DNA of 63,814 bases, filler included, from Thraustochytrium aureum (Eukaryota), in assembly GCA_012862495.1 (NCBI GenBank). It is 4 parts of 2 records of this genome, joined end to end, with 100 filler letters (N's around TTAATTAATTAA, not from the genome) between each part and the next. Parts side by side here need not be neighbours in the genome. Positions count along the whole stretch, not along the records: positions 28,504 to 57,545 come from BLSG01000197.1; 3 more parts are not named here. The stretch is one strand, 5' to 3'. Positions within the stretch are counted from its first letter, which is position 1. The number at the start of each line of letters is the position of its first letter. Shown here piece by piece: positions 1-63,814 of this stretch. The notes under the pieces were generated by a model. The model was not told the DNA's origin. It was given only the letters and a program-made list of their open reading frames with translations, and searched no databases. The position numbers and the translations under genes were made by a program.

Positions 1-70
1 AGTTGGGCGAGCGGGCTTGCGTGGCGCCGTGCCGGAGCGAGCGATTCGTGGACGGGCGCGGGCGGCGGCG

Positions 71-1012
71 ATGGACGAGGTCGCGGAGTATGAGAACTAC
101 CTGCGCGAAGTCGCGTTTTTTGCGGCGCAGGAGGAGGGCGAGCGCGGGCCCCGCGGCGGCGGCCAGTGGGCAGGGCGAGGCGAAGATGTAAACCTGGTGG
201 CTGCCGGCGGGTACCAGAACTATGAGCAGGACGTGATACGCGAAGCGTACTCGTCGGCTACGTACACGAGCATCCGCGACCTGCCCAACCACTTTCGGCC
301 TGGCGAGGTGGCTCTGGCGCGACAGCTCAAGATGATTGAGCAGCACCAACAGTCTGGCGCCAACCCGGACGACGTGCTCGGGCGCCGAAGAAGGGCGAAC
401 AATGGCCTCTTTTACGAGTTTGAGTACGTTCCCTCGAGGTATACCCTCCAGAAGGAACTTGAAGCACAAGAGCGGATCAACGCAAAGACAAAGGCGCTCG
501 AGATTGGCGGTGGACACGAGTTTCGATGCGCGGGCTCCTCGCGCCGGCTCAAGCACGAGGACGGCTTTGGCGACAAGACATTCCGGTACCCTTACCAGAG
601 CACGCCATTCCAAGCCGAGGCAGACCTGCAAAGCAAAGAGCGCCTGCTGGAGAAGGGCAAGATGCTGCATGGGCCGTTCCTCCCAACCGGCCGCTCGGCC
701 CGCATGGTGCTTGACGCCGTGACGCGGACTAGTCTCCCGTACATCCTCGACGCGATTAGGAGCTTATTAGACGAAGACTGGGGCGACTGCGAGTTTGAGG
801 TTCAGGCCACGGCCGCGGACCTGGTTCTGGTGCGCTTCTCCCTTGCCGAGCTTGATGGTCAGCTTGCCGGCCTGCGTGCGTACATGAACATGCTCGAGTC
901 GGCCAACAAGTCCCTGCAGCGGTTCGCTCTCAAGAAGGCCCCAAGCGAGTGGGCGCATGAGCCTGGCGACGGCTACATCTATTTTGGTCTTCGCCCCCCT
1001 TGGGTACGGTGA
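71..1012 (+). CDS. Hypothetical protein (~313 aa), function unknown
   Basis: Uninterrupted ORF with ATG at 71 (MDEVAEYENYLRE...), GC3-biased codons and TGA at 1010-1012. No family recognised with confidence. Confidence 0.7.
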   Translation: MDEVAEYENYLREVAFFAAQEEGERGPRGGGQWAGRGEDVNLVAAGGYQNYEQDVIREAYSSATYTSIRDLPNHFRPGEVALARQLKMIEQHQQSGANPDDVLGRRRRANNGLFYEFEYVPSRYTLQKELEAQERINAKTKALEIGGGHEFRCAGSSRRLKHEDGFGDKTFRYPYQSTPFQAEADLQSKERLLEKGKMLHGPFLPTGRSARMVLDAVTRTSLPYILDAIRSLLDEDWGDCEFEVQATAADLVLVRFSLAELDGQLAGLRAYMNMLESANKSLQRFALKKAPSEWAHEPGDGYIYFGLRPPWVR

Positions 1013-1651
1013 TTATGATTATCTCAAGCTCTNNNNNNNNNNNNNNNNNNNNNNNNNNNNNNNNNNNNNNNNNNNNNNNNNNNNNNNNNNNNNNNNNNNN
1101 NNNNNNNNNNNNNNNNNNNNNNNNNNNNNNNNNNNNNNNNNNNNNNNNNNNNNNNNNNNNNNNNNNNNNNNNNNNNNNNNNNNNNNNNNNNNNNNNNNNN
1201 NNNNNNNNNNNNNNNNNNNNNNNNNNNNNNNNNNNNNNNNNNNNNNNNNNNNNNNNNNNNNNNNNNNNNNNNNNNNNNNNNNNNNNNNNNNNNNNNNNNN
1301 NNNNNNNNNNNNNNNNNNNNNNNNNNNNNNNNNNNNNNNNNNNNNNNNNNNNNNAGAGTACAGAACCAAAGCAAGTGCGCTTGTGCGAAGCTCCGTCGGC
1401 TCCAAACGGAGCACCTTTCGGTGCTTGCATGGCCTCGACCCGGCCCAGCCCGGCCGCTCGAATCGTCCTCCGAATCCACGCGTCCGCGCACGTCCCAGCA
1501 AGCACTCCCACCATGCACCCCAAGCGCGGCACCGTTGGAGGAAGCGCAGCGAAACGCGAAGAGGCGATCGAGGAAGGAGGACCTGATTGCTGAGGCACTT
1601 GCCTCTTTCTGGACAAGGTCCGTGCGCAGCGCGCCGCTTCGCTGCCCTCGG

Positions 1652-2995
1652 CTAGGCACCTCCAGGCTCGGCCTTGACGACGGGCTCTGTGCTTTCCAGC
1701 GGCTTTGGCGGCGCCGCCTCAGCGTTGGCGTTCTCGAGCTCCCCCTTGAGCTCGGCAGAGCGTGCGATGCTGCCCGTTTTCAGAAACTCGTCCACGCGGT
1801 TTGCTGTTCGCGCGCCGACTCCGGGTAGCTTGTGCTTGCCTTTGGAGATCTGCGCGCCGGAAGAGATCTCAAACGGGGCCATCCTGATCGCAGATGCAGC
1901 GCGGTGGTCTGCTCGGACCTTGAACATAAAGTTGGCATGCTCGTGCGCGGCGTGGGCTTCTAGGTGGGCGAGCTCGTCCAGCGCGTCGGCGATGCGAGCG
2001 TTGGTCTCGTAGGCGGCGCAAGGGCCACTGGACGCTGCGTGCGCAGCAAGCGAGTCCGCCCTTACGCCCGCAAGTCCAAACTGCGTTCGAAGGGACTTGA
2101 GGGCCATGCGCACATCGCCGCTCGCGGCCTCGAGGGCTCTGTCTGCCGCGTTTCTAGGACCGGCACTGGCGTACTCCATCGCGACATTGAGTCGCTCGGC
2201 CGCGCCAAGCACGATCTCTGCGGCCGGCGCACCGCCACCGGCTGCGCGCTTAGCGGCAGCAACGGCCTCTGCAAGCAGCCTCTCTTCCTCCGCGGGGTCG
2301 CCGGCGTCCGCAGGGTCGTCACGGCCGGGGAGCAGCCAGGCTGCGCGCTTGATGCGCTCGTCGCTCGGGTCGGCGACAAAGTCGCACGATTCACGCATCT
2401 CGATCTCCTCATCCCAGTACCCGAAGCACTTGACCTTGTCGGAGTCGCTGCCGTCGTTCACGAGAGCAAGCTGGCCGTGTAGGCAAGCAGGGCAGGCGAG
2501 GAAGCGCCCGTTCCGGGACATTTCCTCGCACCTACGGACGAGGTCGTCCTTGGTGCCCTTCAGCAACTGCCTGTTCAGCCTAAGGATGTCTTTAAGCTCT
2601 GCCAGCAGCAGCGCGCCATAGTCGATTTCCCGCCCCGCCTTCAGAATCTTCTTCGGCGTTTCGTGGAAGGTGGCGTGATGAGGAGCCGCGCGTTTCGCGC
2701 GCGGGGCCCCGGCACGATCCTTGGCCTTGTCGAGGGCCTTGTTGACCTCTTGGGTTTGCTTGTCGTCGAGTTCGTTCAGGCCCTCGACGTCGTTGAGCGA
2801 GAACCGCAGGTCTTTCTCTTTCGGGAAGGGAAGGCAGTCCAGGTGATAGTACGAGTACAAGGCCCCGTGAATATTCGTTCTCTCCTGGACGTCCGCCCAC
2901 CGGACTTGGCCTTTGCCGATGCGTTCGTGGCAGGCTTTGCATCCAGCTCGTCCGGACGGGCTCGACTCCACGCGCCATCGGTGGTGAGTAGCCAT
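1652..2995 (-). CDS. zf-PARP + SAP/PADR1 + UBA-like + DNA polymerase beta N-terminal HhH (HHH_8) domain protein
   Basis: PARP zinc finger SPSGRAGCKAC...YYHLDC. PADR1-like ELKDILRLNRQLLKGTKDDLVRRC...CPAC...CFGYWDE...CDF. Pol-beta 8-kDa-like NARIADALDELA...LPGVGARTANRVDEFLKTG. ATG at 2995 lies just before the zinc finger. Confidence 0.8.
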   Translation of the reverse strand: MATHHRWRVESSPSGRAGCKACHERIGKGQVRWADVQERTNIHGALYSYYHLDCLPFPKEKDLRFSLNDVEGLNELDDKQTQEVNKALDKAKDRAGAPRAKRAAPHHATFHETPKKILKAGREIDYGALLLAELKDILRLNRQLLKGTKDDLVRRCEEMSRNGRFLACPACLHGQLALVNDGSDSDKVKCFGYWDEEIEMRESCDFVADPSDERIKRAAWLLPGRDDPADAGDPAEEERLLAEAVAAAKRAAGGGAPAAEIVLGAAERLNVAMEYASAGPRNAADRALEAASGDVRMALKSLRTQFGLAGVRADSLAAHAASSGPCAAYETNARIADALDELAHLEAHAAHEHANFMFKVRADHRAASAIRMAPFEISSGAQISKGKHKLPGVGARTANRVDEFLKTGSIARSAELKGELENANAEAAPPKPLESTEPVVKAEPGGA

Positions 2996-3276
2996 CGCTC
3001 GCACCTTCTTCAAAGCAGCCAAACGCACGCTCACTGGGCAAGATGCGCCTTTGCGCTGCTGTAGCTGTCTCAGCTGTCTGGTGTCTGTCTGTTCTGCTCG
3101 TCTGGTCTGGACGCGCCGCCTTGCCTCATGTTGCATGGCGTCCCTCGCACCTCCGAGACGGAACAACGAGTTTCACTTCCAGCTCGCATAGAGAGTAAAT
3201 TTATAGATCAGCCTCCTTATCGGAGATAACCAGATGGGGAAGAGCAGGTTCGGTCCTGCGCAGCGTCTTAGGACGG

Positions 3277-3373
3277 TCCCGCGTAGCTCAGTTGGTAGAG
3301 CGTTAGGCTCTTATCTCTCACCTCGGTGAGATGTGAAACCTAATGGTCAAGGGTTCGAGCCCCTTCGTGGGAA
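3277..3373 (+). tRNA. tRNA-Lys(CTT) with a 24-nt intron (3314-3337)
   Basis: Acceptor stem TCCCGCG/CGTGGGA, D arm GCTC-AGTTGGTA-GAGC, anticodon stem TTAGG/CCTAA with CTT at 3310-3312, intron at canonical 37/38, T arm AAGGG-TTCGAGC-CCCTT. A downstream T-run is a likely Pol III terminator. Confidence 0.93.
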
Positions 3374-3698
3374 TTCCTTTTTTCTTCGTTTTGCGCCTTT
3401 TTTTTGCGAGTCGCGTTCCTGAGCGCGGCGCGTCGCACTTCGAGTCCTGAGCGGGTCGTGCGTGTCGCGCAATGCATGTGCGACTGCGAGATGCCCACGG
3501 GAGTGGTCATTTTGTTAATTTTAGAACTCGCCAAGCGAGATTGATTCACTCGCTACACTTTGAGGACCGGTAGCAGCGCACGGAATCCATCGATTTTCAA
3601 CCAGAAAATACGAACAGCGCGCACTGTTGACAAGACGAACAGCGTGTATGTACGTTTGAGCTTCCGTCGCGCGCTCCACGAGCGCCTCTCGAACTGCT

Positions 3699-3784
3699 CT
3701 AATCCCGCGGAGTTGCTCCTGCGGAATTGCTCCTGCGCTAATCCCGCGGAATTGCTCCTGCGGAAATGCTCCTGCGGAATTGCT
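3699..3784. repeat. Short tandem repeat (14-bp GCGGAATTGCTCCT units within a 39-bp period)
   Basis: About five copies of GCGGA(A/G)(T/A)TGCTCCT, and CTAATCCCGCGGA at 3699 and 3738. Confidence 0.75.
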
Positions 3785-4527
3785 TGTGGCACATTACCCG
3801 GCATGGTGGTGGGCGGCCGCAGATGCACTGCGCATCGCGACCCACCGGAACTTCCGAAGAGTCTGTTCTGACGTCACGCCGGATCCGGTTGACCCTGCCA
3901 AAANNNNNNNNNNNNNNNNNNNNNNNNNNNNNNNNNNNNNNNNNNNNNNNNNNNNNNNNNNNNNNNNNNNNNNNNNNNNNNNNNNNNNNNNNNNNNNNNN
4001 NNNNNNNNNNNNNNNNNNNNNNNNNNNNNNNNNNNNNNNNNNNNNNNNNNNNNNNNNNNNNNNNNNNNNNNNNNNNNNNNNNNNNNNNNNNNNNNNNNNN
4101 NNNNNNNNNNNNNNNNNNNNNNNNNNNNNNNNNNNNNNNNNNNNNNNNNNNNNNNNNNNNNNNNNNNNNNNNNNNNNNNNNNNNNNNNNNNNNNNNNNNN
4201 NNNNNNNNNNNNNNNNNNNNNNNNNNNNNNNNNNNNNNNNNNNNNNNNNNNNNNNNNNNNNNNNNNNNNNNNNNNNNNNNNNNNNNNNNNNNNNNNNNNN
4301 NNNNNNNNNNNNNNNNNNNNNNNNNNNNNNNNNNNNNNNNNNNNNNNNNNNNNNNNNNNNNNNNNNNNNNNNNNNNNNAAGCGGTGGTGAGTGGTTGTCG
4401 GCACCAGGGAGCCATGCAAGCGAGGGCGAGCAGAGCAGTACCAGAGCAGCAGCTAGCAGGAGCCGTACGTGCAGCAGCAGCAGAGGCAGCAGCAGCAGCA
4501 GCAGCAGAGCGGCAGCGAGAAGCAATC

Positions 4528-5214
4528 ATGGCGCAGATGAACAAGAAGCGAAAGTTCGTCGCGGATGGCGTGTTCTACGCCGAGCTGAACGAGCTCCTCA
4601 CCCGCGAGCTGGCAGAGGCTGGGTACTCTGGCGTTGAGGTCCGCGTGACCCCCATGCGCACGGAGATTATCATCCGCGCCACGCGCACCCTGCTGGTGCT
4701 CGGCGAGAAGGGCCAGCGCATCCGCGAGCTGACCTCGGTGGTCCAGAAGCGCTTCAACTTCCCCGACGGCATGGTCGAGCTGTACGCCGAGAAGGTGCAG
4801 CAGCGCGGGCTTTGCGCGCAGACGCAGGCGGAGAGCCTCAAGTACAAGCTTCTTGAGGGCCTTGCCGTGCGCCGCGCCTGCTACAGTGTTCTGCGGTACG
4901 TGATGGAGAACGGCGCCAAGGGTTGCGAGGTTATCGTTTCTGGCAAGCTTCGTGCGCAGCGCGCGAAGAGCATGAAGTTCAACGACGGATACATGATTAA
5001 GAGCGGCCAGCCGGCTCAGGACTATGTTGACAAGGCCACCCGCCACGTCATGATGCGCCAGGGTGTGCTCGGTGTCAAGGTCGCGATCATGCTCCCGCAC
5101 GACCCGGCTGGCAAGATGGGCCCCAAGACCCCGCTTGCCGACCACGTCGAGGTGCTCGAGCCCAAGGAATACGCGCCCCCTGTGCAGGTGATGCCTTCCC
5201 CCATGCAGATTTGA
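4528..5214 (+). CDS. RPS3: 40S ribosomal protein S3 (uS3)
   Basis: [48 protein letters not shown]...[16 protein letters not shown]...[13 protein letters not shown]. Intronless CDS with a (GCA)n tract just upstream. Confidence 0.98.
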
Positions 5215-6321
5215 GGCTAGAGGAAACGAGGGTATGAGGGCTTGCCTCCGGAGCGGTATTTTGATGCAATGGAAGCTTGTTCGTTTGGAGTGTGTTGAAT
5301 CTTGTTTTGGGGCTTGCTTGTGTCGTCCGATGAGGTGCCCGCCGGTGAGTGGCCCTGTGCGGGCTCCAGGGGCCGGGGCTTTTTCTTTGCGGCTGCACGT
5401 TGATTCCCAAGCTTGATACTTTCGCTTTGACACGGGTGGCGCCGGGCCGCATCCAACTCTACTTTAGAGGCTTGCTGAGGTGAGGGCAGGGAGGTTGAGG
5501 AGGATTCTGGATCACCTGTTTCATACTCTGCCCCCCGTGGCTTGGCCTCGCTCGAGCAGCTCTGTGCATCGCTCAAGTCTTTGTTATTAATGTGTAACTT
5601 GCTGCCTTCGAGCGCAGACCAGCGTTGGTTGCTCCAATGGGCCGACATCTCACGAACTCACCCATCTTGATCAAAATTGCACAGCGGAATCTGGAGTCCT
5701 GTTTCTTTTGTACTAGCAAGGTGTCTGTCTGTCTGTGCGTTCAATTTCGTTAAGAGTTCAATCAGCCGGGGTTGTCCTACGCCTGCCGCACGTCCCGCTC
5801 CACGCAGGGCGCGTTCTCAGGCGCAACACTTGTTCGAGTCGCGCTTGCCGTTGCCCGCTACACTAGTCAAGATGGTCCGCAAGAACGGCCCAGTCGTCGG
5901 CGGTAATGACCTCCCCGTCTCTGGTCACAACGACGCTTGCGTTTGGGGCCCGCTCTTTGCCCGTTGCTGGCGGAACCTCAGCGCGACCGCTGTCTGGCTC
6001 CCTTGCGCGGTAGACATCGCCAGTCGGTCGAGGAAATTGCGATGCGACGCCAAACCCGACCGGGGACCCAGGCAAAGGCCCAAGTGGCCTGGCGCCGGCT
6101 GCCCGAGATCCGAAGCCCGCCGTCGGAATCCCCTGCAGCAGAAGCGGTGAGCTGGGGCTCCCTACCATTTGGAAAGAAGGGGCCCAGAGGCTGGACCGGA
6201 AACCCCTGGTTGAGCGCCCTCGGTGGTAAATGGCCTGCAAACCCAGGAGCAAAGGGCCTCGAATAGGCCACCGGACGTTGCAGGCTCACAGGCCTCGGGC
6301 CTGGGTGCAACAGGTCTTGTC

Positions 6322-7104
6322 TCATCGTGACGGTTTGCTGGTGCATGAAAACTGGTCGCATCGTGGTGGAGTGCTGTTGTGGTGCTGCTGGTCTTGGAGG
6401 GGCGGAGTGAACGTGAGTGGGTTGTGCAGTACCAAGTGCGTAACAGGGTATCCAGGGCTTCGTTGCGTGATCGCGGCCTGTTGGCTTCGGTGCGGGGTTG
6501 GGGTCTGCAGTTCGCGCTTTGGGCGGACTCGCGCTGGGAGCGGGACTTCTGGCGGCTGCGCTGGTGGACGGTGGCGTGGACGGACGCCACCGTGGCGTGG
6601 AGGAAACGGTCTGGCGTCGTCCTCGCTCATGCTCCTCGAGCCGAGACTTGAAGCTGAAGACGCTCGTGCTCGCGTTGGATTGCCAAAGTCGGGGTCGCCC
6701 TTTTTCTTTTGTGGACGGGCCATCGAGGCGTAAAGCTTGCGATTGAACACGCGTCGTTGGCGTTTGTATCTGTACCGCGCAAGAACCTCCTGGCGTGTTC
6801 TTCTGCCACTCAGTGTGTGGGCTACGCGGGCGGCCGCTGCTGCTTGGAGATCGTCCTCAAAATGCCGTTTCCGCTTGAACCCCAGGCCCAACGCGCGCTG
6901 TTGCTCGGCGAGCGTTTGTTGGTTTTGCCGGGGCGGTATCAGCGCGGCTTCGCTCATGGAGCGTCGCGGTAGCGGGCGCGGCAGCGGGGGTCGCGCACTG
7001 TCTACGAGGCTGGTGTAGGTATTCGCCCGGCCCCGGCCACGGCCACGGCCCGGGTCTTGGCCAGCGCAGCCGTCGGCTACGCTCCATTCCTCGTCTTCAT
7101 TCAT
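6322..7104 (-). CDS. Putative CCT-motif protein, otherwise low complexity
   Basis: RQEVLARYRYKRQRRVFNRKLYASMARP resembles the CCT consensus (R...L.RYREKRK.R.F.K.I.Y.SR...A..RPR.KG). The 260-aa ORF starts at an ATG. Confidence 0.55.
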   Translation of the reverse strand: MNEDEEWSVADGCAGQDPGRGRGRGRANTYTSLVDSARPPLPRPLPRRSMSEAALIPPRQNQQTLAEQQRALGLGFKRKRHFEDDLQAAAAARVAHTLSGRRTRQEVLARYRYKRQRRVFNRKLYASMARPQKKKGDPDFGNPTRARASSASSLGSRSMSEDDARPFPPRHGGVRPRHRPPAQPPEVPLPARVRPKRELQTPTPHRSQQAAITQRSPGYPVTHLVLHNPLTFTPPLQDQQHHNSTPPRCDQFSCTSKPSR

Positions 7105-9930
7105 TCATTCGAAGCGGGATCCACGAGCTCTGCCCAGACGACGAGAAACGCACGCGCGCGCCTGGGGCGGCCGCCGCAGCAGCTTCTGGTGATGGCCGCA
7201 GGACTGGCGCTCGGCGTGGGCTGGCCCTCTGGCAACCCCNNNNNNNNNNNNNNNNNNNNNNNNNNNNNNNNNNNNNNNNNNNNNNNNNNNNNNNNNNNNN
7301 NNNNNNNNNNNNNNNNNNNNNNNNNNNNNNNNNNNNNNNNNNNNNNNNNNNNNNNNNNNNNNNNNNNNNNNNNNNNNNNNNNNNNNNNNNNNNNNNNNNN
7401 NNNNNNNNNNNNNNNNNNNNNNNNNNNNNNNNNNNNNNNNNNNNNNNNNNNNNNNNNNNNNNNNNNNNNNNNNNNNNNNNNNNNNNNNNNNNNNNNNNNN
7501 NNNNNNNNNNNNNNNNNNNNNNNNNNNNNNNNNNNNNNNNNNNNNNNNNNNNNNNNNNNNNNNNNNNNNNNNNNNNNNNNNNNNNNNNNNNNNNNNNNNN
7601 NNNNNNNNNNNNNNNNNNNNNNGATCGAGACCGGGCAGCGGCAGGTGCGGCAAGCACGTTCGATTCGCGCCTGCTCCGGGCGCTGGGCGTGCAAGGCGAC
7701 GCCAGCCCGACTTGGGACTCTTGCACCGCCTGGCCCGAGCACGCAGACTGCCGCGCAGCTCGGTTCGCGAGCCGGGCCGCCAGGACCGCTTGGCAGGCCA
7801 ACGTGCGTCGCGGAAGGAAGCAGAGCGCCTCGCTCGCTCGTATTGTTTGATTGCCAGCTGGTCGCCGATGACAGATGGGCTGCTCGTGAAACTCGGAACA
7901 AGTTTTTATCGTCGTCCAAACAGCAGCGTGACACGTCTCACAACCCGGAGTGAGGGTCAGAGCGCGTTTGCAGTGACGGACGTCAAGCCTCCCTCAGGCC
8001 TTTGCGAGCACGAACTGCTGATGCCTGCCAGCGGCGCATGTCGTGCCGGCCGGCGCACGGCGCCTCGCTCGCGCGAGCGCTCTCTCAATTTCGCTGCCGA
8101 GCGCCCAACTCTCATCATCATGGTGGTCTTGGCAATTCGTGGTCAGGCGCGAATTTGCGTCTCTGAACGGTCGTGAAAATGCGCACGAGGTAGGTAGGTG
8201 GTACCCTGCCGGGCGCACACGCTCGGGGAAGTGCAACCTCGACGAGGAATCCGACAGTGCGGACGCGGAGGTGCATTTCGACGCACTCCAAGGCGCATGA
8301 CCGACGCGAGCTCAAGCAGCAGCGCCCTGCGTGCGAGGCTTTGTACCACGTTGCGGGAGTACGGTCTTGAGCTGTCCGTGAGGTTGAGCACTGAGGCCTG
8401 GTGAAGGACAGGCAAGGCCGCGGTATTCTTCTTCGCAAGGACTGCTTGAGTCCTAGTGAGGGGGGGAAGCACGCGTTGGCTAACTGACGTTGGAAGCCGC
8501 AAATCGTTGACTTATGCAGCCAGCCAGCCGGCCTGCCAGCCAGTCCATTTCCGCTGGAGAGGTAGAGNNNNNNNNNNNNNNNNNNNNNNNNNNNNNNNNN
8601 NNNNNNNNNNNNNNNNNNNNNNNNNNNNNNNNNNNNNNNNNNNNNNNNNNNNNNNNNNNNNNNNNNNNNNNNNNNNNNNNNNNNNNNNNNNNNNNNNNNN
8701 NNNNNNNNNNNNNNNNNNNNNNNNNNNNNNNNNNNNNNNNNNNNNNNNNNNNNNNNNNNNNNNNNNNNNNNNNNNNNNNNNNNNNNNNNNNNNNNNNNNN
8801 NNNNNNNNNNNNNNNNNNNNNNNNNNNNNNNNNNNNNNNNNNNNNNNNNNNNNNNNNNNNNNNNNNNNNNNNGGCAGGGGCGGCATTTTTTCCCCTGTCG
8901 TACTTGACCGTCTCGAGGTCCCGTGAGGCGGTGAACTTTGAAAAAGAGGGGCGCTGCTGCTGTTCGCTTTTTCTTCAGCAACGCCTGCCAGCGCAGCAAG
9001 CAGAGCCTGCTCCTCCCTGCGCTCTGCTTTCTATTTTTCCCCCGCCCCATGCAAGTCCAACGCGACGATGAGTGGCAAACTAGCAAAAGCAAACCAGAGT
9101 CCGAGCCGGGATTCCACCTCCAGGCCCCGACGAAACAAGACCATAGCGTTGTCTTTTAGCCGGACCGCTATTGTTGCATTGGCCCTGGCTCAAGGTTCGC
9201 CGGCATGCTGTGAGCCCCGCACGATAACGCCGGGTTTGCAGCGTTCATGGAGGGAGCTCGAATTCGTCAAGGGCCGTCTCTGCCACCCAGGCCGACTGAG
9301 GGAATCGAGAGGACTCGGAGGAGGCGCAGAAGCGCTTGAGCTTCGGTGAGATCAGAAGTCCGCAAAAGAGCCGCGCCGGACGTGGGAAAGGAAGGAGCGA
9401 AGCCAGAGTCCAACGCGTTTCATTCTGTCAAAATCAACGCTGCGCTCCACACCGCCCAGCCGCGCGCTCTCACCTACAGCCAGCTCTGCATGTGAGCCAC
9501 ACGCAGGAACAAATAACAGAAAAGAAAAACCGAACCATGCTCGCTCGCCCGCTCGCTCCCCACGACCTGCTCCCTCTCCCGCGCGCTCTCGCAAGCGCTT
9601 CCCGGCACTCGCGTTTGTTTGCCCGCTCGGCCACCGACGCGTTAGTGGGTGCTGTTCGCCCTGCTCCGTGCGCGCAAGGACGCCTGCGTGCGTGTCGTGT
9701 GAGACTCGTGTCGTGTCCAGGCGCGGCCGACGTGGACGTGGACTCGCCTGCTCCCATTGTCGCCCTCGTCGACATCCTTTGCGCCAGAGCGGACACACGC
9801 TCAGCCGGTTGGCGCTGGGGACTCGGTGCTGCGCGAACGAACGCCCCTGTTGGCCGCTCGCGCTCGCTCGCTGGGTGCTTTCTCCTCGCCAACTGCGAGG
9901 GGAGGAGCCAGCCGGCAACCGGAAGGGGGG

Positions 9931-10984
9931 ATGGTCGCGGTGTTGCGAGCCGCCTCCACGAAGCGCGCAATGTGCGCTCGCGTCCTCCGCCCTGGAGCAG
10001 CGCTGGGGCGCGCCCTGTCCACTGGCGCCGCAGTCGGCGCATGGCGCGGCTGGGGGGGTCTTCGGCATTGCAGACGACCGGGGCAGTAGCGCGGTGCGCG
10101 GAGCGGCGCTGGGCCCGCCTGCGCTGCGCCAAGCCCTTCGCGCCGACAGCTCCAACTCGTTCTCGGAGCGCGGCCCAGACGTGGGGGTGCCCGACGCAGA
10201 CTTGGGCGATCTTGTCGACCCCGACGACGACCTCGTTGTCGCGGCGACGCGGATCCTGTCCAGCCGCGGCCTGCTGCCAGTCATCCTTGGAGGAGACCAT
10301 GCGATCACGCGCCCAGCGGTGCGCGCTATCGCGCTAGTACGCAAAGACCTAGGCCTTGCCGCGAGGCCGCTCGTCGTGCTCCAATTCGATGCGCACTCAG
10401 ACCTGTACGACCAGCTTGACACGCCTTTTCGAACTCCCCCGGATCCGTCACTTTCGCACGCGGCGCAGATGACGCGCATTATGGAGCAGGGCTATTGCGA
10501 GGCTCTGGTTCAGGTGGGCGTGCGATGCAACACCCCTGAGAATAGGCGCAACATCGCCACACACGGCGTGCATTGCCTCGAGGTCCACGAGCTGGGCGCC
10601 TCGGGAGCGCAGATTGCTGGACAAGTTGACAAGGCATTGCGAGCCCAATTCGGTGATGCCCCCCTCGACCTGTACGTCACCTTTGACATCGACGTCCTGG
10701 AGCCTGGCTTGGCGCCTGGCGTGGCGCATCCTGAGCCGGGAGGGCTCAGCGTGCGACAATGCGTTGACACTCTTGCCAACTTGGGCTCGGCGCGACTCAT
10801 CGGTGCAGACATCGTCGAGCTCAACCCGCCGCGGGACATCGCCGATGGACTCACGGCTCGCGTTGGTGCCAAGATCATTAAAGAGATGGTTGCGAGCGCC
10901 TTGTACGGCTCTCTGCGCGGGCCAGGCCCAGCCCCGCTGGAACAGGAGCGCTCAACCATCTGCAGCACCAGCACTCACAGATAG
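9931..10984 (+). CDS. Ureohydrolase, plant-type arginase/agmatinase-like, with probable mitochondrial presequence; frameshift near 10050
   Basis: Mn-binding motifs GGDHAIT, FDAHSDLY, FDIDVLEP, plus PGVAHPEPGGLS and GADIVELNPPRD. The Arg/Ala-rich N-terminus from ATG 9931 is in a different frame and joins near a G7 run. Confidence 0.88.
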
Positions 10985-11339
10985 CGGTCCTGACCGATAG
11001 CGTCCGTTGGCTTTGCTTAGCCAACCGCCCCAGTCTCTAGAGCTAGCTAGAGGCTACTTAGCTAGAGCAAAGAGTGGCCCCGCAGACCGCCTTGCGCTGG
11101 CAATGCTCATGCCAAGCACTCCTTCTTTGTTGTTGTCGTTGTTGTTGTTGTTGGCAAATGGGTTGCCAAAATCAACGAAACGATCCTGGGACACCGCACG
11201 CAACAACGCGCAAGTCCCACCAAACCAGACAGCGGCCCAGAGACCGCGCGAAGGCGACCCCGCCAGCGCCGGCGAGAACCTGGTCTTGCCGCGCAGCGCA
11301 GAGCCTGCTTCCGGGCTGCCCACGCGCGCACGCTTGCGA

Positions 11340-14311
11340 ATGAGGGCCACTTCCGGCGGAGCTTGTTCGCAGCTCTGCTTGCCACGGTCGGCGCTGTTCG
11401 CGTGGGCAGCCTTCGCGCGGAAACGAGCGCAGTGCGCGGCGACGACGGGTTTGACGCAGCGCTGCGCAGCACAGCGCTGCATTTTGCGCGCGAGCAACTG
11501 CGCCCTGCCCTCGCCAGCGGCGCGCAAGGGGACGGTCTGGAGGAGGCCGAGGCCGAGGTCTCCCGCGCGCTCGGGGTGCCAGCGGAGCTGCGCCCAAGCG
11601 CATCCAGCGCAAAGGAAAGCCGGCCCGAGGCCGATGCTGGCGTCGAGGTATTCTACGTAGACGCACTGCACGGCGACGACCGCTCGAACGGCGGCAAGTC
11701 GGAAATCGACAGCGTCCGCTCGCTGCAGCGAGCCTTGCAGCTTTCACGCGCTTCTGGGGCCGCGCGCAAGAAAGTCGTCCTCGCGCCCGGCACGCACTAT
11801 GCAGGGGGCACTGCGCTGTACGGCTGCGATTCTAACCTTGAAATTGTCGGCGGCGGCCCTGGCGCCACGCTGAGTGGGGGCCTGCGCATCGACGGTCTCC
11901 AGTGGCGAGCCGACTGCGGCCTCGCCAGACCCAAAGTCCGATGCGTTGATCTCGGCAGCCCTGGTTTGGACCCCTCGACTGCCAATCAGCTATTCATCGG
12001 CGACGAACGCATGGTCCGCGCAAGGTTTCCAAATGGCGACCCAGAGCGCGTGGGGCTGCACACAGGCAAGCAGAACGAGCAACGGCAGACGCTCGAGGAG
12101 TTTGCGCTCCGCACCGGTTACCTAAAGCGATCGAGCGTCGCTGCCTGGACCAAGCGCCAGAACCACGGCGGCGCGGGCCCCGACGCGGTCCAGCTCAGCG
12201 TCGCAACGCCGTCGCTCGACGCCGATTTGGGCCATCCGGTCGTGTACCCGCGTTTTCANNNNNNNNNNNNNNNNNNNNNNNNNNNNNNNNNNNNNNNNNN
12301 NNNNNNNNNNNNNNNNNNNNNNNNNNNNNNNNNNNNNNNNNNNNNNNNNNNNNNNNNNNNNNNNNNNNNNNNNNNNNNNNNNNNNNNNNNNNNNNNNNNN
12401 NNNNNNNNNNNNNNNNNNNNNNNNNNNNNNNNNNNNNNNNNNNNNNNNNNNNNNNNNNNNNNNNNNNNNNNNNNNNNNNNNNNNNNNNNNNNNNNNNNNN
12501 NNNNNNNNNNNNNNNNNNNNNNNNNNNNNNNNNNNNNNNNNNNNNNNNNNNNNNNNNNNNNNNNNNNNNNNNNNNNNNNNNNNNNNNNNNNNNNNNNNNN
12601 NNNNNNNNNNNNNNNNNNNNNNNNNNNNNNNNNNNNNNNNNNNNNNNNNNNNNNNNNNNNNNNNGATGGGACTTCGCTCGCCGCCCGCATCGCCTCGTGG
12701 GGGGCCAACGCGACCGCCGCGATCGTCCACACTTTTCATGCCTTGTACTGGGGCAACTGGATGTTTCGGATCGGATCCATCGTTCCCGCCCCCGGCTCGG
12801 CGGGCATCGGCGAAGGCCCCGACGTCGAAAGCTCCGACGTCGAGGTCCGGTTCGCCGAGGGCGGCTTCCAAGAGGCGCGCGGCAGCGCTGAGGGCGCCGA
12901 GTGGTACGTGGAAAACCTTCTGCAAGAGCTGGACGCGCCCGGAGAGTGGTATCTGGACCCTGCCACGAGCCGCCTCTTCTTGTGGCCACCCGAGAGAGGG
13001 GATGGGGCCTCGTCAGCGCCTCCAGACCACATCACCCTCTCCCAGCACGCGCGCATCCTCGACATCTCCGGCCCGGTGCACAACATATCGGTTCGCAACC
13101 TGATCTTTCGTCATACCGCTTCCACCTTCATGCAGCCCTATGAGGTTCCCTCCGGCGGAGACTGGTCCGTGCAGCGCAATGGGGCCGTCTACGCGCACGG
13201 CCCGTCTTTTGGGCTCCGCCTGGAGCAGTGCACTTTCGACCGCCTCGGCGGGACAGCCGTTTTTCTGAGCGGCCGGCATGAAGGAGCAGTTGTGAGCCGG
13301 AACCGCTTTGCGCGCCTTGGTGCAGACGCCGTCGTGCTGCTTGGTGCCGCGGAAGGGATCGACGCAACGGCCGGTGACGTGCCGCACGGGACGCTCGTCG
13401 CGAGCAATTTTTGCACCATGCCGGGCGTCTGGCAAAAGCAGGCCGGCTGCATGTATCAGTCACTCGCTGCGGCGACGCAGGTCGTGGGCAACGTCATGTT
13501 TGATGGTCCGAGAGCCGCGATCAACTTTAACGACGGCATGTATGGAGGCCACAACGTGTCTGGCAATCTGGGCTTTCGAATGGTGCGCGAGACCTCCGAC
13601 CACGGTGTGTTCAACTCGTGGGACCGTCAGCCGTATCTGACCCGGCAGAGCGAGTCAACCTGGTCGACGTTGCGTCGCCCAAGCGTGATCCAGCGCAACC
13701 TCTTTGTGGGGGACTTCAACACGATTTGGCCCATCGACCACGACGACGGGAGCGCGTTCTACGTGAACGTCAACAACGTGCTTGCCTACGGCGGGTCAAA
13801 GAACTTTCTTGGCCACTCGAAGACGTTCCAGCACAACTTGTATCTGTACCCTAACCGGCTTTTTGGCAACTTTATCGACCTCGTCGGCAAGCCCTTTTGC
13901 CACACGGCCGACTCGAGCGGGCCCGACAACAACTTTGGCGAGCGATGGGAGTCTAATACGTGCCTGACTGAGGGAGCGCTTTACGGTTTGGCTCAGTGCG
14001 ACCTGGCGGAGATGACCCGGTTCCCACAGCCGCGCTTCTCCTCCAACCGTTTCCTTGTTGTGGGCGCACATCGTGATGGAGTGGGCCAGCACGCCGGCTC
14101 GCCGCCGAATTCAAGTCCGGGCAACGCCACAGTGCTTTGTGGCACCCGGCACGTCGCCTGGGAGGAGTGGCAAGGGGCAGGCATGGACTTCAACTCGACG
14201 CTCAAAGTGCTTTCAGCGGCCCCCGGGGGCGCCTGGATCCGCCGACTCGTGTTGGAACGCCTGGGGTTGGCCGCGAGCAGCCTCGCTCCAGAGGTCTCGT
14301 CGGTGGTTTAG
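11340..14311 (+). CDS. Secreted right-handed parallel beta-helix protein (pectin-lyase fold, GH141-like); contains gap
   Basis: FYVDALHGDD, LSGGLRI, QLFIGDERMVRARFPN, WYVENLLQELDAPGEWYLD, PRAAINFNDG, RETSDHGVFNSWDR, IDHDDGS. A signal-like start from ATG 11340 needs a one-base frameshift. Gap 12259-12664. Confidence 0.75.
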
Positions 14312-14423
14312 TCCGCCTGGGGCCCCCGGCGGGTCGGATCTCTACTGCGGCGGCCGGACACCTCTGCAGGCGGTCGCCTGGTCTGTAGCGAAGGCGGGAG
14401 CTCACTCTCCTTCTAAAGAAATG

Positions 14424-14591
14424 CTAATCATCTTCGTCGAGTCCGAGCATTGAGGCGAACCGCAGGGCCAGTTCCGCGGCAGCCTCGCGGCGCTCTGCTT
14501 CAGACAGCCCAGACTGGTTGTCTCGCATCTGCTTGATCTGCTCCATCATTGACATCATGGCGCCCATCTCCACTTGGTCTGAATCGGCATC
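14424..14591 (-). CDS. AAGAB: C-terminal fragment, probable alpha/gamma-adaptin-binding protein p34 (AAGAB) homolog; rest lies in gap
   Basis: Hand translation DADSDQVEMGAMMSMMEQIKQMRDNQSGLSEAERREAAAELALRFASMLGLDEDD* resembles the adaptin-binding C-terminal helix pair (...MRD....L....RRE.AA.LA......G). Confidence 0.6.
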   Translation of the reverse strand, partial: DADSDQVEMGAMMSMMEQIKQMRDNQSGLSEAERREAAAELALRFASMLGLDEDD

Positions 14592-15528
14592 GTNNNNNNN
14601 NNNNNNNNNNNNNNNNNNNNNNNNNNNNNNNNNNNNNNNNNNNNNNNNNNNNNNNNNNNNNNNNNNNNNNNNNNNNNNNNNNNNNNNNNNNNNNNNNNNN
14701 NNNNNNNNNNNNNNNNNNNNNNNNNNNNNNNNNNNNNNNNNNNNNNNNNNNNNNNNNNNNNNNNNNNNNNNNNNNNNNNNNNNNNNNNNNNNNNNNNNNN
14801 NNNNNNNNNNNNNNNNNNNNNNNNNNNNNNNNNNNNNNNNNNNNNNNNNNNNNNNNNNNNNNNNNNNNNNNNNNNNNNNNNNNNNNNNNNNNNNNNNNNN
14901 NNNNNNNNNNNNNNNNNNNNNNNNNNNNNNNNNNNNNNNNNNNNNNNNNNNNNNNNNNNNNNNNNNNNNNNNNNNNNNNNNNNNNNNNNNNNNNNNNNNN
15001 NNNNNNNNNNNNNNNNNNNNNNNNNNNNNNNNNNNNNNNNNNNNNNNNNNNNNNNNNNNNNNNNNNNNNNNNNNNNNNNNNNNNNNNNNNNNNNNNNNNN
15101 NNNNNNNNNNNNNNNNNNNNNNNNNNNNNNNNNNNNNNNNNNNNNNNNNNNNNNNNNNNNNNNNNNNNNNNNNNNNNNNNNNNNNNNNNNNNNNNNNNNN
15201 NNNNNNNNNNNNNNNNNNNNNNNNNNNNNNNNNNNNNNNNNNNNNNNNNNNNNNNNNNNNNNNNNNNNNNNNNNNNNNNNNNNNNNNNNNNNNNNNNNNN
15301 NNNNNNNNNNNNNNNNNNNNNNNNNNNNNNNNNNNNNNNNNNNNNNNNNNNNNNNNNNNNNNNNNNNNNNNNNNNNNNNNNNNNNNNNNNNNNNNNNNNN
15401 NNNNNNNNNNNNNNNNNNNNNNNNNNNNNNNNNNNNNNNNNNNNNNNNNNNNNNNNNNNNNNNNNNNNNNNNNNNNNNNNNNNNNNNNNNNNNNNNNNNN
15501 NNNNNNNNNNNNNNNNNNNNNNNNNNNG

Positions 15529-17015
15529 AGGCGTACCTGCAGAATGGAAAGGACCTGTTCGAGACGCTGGAGGAAAGAGGCGTCAAAAGGTGCGAGGCTG
15601 CTCTAGTGGAACTCGAGGTCGCAGCGAACGAGTGCGCGAAACGCGCGGCGAGGGAGCAGGAGGGGAGGCAAGACGAGATGCAAGAGCTGCTGCGAAAGGT
15701 TACGATCGACGGGGGGGCACACGCGAGCGCGCGACAGGGCACGATCGACGAGGACCTCAATGCTTTGGCCGAGCTCGAAGCAGAACTCGAAGCCAGGCGG
15801 CTAGAGCGTCAAGTCACGAAGAAAGCCCTGGAGCAGCGCATAGAACGCAACCATGCGCCGCTCAAGGCGGCAGAAACGCGAGCGCCGACGGGTGGTCCAG
15901 AACGCAGCGAGTGACGCCGAGCGATAGCCCCCCGCCAGCCGATCACGTCATCGACCTTCTCGACTCGTCGGAGGACGAGGACGAGCTGTTGACCGCGCGC
16001 GACAAGGCTGCGCGAGACCGCCTGCGCGAGTTAGTTGCTCACGCGGAAAAGCGCCGCGAAGAAAGCCTCGCCTGGCGAGCCAAGTACCCCCTCGCCGAGG
16101 CAGGCGACGGCAAGGCTTGCGACCTTGACCTGATGCCGCCCTTGACAAAGGAGGAGCAGGAACTGTACAACTACGCCATGGAGGGCGGCGACGACGACGA
16201 CGTGCTTTTCGAGCGGTTCAACGCCCCAGTGTACCGGTCCCAGATGCGGTGTTTGCTGCCTGGGGCGTGGCTAAACGACGAGCTCATCAACCAATACCTG
16301 GCGCTAATTCGGCAGCGCTCCCTTGAGCTGGTCGAGTCCGGGGCTAGCCCGTCCATCAAGTGCTATTGCCACTTGACTCTGTTCTACTCCAAGCTTATGG
16401 AAGGCGGGGTGTACGACTACAAGCGCGTGAAGAAATGGACCAACCGCGGGCTGCGCAAATGCGACCTTTTCGAAATGGACATTGTCTTCTTCCCTCGCAA
16501 TATCGGCGACGCGCACTGGGCGCTGTGCGTGGCTTATATTCAGGATCGCCGCGTCGAGTACTTTGATTCGATGTCAGGGTCCGGCACAGACTGCATCAAC
16601 AACGTGCTCCGGTACTTGGCCGACGAGCACGTGGAGAAGAAGGGCTCGCCGATGGACACTTCAGACTGGGGCGCGAAGAGCTGGTACGTTGCTGCTGACG
16701 ATCGACGCTTGCACGGATTGCTGGCGGGGGCCTCTTGCTTCGCTGTTGATCGTTGCGTGCCGGTTCGCAACCTTTGAGCTAACGCGCGCGGGCCTTGGGT
16801 TTATCGTCACTAAATTGCGCAGGGGTGCGTCCGTGCCGCAGCAGAACAACTGCAACGACTGCGGCGTTTTCACGAGCACGTTCGCCAACTTTCTCTCGTT
16901 GGGGCAGCCGCTAAACTTCACCGCGAAGGACATGAGATATTTTCGCAAGCGCATCTGCGTCGACCTCATGTCGGGCGCTGCTTCGTTCGCGCACCCCGAC
17001 GCCTGCTCGGCCTGA
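15529..17015 (+). CDS. Ulp1/SENP SUMO protease (peptidase C48), 5' partial; intron 16684-16822; frameshift near 15890
   Basis: WLNDELINQY, catalytic His (AHWAL), Asp (YFDS) and Gln/Cys (PQQNNCNDCGVF). Removing GTACGT...CGCAG joins KSW to GASVPQQ in frame. Coiled-coil N-terminal region. Confidence 0.9.
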
Positions 17016-17420
17016 GCGCCGCGAGGCTCCGTCCGCACCCATCCCGAGCGCAAGAGGTTGCCCCGCCCTGCAACCTCGCGCGCCTGGCTTCGCGTCGAGC
17101 TCTAGCTCGAGTTCGCTCGAGGCGAGAGAGCTGCCCTCGAGAGAGCTCTCGCTGGAGCTCTCGCAACCTCCTACTAGAAGTACAGAGCGAGAGAGCCCGC
17201 GGACAAACAAAGACCCCGACATGCTGCGCTGGTTGAGCCGACCACCTGCGCGACCGCCCGCAGCCACGCGGCAGCCAGCCCCAGTGCCACCCAGCCTCGC
17301 TTGCAGACCAGGCCGAGCACGTCCAAGTCCGAGCGCGTCCAAGCCCATGAATCCGGTGTTTCCGGTCGCCTGCCCGGACGGACACAGAGCGAGCTGGGCA
17401 GTTGGTTGGGCCTCCAGAGC

Positions 17421-17958
17421 GCCAAGCGAGCGGCCGGCCTTTCGCATGCCAGACGAGCANNNNNNNNNNNNNNNNNNNNNNNNNNNNNNNNNNNNNNNNN
17501 NNNNNNNNNNNNNNNNNNNNNNNNNNNNNNNNNNNNNNNNNNNNNNNNNNNNNNNNNNNNNNNNNNNNNNNNNNNNNNNNNNNNNNNNNNNNNNNNNNNN
17601 NNNNNNNNNNNNNNNNNNNNNNNNNNNNNNNNNNNNNNNNNNNNNNNNNNNNNNNNNNNNNNNNNNNNNNNNNNNNNNNNNNNNNNNNNNNNNNNNNNNN
17701 NNNNNNNNNNNNNNNNNNNNNNNNNNNNNNNNNNNNNNNNNNNNNNNNNNNNNNNNNNNNNNNNNNNNNNNNNNNNNNNNNGAGCTGCAGAGCAGAGCTG
17801 CAGAGCTGAGCTGCAGAGCTGAGCGGCAGAGCTGAGCGGCAGAGCTGAGCGGCAGAGCTGAGTTGCGGAGCTGAACGCCAAGCGAGCGGTCGGCCTTTCG
17901 CATGCCAGACGAGCTGAGCGGCAGAGCTGAGTTGCGGAGCTGAGTTGCAGAGCTGAGC
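17421..17958. repeat. Compound repeat: 38-bp direct repeat plus GAGCT(GAG)CGGCA minisatellite
   Basis: GCCAAGCGAGCGG(C/T)CGGCCTTTCGCATGCCAGACGAGC at 17421 and 17877, with tandem AGAGCTGAGCGGC units beside the gap. Confidence 0.8.
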
Positions 17959-18068
17959 GGCGGCCGATTCGCCCGCAGGACTGCAGGGTCTCTGGCGCGC
18001 CCGACCGCTCCCTGGGCCGGGCGCTCGCTCTCTCGCGACGAGCTTCCTTTGGAAAGAGCCCAGCGAGG

Positions 18069-20332
18069 ATGGCGGGTGCCGTGGACGAGGGCGCCGTCCG
18101 CCTCGAGGTCCACGAGGCGGCGTCGACGAAGGAGAGCAAGGGCGGCGCGTGGTGCTGCTGCGACAGCCGCGTGCAGGAGACGGGGCGCGGGACTGCAGGC
18201 AAGACGAGGACTGGTGGCTGAAACAGAATCAACCAAACGTGCAGCGGTTTGACGAGTGCTGCGAAGCTGGCACCTGCTGCTTTGGGGAATGCTCGCCGCA
18301 GGGGACGCCACGGACGAGAGATACGGCCCCGTGCTTGCGCAGGACTGCGACAGGCTCGTACCGTCCCCGCGCACTCGGTTGTCGAGGTCTCCACGACGCT
18401 CGAGCTCGGGGACGCAGTTGCTTGGGCCGCCGAAGTAGTACCAAGCTCATGCCTCGCTCGCGGCAACGCGAGGGTGCGCTTTAGTGCATATTGGTTCGAC
18501 CAGAGCAACGGTCAAGCTGCCGACACGCGCTCAGACGCGTTCGGCATTGGCGAGCACTTTCCCAGCAAGCCAATCTGCACAGCGGACGGCCCCTCGATTG
18601 GGAGTCTGGAGATGGACGGCTCCCTTGCGACGCGTGGGGCCCTGGTCCTCTCTCTTGACAACCGCTCCTCAAACACGTCCAAGCGCATCGTGCGCCTTAC
18701 GGTCCAGCTGCGCGGATCCCTCGCGGGGTCGCCGATGCGCACGCCGTTTGGTCGCGGCCGTGTCGTCGGCTGGACGGGGTCCAGTTTCCAGGTCGACGCG
18801 GGTTTGGCACAGCGTACATTCCTCCCTGCAACGTGCAGGGCATGGCCGAGGCGCGCCCGGGCGCAGACTGCGTCGCCCTGCGAGGCACTCCAGTATTTCG
18901 CGTTCAGCACATCCACAAGCCGTTCAAGTACTATCCGTCGCTTGACACGCTTGGGATCAACATGATCGCTGGGGCGTTCGACCGAACCCCAGAGGCTCAC
19001 CATCAGCTTTGGCCAAAGTTGAGCGAGGGCGACAAGCAAGTCCTCCGCGAGGCGTTTGCCGGGTTTGACGTGTCTCGCGTCATCGACTACCACGTGCACG
19101 TAATTGGGTCCGGCCAGAGCGGGTCGGGCTGCTACATCACGCCAAAGATGACGGATCCGTTTCGCTCGCCGTTCGGGTACGTCAAGCTCAAAGCATTCAT
19201 GAGCGCCGCGGGGATTGGCCTCATTAATAGCGACCAGGCTTACGAGGATCGGCTCCTCACGTTGTGCGCCAACCTCGAGGACGTCCCGTCGCGCCTCCAC
19301 CCCTCCGAAACCCAAGCGCGCGCTGACACGGCCCAAGACCACGAACAGGTACGGTCGGCCGCCGAGGCAAACGGCGCCGCTCCAGCGGTCCGGAACAAAC
19401 TCGTCTGCCTCGCCTTCGACCGCACGTACGGCGAGGATGGCCTCGCGCGCGTCGAGAAGACCACATTGCACATTCCGAACGACTACGCGTACGCGTTTGC
19501 AGCGCGGCACCCCGAGTTTTGCATTCCGGCCTGCTCTGTCCATCCGTATCGCGAGGACTGCGAGCGCGAGCTCGAGCGGTGCCACAGCCTGGGCATGCGC
19601 CTTGTCAAATGGCTTCCGAACAGCATGATGATCGACCCGCTGTCCGAGCTCTGCGACCGCTTCTACCGCAAGGCGCGCGAGCTAGGAATGATCATACTTT
19701 CCCACACGGGCGAGGAGCACAGCGTCTCGTCAGCAGGGCTCGTCAACGAGTTTGGCAACCCGCTGCGGCTCAGACGGGCGCTGGACCACGGGGTCAAGGT
19801 TATTGCTGCGCACATGGCAACGGAGGGGACAGCGGTGGACCTGGACCGCGCCGGCGAGGCCTGCTGCTCGCAGTTTCCGCCGCGGGAGCAAAACTTTCGA
19901 CTGCTTATGCGGCTTCTGCGCGAGCCAAAGTACAAGGGGCTGCTCTTCGCGGACTTTAGCGCCGTTATCGCCATCAAGCGGGCAGGCTACGTGCACCGCA
20001 TCTTGGACAGCACCGACATTCATGACAGGCTCGTCTACGGGTCGGACTACCCTGTGCCGTGCCTCAACTTTGGCGTCGTCACGCGCCAGTTGCAGGCATA
20101 CGGACTCATAACCGGCCCGCAACGCCGCGTGTTGCAGAAGGTCTACCGCTACAACCCGCTCTTGTTCGACTTGGCCTGCAAGCGCTTCCTTCGCACCGCA
20201 AAGGGCAACCGCCTCCCCGACCACTGCTACTACCAGCACCCTGAGCTGGAGCTCGAGAGGCCCTTCGCCGAAGGCCTGGCGGCCTGGAAGGCGCAGCGGG
20301 GTACCGTGCCGCGGCCGCCGCCGAGCAGCTGA
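18069..20332 (+). CDS. Amidohydrolase_2 (metal-dependent TIM barrel) with N-terminal Cys-rich and GOLD-like domains; several frameshifts in the 5' part
   Basis: IDYHVHVIG (HxH), SVHPYR, VKWLPNSM, LSHTGEEH, IAAHMA, LVYGSDYP in the 18833-20332 ORF. Upstream frames give DCRQDEDWWLK...CCEAGTCCFGEC and VPAHSVVEV...LVLSLDNRSS...VRLTV. Confidence 0.8.
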
Positions 20333-20437
20333 GGCGCCGCCGCCCCAACCATGCGGAGGGCACAAACCGGAGCCAGTGAGTGAATCGAGCGAAAAGGCTG
20401 TGTTTCTTTTACTTTCTCTCGGAGCGCTTTGGCGCTC

Positions 20438-22791
20438 CTAGTAGCGGCCCTTCTTGCTGCGCTTGCGGCTTGCACCGGCCTCCTCGTCGCCGTCGTNNNN
20501 NNNNNNNNNNNNNNNNNNNNNNNNNNNNNNNNNNNNNNNNNNNNNNNNNNNNNNNNNNNNNNNNNNNNNNNNNNNNNNNNNNNNNNNNNNNNNNNNNNNN
20601 NNNNNNNNNNNNNNNNNNNNNNNNNNNNNNNNNNNNNNNNNNNNNNNNNNNNNNNNNNNNNNNNNNNNNNNNNNNNNNNNNNNNNCTCGTCGCCGTCGTC
20701 CTCGCGGCGGCTCTTCTTCCTATCCGACTCGGTCGCCTTGCGCTCGAGCTCGTCCCAGCTCTCGCCGTCCTCGTCGTCGTCCTCCTCGTCGTCGTCATCA
20801 TCCTTGCTGTCCTCCGAGTCCACCACGCTTGCCCAGTCGTCCTCGTCCTCGTCACTGTCCTCCTTGGCGTCGCTCTCGGCAAACTCGGACTCGTCCGAGC
20901 CCTCGCCCTCCTCCTCGTCTTCGTCGTCATCGATGCGCAAAAAGTTCCAGCCGATGTCCTTCTTCTCGCCCTCGTTGTCCACATTCTTCCAAAACACGCC
21001 CTCTTCGATCTCGTGGTAGACCCCCTCCATGACGGTTTTCCAGTTGAGCGCGCGCACTCCCGCGGTGAAGGTGATGTCTCCTTTCTGCGAGAGCCACGTC
21101 CGGATTGTGTCGAGGCTCTCAATCGGGATCGAAGTGATGCGCTGCGGGATGGACGAGTTGGGCTCCATCTGCGACTTGAGGATGATGACCATGTCAAAGT
21201 TCTTTGTGTGGCTCTCGACGCGCTCGAAGTGGATGTGCTCGACGTCGTCCAGCGTGAGGACGAAGAAGGGCGTCTCGGTGAGGTTGACCAAGCAGTGCGT
21301 CGTGGGGTTGAGCCAGACCATCTCGCGGTGCGGCACGCCCTGAAAGGCCAGCTTGCGCTCCAGGATGTCGTACTCGCCGTCGTAGCCGATCTGCTGATCC
21401 CGCTCGCGGACGAGCTGCACGGTGCTGTTGCAAAACTTCTTAAACTCCTTGTTGAGCCTCCGCTTGTACTGCTGCTCGCGGTACTCCTCCTCCTCCTCCT
21501 CGTGCTCGTTGCGGCCTTTGCCGTCGAGCGCCGTCGAGCTGTCGACCACCTCGGTGAAAAACTGCACGTCGTACGTCTTTGTGCGGCCGACCATGATCGG
21601 GTTCTTGAGGTGAAAGTGGATGATAACCGTGAGCTCGCGCTTGCACTCCTGGAAGAAAAAGTGCTTGACGTTGGCGTAGATCAGATCGAACTGCTCGCGC
21701 GTCTTGGTGGTGAACCGGAAGCCGTTCGCGTGCGCTTGCAGCTTGCCGACGCTTCGCCCCTTCCGGATGCTGGGGCGCATGCTGATGTTGCTCAGGGTGG
21801 GGCTCTGGCGATCCTTGAGGATCACGAGGTCCATCTGGTCGACGAGGTCGGCCTCCTGCTCCTTTTGCTTTTGCTTTGCGCGCACGCGCTTCTGCATCTC
21901 CTTGATGAGCCTGAACTGGTGGCTCAGGTTTCGATGGTCGCGCGACCGGAAGGTGAGCTCCTTGACGTAGTTGAGCGCTGGGTACTTTGTCATCAGCGCC
22001 CGCATGGTCGGGGGCACGTCGCGGGCAAAGTTGGCAGACCCCGTCGGGTAGAAAAACGAAAACCGGAGCAGGGTCTGGCGCTCCTCGTCGATCCGGTTGA
22101 CCGTCTTGATGGTGGAGATGTGAAACGGCACGTGGTAGCCCCCTAGCGGGAGCAGCACCGCGTCTCGCTTCCTGTCGCACGTGATCTGGTTGGGAATCAG
22201 GTCAGGATACGACTTGGTGCCCTTCGCGTAAACGTCCATCACCTTGGCGGAGGCGGCGTCGTCCGTCTCGCCCCCGTCCGCCTCTTCGTCCTCCTCCTCG
22301 TTGCCGTCCTCCCCAGCGGCCGAGCGGTTTGCCTTTTCAGCGCGCGGGCCGCCTTTTTCTTCATCAGCTGGTCCTGCATTTCCGCGATCCTGGCCTCGTC
22401 GTTCGCAGCCTCGCGCTCCATCTGCAGCTGCTGGGGCGTCTTGGTGCTGGAACGTGTGATTCGGCCGCCACCGGCGCTTTGCAGCTTGCGCGCCAGGGCG
22501 ACGTCATCGTCCGCTCCGTCGCCCTCCCCGTCCTCCCCGTCCTCGTCGTCGTCCTCGTCGTCGTCGTCGTCATTCTCGAGGTTGTAGTGGATGTCCTCGA
22601 AGGCGGCCTTCACCTTGGCCGTGAGGATTTCTGTGCCGCCTTTTGCGCGCACAAACACCGTGTCGCCGATGAGAGCCGAGTACGTGCCGCTCTTCAGGGT
22701 GGGCTTCTTGGCTCGTTCTGCTTCGGGCAGCGGCACGTGCTCAAAGGAGGCGGCCACGTAAAACGCCATCCCAGCCTCGACGACCACCGTG
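20438..22791 (-). CDS. SPT16: FACT complex subunit Spt16, 5' partial; frameshift near 22330
   Basis: VLLPLGGYHVPFHISTIKTV, YVKELTFRS, GKLQAHANGFRF, HFHLKNPIMVG...DVQFFTEV, ERVESHTKNFDMV, acidic tail and GESWDELERKA. Ends ...RKRSKKGRY* after the gap. Confidence 0.96.
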
Positions 22792-24002
22792 NNNNNNNNN
22801 NNNNNNNNNNNNNNNNNNNNNNNNNNNNNNNNNNNNNNNNNNNNNNNNNNNNNNNNNNNNNNNNNNNNNNNNNNNNNNNNNNNNNNNNNNNNNNNNNNNN
22901 NNNNNNNNNNNNNNNNNNNNNNNNNNNNNNNNNNNNNNNNNNNNNNNNNNNNNNNNNNNNNNNNNNNNNNNNNNNNNNNNNNNNNNNNNNNNNNNNNNNN
23001 NNNNNNNNNNNNNNNNNNNNNNNNNNNNNNNNNNNNNNNNNNNNNNNNNNNNNNNNNNNNNNNNNNNNNNNNNNNNNNNNNNNNNNNNNNNNNNNNNNNN
23101 NNNNNNNNNNNNNNNNNNNNNNNNNNNNNNNNNNNNNNNNNNNNNNNNNNNNNNNNNNNNNNNNNNNNNNNNNNNNNNNNNNNNNNNNNNNNNNNNNNNN
23201 NNNNNNNNNNNNNNNNNNNNNNNNNNNNNNNNNNNNNNNNNNNNNNNNNNNNNNNNNNNNNNNNNNNNNNNNNNNNNNNNNNNNNNNNNNNNNNNNNNNN
23301 NNNNNNNNNNNNNNNNNNNNNNNNNNNNNNNNNNNNNNNNNNNNNNNNNNNNNNNNNNNNNNNNNNNNNNNNNNNNNNNNNNNNNNNNNNNNNNNNNNNN
23401 NNNNNNNNNNNNNNNNNNNNNNNNNNNNNNNNNNNNNNNNNNNNNNNNNNNNNNNNNNNNNNNNNNNNNNNNNNNNNNNNNNNNNNNNNNNNNNNNNNNN
23501 NNNNNNNNNNNNNNNNNNNNNNNNNNNNNNNNNNNNNNNNNNNNNNNNNNNNNNNNNNNNNNNNTTCTCTCTCTCCTGCTCTCCTGCTCTCCTGCTCTCC
23601 TTGCTTGCCACGGCGCAGCGAACGCTTGGTTGTTCCTTCGCGATCCTCCCCTCGAACGCCCTGGGTTTCAGAGTGAGGGCGATTGCCCTCCTCACAAGGG
23701 GAGAGAGGGGAAGGACGGCAGATTGCATTTCTTGTAGAAAGAACTTCTTGGTAGAGGGAAAGAACAGAAAAGAACTTGCGTATTCGTGCCTGCCATTGGA
23801 TGGAACCTGTGGTTTTGGCGCGGGCCCTCTCAATGTGTTTGGGAGACGAGAAGGCGGATTTTGAATTTGGGAGGGGCGAACTTGAGTGTTTTTCAAATTG
23901 CTGAGAGGCTGGGCCCAGTGTGGCGTTTTGGATTTTTTTGTTTTTGTTTTTGGTTTTGAAACGGGCTTGCTCGGATGACATGGGACATGGGCTGTTGTTC
24001 GT

Positions 24003-24913
24003 TCATCTGTGCGCGAGCGCGTCCAAGGCGAACGCAGGGTGGCGCTTCTCGATCGTGTCCAGGGCGCCGTTGACGCTGAGGCAGAGCTCCTGGATCCGTG
24101 CGTCAAACCCCGCCAGAGCCTCCCCAGCAGGCGCAAAGTCAAGGCAAAAATCGACCTGGTCGATCGACGCGCCGAGGCGGTCCTCGGCAACCATGCGGTA
24201 GGCGATCAGTTCGGCTTTCTCCGCATCCGTGTCGAGGATTTTGGCGAGCTCCGGCAGGGAGATGTTGGAGTAGATCTTGCTGGCCGCGAGCAGGTTGTGC
24301 TCGATCACGGCCCGCTCAAGCACGCTCGACCCGTCGGCCAGGATAGCCTTCTGGTGCGCGTCCAGCGTCTGCTCGAACGCTTTGACTTCCGCCTTGGAGA
24401 GGAACCGCTCCATGAACATCTTCTCGAGCACGGGCCAATGCGTGGAGAAGTTGCGCGTCCGCTCGTCTTTGTAGAGCAGGTTGAGCATCCGCGTGCGCTG
24501 GGGGCCGGCGCTGGCGAGAAGCGCGCAGGTGACGGCCTTGACGAGGAGGTGCAGCAGGTCGTCCTCTGCCACGAGCTTGCCGTCAATCTCCAGGCTCTCC
24601 GTGCTCAGCTGGTAGTAGCGGTGGGCTGCGTCCAAGAACTTGCGCTTCGAGTCGAGGATGCGCGCGTAGCTCACTTTGTGGCGGACCTGCACGAGCGGGT
24701 CCTGGCACGAAAACACGTACTGGCTCGCGCGGTTCACAAACCTCTCCGCCTCGACGGTCTCGTCCTCCTCCAGGAACAGCTCGGTGATGCGCACGTACTG
24801 CTCTGCCTTCTGGCTGTCCGAGTACCGGCCCGACTCGAGGTCGATGCCGGCCAGCACGCGCGCCGCCTCGATGTACATTTCGCTTTCCGCGAGCGCCTTG
24901 CCGTACGCCTCTC
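24003..24913 (-). CDS. CSN4: COP9 signalosome subunit 4, 5' partial
   Basis: YARILDSKRKFLDAAHRYYQLS, LASAGPQRTRML..LYKDER, DGSSVLERAVIEHNLLAASKIYSNI (PCI domain), IDQVD. Confidence 0.95.
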
Positions 24914-25618
24914 NNNNNNNNNNNNNNNNNNNNNNNNNNNNNNNNNNNNNNNNNNNNNNNNNNNNNNNNNNNNNNNNNNNNNNNNNNNNNNNNNNNNNNN
25001 NNNNNNNNNNNNNNNNNNNNNNNNNNNNNNNNNNNNNNNNNNNNNNNNNNNNNNNNNNNNNNNNNNNNNNNNNNNNNNNNNNNNNNNNNNNNNNNNNNNN
25101 NNNNNNNNNNNNNNNNNNNNNNNNNNNNNNNNNNNNNNNNNNNNNNNNNNNNNNNNNNNNNNNNNNNNNNNNNNNNNNNNNNNNNNNNNNNNNNNNNNNN
25201 NNNNNNNNNNNNNNNNNNNNNNNNNNNNNNNNNNNNNNNNNNNNNNNNNNNNNNNNNNNNNNNNNNNNNNNNNNNNNNNNNNNNNNNNNNNNNNNNNNNN
25301 NNNNNNNNNNNNNNNNNNNNNNNNNNNNNNNNNNNNNNNNNNNNNNNNNNNNNNNNNNNNNNNNNNNNNNNNNNNNNNNNNNNNNNNNNNNNNNNNNNNN
25401 NNNNNNNNNNNNNNNNNNNNNNNNNNNNNNNNNNNNNNNNNNNNNNNNNNNNNNNNNNNNNNNNNNNNNNNNNNNNNNNNNNNNNNNNNNNNNNNNNNNN
25501 NNNNNNNNNNNNNNNNNNNNNNNNNNNNNNNNNNNNNNNNNNNNNNNNNNNNNNNNNNNNNNNNNNNNNNNNNNNNNNNNNNNNNNNNNNNNNNNNNNNN
25601 NNNNNNNNNNNNNNNNNN

Positions 25619-26260
25619 ATGTGGGCAGGTCGCGGCGCGACGCTCGGACTTGCTCTCAGCGTCGGCCTGCTGGCGCTCGCGGGGCAGCGCGCGGATGCAG
25701 GCGGCTGCGACGGCGTCCCTGCTACGTGCTTGGAGGAGATGAGGGACCTGCGAAATGCGCCCCCTGGGTGTGCGGCGGCGGAGGCTGGCTGGACGTGCGA
25801 CGAGCTGAAAAGGTGCTGCCCGCCAGCGGCGAGCCAGCGGCCAGGGTTCACGGAGACTTGCGCAGAGGTTGGGTGCCCAAAAGTCTGCGAGATGGACGCT
25901 GCGACACTGACGTGTGGGGCCGCTCTTGGGGAGCAGGCGGAGCGCCTGCTTGCTCAGCTTGGCAGAGGCGATTGCTCGGCGTTTCAGGAGGCGCTGGACG
26001 CCCAAATCGCGTGCTTGTCAGACCAGGGGTGCGGGCCGCAGGCCGTGTCGAGGTGTGTCTCGCTAACGAGTGACTTGAGAAGAGGCGATTTCACCGGGGT
26101 CCTGGGGGTCAGAGCTGCGTGCCTTCGCCAGGAGACAGTCCCGTTCGCATGCCAAGCAGCGACAGCAGCTCTTGCGCAGACAGGAGCGAATGCCGGGCTG
26201 AGAGGATCGCTGCGCAGCAGGTTGCAATCAAGGTTGAAGGCTCGAGGGGGCCTGCCCTAG
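25619..26260 (+). CDS. Hypothetical secreted cysteine-rich protein
   Basis: Hydrophobic signal-like N-terminus (ATLGLALSVGLLALAG) followed by many regularly spaced Cys. Start is at the gap edge. Confidence 0.5.
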   Translation: MWAGRGATLGLALSVGLLALAGQRADAGGCDGVPATCLEEMRDLRNAPPGCAAAEAGWTCDELKRCCPPAASQRPGFTETCAEVGCPKVCEMDAATLTCGAALGEQAERLLAQLGRGDCSAFQEALDAQIACLSDQGCGPQAVSRCVSLTSDLRRGDFTGVLGVRAACLRQETVPFACQAATAALAQTGANAGLRGSLRSRLQSRLKARGGLP

Positions 26261-26542
26261 CTCGTCAGTTACCGCGGGTCCCCTTGCGTTGACGATGCCA
26301 GCCGTGCTACGCTGCCCGGATTGATTTGATTTCAATTGAAATCAAGAATGCACAATGAAACGTATGTACAGTACTCTACATGGATGAAGAATGAATGCCC
26401 TTTGATGATGCAGCCCCGCTGCTCGTTTCCCTCAGCCGCCCTTTGCGCGATCTGCGCCTGTTGTTCGAACAACCCCCAAAAATAACTACTTACCAACTAC
26501 GCAGACCCATTGAGCAAAGTGAACGCTCTGTGGACGGGCCCC

Positions 26543-28293
26543 TCACCGTTCCTCACGATTGCTCAGACAATTGAGGTGGCGCAAAGAGGTCCGCGAAATA
26601 GTCGCTGCGGCTTCCTTGGGCATGATGTGCGACTCCATGAGAAACTGCATCGTTGCCAAGGTGTGAGGGTCCCGAATGCGATACGAGACGCTCTTTAGCA
26701 TCACCACCAGGATCGTGATGAGGATTCCAGACAGGTTGGCCGACAAGGAGATCTCCTTGTCCATGAAATGCATCACGTCGTTCGCATAATCGAATCGACC
26801 TGTCAGGAGGAATACGATGTAGGTGCTCACGAGCCCAGTGCAGGTGATGTGAGTCAGACGGACGTGCTTTTGCATTTTCGGGTGCCATGCGTCCGTGAGC
26901 ACAAAAACAAAAGCGTTGGGCAACTGAGCCACGCCGTTCACGACTGCCAATGGACTGCGAACGTTCCAAACGTACATAGTCCAGTACAGCACAAACAGCA
27001 AGATGACGTATTTGTTCTCGATTTCCCTCAAAGAGCGCCGAGCCAGCTCAACGTTGCTCAGCGACAGCGCGCAGATCGTTATCGGGAACGACATGCACAT
27101 CATCACCGTATCCGCAACCCCGATGGAATGCGTGCCACTGAGGTTGAGGATGAAGAGAAACTGGCCCAGCAGCCACATCGGGAACTGGGCGAAGCGGAAG
27201 AACGGCGATTTGCAAATCACAAAGGCGCGGTCCCCAGCCCGGCTTCCCAAAAGCCGCCGCGCCAGCGTGTCCTTCGAGTCAATCATGAGCAGGTTGCGCG
27301 GCAGAGAAAACGCCATGCGAACAGACTTGTGCCGTGCTGCTCCGGCATAGTGCGCAAACGAGTTTTGCGTCGCGTAGACTTTGCTCGCCGTCCTCCCAGA
27401 GAGCTGCTCTTTAGCCTCGTTGTATCGCTTCGAGAACTCCGAGGCTGTCTCTGGCGTGACGCGCACAAGTTTGGCTTTGGAAGTCAGGAGAGAAAACCTG
27501 TCCGAGTTGTTTGCCGAGCGCCACAAGCTCGTGAGCAGTGTCATCGTCATGTTGCACGCTGCGCCGAAAAACCGTGCTTCAAGAAACCCGTTCCTCTCCT
27601 CGAGAGGCTTTTCCAGCGCTCTCATGTAGATCAAGCATGAGCTGGCAACCTGCGTCACGAGAGCCATGACGAAGAATTTTTTGAGCACCCGTTTCATCAG
27701 CGCGCGCGGGACGGTGTCGATGATGAGGGCGCTCAAGCAGAGCGTCAACTGGCTCAAGTGGCCGGCTAGAAAGTCCGGGTTTGGCACGATTTCGCGCGAC
27801 GAAATGAACAAGACCACGTTGCTCACGAATCCGAAGCGGAATCCGAACTGGCCTGCTTGAACCCGGAGGACCGTGAGGTTGCAGAGGAGGATGTTGACGA
27901 TAGCCGGAGGCAGAAACCCGAGCGATAGGTACGCCAAGCTCCCATCGTCTTGCCAGAGCGATATTGGCCACGCGATGCCTGCCACGACGAATAGAAGGAC
28001 GCTCGATGCAAGCATTGCGCGACTGCACACGAAGACGAACATGATCTGGCTGAAGCGTGTGCCAAACATTTTGCCGCATAGTGTCTCTGTGCTCTCATAC
28101 TCGAACGCTTCTAGCAGTGGTACGAGCAAGTACACCGACTTCTTGTGCTTCTTCTTCGCGGCCCCGCCGCTCTTGCACTCGGCGCCTGCTCGTTGGCGAC
28201 ACCTTCCACAACACCCAGCGCGTCCGGCTGCTCCTGAGCCTTGTGGGTGCCGAGCGCCAGGAGCTCGGCGGGAGCGACTTGGGCAGGTCCCAT
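26543..28293 (-). CDS. Hypothetical multi-pass membrane protein with two internally repeated halves; probable frameshift near 28185
   Basis: 530-aa ORF with about 12-14 hydrophobic segments. Likely ATG at 28293 (MGPAQVAP...) lies in an adjacent frame. Confidence 0.7.
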
Positions 28294-28447
28294 CTGGCCC
28301 TGCGGCGTCGCTAATCGCGACCGCCGCACCGCATTCGCCGACTGCCGGCTTGACGCCTGCCTTGAGCGACCTATCCGTTGAATTAACGTGTGTGGAGTGG
28401 GTTNNNNNNNNNNNNNNNNNNNNNNNNNNNNNNNNNNNNNNNNNNNN

Positions 28448-28459
28448 TTAATTAATTAA
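28448..28459. other. Artificial scaffold-joining linker (stop codons in all six frames)
   Basis: TTAATTAATTAA flanked on both sides by short equal N runs. Confidence 0.95.
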
Positions 28460-28503
28460 NNNNNNNNNNNNNNNNNNNNNNNNNNNNNNNNNNNNNNNNN
28501 NNN

Positions 28504-30080
28504 GAGGAGGAGGAGGACGAGGAGGTGGAAAAGGTCCCTGTGACAATAATTACAGGGTTTTTAGGTGAGTTTGTCGCCAGTTCTGCGGGCGGGACAGGTT
28601 GCGGACGCGCTGCGAATGGAGCGGAAGGGCTGACGAGGCCGGCGAGGTGCGCAGGCGCCGGCAAGACCACGCTGGTGAACCACATCCTCAAAGATCCCAA
28701 CCATGGGCTCAAGTTTGCGGTCATCGAGAACGAGTTTGGCGACGTCGGGGTTGACGATGCCATCATCAAGCAGCACAGCGACGAGCAGATCATCGAAATG
28801 ATGAACGGTTGCGTGTGCTGCACGGTGCGCACCGACCTCGCAAAAACGGTAAAGAAGCTCCTCGACCGCAAGGGCGAGTTTGACGCGATCATTATCGAAA
28901 CCACGGGGATGGCAGACCCGAGCCCTGTTGCGCAAACGTTCATCGTAGACGAGGAGATCTCGCCTCGCTGCGCCCTGGATGGGATCGTTACTGTCGTGGA
29001 TGCCAAACACGTGCTCAAGCACCTCGAGCAGGAACGGGCCACCAAGGTGGCCGACTTACCGGCCGATGGCGATTCAAACGGCAAGCCCCAAGCTGCCAAT
29101 GCCGACACCGTCAACGAGTCCATTCAGCAAATAGCGTTTGCGGACCGCATCCTGCTCAACAAGGTCGACCTAGTCACCAAGGAGGAGCTCGACTTCGTCA
29201 AGGCGCAAATCCACGCAATCAACAGCACAGCGACGTTGTTCGAAACGGAACGATCACGCGTCGATCCGCGCAAGCTCGTAGGCATGAACGCTTTTAGCCT
29301 GGACCGCGTGCTTGAGTTTGAGCCGGAGTTCCTCAACGAAGACGCAGAAAAGGCCGACCACGCCAAGAAGGACGGCGGGCACGACCACGGCCACGGCCAC
29401 GGCCCGACCACGGCCACGACCACGGCCACGACCACGGACACGGACACGGGCACGAGAGCTGCAACGGTCACTGTGACCACGGAAAGGAGGAGGCGCCCAA
29501 GCCTAGCAGACACGACAGGTCTGTCGGCTCTCTGAGCTTTCGCTTCGAAGGCGACATCTCGCTGCCCAAGCTCGAGGCGTGGATCCGCACCTTGATGGAG
29601 ATCAAGGGCGATGACCTCTACCGGTACAAGGGGGTGATCGCGGTGGCTGGCATGGAGGAGCGCTACGTTTTTCAAGGCGTGCACATGCTTTTCGAGGGCG
29701 ACTTTCACCAACCCTGGGCCGCCGGCGAGAAGCGTGTTTCCAAATTCGTCTTTATTGGGCGCAATCTGGACCGCGATGAGATCACCCGCGAGTTTAACGC
29801 GTGCAAGACCTACCCGTTGCGTTTCGAGACCGGCACCAAAGTTCAAGTCAACGTCGGGCCGAATGGCTTCGCTGATGCCGAGGTAATTGCGACATGGAAC
29901 GAGGGCTATCCTTACCGCGTTCGTCTCGCGGACCCAAAGGCTCGCGGGAAAACCCCCGACGAGGAGGACGCTGGCAAGGACGGCGAGGAGGACGAGGAGG
30001 AGGAGGAGGACGACGACGAGATGTGGGTGCCAGAAGACACCGACGAGTTCATCTGCCTCCCTGGGGAGCGGCCAGCCTAG
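28504..30080 (+). CDS. CobW/COG0523 zinc-metallochaperone GTPase, 5' partial; intron 28565-28654; frameshift near 29404
   Basis: Splicing GTGAGT...GCAG restores GFLGAGKTT. Also VIENEFG, GCVCC, IIIETTG, LLNKVD, a His-rich linker and CobW_C LYRYKGV...FQGVH...FVFIGRNLD. Confidence 0.95.
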
Positions 30081-30611
30081 CGAGCCAAGACGGAATAAAA
30101 CCTACCACCCCCCTCCCCTCCGCCACCCCTCAAACTGCTGTCTCTGTTGATCCCCGCGCTGGACCGCAAGCTTGCGCTGTCGCTTCCTGGCTTGGAAAAC
30201 CCGAAAGGCTGCTCTTGTCCACGTTGCAAGACGAGCGCCGTCTCTCGCTCAAAGGAATAGAGCAAACGAACAGAAACCCAGTTGGTCTCATGATGCGCAC
30301 GCAATGCAATGCGCCTGCAGCCGAGCGTCGTTGGAAGGGCCCGAGCCGCGCCGCGCAGCGCAAGGCAGGAAGCCGAGGTCGCCCCGCCCTTCCTGAGTCC
30401 GTCCGCACGTCTGTGCGTCGCAGCCACTTGTAAACGTGAACGAAACGGAGCAGACCAGAGCGCATTCCTCGCGTGTGCCGCGACAGGACGCGCGAGGTGG
30501 CCCGGCCGGACTGCGAATTGGCGCCGGTAGCCGCAGCTTTCCCGTCCCCCAGAGTGTGGCCGAGGGCGTAGCGGTGTGGCCTGGCGCGCGCTAGCTGGCG
30601 TGGCGAGAGAG

Positions 30612-31952
30612 ATGGCAGGCCATTTCGCCTCGGGGAGGCTTTTCGTGGCACGCCGACTTTTGTCGCGGCCGCGGCTTCGCTATGCGGGGCAGAGGTGGCG
30701 GAGCTCCTCCTCCTCCTCGTCGTCGTCGTCGTCGTCACCGTCGGCGTTCTCAGCTATTTCGGCAACTTCGGCGAGGTCGAGCACGAGGAGCGAGAGCGAC
30801 GAGCGCCTTGCTGTGGCGAAAGGGGTGCAAGACCTCGTTCGAGCCGGGTTTCGGTCGCTCAGCGCCGAGCCCTTCGTCCAGGCTGCAGACAAGGTAGGCG
30901 ACCTGCCTTCCGGATCTGTGGCGCGCCGGTACCTGTCCGGCTTTATCATGAACGGGCACGGCAACCTGCTCGTGCTGAAGGGCGAGGCCGACCAGGCGAA
31001 TCTTCTCTTGAAGGGCGCCTTCGAGCACGCGATGGAGGAAGCCTTCCAGGGGCTCGGCGATGATCGCTACTCGGACATTGTGTCTTTCGCGAGCGACTTG
31101 GCAATCAACCACGCGCAGAACGGCGAGCTCGTCGAGGCGGAAAAGCTCATGAAGAGGGCCTTGTACTGGGTCAATTCGCCGAGGATCGGGCCAGATAGGG
31201 TGCTGCAGTCTGCGACCTACAGCAACCTGGGCCTGATCCAGTCGCTTGCTGGCAAGTCCTCGAATGCTTTGGACAGCCACGAGCGCGCCGTGGAGCTGGA
31301 CGTGGGCGAGGACCCAATCGTGTCCTGCGCCGCCAAGCTCAATCTCAGCATCTCGCTGCGCGCCGAGGGGATTCTCGATCGTGGGCTGCAACTCTCAGAC
31401 GCCGTCCTCGAGAGCTCGGCGCAACACCTCGCAGCCGCGAGCAGCTCGGCCACCAATCCCGCTGCTCTCGCACAGGCCCGCCAGATCCGCTGCTCTGCGC
31501 TTATCAACGCAGCCCTGTACCGGTTCCACGGGGCATCTTCGGTTGAGGACATACAAAAGGTGCACGCGCTGGCGCTCGAGGCCCAGGCCCTCCCTGTGGC
31601 TGACGCTGTCCCCGTTTACCTCTTGCTTGGTCTCAGCGCGGCGGACTGCGACGCGGCCTTTGCGTTTTACACGCGGGCGCTGGAGGCCGCCAAAAGCAAG
31701 ACCGTGGCGGCGGCAGTCCACAACAACATCATAACGCTAGAGTCGTCCGAGCTCGACGCTGCCGGCATCGAGGAAGACGCACGACAAGTACTCGAGGTAG
31801 ACAACGCTCAGGCAAGCGCCAACATGCTCAAGCGCGTCACGCTTGGCTCCGAGACACAGGGACTCTGGGTGCAAGAGCACTTTGCTTTTCTCAGCGGTGT
31901 CACGCTCAAGCGGTTTATCAGGACCGATTTGAATGAGGACGGCCCGCTTTGA
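30612..31952 (+). CDS. TPR-repeat protein with probable mitochondrial presequence
   Basis: TPR-like helices (GELVEAEKLMKRAL, ATYSNLGLIQSLAGKSSNALDSHERAVEL). Arg/Ser-rich N-terminus. Confidence 0.7.
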   Translation: MAGHFASGRLFVARRLLSRPRLRYAGQRWRSSSSSSSSSSSSPSAFSAISATSARSSTRSESDERLAVAKGVQDLVRAGFRSLSAEPFVQAADKVGDLPSGSVARRYLSGFIMNGHGNLLVLKGEADQANLLLKGAFEHAMEEAFQGLGDDRYSDIVSFASDLAINHAQNGELVEAEKLMKRALYWVNSPRIGPDRVLQSATYSNLGLIQSLAGKSSNALDSHERAVELDVGEDPIVSCAAKLNLSISLRAEGILDRGLQLSDAVLESSAQHLAAASSSATNPAALAQARQIRCSALINAALYRFHGASSVEDIQKVHALALEAQALPVADAVPVYLLLGLSAADCDAAFAFYTRALEAAKSKTVAAAVHNNIITLESSELDAAGIEEDARQVLEVDNAQASANMLKRVTLGSETQGLWVQEHFAFLSGVTLKRFIRTDLNEDGPL

Positions 31953-32214
31953 GCCGCGCTTGTTGGGCTGAGACCCCTGATTGCGTGCGCGTGCTAGCTT
32001 TAGAGACCAACTAACGCTTTCCTTTCTGTATTGTCGAGACCCGACCCGCGCGCGGCCCGCGAGCGCTTGCTCTTTTTTATTACAAACACGCGAGTCGGTC
32101 TGGTTGGCGAGCCGAGCTTGCCCAGCCCGCACTCCACACGAACGGCTCGTCCGCGCGAGGCAGCTGATCTCGTGTTGTGGGCCCGCGCGCTGCACCTCCT
32201 GAAGGAGCGGCCCC

Positions 32215-33558
32215 TCAGCAGTCGCCAAGCGCGTGCGGGAGAGCAACAGCAAGATCCGAGGCTGTTGGACTCGCAGGGCGGAGCAAGAAGAGAGCGGCCC
32301 TCTCTGCCTCGATCTCTTCGACTTGGACGACGATGCCTTTCTCAGCCAAAACGCGATGCCTTGCGCTGAAGCGCCGTCGCGCTAAACCGTACGCGGTCAA
32401 GCCGCTCGCATTCAGCGCGTCACGGCGCGCCCCAGCATTCAGGAGCGCGTTGATGCAACGCGTGTCGTGGTGCAACGCGCGCATAAGCGGCGTCAAGCCG
32501 CTCGCGTCAAGCGCGTCGACGCTGCGCGCGAGGCGCGCGAGGAACGGAATATGGCGGCTCGCATCTCTTGCCGCGGCCAAATGCAGAGCGAACGCGCGGT
32601 CCACGCTCGCCCCGCGCCGGGCAAAGTCGCAAACCACCTCCTCGAGACACGCATCCCCTGCTCCGGGCACGCGGCCCTGGAGCCTTGCCAGCTCCATGTC
32701 ATGGTCGCTCATGAGGCATCGCGATAGCATGTCATGAAGCGCGGCATCCACGCCCCGCGGCAGCGGGGCGAGGCCTTTGACCGGCTCCTGGCGCAGCACG
32801 GCGCTCTCGAGCCCGCTCCTCTTGCGCGTCCATCGCGTCGGCGTTTGCGTGTCGAGCCAGTCACGCGCGAGAACTAGACACGCGCGACCTTGCACAGCGT
32901 GCTCGCACAGCTGAAACCCGATTCGGAAGAAGGGCTCGAGCGCTGCACAGCGGAGGCCGGCTCCAAGGCTCGCGCGCAAGTGAGACACAGGGTCGGAGGG
33001 CCCCTCCTGGTTTCCCTCAACAACGTCGCTCAGGAACACGACACAGGACCACCGGGCCTCTACGCTCGCATGGCGAATGGCGCAGTCGAGCGCGCGAGAG
33101 ACGACTGGGTCGCCGGCCAGGCCAGGCTCTGCGCTGAAACTGTGAATCATCAAGAGGTCGCCACGCGGCGCCCTGTTGACGCCGCGCGCATTGCTCAGAG
33201 GCGCCTTGGCGCGCCCGTCCTGCTCGAAAAGGGCAAGCGCGCAAGCGCGCAGATCGTCGTCTCCGAGCTCATCACAAATCCGACGAAACTCGTTGCCGAG
33301 CTGCCGCGATACAAGCGAGACCTGGGTGGTGGCTACACGAGCTCCGCGCCGGCCTGACAGGCTCAGTTCCACGCGGGTTGCATACGGCGTGCGGAGGCTC
33401 TCGTCGAGCGACTCTGCGCGCGCTACGACGAGATCGCAGCCCTGGTGCGCGCACTCCGGCGCCACTGCCTCAGGTCTGCTGGCGCTGCTGCAGCAGCTGC
33501 TGCTGCTGCTCACCTGGGCAAGTGCCGGGTGAGCGCTCGACCAGGCGGGATCGTCCAT
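32215..33558 (-). CDS. Ankyrin-repeat-containing protein
   Basis: ALHLAAA, DASGLTPLMRAL...INALLNAGA...NASGLTAYGLA. ATG at 33558 (MDDPAWSS). Confidence 0.7.
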   Translation of the reverse strand: MDDPAWSSAHPALAQVSSSSSCCSSASRPEAVAPECAHQGCDLVVARAESLDESLRTPYATRVELSLSGRRGARVATTQVSLVSRQLGNEFRRICDELGDDDLRACALALFEQDGRAKAPLSNARGVNRAPRGDLLMIHSFSAEPGLAGDPVVSRALDCAIRHASVEARWSCVVFLSDVVEGNQEGPSDPVSHLRASLGAGLRCAALEPFFRIGFQLCEHAVQGRACLVLARDWLDTQTPTRWTRKRSGLESAVLRQEPVKGLAPLPRGVDAALHDMLSRCLMSDHDMELARLQGRVPGAGDACLEEVVCDFARRGASVDRAFALHLAAARDASRHIPFLARLARSVDALDASGLTPLMRALHHDTRCINALLNAGARRDALNASGLTAYGLARRRFSARHRVLAEKGIVVQVEEIEAERAALFLLRPASPTASDLAVALPHALGDC

Positions 33559-33787
33559 TTCGCCGTTGCGTCGCCGTTGCGTCGCCGCTTCACGGCCCCC
33601 CCCAGAAAGCGGCGCACCCCCGTTGAGCCGTCTGGCCGTGCCTCGTTGCTCGCCTCGCTGCTCGCCGGGCAGCGAGCGAGCCCGAGCGAGCCGAGATGGG
33701 CCCTCCCGCAAGCCGTTACGAAACGCCCCGTTGGTGTGCGCGATCCGACCAACCTGACCCACGCCGCGGCCCTCCTCCCTCCCTCAC

Positions 33788-35316
33788 TCAACGCGCGGCA
33801 GCTCCAGCGGCCTCCGCAGGCGCGGTGCGTAGGCCAAGGCAGTCCTCCTGGACGCGGCGGTCTGCTTGCGCAAGGCTGAAAAACGCGAGCGCGTTTGCGG
33901 TCGTGCGGCGCGCCAGCTCGGCGGCCGTGTACTGGCCTCCGGCAAAGGCCGCAGCGACAGCCCTGCAGACAGCGGGCAGGGCGCACGGCTCATTGTTGCG
34001 AGCTTTGCGCAACCCAGTGTCGTCTGTGAGCCAGGACTTGTCTGGTCGCATGAAGGGCGAGTCGGTCTCGATCATGAGCTTGTCCAGGCTCAGGCGCGCG
34101 GGGTCGCCGATGGCGTCGAGCGTCCCGGTGCCAGCGGCGCGCTTGGCCATGCCAATGTAGCCCGTCAAACCAATGCAAAAACCCTTGCTGGTGAGCTGGG
34201 CGAGGTCGCTCGCGTCGCCCGGAAGCNNNNNNNNNNNNNNNNNNNNNNNNNNNNNNNNNNNNNNNNNNNNNNNNNNNNNNNNNNNNNNNNNNNNNNNNNN
34301 NNNNNNNNNNNNNNNNNNNNNNNNNNNNNNNNNNNNNNNNNNNNNNNNNNNNNNNNNNNNNNNNNNNNNNNNNNNNNNNNNNNNNNNNNNNNACCAGCCT
34401 TGTACTTGTCGAGTATCTGGGCCGCGTGGGCAAGTGCGCCGGAGCGGCGCCCCCTTCTCTGTGTCTCGCTCGCGGAGGTGGACGAAGAGCGACCGCTTGA
34501 GCTCCACAGCGAGCGCAACTTGAGCCTCAAAAGCGTGTTTTGCGTCTCCATCTCGGAAAACATTCGGTCGTAGTCGAGCCCACACTCGCCGAGGCTGACG
34601 CAGTGTGGGCTGGCTGCAAGGGACCGGAGATCTGCGAGTTTGGCCGCGTCGACGCCAGCTGGGCCTGCGATAGTTTTGGCGTCGTGCGGGTGCACGCCGA
34701 CTGTGGCGTACACCTTTGTAGGGCGCGACCCGTGCGCCCCGCCGACAGGGTACTTGCTGGTTTTCAAGGCGCCCGAATCTGCCGAGGCGTACCAGGCCTG
34801 GCACAGGTCGAGCCCCTGCTTTGACGATTTCAGCGAGCAGCCCGTGAGGATGACGCGCGTCACGCCGGCAGCGTGTGCGCGCTCAAGCTGGTTGCGAATC
34901 TCGACGCTGGAAAACCTCGACTGGATGTTGATTCCTATGTCCACGAGTTCGCAAGCCGCACCCGACTCGTCGGTGATGCGAAAGGCCTCGAGCGCCGCCA
35001 GCTGCGCGGCGTGGGCCTGCGCAACTTGTTCCGGCGATGAGGCGGATCGTGCGCTTGGCGGCGGGGCGACCTGTTTCTCGATGAGCTTCTCGCGAGCCTC
35101 TGCCGGCAGCTTGGCTAGGAAATCTTTCTTTCGCGCCCGTGCGGCGCGGATCCGCTCCGTGTCTTCCTTTCGGGGCCTTTGGCCCTTGGCCGGCTTGGGT
35201 AGCGCAGCTTCCTCGGCGAGTATCGCTTGCCACTCTGAGCGCCACGATTCAGCGCCCTCGATGCTGTCCGTTGAAGCGCCTGCCTTCGCCTTGCTTATTG
35301 CTTGTGGATCCGTCAT
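33788..35316 (-). CDS. TatD-family DNase with N-terminal extension; frameshifts near 34535 and 34440; gap
   Basis: VDIGINI, ATVGVHPHDAK, LGECGLDYDR, FVHLRE, LMIETDSPFM, RNNEP, TTANALAFF. Confidence 0.92.
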
Positions 35317-36483
35317 CTTGGCGGCTTGCTGGCGCGCCTCGCTTGATCTTGATCTGCTCCTCGCTAGTCGGCTTGGCGAGTTGGTCCACGCGTTTGGCTG
35401 GCGCGTGATCAACCCGCGCACCGCCTTGCAAGAAAGCCCTTCGCGACGGCCGCACGGCGCCCTCGCAGCGGCAGCAGCAGTACGCCCTGCGCCGCAGGCC
35501 CGCAGCGTCCGCGGTCTGAGAGCCCCGGGCACCTTGGCGCGGCTGCCAACGCGGAGAAAATCGTGGCCTTCCCGACGCGTCTGCCACGAGCGCGCCCGAG
35601 CTATCGACCCAGCCTCGCACGCGCTCTTCCGCTATTGCCGCGCCCTGCCCCACGTCCCGCGCTCGTCCGGCGGATGCTCTCGAGGCAGCCCCCTCTCTCA
35701 CTCGTTGCAGGGTCTGCCGTGCGCTCCGCACCGATCGCGAGGCGCGCTTTTTCGCATTTTTCCTCCTTTGACGGAAACGCCCAAAGAAAAACGCGCCCTC
35801 CATCCACAATCCACCGGAACGAGAGCACACCTTGACAATTCACGAGCGCGATCCGCAGTTCGCCAAACACGNNNNNNNNNNNNNNNNNNNNNNNNNNNNN
35901 NNNNNNNNNNNNNNNNNNNNNNNNNNNNNNNNNNNNNNNNNNNNNNNNNNNNNNNNNNNNNNNNNNNNNNNNNNNNNNNNNNNNNNNNNNNNNNNNNNNN
36001 NNNNNNNNNNNNNNNNNNNNNNNNNNNNNNNNNNNNNNNNNNNNNNNNNNNNNNNNNNNNNNNNNNNNNNNNNNNNNNNNNNNNNNNNNNNNNNNNNNNN
36101 NNNNNNNNNNNNNNNNNNNNNNNNNNNNNNNNNNNNNNNNNNNNNNNNNNNNNNNNNNNNNNNNNNNNNNNNNNNNNNNNNNNNNNNNNNNNNNNNNNNN
36201 NNNNNNNNNNNNNNNNNNNNNNNNNNNNNNNNNNNNNNNNNNNNNNNNNNNNNNNNNNNNNNNNNNNNNNNNNNNNNNNNNNNNNNNNNNNNNNNNNNNN
36301 NNNNNNNNNNNNNNNNNNNNNNNNNNNNNNNNNNNNNNNNNNNNNNNNNNNNNNNNNNNNNNNNNNNNNNNNNNNNNNNNNNNNNNNNNNNNNNNNNNNN
36401 NNNNNNNNNTTGCTTGCTTGGCGGGAAGCGGCGGCCTGGCGCGGCGGGTCGCTGACGGCGCGTGCGGAGCGAAGCGTAGGAAG

Positions 36484-36729
36484 ATGTCGATGACGCGCAA
36501 CCTTTTCACTGGGTTTGGCCCCGTCGCGGTGAACGCCCTGAAGAGCGATGCTGGCAAGGCGTTTTTCCTGTCTGGCGGACTCGCCGTGACCGCGCTTGGC
36601 GCGACCCTGTACTTGTCGGTGTCGGAGGACACGCTCAAGAACGAGTCGGTCTACGCCCGCCGCTACATTGGCAAGTACCGCAAGTACAACTTGGAGCAGG
36701 CCGAGAAGGAGGGCGCCGCCCACCACTGA
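36484..36729 (+). CDS. Small (81 aa) single-TM protein, unknown
   Basis: Strong GC3 codon bias and one hydrophobic helix (AFFLSGGLAVTALGATLYLSV). Preceded by a possible branch point/acceptor (GCTGAC...TAG at 36479). Confidence 0.65.
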   Translation: MSMTRNLFTGFGPVAVNALKSDAGKAFFLSGGLAVTALGATLYLSVSEDTLKNESVYARRYIGKYRKYNLEQAEKEGAAHH

Positions 36730-36876
36730 TTGTCTCAGAGGAATGCATTTGCCTTGTTGATTCTGTCGTTTTTTGTTGCTGTTGTTGTTGTCGCTCCTGC
36801 TGCTGCCGCTGCCGCTGCTGCTGCTGCCCTTCGCCGCAAACGCAGATCTACTTTTGCAATTGCTTGTTTTTCTAAT

Positions 36877-37552
36877 TTAGAGCTTGCTCGTCGCGTTGGT
36901 GGGCCTCGCAACGTTGCTGCCGTGCGCGTCTGACGCGGCGTGCGCATTCTCTTCCTCGGAAATGCGGCGCTCGAGGACGCTGAGGTCGTACTCGGTCTCA
37001 CCGTACCCGCGCAGGGTGCAGGTTAGCTCGAGGTTGTAGCCGCTCGGGTCGGTAAAGTAGCACGAGTGGATAAAGTCGTGATCGACGACCTTGCTGACTG
37101 GCGTGCCGAAGGCCTTGATCTGCTCGCGCAGAGCGTGCAGCTGTTCAACCGTCTCACACCTGTACGCCATGTGGTGGTGCATGCCAACGGGCCAGACCTG
37201 AAAAACGATGGCGGGTTTTGTGAGGGTTGCGGCTCCTGGAACTCGACAAAGGAAATCTCGTTCCCGTTCCTGCCTCGAGGAAGCAGTGCTTGGCGCCGCG
37301 GATGCCGTGCATCGGGTAGATTGCGCGCAGCTTCATCCCCATGGCTCCTTCGTAGAACTCGATGGTCTCCTTCATGCTCTTGCACACGAGCGCAATGTGG
37401 TGAAACCCGGATGTCATGCGTGCCCCGCGCTTCACATTCAGCGTCCCTCCGTACTTGCCCGAATGGATCCCTTCCGAGGCCCCGTTCCTATGGTCTTCGT
37501 CTCGGTGCCAGAGCACGGGGCCGGTGTAGGGCTCGGGCTGCTTTGGCGGCAT
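36877..37552 (-). CDS. VOC (glyoxalase/bleomycin-resistance/dioxygenase) protein with C-terminal SKL; frameshifts near 37268 and 37200
   Basis: GFHHIALVCKSMKETIEFYEG.MGM, NGNEISFVEF, MHHHMAY, VVDHDFIHSCYFTDPSGYNLELT, ends ...TSKL*. Confidence 0.88.
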
Positions 37553-38593
37553 CTTGTTCTCACTCCTCGCCGTCTCGCGCGAACTGCGCACCGGCGCGCT
37601 TTTGGGTCGGCAAGTCGATCCGTGCCGCGACTGCTGCGCTCGCTGGCTCTGCCCTTCGCACTTGCGCACTTCGGATGCGGCTTCTGTTGCAGATCTGCTG
37701 CTCTGGTTGCTTGGCAGGGCCCGACTGTGCTGTGCAAGAGGGGACAAATAACAACACGTGTCGGAAGACTCGGNNNNNNNNNNNNNNNNNNNNNNNNNNN
37801 NNNNNNNNNNNNNNNNNNNNNNNNNNNNNNNNNNNNNNNNNNNNNNNNNNNNNNNNNNNNNNNNNNNNNNNNNNNNNNNNNNNNNNNNNNNNNNNNNNNN
37901 NNNNNNNNNNNNNNNNNNNNNNNNNNNNNNNNNNNNNNNNNNNNNNNNNNNNNNNNNNNNNNNNNNNNNNNNNNNNNNNNNNNNNNNNNNNNNNNNNNNN
38001 NNNNNNNNNNNNNNNNNNNNAACTGACCTGATGCTCGGCAAGCCAAAAGCACGCGGGACCAAGGCACGACGAAGAGCGTCGAGCAAGGCTGAAGCAAGCG
38101 CGTTGATCGGACTCGGCCTTCTGCACCGACATACAACGACGGCCTGCAGCCCGAACAGCCCGCTGCACGGACGACACGACCTCGCAGGATAGGACACGCA
38201 CATGCCCAATCCCAATCCCTTGAAACCTCACGATACTTGAATTTTGAAAAATCAAGAGTCTACCTCTGCGCGTCACGTAGTGCCCCTCGTGACGTGAGCG
38301 ACGGCGTCCCAGGTCCTGTGCCGCCCTGAGACGCTTCCGACGTGACATGGCCCTCTACATGACGCGTTCGTCTGGCGATGCACGGCGCAACGGACAAACG
38401 AGGGGAAAATCAAAGCAGTGCCCCTCCTCGCGTTGCGGCGGCCTCGCACCTGACGCACGAGCGTGTGCTGCAGGCGGCGCCGCGTGCGCTTGCGCGTGAG
38501 TCTGGACTTCACGGCACCCCGCGCCCTCGCGCTTCGCCTGCGGGGTGCGCCTTAGCTTGGTTTTTTAGAGATCGGAAGACAAGGTCAACTAGG

Positions 38594-40807
38594 ATGATAC
38601 AGGTCAAGGCACACGCGGCACCTGGAAAGGCTGTGCATGCAGGAAGGGAATGGCGCGTGCCGCCAAGCGTCCAGGCGAGTACGGAAGCCTTTGTGAGGTT
38701 TTCAAGTTGGTTTGACTCTGGAAACTGTGGCCGGGTGCAGCTTGTGGACGACTGGACTTTCGAGGTGACCACCGTGCCAGACTGCGCAGGCACGCCGCAC
38801 GAGACGCACAACAGGACGTGGTTCTACTTTGGCGTCAGCAATGTTCCGCGCGGACAGAAGGTTCGCCTCATCGTCCGTGACCTCAACAACCAGAGACAGC
38901 TATACGAGCACGGTTTCAAGCCCGTTACGCGGTCCCTCCCAAGCAGCCCGCACTGGGATCACATTCCCGGCGCCGTGCAGCTCGACGCACCAGACAAGAC
39001 GCGATGCTCCATTACCTTTTCGCACAAGTTTTTGCATGGCGAGAACGAGACGGTCTATTTCGCTTTCTGCCACCCGTTCCCTTTAGAGGAAGTCACGCGT
39101 CGTCTAGACGCGCTGGAGCGCCGGATCAACCGGGTGTCTGGGAACAACGATGAGGCAGCCTCCGACGAGAATCATGCGGGTCCCCGGCAGCGGGCACTGC
39201 CTGTGCCAGAGCCTGTCGACTCGTCGCGCGACGAACGCGAGGAGGCCGACGAGCTCCCAGAGGTGCCGGCCGTGCGCTCAAAAGGGGAGAAGGGAAGGCC
39301 GGGCACGCAAGGGCCAGACGTTGAGCGCAATAAAATATACCTGCATCGCGAGTGCCTAGCGCTCTCGCTTCAGGGCCGGCGCGTCGAGCTAGTGACGCTG
39401 ACGAGCGCTTCAGGGTGCGCGGGCCACGAAGTGGACGAAATGCGTGGCTATCTCAAGCAGCACCCTTACCTCTTCCCCGAGCGGAGCAGGGCCAGCAGCA
39501 AGTGCAAGCGGTTTCCTGGCCGCCCCGTCGTGTTTGTTAGCGCTCGGGTGCACCCTGGCGAGACGCCGGCGTCCTGGTCCTTTGAAGGCCTTCTCGAGTT
39601 CCTCGCCGACAGGACAGACCCTCGCGCCGCGCGCTTGCGAGAGCTGTACGTATTCAAGCTGGTCCCTGTGCTCAACCCAGATGGCGTCGCATTGGGCCAT
39701 TACCGAACCAACACTGTCGGCGACAACTTGAACAGGTTCTACCACGCCCCAGACCCGAGCAGGCACCCGTCGATAGCGGCCACCAAAGCCTTGATCTGCT
39801 ATTACGCCGTGTACGCGCAGCAGACGTCGCTGTATCTGTATTTGGACATGCATGCGCATGCGTCCAAGCGAGGCTGCTTCTTATTTGGCAATTACTCTGC
39901 AGACCTGGAGACGCAGACGGAAAACGTGCTCTACAGCCGTTTGGTCGCTCTCAGCACGCCTTACCTCGACACCAGCGCCTGCGACTTCTCAAGCAAAATA
40001 ATGACTGCGCGCGACAAGAAGGGCGAGTCGCGGGAGGGCTCTGGCCGCGTCGCCGTTTTTGCGGCCACTGGAGCTCTTCGCTGCTACACGCTCGAGTGCA
40101 ACTACNNNNNNNNNNNNNNNNNNNNNNNNNNNNNNNNNNNNNNNNNNNNNNNNNNNNNNNNNNNNNNNNNNNNNNNNNNNNNNNNNNNNNNNNNNNNNNN
40201 NNNNNNNNNNNNNNNNNNNNNNNNNNNNNNNNNNNNNNNNNNNNNNNNNNNNNNNNNNNNNNNNNNNNNNNNNNNNNNNNNNNNNNNNNNNNNNNNNNNN
40301 NNNNNNNNNNNNNNNNNNNNCCCGGGGGCGCGGCCGTGGGGGTCGGTCGCCGCCGCGGTTCAAGGGCTGAGGCCAAGGCTGCACGCGGGTCTCGCAGCAT
40401 CTCCGCGTTTGGGCGCGAGGGCGACTGCCGAGCACCTTCACCAGAGCGCACTTTCGGGGCTGCAGTCGCTCCCCACTCCGTAAAGTATACCCCTGCTGTG
40501 TGGCAGGACGTTGGCAAGGCGTGCGCGATCGCCCTCCTCGACCTTTCGGACGCCAACCCGTGGTCTCGGGTGCCCAAAGTCGTTGTACGGGAGCCTCGAC
40601 AGCGTGAGGCTGCATGTGCAAGCTAGCATCCGATCTGGTCGTGCAAACAGGAAGAAAAAGCAAACGGGTTCAAGTGCAGTGGGAAGGCAGGGCCGACCGA
40701 GCCTCGTTGCCGCGGTCTCGTCTCGGCCTTCATCGCGGCTTGCCGCTCCGATGCCGTCGCGTCGCCTCTTGAGCGACCCGGTCTTCGCCGGGCTTCCACT
40801 AATCTGA
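38594..40807 (+). CDS. Cytosolic carboxypeptidase (M14 tubulin deglutamylase, CCP5/AGBL5-like); gap; frameshift near 40578
   Basis: FDSGNC, RTWFYF, YFAFCHPF, ARVHPGETP, PVLNPDGV..GHYR, NLNR, YLDMHAHASKRGCF, YTLECNY, and post-gap YTPAVWQDVGKA.AIALLDL...NPWSR. Confidence 0.93.
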
Positions 40808-40870
40808 AGTGCGGATGCGCTCAAGTGCGGACGGGCCAAAATGCGGATATGGGCCAAAGTGCGGATGGGC
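40808..40870. repeat. Short degenerate tandem repeat (AAGTGCGGA core)
   Basis: Four AA(G/A)TGCGGA copies directly after the CCP stop codon. Confidence 0.5.
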
Positions 40871-41280
40871 TGCGCTACGCAGCTCCCCTGTCATCGCCCT
40901 TGCTCTGTTTCATCGTCGAAACGGAACTGCACATGGATCCGCAGGACGCTGTATGACGAGCTCGTGAGGGACGATTTTCAAGATCGAAAGAGCTGTTGTT
41001 GGAGCGTGGTGCAGGGCAGTCGGTGGATGCGGAGTGTTGTATTCCTGGCTCGCCCCCACTCGAGCGAGATCATCGTACTGCTGGCCCTGACTTGTAGGCT
41101 AGTGCAAGGTGCGTTGGCGGAACGGCAAGTCGAGGAGATGCGCATAGTTGCAAGCAAGGCGGGGCGGCGATAGTACAAATAAATTTGTGTTTCATGAATT
41201 TGTCGAGCTGGAGCACGGTATTGTGTATCGTCCAGGCACGAGCGCTCGGGGTCTGTCGCACAGCGGCAAGTGGGGCACCG

Positions 41281-42471
41281 CTAGGTAGCCATGCGGGTCA
41301 TAAAGTTCGTGTCGGTGACCAGGAGGGAGCTGCTTCCGGCCGGGGTGGCGGCGCGCTTGCGCTGCTCGAGCACAACGCGCCTGCGGCCCTCAACGATGTT
41401 GGTCATATTGCGGTAAGCGTAGGCGACAACACCGAAAAGAATGTACAGCATGCACCACGGAAACACCAGAGTCATGACGAGGACGGCGGATAACTTGTCA
41501 GGCTCTGTAAACTCGCGCCAGCCCGCGGGGTGCACGACGCTGAGCAGCGTGTAGGTGGTTCCGAAGACTAAGAGGCACACAAGGCCGCCAATGACGCGTT
41601 CCGAGCTCCGCTTGATCGTCCCAATGGCAAGTCGGATCCGGTCTGCAACTGAGAGATCTGCGCCGTGAGCGGGCGTCGAGACTTGCGGTGCTAGCGAGGT
41701 GGCGCCCTCTGGGCCTGGGCCAAGCTTTGTCTCCACCATTTGGGAGAGCGACTCGGCAAGCAGCCCAACAAGGCGGGACCGCCCGTAGACGTACAGGAGG
41801 ATGAGGATGACGATGAACGGCGCCGCGGCCGGCGCGACGAGGTAAGACTTGCCAGAGACTGCCACTGCCGTCATGGCGATGCCAAACACGGCCGTAAAGC
41901 TGTAAACAGCGCGGCGGTACCGCCTCAGGTACGTGTGCTGCACTGTGGAGAGGCGGCGGATCGCTTCGCTGGTCTCGAGCCACATTACCGAGACGGTGGC
42001 AGACGCCATCATCGTCAAGACCTGCGTGCTCACCATGAATGCCTTGGTGACTCCTCCGAGCTCGTGATACCTCTCTCCGTCAATGTCGACCGTGTGGCGG
42101 TTCGGCGTCGTCGATTCGATCAGGTATACGGTCACCCAGCCCAGGTAGGCCGCTACTGCCAGGATGCTCTCTACTAGCGTGATGGAGGCGGCGTTGAGCT
42201 GGAATCCGTAGTGCACGTAGCGAAGAAGGACGCGGATCCCAGTGCTGAACACGTAAAGCGCGAGTGCGATGTTGATTGGGGACGTGACCACCAGCAAAAT
42301 CAGGTTGGGGCCCCATTTGTCGCATCCGCCCTTGATATCCCGCTGCCGCCCATACCACGTGTTGCAAAAGCACCCGCCGGCCTCGTCCCACGACACGTTC
42401 ACGTAGCACAGCTCGGTCACGTGGCAGTCAAAGTCGTTGACGCACGGCCCGCTCGACTGGTCCAGCGGCAT
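41281..42471 (-). CDS. Seven-transmembrane receptor-like protein with N-terminal Cys-rich EGF-like domain
   Basis: N-terminus CVNDFDC....C..........GCFCNTWYG......GC, then about seven hydrophobic helices with a long loop before the last two. Confidence 0.65.
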   Translation of the reverse strand: MPLDQSSGPCVNDFDCHVTELCYVNVSWDEAGGCFCNTWYGRQRDIKGGCDKWGPNLILLVVTSPINIALALYVFSTGIRVLLRYVHYGFQLNAASITLVESILAVAAYLGWVTVYLIESTTPNRHTVDIDGERYHELGGVTKAFMVSTQVLTMMASATVSVMWLETSEAIRRLSTVQHTYLRRYRRAVYSFTAVFGIAMTAVAVSGKSYLVAPAAAPFIVILILLYVYGRSRLVGLLAESLSQMVETKLGPGPEGATSLAPQVSTPAHGADLSVADRIRLAIGTIKRSSERVIGGLVCLLVFGTTYTLLSVVHPAGWREFTEPDKLSAVLVMTLVFPWCMLYILFGVVAYAYRNMTNIVEGRRRVVLEQRKRAATPAGSSSLLVTDTNFMTRMAT

Positions 42472-43419
42472 TTCAGGTCTTCCTTCGCCCGATCCCGCGC
42501 GCCTTGCCGCTGTGGAGGGGGCTGGCCTCGGCTGCTCGGCCGGCGGTCGCTTTCGCGCCGTTCGGATTTGTGGGTTTGGTCAATCAACAAGAGCTGCAGC
42601 ATTCCCTCCCTCATCGTGTCGGTGCGGCACTTCAATCATTCAAATGCAACCGACATCCAACACTCGGCTCGTCATAGCGCTTGATCGGATTAGAATGCGC
42701 ATTGTGGTTTTACTTTTGTTAGGAATGATTGGCGAATCGCGCGTGAGGTTTTCACCGAGACGAAGCGCACACCCTCGGGGAGGAGTAGGCGCTGGGGCGA
42801 CAGGGCATGAAATTGCGTTGCTCGTCCGAGCCAGTGGCCTCGGCGAGCCGCCACCAGATCAGGAAACCAGCTCGNNNNNNNNNNNNNNNNNNNNNNNNNN
42901 NNNNNNNNNNNNNNNNNNNNNNNNNNNNNNNNNNNNNNNNNNNNNNNNNNNNNNNNNNNNNNNNNNNNNNNNNNNNNNNNNNNNNNNNNNNNNNNNNNNN
43001 NNNNNNNNNNNNNNNNNNNNNNNNNNNNNNNNNNNNNNNNNNNNNNNNNNNNNNNNNNNNNNNNNNNNNNNNNNNNNNNNNNNNNNNNNNNNNNNNNNNN
43101 NNNNNNNNNNNNNNNNNNNNNNNNNNNNNNNNNNNNNNNNNNNNNNNNNNNNNNNNNNNNNNNNNNNNNNNNNNNNNNNNNNNNNNNNNNNNNNNNNNNN
43201 NNNNNNNNNNNNNNNNNNNNNNNNNNNNNNNNNNNNNNNNNNNNNNNNNNNNNNNNNNNNNNNNNNNNNNNNNNNNNNNNNNNNNNNNNNNNNNNNNNNN
43301 NNNNNNNNNNNNNNNNNNNNNNNNNNNNNNNNNNNNNNNNNNNNNNNNNNNNNNNNNNNNNNNNNNNNNNNNNNNNNNNNNNNNNNNNNNNNNNNNNNNN
43401 NNNNNNNNNNNNNNNNNNN

Positions 43420-44385
43420 GCTGCATCTGTACATTTACTATTACCAAGCAACAGCGAACTCGGTGGCCAGGTGCTGGGCAAAGGTCGGCGCCCACCTCGT
43501 GTCGCGCCCGCCTTGTCCAAAGAGGCAGCGTCGAGCGCAGAGCCTTCCGCCACGAAACCACCATCGATGCCCTCAAGCCCTTCTTGCACTTGATCAAGGA
43601 GCGCCGGAGCGCCAGAGCGCCGAGCGCCGAACGATCTTCGAGGCGAACAAAGGAATTTGCTTCTGAACAAGTGGGCTGGGATGCGCTGACACGCCATGTA
43701 GGTATGCTGAACAGCAGCACGATTCAATGCGGCAGAGCGCTACGTACAAGAAGCACCAACTTGGACGGCGCATGGTCGCGCCGCGCTTCAGTCCGCATTT
43801 TTCACGTGTTTCGCCTGGCTGAGTTTTCAGCACCGGACATGCGCCGGTCACCACTTCTTTCTTGGTGATGGTGAAGGAGTTGCTGTGGCGCGGCAGGCCT
43901 TCATTCGCCCTGGTCACACATGAGGGCTCGCCCGAGCGTGCCGCTGGTGCTGGCCGGCAAGGCGGCGTGTTCAAAACCCAATCCTCGGCCGCAGCACTTG
44001 CTTGCCAAGGAAAACCTCGCGCCACGCGCCACACATGCACGCACGACAAACGCGGCCAAGACCAACGGCGAATCAGACAGCATGAACAGCTGCGAAAAGG
44101 GCGGGAGCATCGGCGCTCACGCTGCCGCGAAGCCGCTGCGCTGCGTACCTGCTGCAACGACCACGTAGGTACTCTGCTGCGCAGGCTCGGCTCGAGTTTT
44201 ATGTGGACGTCTTCGAGGACAAGCTCGCAGAAGGCAGTCTGCTGCAGTACTTGAACGCTCTCACGGCCCGGCCCTGCAAGGAGAGGTCGGTGCAGTTCTC
44301 CCAGATCTTCGAAGCGCTCGAACTCATCGGCGAGAACGCGGATGTGTGGCGCAGTAAACTCAGAAGCGGCGGGATCGAGGCGTAA
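43420..44385 (+). CDS. Possible hypothetical protein, 3' part, frameshifted
   Basis: Protein-like final segment ...QARLEFYVDVFEDKLAEGSLLQYLNAL...GGIEA*. Upstream frames are discontinuous. Confidence 0.3.
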
Positions 44386-44497
44386 GCAAAGACCGAATGC
44401 AGCTCTAGCTCTTGAGAGAGTCCATGAAAACCTATGAATGTAAATCAATGTAGTCAAGTCAATTTGTATCGAGATTCGAGTTTGCTAGTCTTGCCGA

Positions 44498-47400
44498 CTA
44501 CGGCTTCTCGGAGAGAACCGACTCGGCATCTGCAACGAGCTTCTGGGTGTCATGCTCGTCCAGTTGATCGATTTCCTCCAGCTCGTCGCTCACAAGCTTC
44601 ATAAACTGCTCGGTGCTCTGGCGGCCCCGGGCCCGAGCCTGCAGGGTACCAACACCCATGTCCATAACCATAACCTCTGCCTCCTTCTCGAGCGAGGCGA
44701 GCGGAGCAATCGACTCCAACACCGAATCATAGGCGCGGCGGGGCCTCGGCGCTCTTTGCTCCGCAACAGCCTCGTGCGTCAAACTGCTGACCCCATCTGA
44801 CTCGTCCCGGTGGTGCGCCAAGCTGCTGACCCCATCCGACTCGTCGCGTTGCGTCGTCCCAGCGCCTGCGCCAGGCGCCGGCAACTCGCTCTCGGTCGTG
44901 AGCTGCGTGTTCGAAGTAGACATTCCCGTGCCGCTTGCCCCGTGTGTAGGCTCACTAGTAGTCGCTTCATCCCCCCAAAGCTGCGAACGCACAGAGAGCC
45001 GTGGCGCATTCGCAACGTCTGCAGAGTGACCAGACCTCCCAAGGCTCGCATCAAGAGCAGATTTGTTCGCTGCCCGCTTGGCAGCCATGAGCGCGACAAA
45101 CTCAGCGCTCGCCAGGAATCGCGGCTTTACCACATGCTCAAGCCTATGGTAAATGTCGTTCTTCGCCTCGCTGAAGAGGTCTGGCTCAGGGTCCTCCATG
45201 CCCGTGGCGATCTCAGCCTCCAGCTCCGCGCCAAAGTCTAGCCAGTCCTTGCCTTTGACGGCGGAGTCGACGTACTTGTGGAAAAGCTCTTTCGCTCGCA
45301 CCGCGGTTGGATCTGCCTCGAACGCACAGCTGTCCTGCCAAAACCGAAGGTCGCCCGCGTTGGCACCATCGCGGCGCTTTTGCACGAATTCCATGACATG
45401 CTGGAACCCGAGCTCGTCCTGCAGAAGCGACTCAAAGTTGTCAAAGTACTTGCCAATGCGCTGCGAGAACTGTGCAAGCACGTTGTACTGATGCATGTCC
45501 AGAACGAAGAGCTCGCAGTGCGACATGCACTTGGCCGAGTCAATCCCGCTTGACTTTGCAATAACGCCGCGCCGAATCACCTTCGAATGCCCAGAGCTCG
45601 AGGCAACGACGACCGAACCGCTCACAAGAAAGTAAATTCGGTCCGCAAAATCGCTCGCGGGGAACCTCCGGAAACCGATGTTTGCAAAGCTTGCATGAAA
45701 TAAACTGAGCCCAGGGTCGCCCAGATTTGCGGCTCGGATGAAGGCAAGCGAGGTGTCGTCGTGCGTACCAGCCGGCGACAGCTCGTCCTTCCTAGCTTGA
45801 ATTTTGAACGAGTTGGCGCCGGCTTGGGACCCGGACCTGACCGCAGCATAAATACGCGACCGAGCACCCTTACCTGATCGCGAGGACGAACCCCACTTTG
45901 CGTTCCCAGAGGCTGAAAGCGTGTTCCGAATCCCTCGAAACTTCGATTTAAGCGACGAGTCGAGGCCTTCGGTCGGAACTCCTGTCTCGGCATGCGTGCG
46001 ACCCCGCTGCGTTGGCGAGGTTGGCGCTGGCGCCATCGACTCGGTTTCGTACGAACCGCTCAAAAGCATGTGGCCCTTTGGCAGCACGACCGGGCTCAAC
46101 ATAAGCGCAAGCGTTTGAAGCGCACCGAGTTGGAACCCGGCAAACATCGGATGAGCGGCGAGGTTTGGGACGCTGCCGAGGGCCGCATGAGCGACTATTT
46201 CCGAGCGAAAGTAGGGCGGCAGGTTGGCCTCTCGCAGTATCTCCGTCTCGTTTTGGTCGTTGAGCGTCTCGTGCTGAAACCTGACAAAGTTGAGCACCGT
46301 GCGCTTGATGTGCGGCTCGATGTGGCGCGTTTTCAGGTATTGTGTCAGCGAGATGCGCTTCCGCTTGGAGTTGCTCGCCTTTGTGTCCTGGTTTGCGAGG
46401 ACGTTGCTCACGGTCGCCGTAACGCCGGCGTCGCAGAGAAACGCGCCGAAAACCATGCACAGGACAGCAAAGACGGGCGCATCCACAGGCACGTTCCCGT
46501 ACCCGACCGTTGAGATCGTGTAGACGGCCCAGTACAGGCAGAACAAGTAGGCTTCCACGGGTGAGTAACCGGGTGGCAAGAGCGCCAAGTAGCGCACGCT
46601 CAAGGTGGCCTTCACGCATGCGATGATGTGCACGCTGATGAAACCTGTGAAGGCGAGCCGCGAGATCTGCTTTGCGCCAGAGCCCATCACAATGCCACAC
46701 TCGGCAGCGAATTGCTGGAGAGAGGAGACCAGCCCGCTAAGACGCAGCCCAGACAACAGCCGCGGGAGCCGCGCAATAGCCACAACCCAAGGCCAGGGCC
46801 CGACGCCATCGATCCAAAGCGCGCCGACGCTCTCTAGCACGCCAAGCCGGACGGCATAGTCCAGCGGGAGCAGCGTGGCGACATCCACCAAAAGGCCGTG
46901 GCGCAAGTACCAGCGCGACACCTCGCGCCGCGTCCATAGCGTCACGCCTGCGTGGCTTGCAGTAAACACGACGGCCCGGAACACTGCATCAGCGATGAGC
47001 ACAATGTCTGTTAGAATGTCCAAAGCCAGGAAAGTCGACTCTGAACTGGCGAGCTCGACCTTGACAAAGCTCATTGCGACAACGCCCGGCCGCAGAAACG
47101 TCGCGCGGAACGGGATTGAAACGAATAGGTACACAATGCCGAGGAGCAGAACGCAGTCCCAGACTCGCCTCTCCCTGGCAGTGTGCGCCAAGAGCTTCTC
47201 GCCTGTGCACAGGCCAAGCTCCTTCTTCTCGGTTTCGACGTCGAAAAACTTGTTCACCTTGGCTTTCCCGAGGTTTCGCGTGAACGCTTCCAGGGTGCCG
47301 CGTTTGCGAATTTCTGGCTCGAGCTTCACGATGTCTTGTCGAAACCGAGCTTCGAGGCCGGGGCGCTCTTGAAGGTACAAGTCAAAGTCGACGCGGTGCA

Positions 47401-50400
47401 GGACGAACACGTCACAAATCTCACGAGCGCGAGCGATGCATTCTGTGGGCTCCGCAAAGAAGAACTGAACCTCGCCAAACATGTCCCCAGGCCCAAACGA
47501 AGTGTAGACCTGCGATCCGTCGCGCGAGACGTACTCGACAGACCCCGAAGTGAGAAAGTACCACCGATAAATGAGCTCGTCTTGCAAAAAGATGACCGTG
47601 TCCTCCGCAAAAAGCGCTGGGCGGAGCAAGTCGAGCAAATCCTCCACGCGGTCCCAGTGCGCAAACAGCGGCGCGCGCGTGAGAAGGCGCCGTCCGAGCC
47701 GCTCTGCCTTGATCTCCCGACGAAGCGAGATCGGCAGCTTGTCCAGGATCCAGGACTCTTCCACGCCTTTTTGTCTGACCCAGAGCAAGTTGTAGTAGCC
47801 AATGATGCGGCCCGAGAGGCTGCTTGGAAGCTTGCGAGACCTGCAGTAGAGGTTCATGCTGTCCACCTTGCGCTGGAACATGATCGAGCTGATGTCAGAG
47901 TGCGCGATGATCTCCTCCAGGTTGTTGAGTAGAAGCGCGTACAGAAAGCCTCCAGCAATGAGTAGCGCAATCGTGTACAGGATCTCGCTGTCCGCGGCGG
48001 GAGTGTAGTCGCCGTATCCGACTGTCGTGAGGGACGCTACCGTCCAGTAAACAGACCTCGCGTACGCGCGGTGCGCGGGCACAAAAGTCACATTGCTCGA
48101 GTCGAAGACCTCCGAGCCATCCTCAGGCAGCACCGCCCCGGTCACGGGAACCAAAAGCGCAAAGTCTTCGCTGTGCGTCGCCCAAGTGCGAGGCAGGCCG
48201 GACGCGATGTTCCAGCGCGCCAGACCAAAGAACAAGCAGCCCCCACAGTGAGCGAACAGCAGGATCAGGAGAAGCAGGCTAATCAGTGTTGTCACGTCGC
48301 GACGCATTGGGACCATGCACTTGACCATCTCGAGGTACTCGGTCAGCCTGTGCATGCGCACCATTGTCACCATGCGGAGGACGCCGTACACTGTGACGCT
48401 GAGGTGCGGGAAGCCAACGGCCAGCCCCACGCACAGGGAGACTGGCAGCGACGCGACCACGTCCCACTTTAGCTCTGCGCGACGGTACAGTCGGGAGAAG
48501 GCCTCTCGACGTCCTTCGATCACGCCATGCTCTTCGCGAGCAAAGTAGCGAAGTCTGAACAGAATGTCGCAGATACCTGCGGCGTCCGCGATAAAGTCGA
48601 TGACTAAAAACAACGGGTAGTCCGCTACCGTCCCATACCCGTGCCCGGCGCGAAATGTTGCGAGGTACACGTTGCCCAAGGTCAGCGCAAAGACGAGCGA
48701 GTGCCAAGTCAGCTGAGCTTTTGAGTCTGGCAGCAGCACGTGCTTGTCGAGCTGCAGCCCCGTGGTGGAGCCAACTTGTTCTTCGTCCATCATCAGCTTG
48801 TTCAACTTGGCATTCTTGAGGTTTTTGGCAATGTTGCCCGCGTTCTCTGATGTCGCAACCGCGCGAGAGTACACGACATCCGCGACGCTGTTTAGGTACA
48901 GTGAATCAGAACGGTCGCGCAACTCGGGTTTCGCGCAGTTTGATCTCCTTTCCTTTTTTCCAGGCGCATGCTCAGGCTGCGGAGCGTCGATCCTGAGGGC
49001 CTCGTTGTTTTGCTCTAGCGAGGTGGCCGTTGTGATCGTGTCGCACGGACTTGGCAGCACTTTGAGCTCAGTTGGCTTGCAGCCGAGCACCGAATGCAAA
49101 GACGATTGTGTCAGGACCCACACTTCGCAAAACTCGAGCGCGCGGAGCTTTAGCTCTTGACGCTCAGGCTCGAACAAGGCGATCTGCGCAAACCCGTTGC
49201 CCGCCTCCAGCTTTCCAATCGCGTTTCCGGTCGACGAGAGGATCTCTGCAACGCCAACCTCGAGGTATATCAGGGCGTCTGTGACGCCCCGGTCGTGGGC
49301 GTCAACGGAGCCGTTTTTCTGGCCACCACTGTACCCGCATGTGATGTAACGTCCAGGAGAGAACACCTCCTTTTGCATCTGAGCTGCGAGCTTGTCCAGA
49401 ATCGATTGATCCACGTCGTGAAAGAGGACGGACCGTCGCAAGAAGCGGTCGCTGATGATCTCGCGGCGCAGCAGCTCCTGCAGCGATGCCGGGAAAAACT
49501 TGCGCAAGGTCGTCACTTCGTTGAGGCGGATGTGATGGACGGTGGCGTACTCCAGGTAGGCGTTGCAGTCGGCGACCACGCGGCGCGGCAGCGCCAAGTT
49601 TTCCAGGTAGTGCCGACAGCAATCAGTAAAGTGCTCGATGGTTGGCGCCCCCCCGTCGCCGTTGCGAGTGATTGCAGCGAGAATCGACACGAAGCCGGCA
49701 TACATGGTGGTGCCAAAGACCATTACCACCATCGCAAACGCCCGCGACATGGAACTAGATGGCACGATATCTCCAAACCCCACCGTCGTGACAGTAACCA
49801 GAGCCCAATAGAGAGACCTCGCGTAGCTCGTAGCCAAAGACTGGCCTTTGTCAAACTGGACTGTCGCATTGGTCCCTTCGATGCTGATCCACATGCACGT
49901 GATCCAGTGCGCGGAGATGGCCACTGCCATTGAGATCTGCACAGCGACCACCTGCAAGGTCCCGAGGCGCCGGAACCACGAGATGCGGTTGCCCACGCGC
50001 AGAACCTCGTCGCTAACTAGAGGGTACAGCAGCACAATGAAGGGGAACCGGATCAGCATGTACTCATCCAAGTTGTCCGCTCGCGACGCGACAAAGGAGC
50101 CGAGGCTCAGCAGAAGCAGCGCCGCGTGCAACATCGTGTTTGCGAGCCCCCGTGACCTCAAGTTCTCTGTGACAGCCAGCCTCTTTGCTGAATTTCCTTG
50201 CGTTGTCGAGGTGGCGTCGCTGCCGGCCCCTTGCCGCGCTTCGGCCCTCGGTTCTGATGCAGAGCAATGGCCGAGCTCCGAAATCTCGGCAGGAAAAGCA
50301 CGCTCGAGAAGATGATCGCATCGCACAAGGTGTCCACGAGCCAGAGCGCCTGAACATCTATCTTGGTAGTGTATGAGCTTCCCAAAGCAAGGTTCAGGGG

Positions 50401-53248
50401 CGGCGCCACGCAAAAGTATGCATGAGCCAGGAACGAGAGCAACTCCCACACTGCTTTCACTTTCGGAATCTCGAGCGCAGACGTGACCCTGGACCCCCAC
50501 AGATTCAGGTTCCGCTCCAGGGTAGCCAAGAGCCGGAACGCAATGGTCGATCCATTTCCAGCGTGGAGTCCTCGAAGAAAGCTCGGCTGCCGGTCCAACG
50601 AGCGAGTCAGCCGAACGGTTCGAGCCCTGTTGCGCTCGTCCCATGATTGGACCGTGGCTAAGACCCCTGGGTCGTTCGTGAGATACTTGGCACAAGAAAC
50701 GTCGTTGAGGTTCGCAATGGAGATGAGCTTTGGAACAGGGTCCAGAATACGATTGAGGACCAACCCTCGGACAGCCGAACGCCGCCGCCTCCGCCAGGCA
50801 GTACTTGAGCCACTTGGTGCAGCCTCAAGCTCTTCGACCGAATTGGCCTTTCCGCTCGACCCGTTCGCCGCTAAAGAATTTGTGGATGACCTGTTGCGAA
50901 TCAGGTTCAATAATGATGACTGTCGCAAGAACCCCTTGTGCGGCTCTGACTCGTTTTGCAGCGCCGCTTTGACGTCTGAAATGAATTCGCCCGTCGCAAT
51001 AGATATCCCGCGCCCGCGGTCAGAATGATGAGTCACCGAGCTGGCCGATTCGTCAGTCGCCAGGGCACCTTTGACGGAGCCAGTTTGACCTGCATCCTCG
51101 TCGTCACCGCGAACATCGCTGCTCTCGTCGTCACCGCTTTTAATGGCACTCTGGCTTTCACTACCGTCCCCAGCACGTCGAAAAGAGCTGTCGTGGCTGG
51201 CGGCGGCGTTGTCCCCCTGCGACGCAAGTTGGTGGTCTTCGTCGCTCGAGCCGCGAAAGATCTGCACAGCGACTTGGAGCACCTCGGCGTCGAGCCGCTG
51301 GAGCTCACAGACCTTTGCTGCGACCACCGAGTTGCCATGGACCGCGCATGCTGAAAATAGCATCTCCTCGCCATAAAAGCCCGCGTCTCCAGGCTCGATG
51401 ACCTCAATAACGGTGCTCGCCCGAAACGTCTTGGCAGACTTTGATCTCCGGAGTCGAGCAGTGAAAGTGGTCGCGCGCCTCGGTCCCATCTGCTTGTTCA
51501 CCTCCATGACGGACAAGCGCTTTCTGGACGTGGGCTCTCGCTTGATGCTGAACCCATCGTCGTCACCGGTGGACAACACCTCGAGGCGACCCTCCGAAAG
51601 AAACCACATTGCATTCACAGGCTCGCCGCGAACGCACAAGTACTCGCCAAAGTTGACGATATCAGGCTGGAGCGCCGAGACAACGGCGTCCACGAATACG
51701 AGGTCGCGGCCCTGGAAGAGTTTGATCCGAAGCAGCGCGTTGCGCCGCCCGCTCGTGATCTCCTCGCGCAGGCTTGATGGCAGGGCGCCAAGGATTGAGC
51801 TCTCCAGTTTTCCGCGTTGGCGCTCCCACAGGAAAGCAAAATACTCGCGGACTTTGTGCCGCTTGGCTGCCGAGATATTCCGTTCGCTCATGTACGCTGT
51901 CATCAGCTCCATCTTCTCCTTGAAGTGTGCAGACGTGACGTCAAGATTCTTCAGGAGCGACGTCATGTTTGCAATCACCAATGCGTGAACCGCGGTGCCG
52001 CAGAGCACGCAAAAGAGAACCAGTGTGACCTGCGACATGGACGCTGGCACGACGTCCCCATAGCCGACGGTGAACATGGTTTGCAGCGCAAAGTACTGCG
52101 CCGTTGTCAGGTCCTTGAAAAGCGCACTGGCCCCGTAAACGAAGGGATGGGTGCGATTGAGCATGCTGACTTGCAGCTCGGCAGGAGCGCTGGCTCCATC
52201 GATCGTGGCTGCGTTGTAGCTTGTGAGGTAAAAGGCCCCTGCCATCAGGTAGGCCACGTACACAATTTGCGACAAGAGGCGCAGCATCCGGAACACGTTG
52301 CTGCTTGACACTCGCACGAGCTTGTCGACGCCCGCCATGGCTCCAAGGTAGAACGTCCGGGACAGGAGGCCCGCGCCAGCAAGGCGGATCAACTTCCAAG
52401 AACGCTTGAAGAGTTTCTGTCCAGACCAAGGCCTATCGAAGCGAACGGCTGGGCGCACATTATCTGGCAAAGCACATGGAAAGACAGCACATGGGTGAAG
52501 CCTGCTGCGCCCATCTTGCATCGCCGAGGGAGTTGGAAGGTCGAGAGGAGGATCAGCACCGCGAACGAGGCGTCCAGGAAGACCGAGCAAATTAACAGGC
52601 CGTGCCGAGACAGATTGTCTGGCTGCCGTGCTGTCGGGAAAAATATAAGAAGAGGGCTCAGAATGAGCGCCACCACGCATACCGCCAAAAAGTACGCATT
52701 CACCACGTACCATGTGGCTGATCCCTCTTGGATTTGCAGGCACGACGATCCACCGCGCTCTGCTTCCACAACGCGATCCAGTGCCGCCCTGGAATCCTCA
52801 ACAAGAACGAGATTTGCCGGAACGACAGTGCCGCGCCGCGATGGCCCTCCTCTAAGGATTCGCATCATCCTACCGGAGCTCGAGGCCGAGGTGGACGCCG
52901 TTGAGCCTTGCGCATACCCGTCGATGTCGGGGGCGTTGACCAGGTCGGTGAGCGTGGAGAGTCTGTGCACCGCAGCTCTTTGACGCATTTCGGCTGTGCG
53001 CGAGTCGCCGCTGCGCAAATAGCTCCAAACCTTCGAGAGGACGCCTGGATCCCATCCTTTTACTGCCGATTTCGGCGAGCTGCTGAAAAGACGCTCTGCA
53101 GCCGGCCGGCCGCTGCCGAGGCCTTGTTTGTCGATGTTGAGGAGTTTGGAGTGCCGGTTTTGAACCTGTTGTGGTCCCCTAACTTGTACCCTGGCACGTC
53201 GATCTGGACGGCATGCTTTGGCATTTTATTTAGAAAGACCTTCGCCGC
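44498..53248 (-). CDS. Single-chain four-repeat K+-selective CNG-type channel (CNGK-like) with C-terminal RGS domain; frameshifts near 53110, 52420 and 50230
   Basis: Four pore loops: MFTVGYGD (~52055-52078), TTVGFGD (~49770), TTVGYGD (~48010), STVGYGN (~46495). Each has upstream TM helices and a downstream C-linker plus CNBD fold. RGS-like domain at ~45098-45436. Start is ATG 53224 or lies in the gap. Confidence 0.9.
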
Positions 53249-54116
53249 NNNNNNNNNNNNNNNNNNNNNNNNNNNNNNNNNNNNNNNNNNNNNNNNNNNN
53301 NNNNNNNNNNNNNNNNNNNNNNNNNNNNNNNNNNNNNNNNNNNNNNNNNNNNNNNNNNNNNNNNNNNNNNNNNNNNNNNNNNNNNNNNNNNNNNNNNNNN
53401 NNNNNNNNNNNNNNNNNNNNNNNNNNNNNNNNNNNNNNNNNNNNNNNNNNNNNNNNNNNNNNNNNNNNNNNNNNNNNNNNNNNNNNNNNNNNNNNNNNNN
53501 NNNNNNNNNNNNNNNNNNNNNNNNNNNNNNNNNNNNNNNNNNNNNNNNNNNNNNNNNNNNNNNNNNNNNNNNNNNNNNNNNNNNNNNNNNNNNNNNNNNN
53601 NNNNNNNNNNNNNNNNNNNNNNNNNNNNNNNNNNNNNNNNNNNNNNNNNNNNNNNNNNNNNNNNNNNNNNNNNNNNNNNNNNNNNNNNNNNNNNNNNNNN
53701 NNNNNNNNNNNNNNNNNNNNNNNNNNNNNNNNNNNNNNNNNNNNNNNNNNNNNNNNNNNNNNNNNNNNNNNNNNNNNNNNNNNNNNNNNNNNNNNNNNNN
53801 NNNNNNNNNNNNNNNNNNNNNNNNNNNNNNNNNNNNNNNNNNNNNNNNNNNNNNNNNNNNNNNNNNNNNNNNNNNNNNNNNNNNNNNNNNNNNNNNNNNN
53901 NNNNNNNNNNNNNNNNNNNNNNNNNNNNNNNNNNNNNNNNNNNNNNNNNNNNNNNNNNNNNNNNNNNNNNNNNNNNNNNNNNNNNNNNNNNNNNNNNNNN
54001 NNNNNNNNNNNNNNNNNNNNNNNNNNNNNNNNNNNNNNNNNNNNNNNNNNNNNNNNNNNNNNNNNNNNNNNNNNNNNNNNNNNNNNNNNNNNNNNNNNNN
54101 NNNNNNNNNNNNNNNN

Positions 54117-55137
54117 TGCTTCCGTAGCGGATCGCGAGAGCATCTTCTTGGACGTAGGGCGCTCCATCAGCGGGTTTTGGAACTTTGGCGGCGTGCGGAG
54201 CTTCCGAAACTATGTGTCGTCTGCCTCGCTGCCAAAGCTACGAGCCTCGAACGCGAGGCCAAACAGCAATCCATCCTCTGCGCTCTCCGGCCCGCCGACT
54301 CGCAACTCGGCGGCCTCTTCAGGCCTGTGGAGCGAAAACCCGAAGAGCGTCGCCTCGGCAGTCCGCCCACAAACCGTCGAAGTCGATATCGAAGGCGGGG
54401 TGCGAGGAGCTGAGCAAAAGGGAGGCGGGGTCCGTCCGCTCAAGAGGCTCTCAACCTCCAGCCCAGACGCTTCTGCGCAATCGTCGCGCTCTCGCAAGCG
54501 CCTGGGCTTTGTCCTTGTTGCCTTGGCGGCGATCGCGGCAGTCGTAGTGCTCTTTAACGCAAGGCCAGGGAACGAGGAAAACGGCAACCTGGTGGACTCG
54601 GGAGAGAGTGGGGCCACCAAACCCGACGAGGGACAAGTTAGCCCACCAGTAAATGACACGATTGGAGATGGCGACAATGGCGGCGGCGACAACGGCGGCG
54701 GCGGCGACAACGGCGGCGGCAGTGAACCCTCTGGCGTGCTGTTCCGCGGCCTTTTCTTCGACTCGGCTCAGCAGCGCGTGGTTGGAAGCGGGCGGACCGC
54801 GTACCGAGAAACAGAAGCGCAGATCTTTCTCCACATTCAAGCCAAGCCGATCCCGCTCAAGGTCTCTGAAGTCCGCGGCTTCGTTCTATACGACCCAGAG
54901 GATTACCAGCCTGTGGGCGAGATCACCGCGACACCTCGAGACCCCCTCGCTGGAGATCCCAGCGTTCAAGTGTTCAGCTTGGCGGCCACAGCCCGCAAAT
55001 CGCACGAGGCGGACGAGTTCTTGGAGGCGCTCGAGAGCTGCGAACATGCCGAGGAATTCGCGATATTCATCGAGGCAACGCTCACAGACGCCTCCGTCGT
55101 CTCCGTCTTGCTTACTCTGCCGGCGTGCTCGTCTTGA
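54117..55137 (+). CDS. Hypothetical single-pass (type II) membrane protein, 5' partial
   Basis: Open frame with RKR followed by LGFVLVALAAIAAVVVLF, a Gly/Asp/Asn linker and a globular-looking C-terminal domain. Confidence 0.6.
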
Positions 55138-55940
55138 CCTAGCAGCGCGCGCGCGCCATCCGAGTTGTGCAGGTGTAAAGCATACAAACCGTTCTATTTG
55201 ACCATAGCCAGCCCATGCAGCCCAAGCCGCGGCCAAGACGAAGCCCAACCTCCCGGGCTCGAGCCCAAGCCTCAGTCTGCGCTCGCCAATGGGCCAAGGC
55301 GTTGCCGACCACGTTCGACCAAGGTCGCTCGGCTGGTGTCCCCGCGCACGTCCTCAAGCTCGNNNNNNNNNNNNNNNNNNNNNNNNNNNNNNNNNNNNNN
55401 NNNNNNNNNNNNNNNNNNNNNNNNNNNNNNNNNNNNNNNNNNNNNNNNNNNNNNNNNNNNNNNNNNNNNNNNNNNNNNNNNNNNNNNNNNNNNNNNNNNN
55501 NNNNNNNNNNNNNNNNNNNNNNNNNNNNNNNNNNNNNNNNNNNNNNNNNNNNNNNNNNNNNNNNNNNNNNNNNNNNNNNNNNNNNNNNNNNNNNNNNNNN
55601 NNNNNNNNNNNNNNNNNNNNNNNNNNNNNNNNNNNNNNNNNNNNNNNNNNNNNNNNNNNNNNNNNNNNNNNNNNNNNNNNNNNNNNNNNNNNNNNNNNNN
55701 NNNNNNNNNNNNNNNNNNNNNNNNNNNNNNNNNNNNNNNNNNNNNNNNNNNNNNNNNNNNNNNNNNNNNNNNNNNNNNNNNNNNNNNNNNNNNNNNNNNN
55801 NNNNNNNNNNNNNNNNNNNNNNNNNNNNNNNNNNNNNNCGAGGCCAGCAGGCTCGGCGCGACTAGGGCATCGCTGGGGCGCGGGGCCGCCACGCCTTCCG
55901 CGACCCCGCGGGAGAGACGCGCTACAAGGCGAGGGCGACA

Positions 55941-57545
55941 ATGGAGGATGCGGACGGGATCCTGCTCGGCACGCTGCGCGACCTCGGGGCACTGCCGGTG
56001 CGACAAGGCGCGACGGAGAGAAGCGTGGGCGAGGTTGGGAGCGAAGCGCTCGCGCACTGCGTGCGCGCCGCCTTGGACGCTTTGGAAGGAGCCCAGGCCG
56101 ACGGTACTGAAGTGGACAGCTCCGGCCTTGAAGCCACGAGCGCAGCGGAGCGGCGGAAGCGTTGCGCAGCCCTCGCTGAGCGGCTTCGCGCGGCGGGGTA
56201 TGCAAAGCCGTGCGGATATAGCGAGCTGCTGTATCCGGCGGAAGAGTCGACGAGGGACATCTTGTCGTGGCTTGTAGACCAGCTCTCGCGGCGCGAGCAA
56301 AGCGACAGCAACAAGTCTGTTCTGCAGCCTGTGGGTTTTGCGCGGTCCGAGGCGCGCAAAGAGGCAGAAGGCAACTGGCAACGGCAAGCCCAAGCGCTGT
56401 CACTGGTCGGGGACGCCCTCGATGCTTGGGCTGCGAAGACCTGGGTGCCGCCGACTTGCCGAGCCGAAAGGCCTGGTCGGCGTCCACTTCGCACGTTCCC
56501 CCTGGCCGACCCGTCGCGTCGCGTCTTTGCTACCCGCCAGTTTGGCGGCCCGAAATTGCCGAGTGGGTACCTTGACGCCGTTGGGCCCTCGCTTCTGGAG
56601 GCGTACCACATTGAGCGCATCGCTTCACGTCTCCCCGCCGGACGGTTGGCGTCGCAACCTTGGAGACTCGACAAAGCGCAAGGCGCAAGCCTGATCCGAT
56701 GCCGCATGGCGGCGGCGCTCAGTGCTCTTGGCCCTAGTCTGGCCCAAGACGAGCAGAAAGCGCCTTCATCGCACCGCCTGGCTCGCGCAGCAAAAGTCAG
56801 CCAGGAGGGCTCGGAACCCCCGCGCCAGCAGTCGAGCCGCTCAACGGCGAGCGCGAGAGCGAGGTTGAACGATTAGAGAGTGAGCTCGCCGAAGCAAGGG
56901 CGGCTCTCGCGGCATGCCGCGACACTGTGCTCGCGGCTGTGGAGGAGGAAGACGCCGCTCGGCTCGAGCTCGCTCACGTTGAGGCAAACCAAGCCGCTTT
57001 GGAAGACGTGTACCGCGTGCAGCGCAAGGTCTTAGCGCTGCTCCCTCAAGGCGAAGCAGGCGCTGCTGAGGCGGAGGCGGCGTTGGACGCCGCTAGGCAA
57101 AGGCAGCACAAGCTCGAGCTCGAGTGGGAGGGTGTTCGAGGCCCGATGCAGAGCGAGTTGCGCGAGGCCAAGCTTTTTCTTGCGCAGAGCGCCGAAGCTG
57201 TCGCGCACAAGGAAGCGGCAGCCGAGCGCATGCAGATCGAGATCCAGGACATGGCTGCGAGCGCGCAAGCGGCTGAAGCTCGGGTCGCAAGCCTCGCCGT
57301 CGTAGCTGCCAAGCTCAAGGCGGGTGCAACGAGGTCGATGTACACGCAACGCATCGTCGAAATCTCCAAGCAGGTCCGTCGGCAGAGCGAAGAGATTGCG
57401 CGCGTAATCAGTGACATTCGCGGCGTCCAGCAGGCTATAAACCAGGCCTCTGGCAAGCTCAAGCGCTGCGAGGCTGTCGCAGACGACTTGGTTTTCACCT
57501 TGTCTGATAGCGCTCAGCACGGCTTGGCAGCCACGCAGGCGTACC
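55941..57545 (+). CDS. CCDC22: Coiled-coil domain-containing protein 22 (Commander/CCC complex), 3' truncated; frameshift near 56860
   Basis: MEDADGILLGTLRDLG, GYSELLYPAEESTRDILSWLVDQL, and C-terminal RSMYTQRIVEISKQVRRQSEEI..VISDIR..Q..IN...GKL.R..AV.DDLVF. Confidence 0.88.
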
Positions 57546-57589
57546 NNNNNNNNNNNNNNNNNNNNNNNNNNNNNNNNNNNNNNNNNNNN

Positions 57590-57601
57590 TTAATTAATTA
57601 A
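57590..57601. other. Artificial scaffold-joining linker
   Basis: TTAATTAATTAA between N runs. Confidence 0.95.
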
Positions 57602-57645
57602 NNNNNNNNNNNNNNNNNNNNNNNNNNNNNNNNNNNNNNNNNNNN

Positions 57646-58256
57646 CTTGGGCAGGCTGAGCGCGTGTTGAGGAGGGCCGGCTGTATCTGGGACGCGTCTA
57701 TGCCGGAGGAGGTGCACGTTGTGATTAACTATCTCATCTGGGCGCGGATCGGGCAAGCCTTGGCGCTCTTGATATCCTGGGCGTGCCGGCTTCGGCGATC
57801 GGGGAGATTAACGCGTTCTTTTCGGTGACCTCGGTGCCAGGCGGGTCGAGCCTTGTCTGGATTTTGCTCGTTGGTTTGTTCGGCAATTTCTATGTCGTTG
57901 TGCAGGGCGTGCTGGCTTTCCGCTCGCTTGACGCGAGCGATGGGCTGGTTGTGGCCTCAGCACGGTGCGGAGCGATCGGCGACCTCATTATGGTATTTGC
58001 CTCGCTGTCTTCCTTCAGTTCCGTGGCCACGCTCACGATCGGCGCAAACGGCGCAGGAACTGCTGGTGCGTCGGCGGCCTTTATGTTTTTCGCCTGGCTT
58101 GGATTCCTCTACTCGACTCCGCTTTCTATAATAGTGCTCAAAGACCGCGCGCATCTTTTCAGGCGCCCCGCGGACTCTCACGATGTCAGCTCGGCGAATG
58201 CGGGCGCGCAGGACGACGCTGTGGATCGGGCCGATCCGAGCCTTGTTAGCGTGTAG
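57646..58256 (+). CDS. Hypothetical multi-pass membrane protein, 5' partial
   Basis: Three to four hydrophobic helices in the 57783-58256 frame, ending in TAG. Confidence 0.5.
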
Positions 58257-59021
58257 CCCTAGCGCGATGCTGGAGCCTGGCTCTGTGCGCTGTGGCAGGA
58301 AAGCCCGTCCCCGCAAGAACGACCATCTCTTAGTAGAGCACCTTGCTGTCAGAAACGACATGTTTTGCATTCACTCTCGCTCGGGCTCGCTGAGGCTGGG
58401 CAAGTTGTGGCAGCACAGTGAGCAACCTGCCACCATGCAATTTTTCGAAGGGCCGGCCGCTCGCGTCGCGCTGCCGAGCTTCGCAAATTGGCTGACCATG
58501 TCCTCAACGCACTCGACAGTAGGAGGAGTAGTCTACGCAGCGGCACTGCCACACGCAGAGTACTTAGCCGGCTGGCGATGAAGGATTCCGGTCCGCCCGC
58601 AGCCAGCCGGAGCCGCCGTGTGACGTCGACACGGCATCATCGGGTTGCCGCAGGAGAAGATACCTACTCGCCCCGAACGAGCGTCGTACTCGGGCCACGC
58701 CTCGATGTACTCACCGACTTGTGAGCAAGGGGGTGCTGGATGATCATGAGTGCTCTGCCAGACTCATCATGAGACTCATGAATGATCATCATCATGTGCA
58801 GGCAGGCTCCTCCTCCTTGTTGGTGCGGACTTTTCTTCGGACAGAACAGCGAGCGACAGACAGACTCCGAAGCGCGCGAGCGAACAGAACAGCCCAAGCC
58901 GCTGCGCGCGAAACCCGCTAGCGGAGAGCGCGCGAGGTCCAGACGGGCACGAGCAGACGTGTGTCGACGGGCAAGAGGGGAGCGAAAGTGGCCGCGAGGC
59001 AGCGGAGGACGGAGCGCGACC

Positions 59022-60030
59022 ATGATGGGACGAGTTGGCCTCGCCGTGGGACTCGCACTGGTCGCGCTTGCCGCGCGCGCGGCGGAAGCCAGGCGCGAGT
59101 GGGCGGTGCTGGTGTGCGGGTCGCGCGGGTACTTTAACTACAGGCACCACGCGGACGTGTGCCATGCGTACCAGACGCTCAAGCGCCGGGGGATCCCGGA
59201 CGAGCGCATCATTACGATGATGTATGACGACGTGGCGAACGACCAGCGCAACCCTTTCCCGGGCAAGCTCTTCAACCGGCCCTCGGACGGTGGCAACCCG
59301 ATCGACGTCTACGCGGGCTGCCTCAAGGACTACACGGGGAGCGCTGTGACTCCGGCAGTCTTCCTGGACGTGATCCAGGGCAACGCCGCCAAAGTCGACG
59401 GCCTTGTGGGCGGGTCTGGCAAGGTCCTGAACTCGACCGAGGAAGACGACGTGTTTATCAACTTTGTCGACCACGGCGCCCCTGGCCTCGTCGCGTTCCC
59501 GGACGGCATGCTGCACGCCGACCCGCTTGTGTCCGCGATCAAGGTCATGCACAAGCGCAAAATGTTCCGCAAGCTGGTCTTCTACCTGGAGGCTTGCGAA
59601 AGCGGCAGCATGTTCCAAGACCTGCCAAGCGATATCGACGTGTATGCGGTTACCGCTGCCAACGCGCAAGAGTCCTCCTGGGCCACGTACTGCCCTCCGC
59701 GCGACGACATCGTGAACGGGGTGCACATGAACACGTGCCTCGGCGACGAGTTTAGCGTCCACTGGCTCGAAGACACGGACGCCGAGCGCCCTACCAAGCG
59801 AGAAACATTGCTGGAACAGTACCAGCGCGTGAAAAGCATCACGAAGAAGAGCCACGTTCTTGACTTTGGCGACGTCACCAAGCTCGGAACGAACGACATC
59901 TCTGACTTTATGGGCGACCCAATCGACGACGGCCATCCTCTTGGTGACGTCAAGCACATCGACATCCACGAGAGCGCACTCGTCGACTCGCGGGACGTGG
60001 CGCTCGTCTCTACTTTCTACCGGTACATGC
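59022..60030 (+). CDS. LGMN: Legumain / vacuolar processing enzyme (peptidase C13), 3' truncated
   Basis: Signal peptide, WAVLVCGSRGYFNYRHHADVCHAYQ, MYDDVA..NPFPG, catalytic DHG and YLEACESGSMF, ESSWATYC, TCLGD. Confidence 0.96.
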
Positions 60031-60074
60031 NNNNNNNNNNNNNNNNNNNNNNNNNNNNNNNNNNNNNNNNNNNN

Positions 60075-60086
60075 TTAATTAATTAA
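60075..60086. other. Artificial scaffold-joining linker
   Basis: TTAATTAATTAA between N runs. Confidence 0.95.
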
Positions 60087-61746
60087 NNNNNNNNNNNNNN
60101 NNNNNNNNNNNNNNNNNNNNNNNNNNNNNNCCCGCGATTGCGCAGGACGAGGTTGCCGCCGGACGAGGTTTCGCTTCGCACGCTTTGGGCGCGCAAAACA
60201 AGCGTACGTGCTGGGTGCGCTGCGCTGGAGCGCCGACAGCCCCTGCAATCGCAAAACCAGAGTTCGGACCTCTTGCAGACTGCCAGGCGTCGCGCTTTGC
60301 CTCCTGCAGCTTGCGTCCTTCTGGCGGAGAATGACTCAGGCTTGGCTGGGTTCCTCCCGCCTGACCGCCTGCGCTGCGGAGCCTTGGCAGAGCCCCGACG
60401 ATGCCAGCCCACGATTCGCGTTGGGCTTTGTCGAGGCGAACGACGCGGCGCCGAAAGCTCCACATCGCATTTGAGCGACGCTAGCCCAGGCAGTAGGTAA
60501 CCTTGGGGCCTCGATGCAAATTGGCTGCCCCCGATGCTCAAACGATACAAGTGGCTGGCGACAGGGCGTGAGACTTGGTCTGTCTTAGCTGCGCGCTCCG
60601 CGATCGCTTCTCGCTCGTTCCTGTTGCTGTACGTTCCGGGGAAACGCTCGCCTGCCTGCGGAGAGAGTGGCCGGAGCAGGCGAGTGGCCGGAGCAGGCGT
60701 CGATTCCATTGCGTCTGGGAGGCGAAATTCTTGGCGTCGATCAATTTGCGCCAGAGCCAGACCTCGTCGAGATGTGGAGTCTTGCAAAGTGCGTCCCGTG
60801 GCAGGCGTCAAGTCAAATCCAAGGCGCAGAGCACACTACGTGCCTTCTTACTCCAAAGCGAGCGGGAGCTGTAAAACGCTCGCGGCGGCAGACGTGGCCA
60901 TTTGTGATTGACCCCCCACCCTCTCCCCCCCTGCCTAAATGCCTTCCCACGCCAATCAAAACTATCCAAATACGCGAAAGAAACCGCCGCGTCCACAACA
61001 CCCGAGCACGGACCTCGCCGTCTGTCATTCAGCGCGCCCGTCAGCGTCAGCGCGCCCGCCGGCGAATCCAGTTGCGCAGGCAAAGCAGGCATCGCTGACC
61101 CCCTCCCGTCCGTTTTCCTTCGACTAATCCAGCTAGAGTTCATTTTCGTATTCCAGGAGAAGCGTGCGTGGAGGGGCCGTCCTGTACAACGATGGACAAC
61201 GGATGGCGTTACCCGGACCGCAGGAGCCACGGGGCTGCGATGGCCGCCATCGCCCAAATGCGCACAAAACCAACGCGTCCCGAAGCCCGCCACCCCTTTA
61301 AAAACTAAAACAAAACGTCCGTGGCGTGAAACCCAGTGCGCGGAAAAGGGAAGAAATCAAGCTGGCCGCCTCCAGGTGCCGGTGCTGGGCGCCGCTCAGG
61401 CGCGCGCGCCCTGCGCCGTTGCGTTGCCAGCTGGGCCGCCTCGTCGGGGTCGATTCTTCTCGGCGGGTTGCCCGTCTCGGGCACAACAAGCAGGGTCAGA
61501 AAGCCAAAATTGTAGGACGAAAGCCCGCAGCGATCAAGACCGACAAAATACGAGCTTGCACCGCACGAGTTTAGCCGAAGGGCTGCGCCGCGTCGGCCTC
61601 CCGCCCTTCGTCTGGCCTCCCACAGGCGGACAACACACAACGCGCAACGGATCTATTGCAATAGGCGAGCAGAGTCGTTCTTGCACGCCGGTGCATTCGG
61701 CAGGGCGCGTCGCGCGGCTGGCGCCGGGCAGGGCCGGCTGGGCGGA

Positions 61747-62604
61747 ATGGACACGCTGCGCCTTGCGCGCGAGTACAAGGCAGAGGTGCTCGACGAGTGG
61801 CGGGAGCGCGACCGCGGGGAACGGCGGAGGTGGCACGAGCTCGTGCTGCGCAACAAGTTCGACCTGAAGAAGACCGCAACGAAATGCGTAGAGTACGTCA
61901 AGCACTACCTGAGCGGCGAGTTCGGCGAGCCGACATTGGCCGAGAAGCGCGAGTTTCTGTTCAGCGCCGTGGAGGGCGAGTTTTACGCCTGCAGGACCTA
62001 CCACCTCAAGTTTAGCCACGTCGAGGGCGCCCTCGACTGCCAACACGAGCTGGATGGAAAGACTGCGGTGGCCATCGCGGCAGAAAACGGCGACGAGAAG
62101 CTCCTGCAGTTTCTTCTCTCGCGCAAAGCGCAGCACTCGATCCGCGACCGGTTCGGCTGCACAGCTCTGCACTATGCCGCTGCGTCTGGATCCCTCGATT
62201 GCGCGCAGATGCTCCTCGACGCCGGGGCCGACGTGGACGCGCGCGATCGCGTTGGCGTCGTGCCGCTGATGCGCGCAGCCGAAGCGGGCGACGACGAGAT
62301 GATCGACCTCCTCGTGGAGTATGCGGCGGCCGTGAACAAGCGCGACAAAGTGGAGCGCTGGACTGCGCTGCACTATGCTGCGAAAGCGGGCGACGTCGAC
62401 TCGATTATGGCCTTGCTCAAGAGCGGATGCGAGTACTCGACAGTGTCCGCGACCCAACAGTCGGCGCAGGATGTTGCCCTGGACCACAAACGCAAGGAAG
62501 CTGCGATAATTCTGGGCAAATGGCGCCGGCGCAAGCTGTTTCCACGAGCGAACAAGTTTAGTTTGGAGGCGATCGAGGACATCGACTTGTTTGGCGAGCT
62601 TTGA
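61747..62604 (+). CDS. Ankyrin-repeat protein
   Basis: DGKTAVAIAAENG, FGCTALHYAAASG, VGVVPLMRAAEAG, WTALHYAAKAG. ATG at 61747. Confidence 0.88.
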   Translation: MDTLRLAREYKAEVLDEWRERDRGERRRWHELVLRNKFDLKKTATKCVEYVKHYLSGEFGEPTLAEKREFLFSAVEGEFYACRTYHLKFSHVEGALDCQHELDGKTAVAIAAENGDEKLLQFLLSRKAQHSIRDRFGCTALHYAAASGSLDCAQMLLDAGADVDARDRVGVVPLMRAAEAGDDEMIDLLVEYAAAVNKRDKVERWTALHYAAKAGDVDSIMALLKSGCEYSTVSATQQSAQDVALDHKRKEAAIILGKWRRRKLFPRANKFSLEAIEDIDLFGEL

Positions 62605-62934
62605 CGGACTGGTTGCGCAAGGCGATTTCAGCCCGTTTGCAGCAGCGCCCATCCCCTCAGCCGCCGCCGCCGCCGCCGCCGCCGCACTGCCTGTTCTGTT
62701 TCTCGCCTTGGCGTGTTGTTCGTGGGGACGCGCAGGGCTCTGGCTCGCGCCGCTCGCTCTCGAGCTAGCTGGCCGCCTGATAGGAAAGCGAGAACAGGAC
62801 ATCGACCTATTGGTGTTTAAAAGGAGAGGTTGTACGGCAGCTGGAGGTGGCGCTGCTGCGGGCCTCAAGCCGGCGCGAGCCAGCGCGCACCCGTGCGGCC
62901 TACGGACGGCCGCGGAGCCACTGCAATTTGTGAT

Positions 62935-63747
62935 CTAGTAGTTCATGTCCTTCTTGACAGTGGTTGGGTCGAAAGAGGGCTTGAGGTCGGTGCGCATGAG
63001 CTTTTCCATGCCCGGGAACGGCTCCTTGAGCGACGTCTTGCCCATGGGCCCCTCGCAGCTGAGCTGGCCGTTCATGGGGAGCGAACCCCACTTTGTGAGC
63101 GGCGGCGGTTTGTCCTTCTTGCAGGCTTCAAGGAGCTCGACAGTGGTCTCTGGGGTGAGCATCTCGTAAAAGTCGTCGTTGATCTGCACCATCGGTGCGT
63201 TGACGCAGGCCCCGAGGCACTCGACCTCCAGGAGCGTAAACTTGCCGTCCTTGGTGGTCTCGCCGTCGTTGATGCCGAGGTGCTTGACGATGGTCTGCTT
63301 GATTTCCTCCGCACCGCAGGCCATGCAGGGCGTAGTCCCGCACAGCTGGATAAAGTACTTGCCGCGCTTCTCCTTGTTGAACATGGTGTAAAAGGTTGCC
63401 ACTTCGTAGACGCGCATTGGGGCGCAGCCGATGATGGCGGCCACCTTGTCCATGGCCGCGACGGTGAGAAAGTTGTCGTTCTGGCGCTGCGCCAGGTCGA
63501 GCAGCGGGATGCACGCCGCCTGCTTGTAGTTGGACGGGTACTTTGCCAACACGGTGGCCACGCGCTCATAGTTCTCCGCCGTAAAGTCAAAGAACTCGTC
63601 GCCTATGTTGCCCTTCACGGGCTTGTGCTGATACGTGCCGACCTGCGACATGTTCCTCGCGGCCCCCGCTGCCGCACGCGCGCCGCCGCGCAGTCCATGG
63701 CCGCGTCGCGCGGCGCCGGTCGCAATTGCCCTGGCCGCAAAAAACAT
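62935..63747 (-). CDS. NDUFV2: NADH:ubiquinone oxidoreductase 24 kDa subunit, mitochondrial precursor
   Basis: PLLDLAQRQ, RVYEVATFYTMF, 2Fe-2S ligands CGTTPC and ECLGACVNAPMVQIND. Arg/Ala-rich presequence. Confidence 0.98.
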   Translation of the reverse strand: MFFAARAIATGAARRGHGLRGGARAAAGAARNMSQVGTYQHKPVKGNIGDEFFDFTAENYERVATVLAKYPSNYKQAACIPLLDLAQRQNDNFLTVAAMDKVAAIIGCAPMRVYEVATFYTMFNKEKRGKYFIQLCGTTPCMACGAEEIKQTIVKHLGINDGETTKDGKFTLLEVECLGACVNAPMVQINDDFYEMLTPETTVELLEACKKDKPPPLTKWGSLPMNGQLSCEGPMGKTSLKEPFPGMEKLMRTDLKPSFDPTTVKKDMNY

Positions 63748-63814
63748 CCTGCGCGCCGCCCACCCAAACCAACAGACCACCACCGGCCGAGCCAAGCCAG
63801 AACAGCGCCGCCGC

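What the first reader, a model, noticed from the sequence alone, without database searches (positions are those of the whole stretch)
44498..53248. Four-repeat CNGK-type K+ channel fused to an RGS domain
Seen: one gene carries four voltage-sensor/pore/CNBD repeats with GYG/GFG filters. It ends in a domain (~45098-45436) reading FESLLQDELGFQHVMEFV...LRFWQDSCAF...AKELFHKYVD...LDF...DLFSEAKNDIYHRLEHVVKPRFLASAEF, which follows the RGS pattern (L...G...F..FL...L.FW...A..IY..YI...F..A...I...M.....PRFL.S..Y). Known: four-repeat CNGK channels drive sperm chemosensation in sea urchin and fish, and RGS domains bind activated G-alpha. Inference: this may be a pseudo-tetrameric channel wired directly to heterotrimeric G-protein signalling, for example in zoospore chemotaxis. 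I do not know of a described CNGK-RGS fusion. The RGS domain is in the same uninterrupted ORF as the pores of repeats 2-4, so frameshift repair is not needed to see the fusion. The RGS helix-4 E-N-L motif appears altered (ANAGDL), so it may bind G-alpha without GAP activity.
Basis: partly seen in the sequence, partly recalled or inferred. Interest (0 to 1): 0.88.

Follow-up and report, generated by a model that had tools for sequence, protein, structure and literature searches.

The report
Potassium channel with built-in G-protein sensor
A protist gene (likely from a thraustochytrid) encodes a four-part potassium channel that ends in an RGS domain of the G-protein-regulator family; several relatives share the fusion, and it likely lets activated G proteins act on the channel directly, though binding and gating are untested.

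Summary
The fusion is real. One intron-free minus-strand gene (about 2,900 aa) has four 6TM-pore-CNBD repeats with TVG[YF]G filters and a C-terminal RGS domain at 45098-45436 (Pfam 34.3 bits, cut-off 23.9; predicted fold 1.9 A from RGS4). Two frame breaks look like assembly slips, since contigs of a public run carry the missing base; the third is inferred only. Relatives share the fusion: Hondaea fermentalgiana, a 2,863-aa single-ORF protein, and distant metagenomic proteins.

Two corrections. (1) It is not cyclic-nucleotide-gated by sequence: no CNBD has the phosphate-binding Arg in place, and it groups with diatom and pelagophyte four-repeat channels, not fish CNGK. Those carry a C2 domain in CNBD4 instead. 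(2) All three critical GAP contacts are replaced here, yet helices 7-9 are 83-91% identical in three close relatives; two distant lineages keep all three contacts. The RGS sits where the CNBD4 C-helix would be.

Best reading (0.4): a K+ channel with a non-catalytic G-alpha docking site. No G-alpha, transcript or binding was tested. No description found in 10 literature searches; one key survey was unreadable. The scan noted other membrane-protein-RGS fusions on other genomes, not this one.

The parts
44498..53224 (-). Whole gene, about 2,909 aa if it starts at ATG 53224 (2,830 aa from ATG 52988); no intron needed; stop at 44498-44500
   Evidence: Read through with X at the breaks it has no stop and aligns to P0001 in one segment, residues 2-2702 against 67-2715, 36% identity
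53090..53095 (-). Probable frame break 1, beside a run of four T; start codon therefore uncertain
   Evidence: Homology only: the frame after it matches P0001 at E 4e-7, the frame before it gives a 6-residue match at E 0.33; no contig covers it
52392..52393 (-). Frame break 2 (one base missing in the window, just before S4 of repeat 1)
   Evidence: X1 contig of 887 bases, depth 7, has one extra base here
50248..50249 (-). Frame break 3 (one base missing, S2-S3 loop of repeat 2)
   Evidence: X1 contig, depth 3.5, has one extra base here; a single contig under depth 5, backed by collinearity with P0001
51252..52720 (-). Repeat 1: voltage-sensor-like domain, pore (TVGYG at 52071), C-linker, CNBD-like domain 1 without the binding Arg
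49081..50480 (-). Repeat 2: pore TVGFG at 49786; one Arg in S4; CNBD-like domain 2 with Gly-Glu replaced by Ala-Gln
47250..48740 (-). Repeat 3: pore TVGYG at 48025; best-kept CNBD, but SthK's Arg-Thr is Thr-Glu here (Thr at 47444-47446)
   Evidence: Alignment to SthK, E 2.5e-39
45470..47190 (-). Repeat 4: pore TVGYG at 46510; degenerate CNBD-like domain with a disordered insert of about 115 aa (about 45710-46054); no ordinary C-helix
   Evidence: (pLDDT under 50 at model residues 116-230)
45098..45436 (-). RGS domain, starting about 20 residues after the last beta strand of CNBD4; GAP contacts N88/N128/D163 read D/W/V; R167 kept; helices 7-9 strongly conserved in close relatives
44501..45097 (-). 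Low-complexity acidic tail, not conserved, with a short duplicated peptide near 44780-44850
   Evidence: Seen in the translation; differs among relatives

Best explanation
This is a single-chain four-repeat channel, predicted to be K+-selective and likely not opened by cyclic nucleotides, whose C-terminal RGS domain likely serves as a non-catalytic docking site for activated G-alpha, so that G-protein activation would change K+ flow directly. Shown: the four GYG/GFG pores, the RGS fold, the conserved fusion, the loss of the binding Arg from the CNBDs, the replacement of all three GAP contacts, strong conservation of RGS helices 7-9, and the RGS following straight on the hinge helix of CNBD4 where the C-helix normally lies. 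Inferred: G-alpha-GTP docks on the remodelled helix 7-8 face; docking moves the CNBD4 hinge as a nucleotide moves the C-helix in CNG/HCN channels; the C-linker ring passes this to the gate; membrane potential, and perhaps swimming, changes. The family ancestor probably had a GAP-competent RGS that both sensed and ended the signal.
For: RGS above the Pfam cut-off and RGS fold. Fusion in one ORF with four pores in P0001 (2,863 aa) and P0041 (2,336 aa), and behind the same repeats in Hondaea P0003, P0002, P0065 and P0031. RGS-bearing repeat-3 rows form one group (91/91, not starred; SH-aLRT 97 in the quick tree), so the fusion looks old and kept. The spacing from CNBD4 beta-8 to RGS helix 1 varies by only a few residues in 8 of 8 rows; in the model of compact relative P0039 the hinge helix (97-111) runs straight into RGS helix 1. 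No other gating ligand is evident: binding Arg absent, S4 segments with about 1-3 Arg. Helices 7-9 are 19, 21 and 20 of 23 identical in P0001, P0003 and P0027, against about 1 in 3 for the rest of the RGS. Distant members keep Asn/Asn/Asp, tying the domain's origin to G-alpha. In Phytophthora, G-alpha controls zoospore swimming and chemotaxis (PMC9694693, passages).
Against: No G-alpha of this organism was available, so neither its presence nor binding was tested. The replaced residues are themselves G-alpha contacts (PMC8252600, passages), so their loss may mean loss of binding as well as of catalysis. Helices 8-9 also belong to the subdomain nearest the channel, so their conservation may reflect packing on the channel. 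In P0002 the same stretch is only 9 of 23 identical and Pfam does not report its RGS. Sister channels exist with a C2 domain or with nothing at this place, so the channel does not need an RGS. The P0039 model has pTM 0.54, so a fixed CNBD-RGS orientation is not predicted. No RNA data.
Confidence: 0.4

Rival explanations
1. The RGS fold has been repurposed in this lineage. It no longer binds G-alpha and acts as a structural cap on the CNBD ring or binds another partner or lipid, much as PAS docks on the CNBHD of KCNH channels (recalled).
For: 0 of 3 critical contacts kept; charge changes on the contact face (Leu to Arg, Asp to Val, Asn to Asp) are shared by the close relatives. Some RGS domains have lost GAP activity and act as scaffolds (PMC3971589, passages). 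The RGS of P0002 has drifted further.
Against: The most conserved stretch includes the helix 7-8 face that contacts G-alpha in solved complexes, and R167 is kept in 8 of 8 rows. A purely structural cap would not need this face conserved.
Confidence: 0.3
2. The channel is a membrane-anchored GAP: voltage, ions or an unknown ligand set RGS activity, so the signal runs from channel to G protein, as in plant 7TM-RGS receptors.
For: P0029/P0039 and P0031 keep all three contacts and P0041 keeps two; the P0039 model matches RGS4 at 1.0 A (1agr_H). Transmembrane RGS proteins are common in heterokonts (PMC3971589, supplement). This is likely the better reading for the distant members.
Against: The window's protein and its closest relatives have lost all three contacts. 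It would need a co-evolved G-alpha or a non-standard GAP mechanism. The S4 segments are charge-poor.
Confidence: 0.2
3. It is an ordinary cyclic-nucleotide-gated CNGK channel, and the RGS is a passenger or localisation tag.
For: Same repeat layout and filters as CNGK (PMC4749565, passages). CNBD3 keeps Phe-Gly-Glu. CNBD2 has an Arg one place off the usual position, and CNBD1 of the three closest relatives has basic residues near it.
Against: CNBD3 has Thr-Glu for Arg-Thr. The CNBD2 Arg is not shared by the three closest relatives and Gly-Glu is lost there. The window's CNBD1 lacks the basic residues. CNBD4 has no C-helix. Even zebrafish CNGK, with canonical CNBDs, is gated by pH.
Confidence: 0.07
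4. The locus is a pseudogene or an assembly chimera.
For: Three frame breaks in the window; no RNA holder listed; no laid contig spans the whole gene; one nonsense change in a single low-depth contig of X4.
Against: Two breaks are mended in X1 contigs. 15 of 25 listed differences in the folded core are silent against 25% expected, p 2e-4. The same architecture stands in single ORFs of other organisms.
Confidence: 0.03

Closest known systems
CNGK channels of animal sperm and choanoflagellates (ApCNGK, DrCNGK; PMC4749565, PMC7576140)
   Same: Four 6TM-CNBD repeats in one chain; GYG/GFG K+ filters; few S4 charges.
   Different: C-terminal RGS; no CNBD with the binding Arg in place; CNBD4 lacks its C-helix; repeat 3 does not group with two fish CNGK-type proteins (AU p 0.034, borderline).
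Uncharacterised four-repeat CNBD channels of ochrophytes (Skeletonema P0004, Aureococcus P0007, L001, L008, P0066)
   Same: Nearest sister group in repeats 3 and 4 (99/97; SH-aLRT 96 and 97); also lack the binding Arg.
   Different: They carry a C2 domain inside CNBD4 (Pfam above cut-off in P0007 and L001, weak in P0066, not detected in P0004 or L008) and no RGS.
Hondaea fermentalgiana GBG26762.1 / A0A2R5G6T0, auto-named 'Potassium channel AKT2' (P0003)
   Same: Orthologue: 53-61% identity in repeats 3-4, 47% in the RGS; PF00615 is already on its record.
   Different: The name is an automatic label; its model lacks most of repeat 1 and part of repeat 3; I found no paper on it.
7TM-RGS receptors (AtRGS1 type) and cNMP_binding-RGS architectures (PMC3971589)
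   Same: RGS joined to a membrane protein, or directly behind a cNMP-binding domain.
   Different: The membrane part here is an ion pore. No Ion_trans-RGS architecture is in that survey's list, whose species include no labyrinthulomycete. The GAP contacts are lost here.
KCNH (EAG/ERG) and plant AKT/KAT channels
   Same: K+ channels whose CNBD-like domain is not opened by cyclic nucleotides (KCNH; AKT/KAT recalled).
   Different: Single-repeat tetramers, strongly voltage-gated, no RGS.

Membership tests
CNGK | Four 6TM-CNBD repeats in one chain | tested here: met
   single-ORF relatives P0001 and P0041
CNGK | GYG/GFG potassium filter in all four pores | tested here: met
   TVGYG, TVGFG, TVGYG, TVGYG
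CNGK | At least one CNBD with an intact phosphate-binding cassette (Gly-Glu ... Arg) | tested here: not met
   0 of 4; CNBD3 has Thr-Glu for SthK's Arg-Thr
CNGK | Groups with holozoan CNGK repeats | tested here: inconclusive
   Best trees place it elsewhere and AU p is 0.034, but only two fish proteins stood for CNGK, the region is 172 columns, and the group was named after a first tree
CNGK | K+ current gated by cGMP or pH | not testable with these tools
   needs electrophysiology
RGS domain (PF00615) | Profile match above the curated cut-off | tested here: met
   34.3 and 40.2 bits against 23.9
RGS domain (PF00615) | RGS-box helical fold | tested here: met
   top Foldseek hits are all RGS; 1.9 A to RGS4
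Canonical GAP-active RGS | Asn88, Asn128 and Asp163 contacts of RGS4 (PMC8252600) | tested here: not met
   D/W/V in the window. Placed through printed alignments to RGS1, RGS12 and RGS16; putting RGS4 numbers on those motifs is from recall
Canonical GAP-active RGS | Binds G-alpha-GDP-AlF4 and speeds GTP hydrolysis | not testable with these tools
Voltage-gated K+ channels | S4 with five or more regularly spaced Arg/Lys (threshold recalled) | tested here: not met
   about 1-2, 1, 3 and 3 Arg in repeats 1-4, read from the alignment

The most novel reading that the evidence does not exclude
A pore-forming K+ channel subunit gated by G-alpha-GTP through its own RGS domain, grafted in place of the CNBD C-helix. 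It belongs to an undescribed stramenopile family of four-repeat channels, separate from sperm CNGK, in which repeat 4 is a swappable input socket: RGS in labyrinthulomycetes and kin, C2 in diatoms and pelagophytes.
Probability: 0.35. Interest if true: 0.9.

Novelty: new variant of a known kind. Interest (0 to 1): 0.72.

Why it matters
G proteins usually reach K+ channels through G-beta-gamma (GIRK) or second messengers, with RGS as a separate protein (recalled). A channel with its own RGS would be a one-protein link between G-alpha and membrane potential, and a candidate effector in stramenopiles, where G-alpha steers zoospore swimming. The family gives a natural series: GAP-type RGS, remodelled RGS, C2, and no module on one channel body. 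Hondaea is a named organism with a public genome, so binding, GAP and patch-clamp tests are direct. It also extends four-repeat CNBD channels beyond animals and choanoflagellates, the only groups with them in PMC7576140 (parts 1-3 of 5 read).

Tried and rejected
No whole genome is held, so G-alpha, G-beta and paralogues could not be sought; none of 35 window ORFs scanned was a G protein. No RNA holder listed among 5 runs; this says nothing on expression. Word-index search with the RGS alone: 0 of 483 candidates. Metagenome DNA scan: 79 loci from 3 of 64 parts, none with an RGS by my own profile; two were four-repeat sister channels. Complex prediction of CNBD4 with RGS: no verdict (scores 0.00, 0.39, 0.30; my alignment was not used), no evidence either way. 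VIA-align fold searches were not run because the machine was busy. Atlas search with repeat 4 plus RGS returned only generic channel clusters. Introns as the cause of the breaks: rejected for two breaks, since single bases mend them. Third break: no cover. The Aurantiochytrium zoospore proteome paper (PMC12221091) had no hit for G protein, RGS or channel terms in its text or 4 supplements. Anantharaman et al. 2011 (Gene), the survey most likely to list such a fusion, is not held. In the tree, row P0066 was a repeat 4 mislabelled as repeat 3; long-branch or redundant proteins (18 ids) were left out. Look-ups in earlier scan findings by sequence, place and narrower words were blank.
Full report
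WHAT IS THERE. The window is gene-dense eukaryotic DNA with housekeeping neighbours such as ribosomal S3, SPT16, CCDC22 and legumain. On the minus strand, 44498-53224 holds one gene in four frame pieces. The last piece covers pores 2-4 and the RGS without a stop. Pfam gives Ion_trans, cNMP_binding and RGS (34.3 bits, cut-off 23.9). The filters are TVGYG, TVGFG, TVGYG and TVGYG. The RGS is confirmed by PDB sequence hits (RGS12, E 1.3e-6) and by fold: pLDDT 77-93 over the domain, 1.9 A to RGS4.

THE FRAME BREAKS. Contigs of run X1 carry one extra base behind 50248 and behind 52392, and each restores the frame. X1 may be the source sample, so this shows a slip or allele in the window rather than independent conservation. 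With X at these breaks the protein aligns to P0001 in one segment over 2,700 residues. A third break near 53091 is suggested only by weak homology and is not covered; with it the protein is 2,909 aa. Of the 40 differences listed (13 more were not shown), 38 lie in the ORF. In the folded core 15 of 25 are silent against 25% expected (p 2e-4); in linkers and tail 4 of 13. One core change is a stop in a single contig of depth 2.5. The gene looks functional.

THE FUSION IS CONSERVED. Of 26 relatives found with the channel part, 2 carry PF00615 on record: P0001 (Logan, 2,863 aa, four pores and RGS in one ORF) and P0003 (Hondaea fermentalgiana, auto-named AKT2). P0002, filed under Durusdinium trenchii, has a drifted RGS that Pfam misses; it groups with Hondaea, so I infer a labyrinthulomycete contig in that assembly. 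A search with the CNBD4 end plus RGS gave 14 hits: 6 with the same junction (P0002, P0003, P0027, P0029, P0030, P0031) and 8 multi-RGS proteins without channel domains. P0030's cluster holds a full-length form, P0041 (2,336 aa; four pores and RGS), and P0065 is a further member (1 of 4 hits). The taxa of these distant members are unknown. The window's organism is likely a thraustochytrid or kin, by closeness to Hondaea (53-61% in repeats 3-4).

IT IS NOT A SPERM CNGK. In a quick tree of 119 repeats the RGS-bearing rows group in repeats 2, 3 and 4 (SH-aLRT 91, 97, 90). They sit inside 18-row clades (96, 97) with Skeletonema and Aureococcus channels, and the fish proteins fall outside. A careful tree of 18 repeat-3 rows gives 91/91 for the RGS group and 99/97 for the wider clade; joining the RGS group to the fish rows is rejected at p 0.034. 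This is borderline: two fish proteins only, 172 columns, 18 proteins left out, one row mislabelled, and the group named after the first tree. The ochrophyte sisters have a C2 domain inserted in CNBD4 (above cut-off in P0007 and L001, weak in P0066, not detected by Pfam in P0004 or L008). A third branch (P0010, P0016, P0017) has neither module.

GATING FEATURES. Against SthK, CNBD3 reads Thr-Glu where SthK has Arg-Thr. CNBD1 has no Arg there. CNBD2 has lost Gly-Glu and has an Arg one place off that its three closest relatives lack. CNBD4 is degenerate. CNBD1 of the three closest relatives does have basic residues nearby, so some phosphate-bearing ligand is not excluded for them. That Arg is described as crucial for nucleotide binding (PMC4749565, passages). 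The S4 segments hold about 1-3 Arg. Neither cyclic nucleotide nor strong voltage gating is predicted, which leaves the input open.

THE RGS. It starts about 20 residues after the last strand of CNBD4, with nearly the same spacing in 8 of 8 aligned rows. In SthK this is where the C-helix lies, and in the P0039 model the hinge helix runs into RGS helix 1 (pTM 0.54, so the orientation is not fixed). The three critical GAP contacts of RGS4 are Asn88, Asn128 and Asp163 (PMC8252600, passages); placing those numbers on the aligned motifs is partly from recall. The window has Asp, Trp and Val. P0001, P0003 and P0027 also have Asp and Val, with a variable residue at 128. P0029/P0039 and P0031 keep all three, and P0041 keeps two. 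Helices 7-9 are 19-21 of 23 identical in those three close relatives against about one in three elsewhere in the domain, but only 9 of 23 in P0002. So the contact face was remodelled and then held.

MECHANISM. I commit to a K+ channel with a non-catalytic G-alpha docking site that acts on the gate through the CNBD4 hinge (0.4). Rivals: a repurposed domain that no longer binds G-alpha (0.3); a channel-tethered GAP (0.2, likelier for the distant members); ordinary cyclic-nucleotide gating (0.07); pseudogene or chimera (0.03). Architecture, fold, conservation and residue changes are shown. K+ selectivity follows from the filter. G-alpha binding, direction of signalling and any zoospore role are inferred; the zoospore link rests on Phytophthora G-alpha work (PMC9694693, passages).

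NOVELTY. Ten literature searches listed no paper on such a fusion; the two aimed most directly at it returned none. De Mendoza 2014 (passages, and part 2 of supplementary file 3; file 1 not searchable) lists RGS architectures including cNMP_binding-RGS but no ion channel, and samples no labyrinthulomycete. Pozdnyakov 2020 (parts 1-3 of 5) reports four-repeat CNBD channels only in animals and choanoflagellates. Anantharaman 2011 could not be read, and subscription journals are not searched. The domain combination already sits unremarked on the Hondaea record. Earlier scan notes report Amt-RGS and voltage-sensor-RGS fusions on other genomes (not checked). Verdict: new variant of a known kind, interest 0.72.

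Noticed in passing
window 41284-42471, minus strand: 396-aa membrane protein 2 kb downstream on the same strand: Cys-rich N-terminus and six hydrophobic peaks above threshold, possibly a 7TM protein; no Pfam hit; atlas look-alikes are unnamed eukaryotic clusters (0.95), with weak TOM1/GPR137-type leads under 0.9. A possible receptor; no link to the channel was tested.
   Followed up: partly
P0007, P0004, P0066, L001:2681-9172, L008:3665-10150: Ochrophyte-type four-repeat K+ channels with a C2 or C2-like domain inserted inside CNBD4, a candidate Ca2+/lipid input on the same channel family.
   Followed up: partly
P0005, P0006, P0013, P0014 (incl. Chrysophaeum); P0011, P0022 (oomycetes); P0012: Further four-repeat CNBD channels outside the RGS/C2 clade, so four-repeat forms occur in several stramenopile lineages.
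   Followed up: partly
P0002 (CAK8985757.1): Filed under Durusdinium trenchii on a 10-kb contig but groups with Hondaea and the window in all four repeats; likely from a co-cultured labyrinthulomycete.
   Followed up: no
P0028, P0032-P0038: Proteins made of 2-5 tandem RGS domains with no other domain.
   Followed up: no
window 28404-28503, 57546-57645, 60031-60130: Three identical masking patterns: 44 N, 12 bases, 44 N; other N runs fall mostly between genes.
   Followed up: no
window 54118-55134 (+) and 57732-58256 (+): A single-pass membrane protein with a Gly/Asp/Asn repeat and a small multi-pass membrane ORF, neither with a Pfam hit.
   Followed up: no
window 38363-40483 (+): Cytosolic carboxypeptidase (tubulin deglutamylase type, label recalled), a gene kind linked to flagella.
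   Followed up: no
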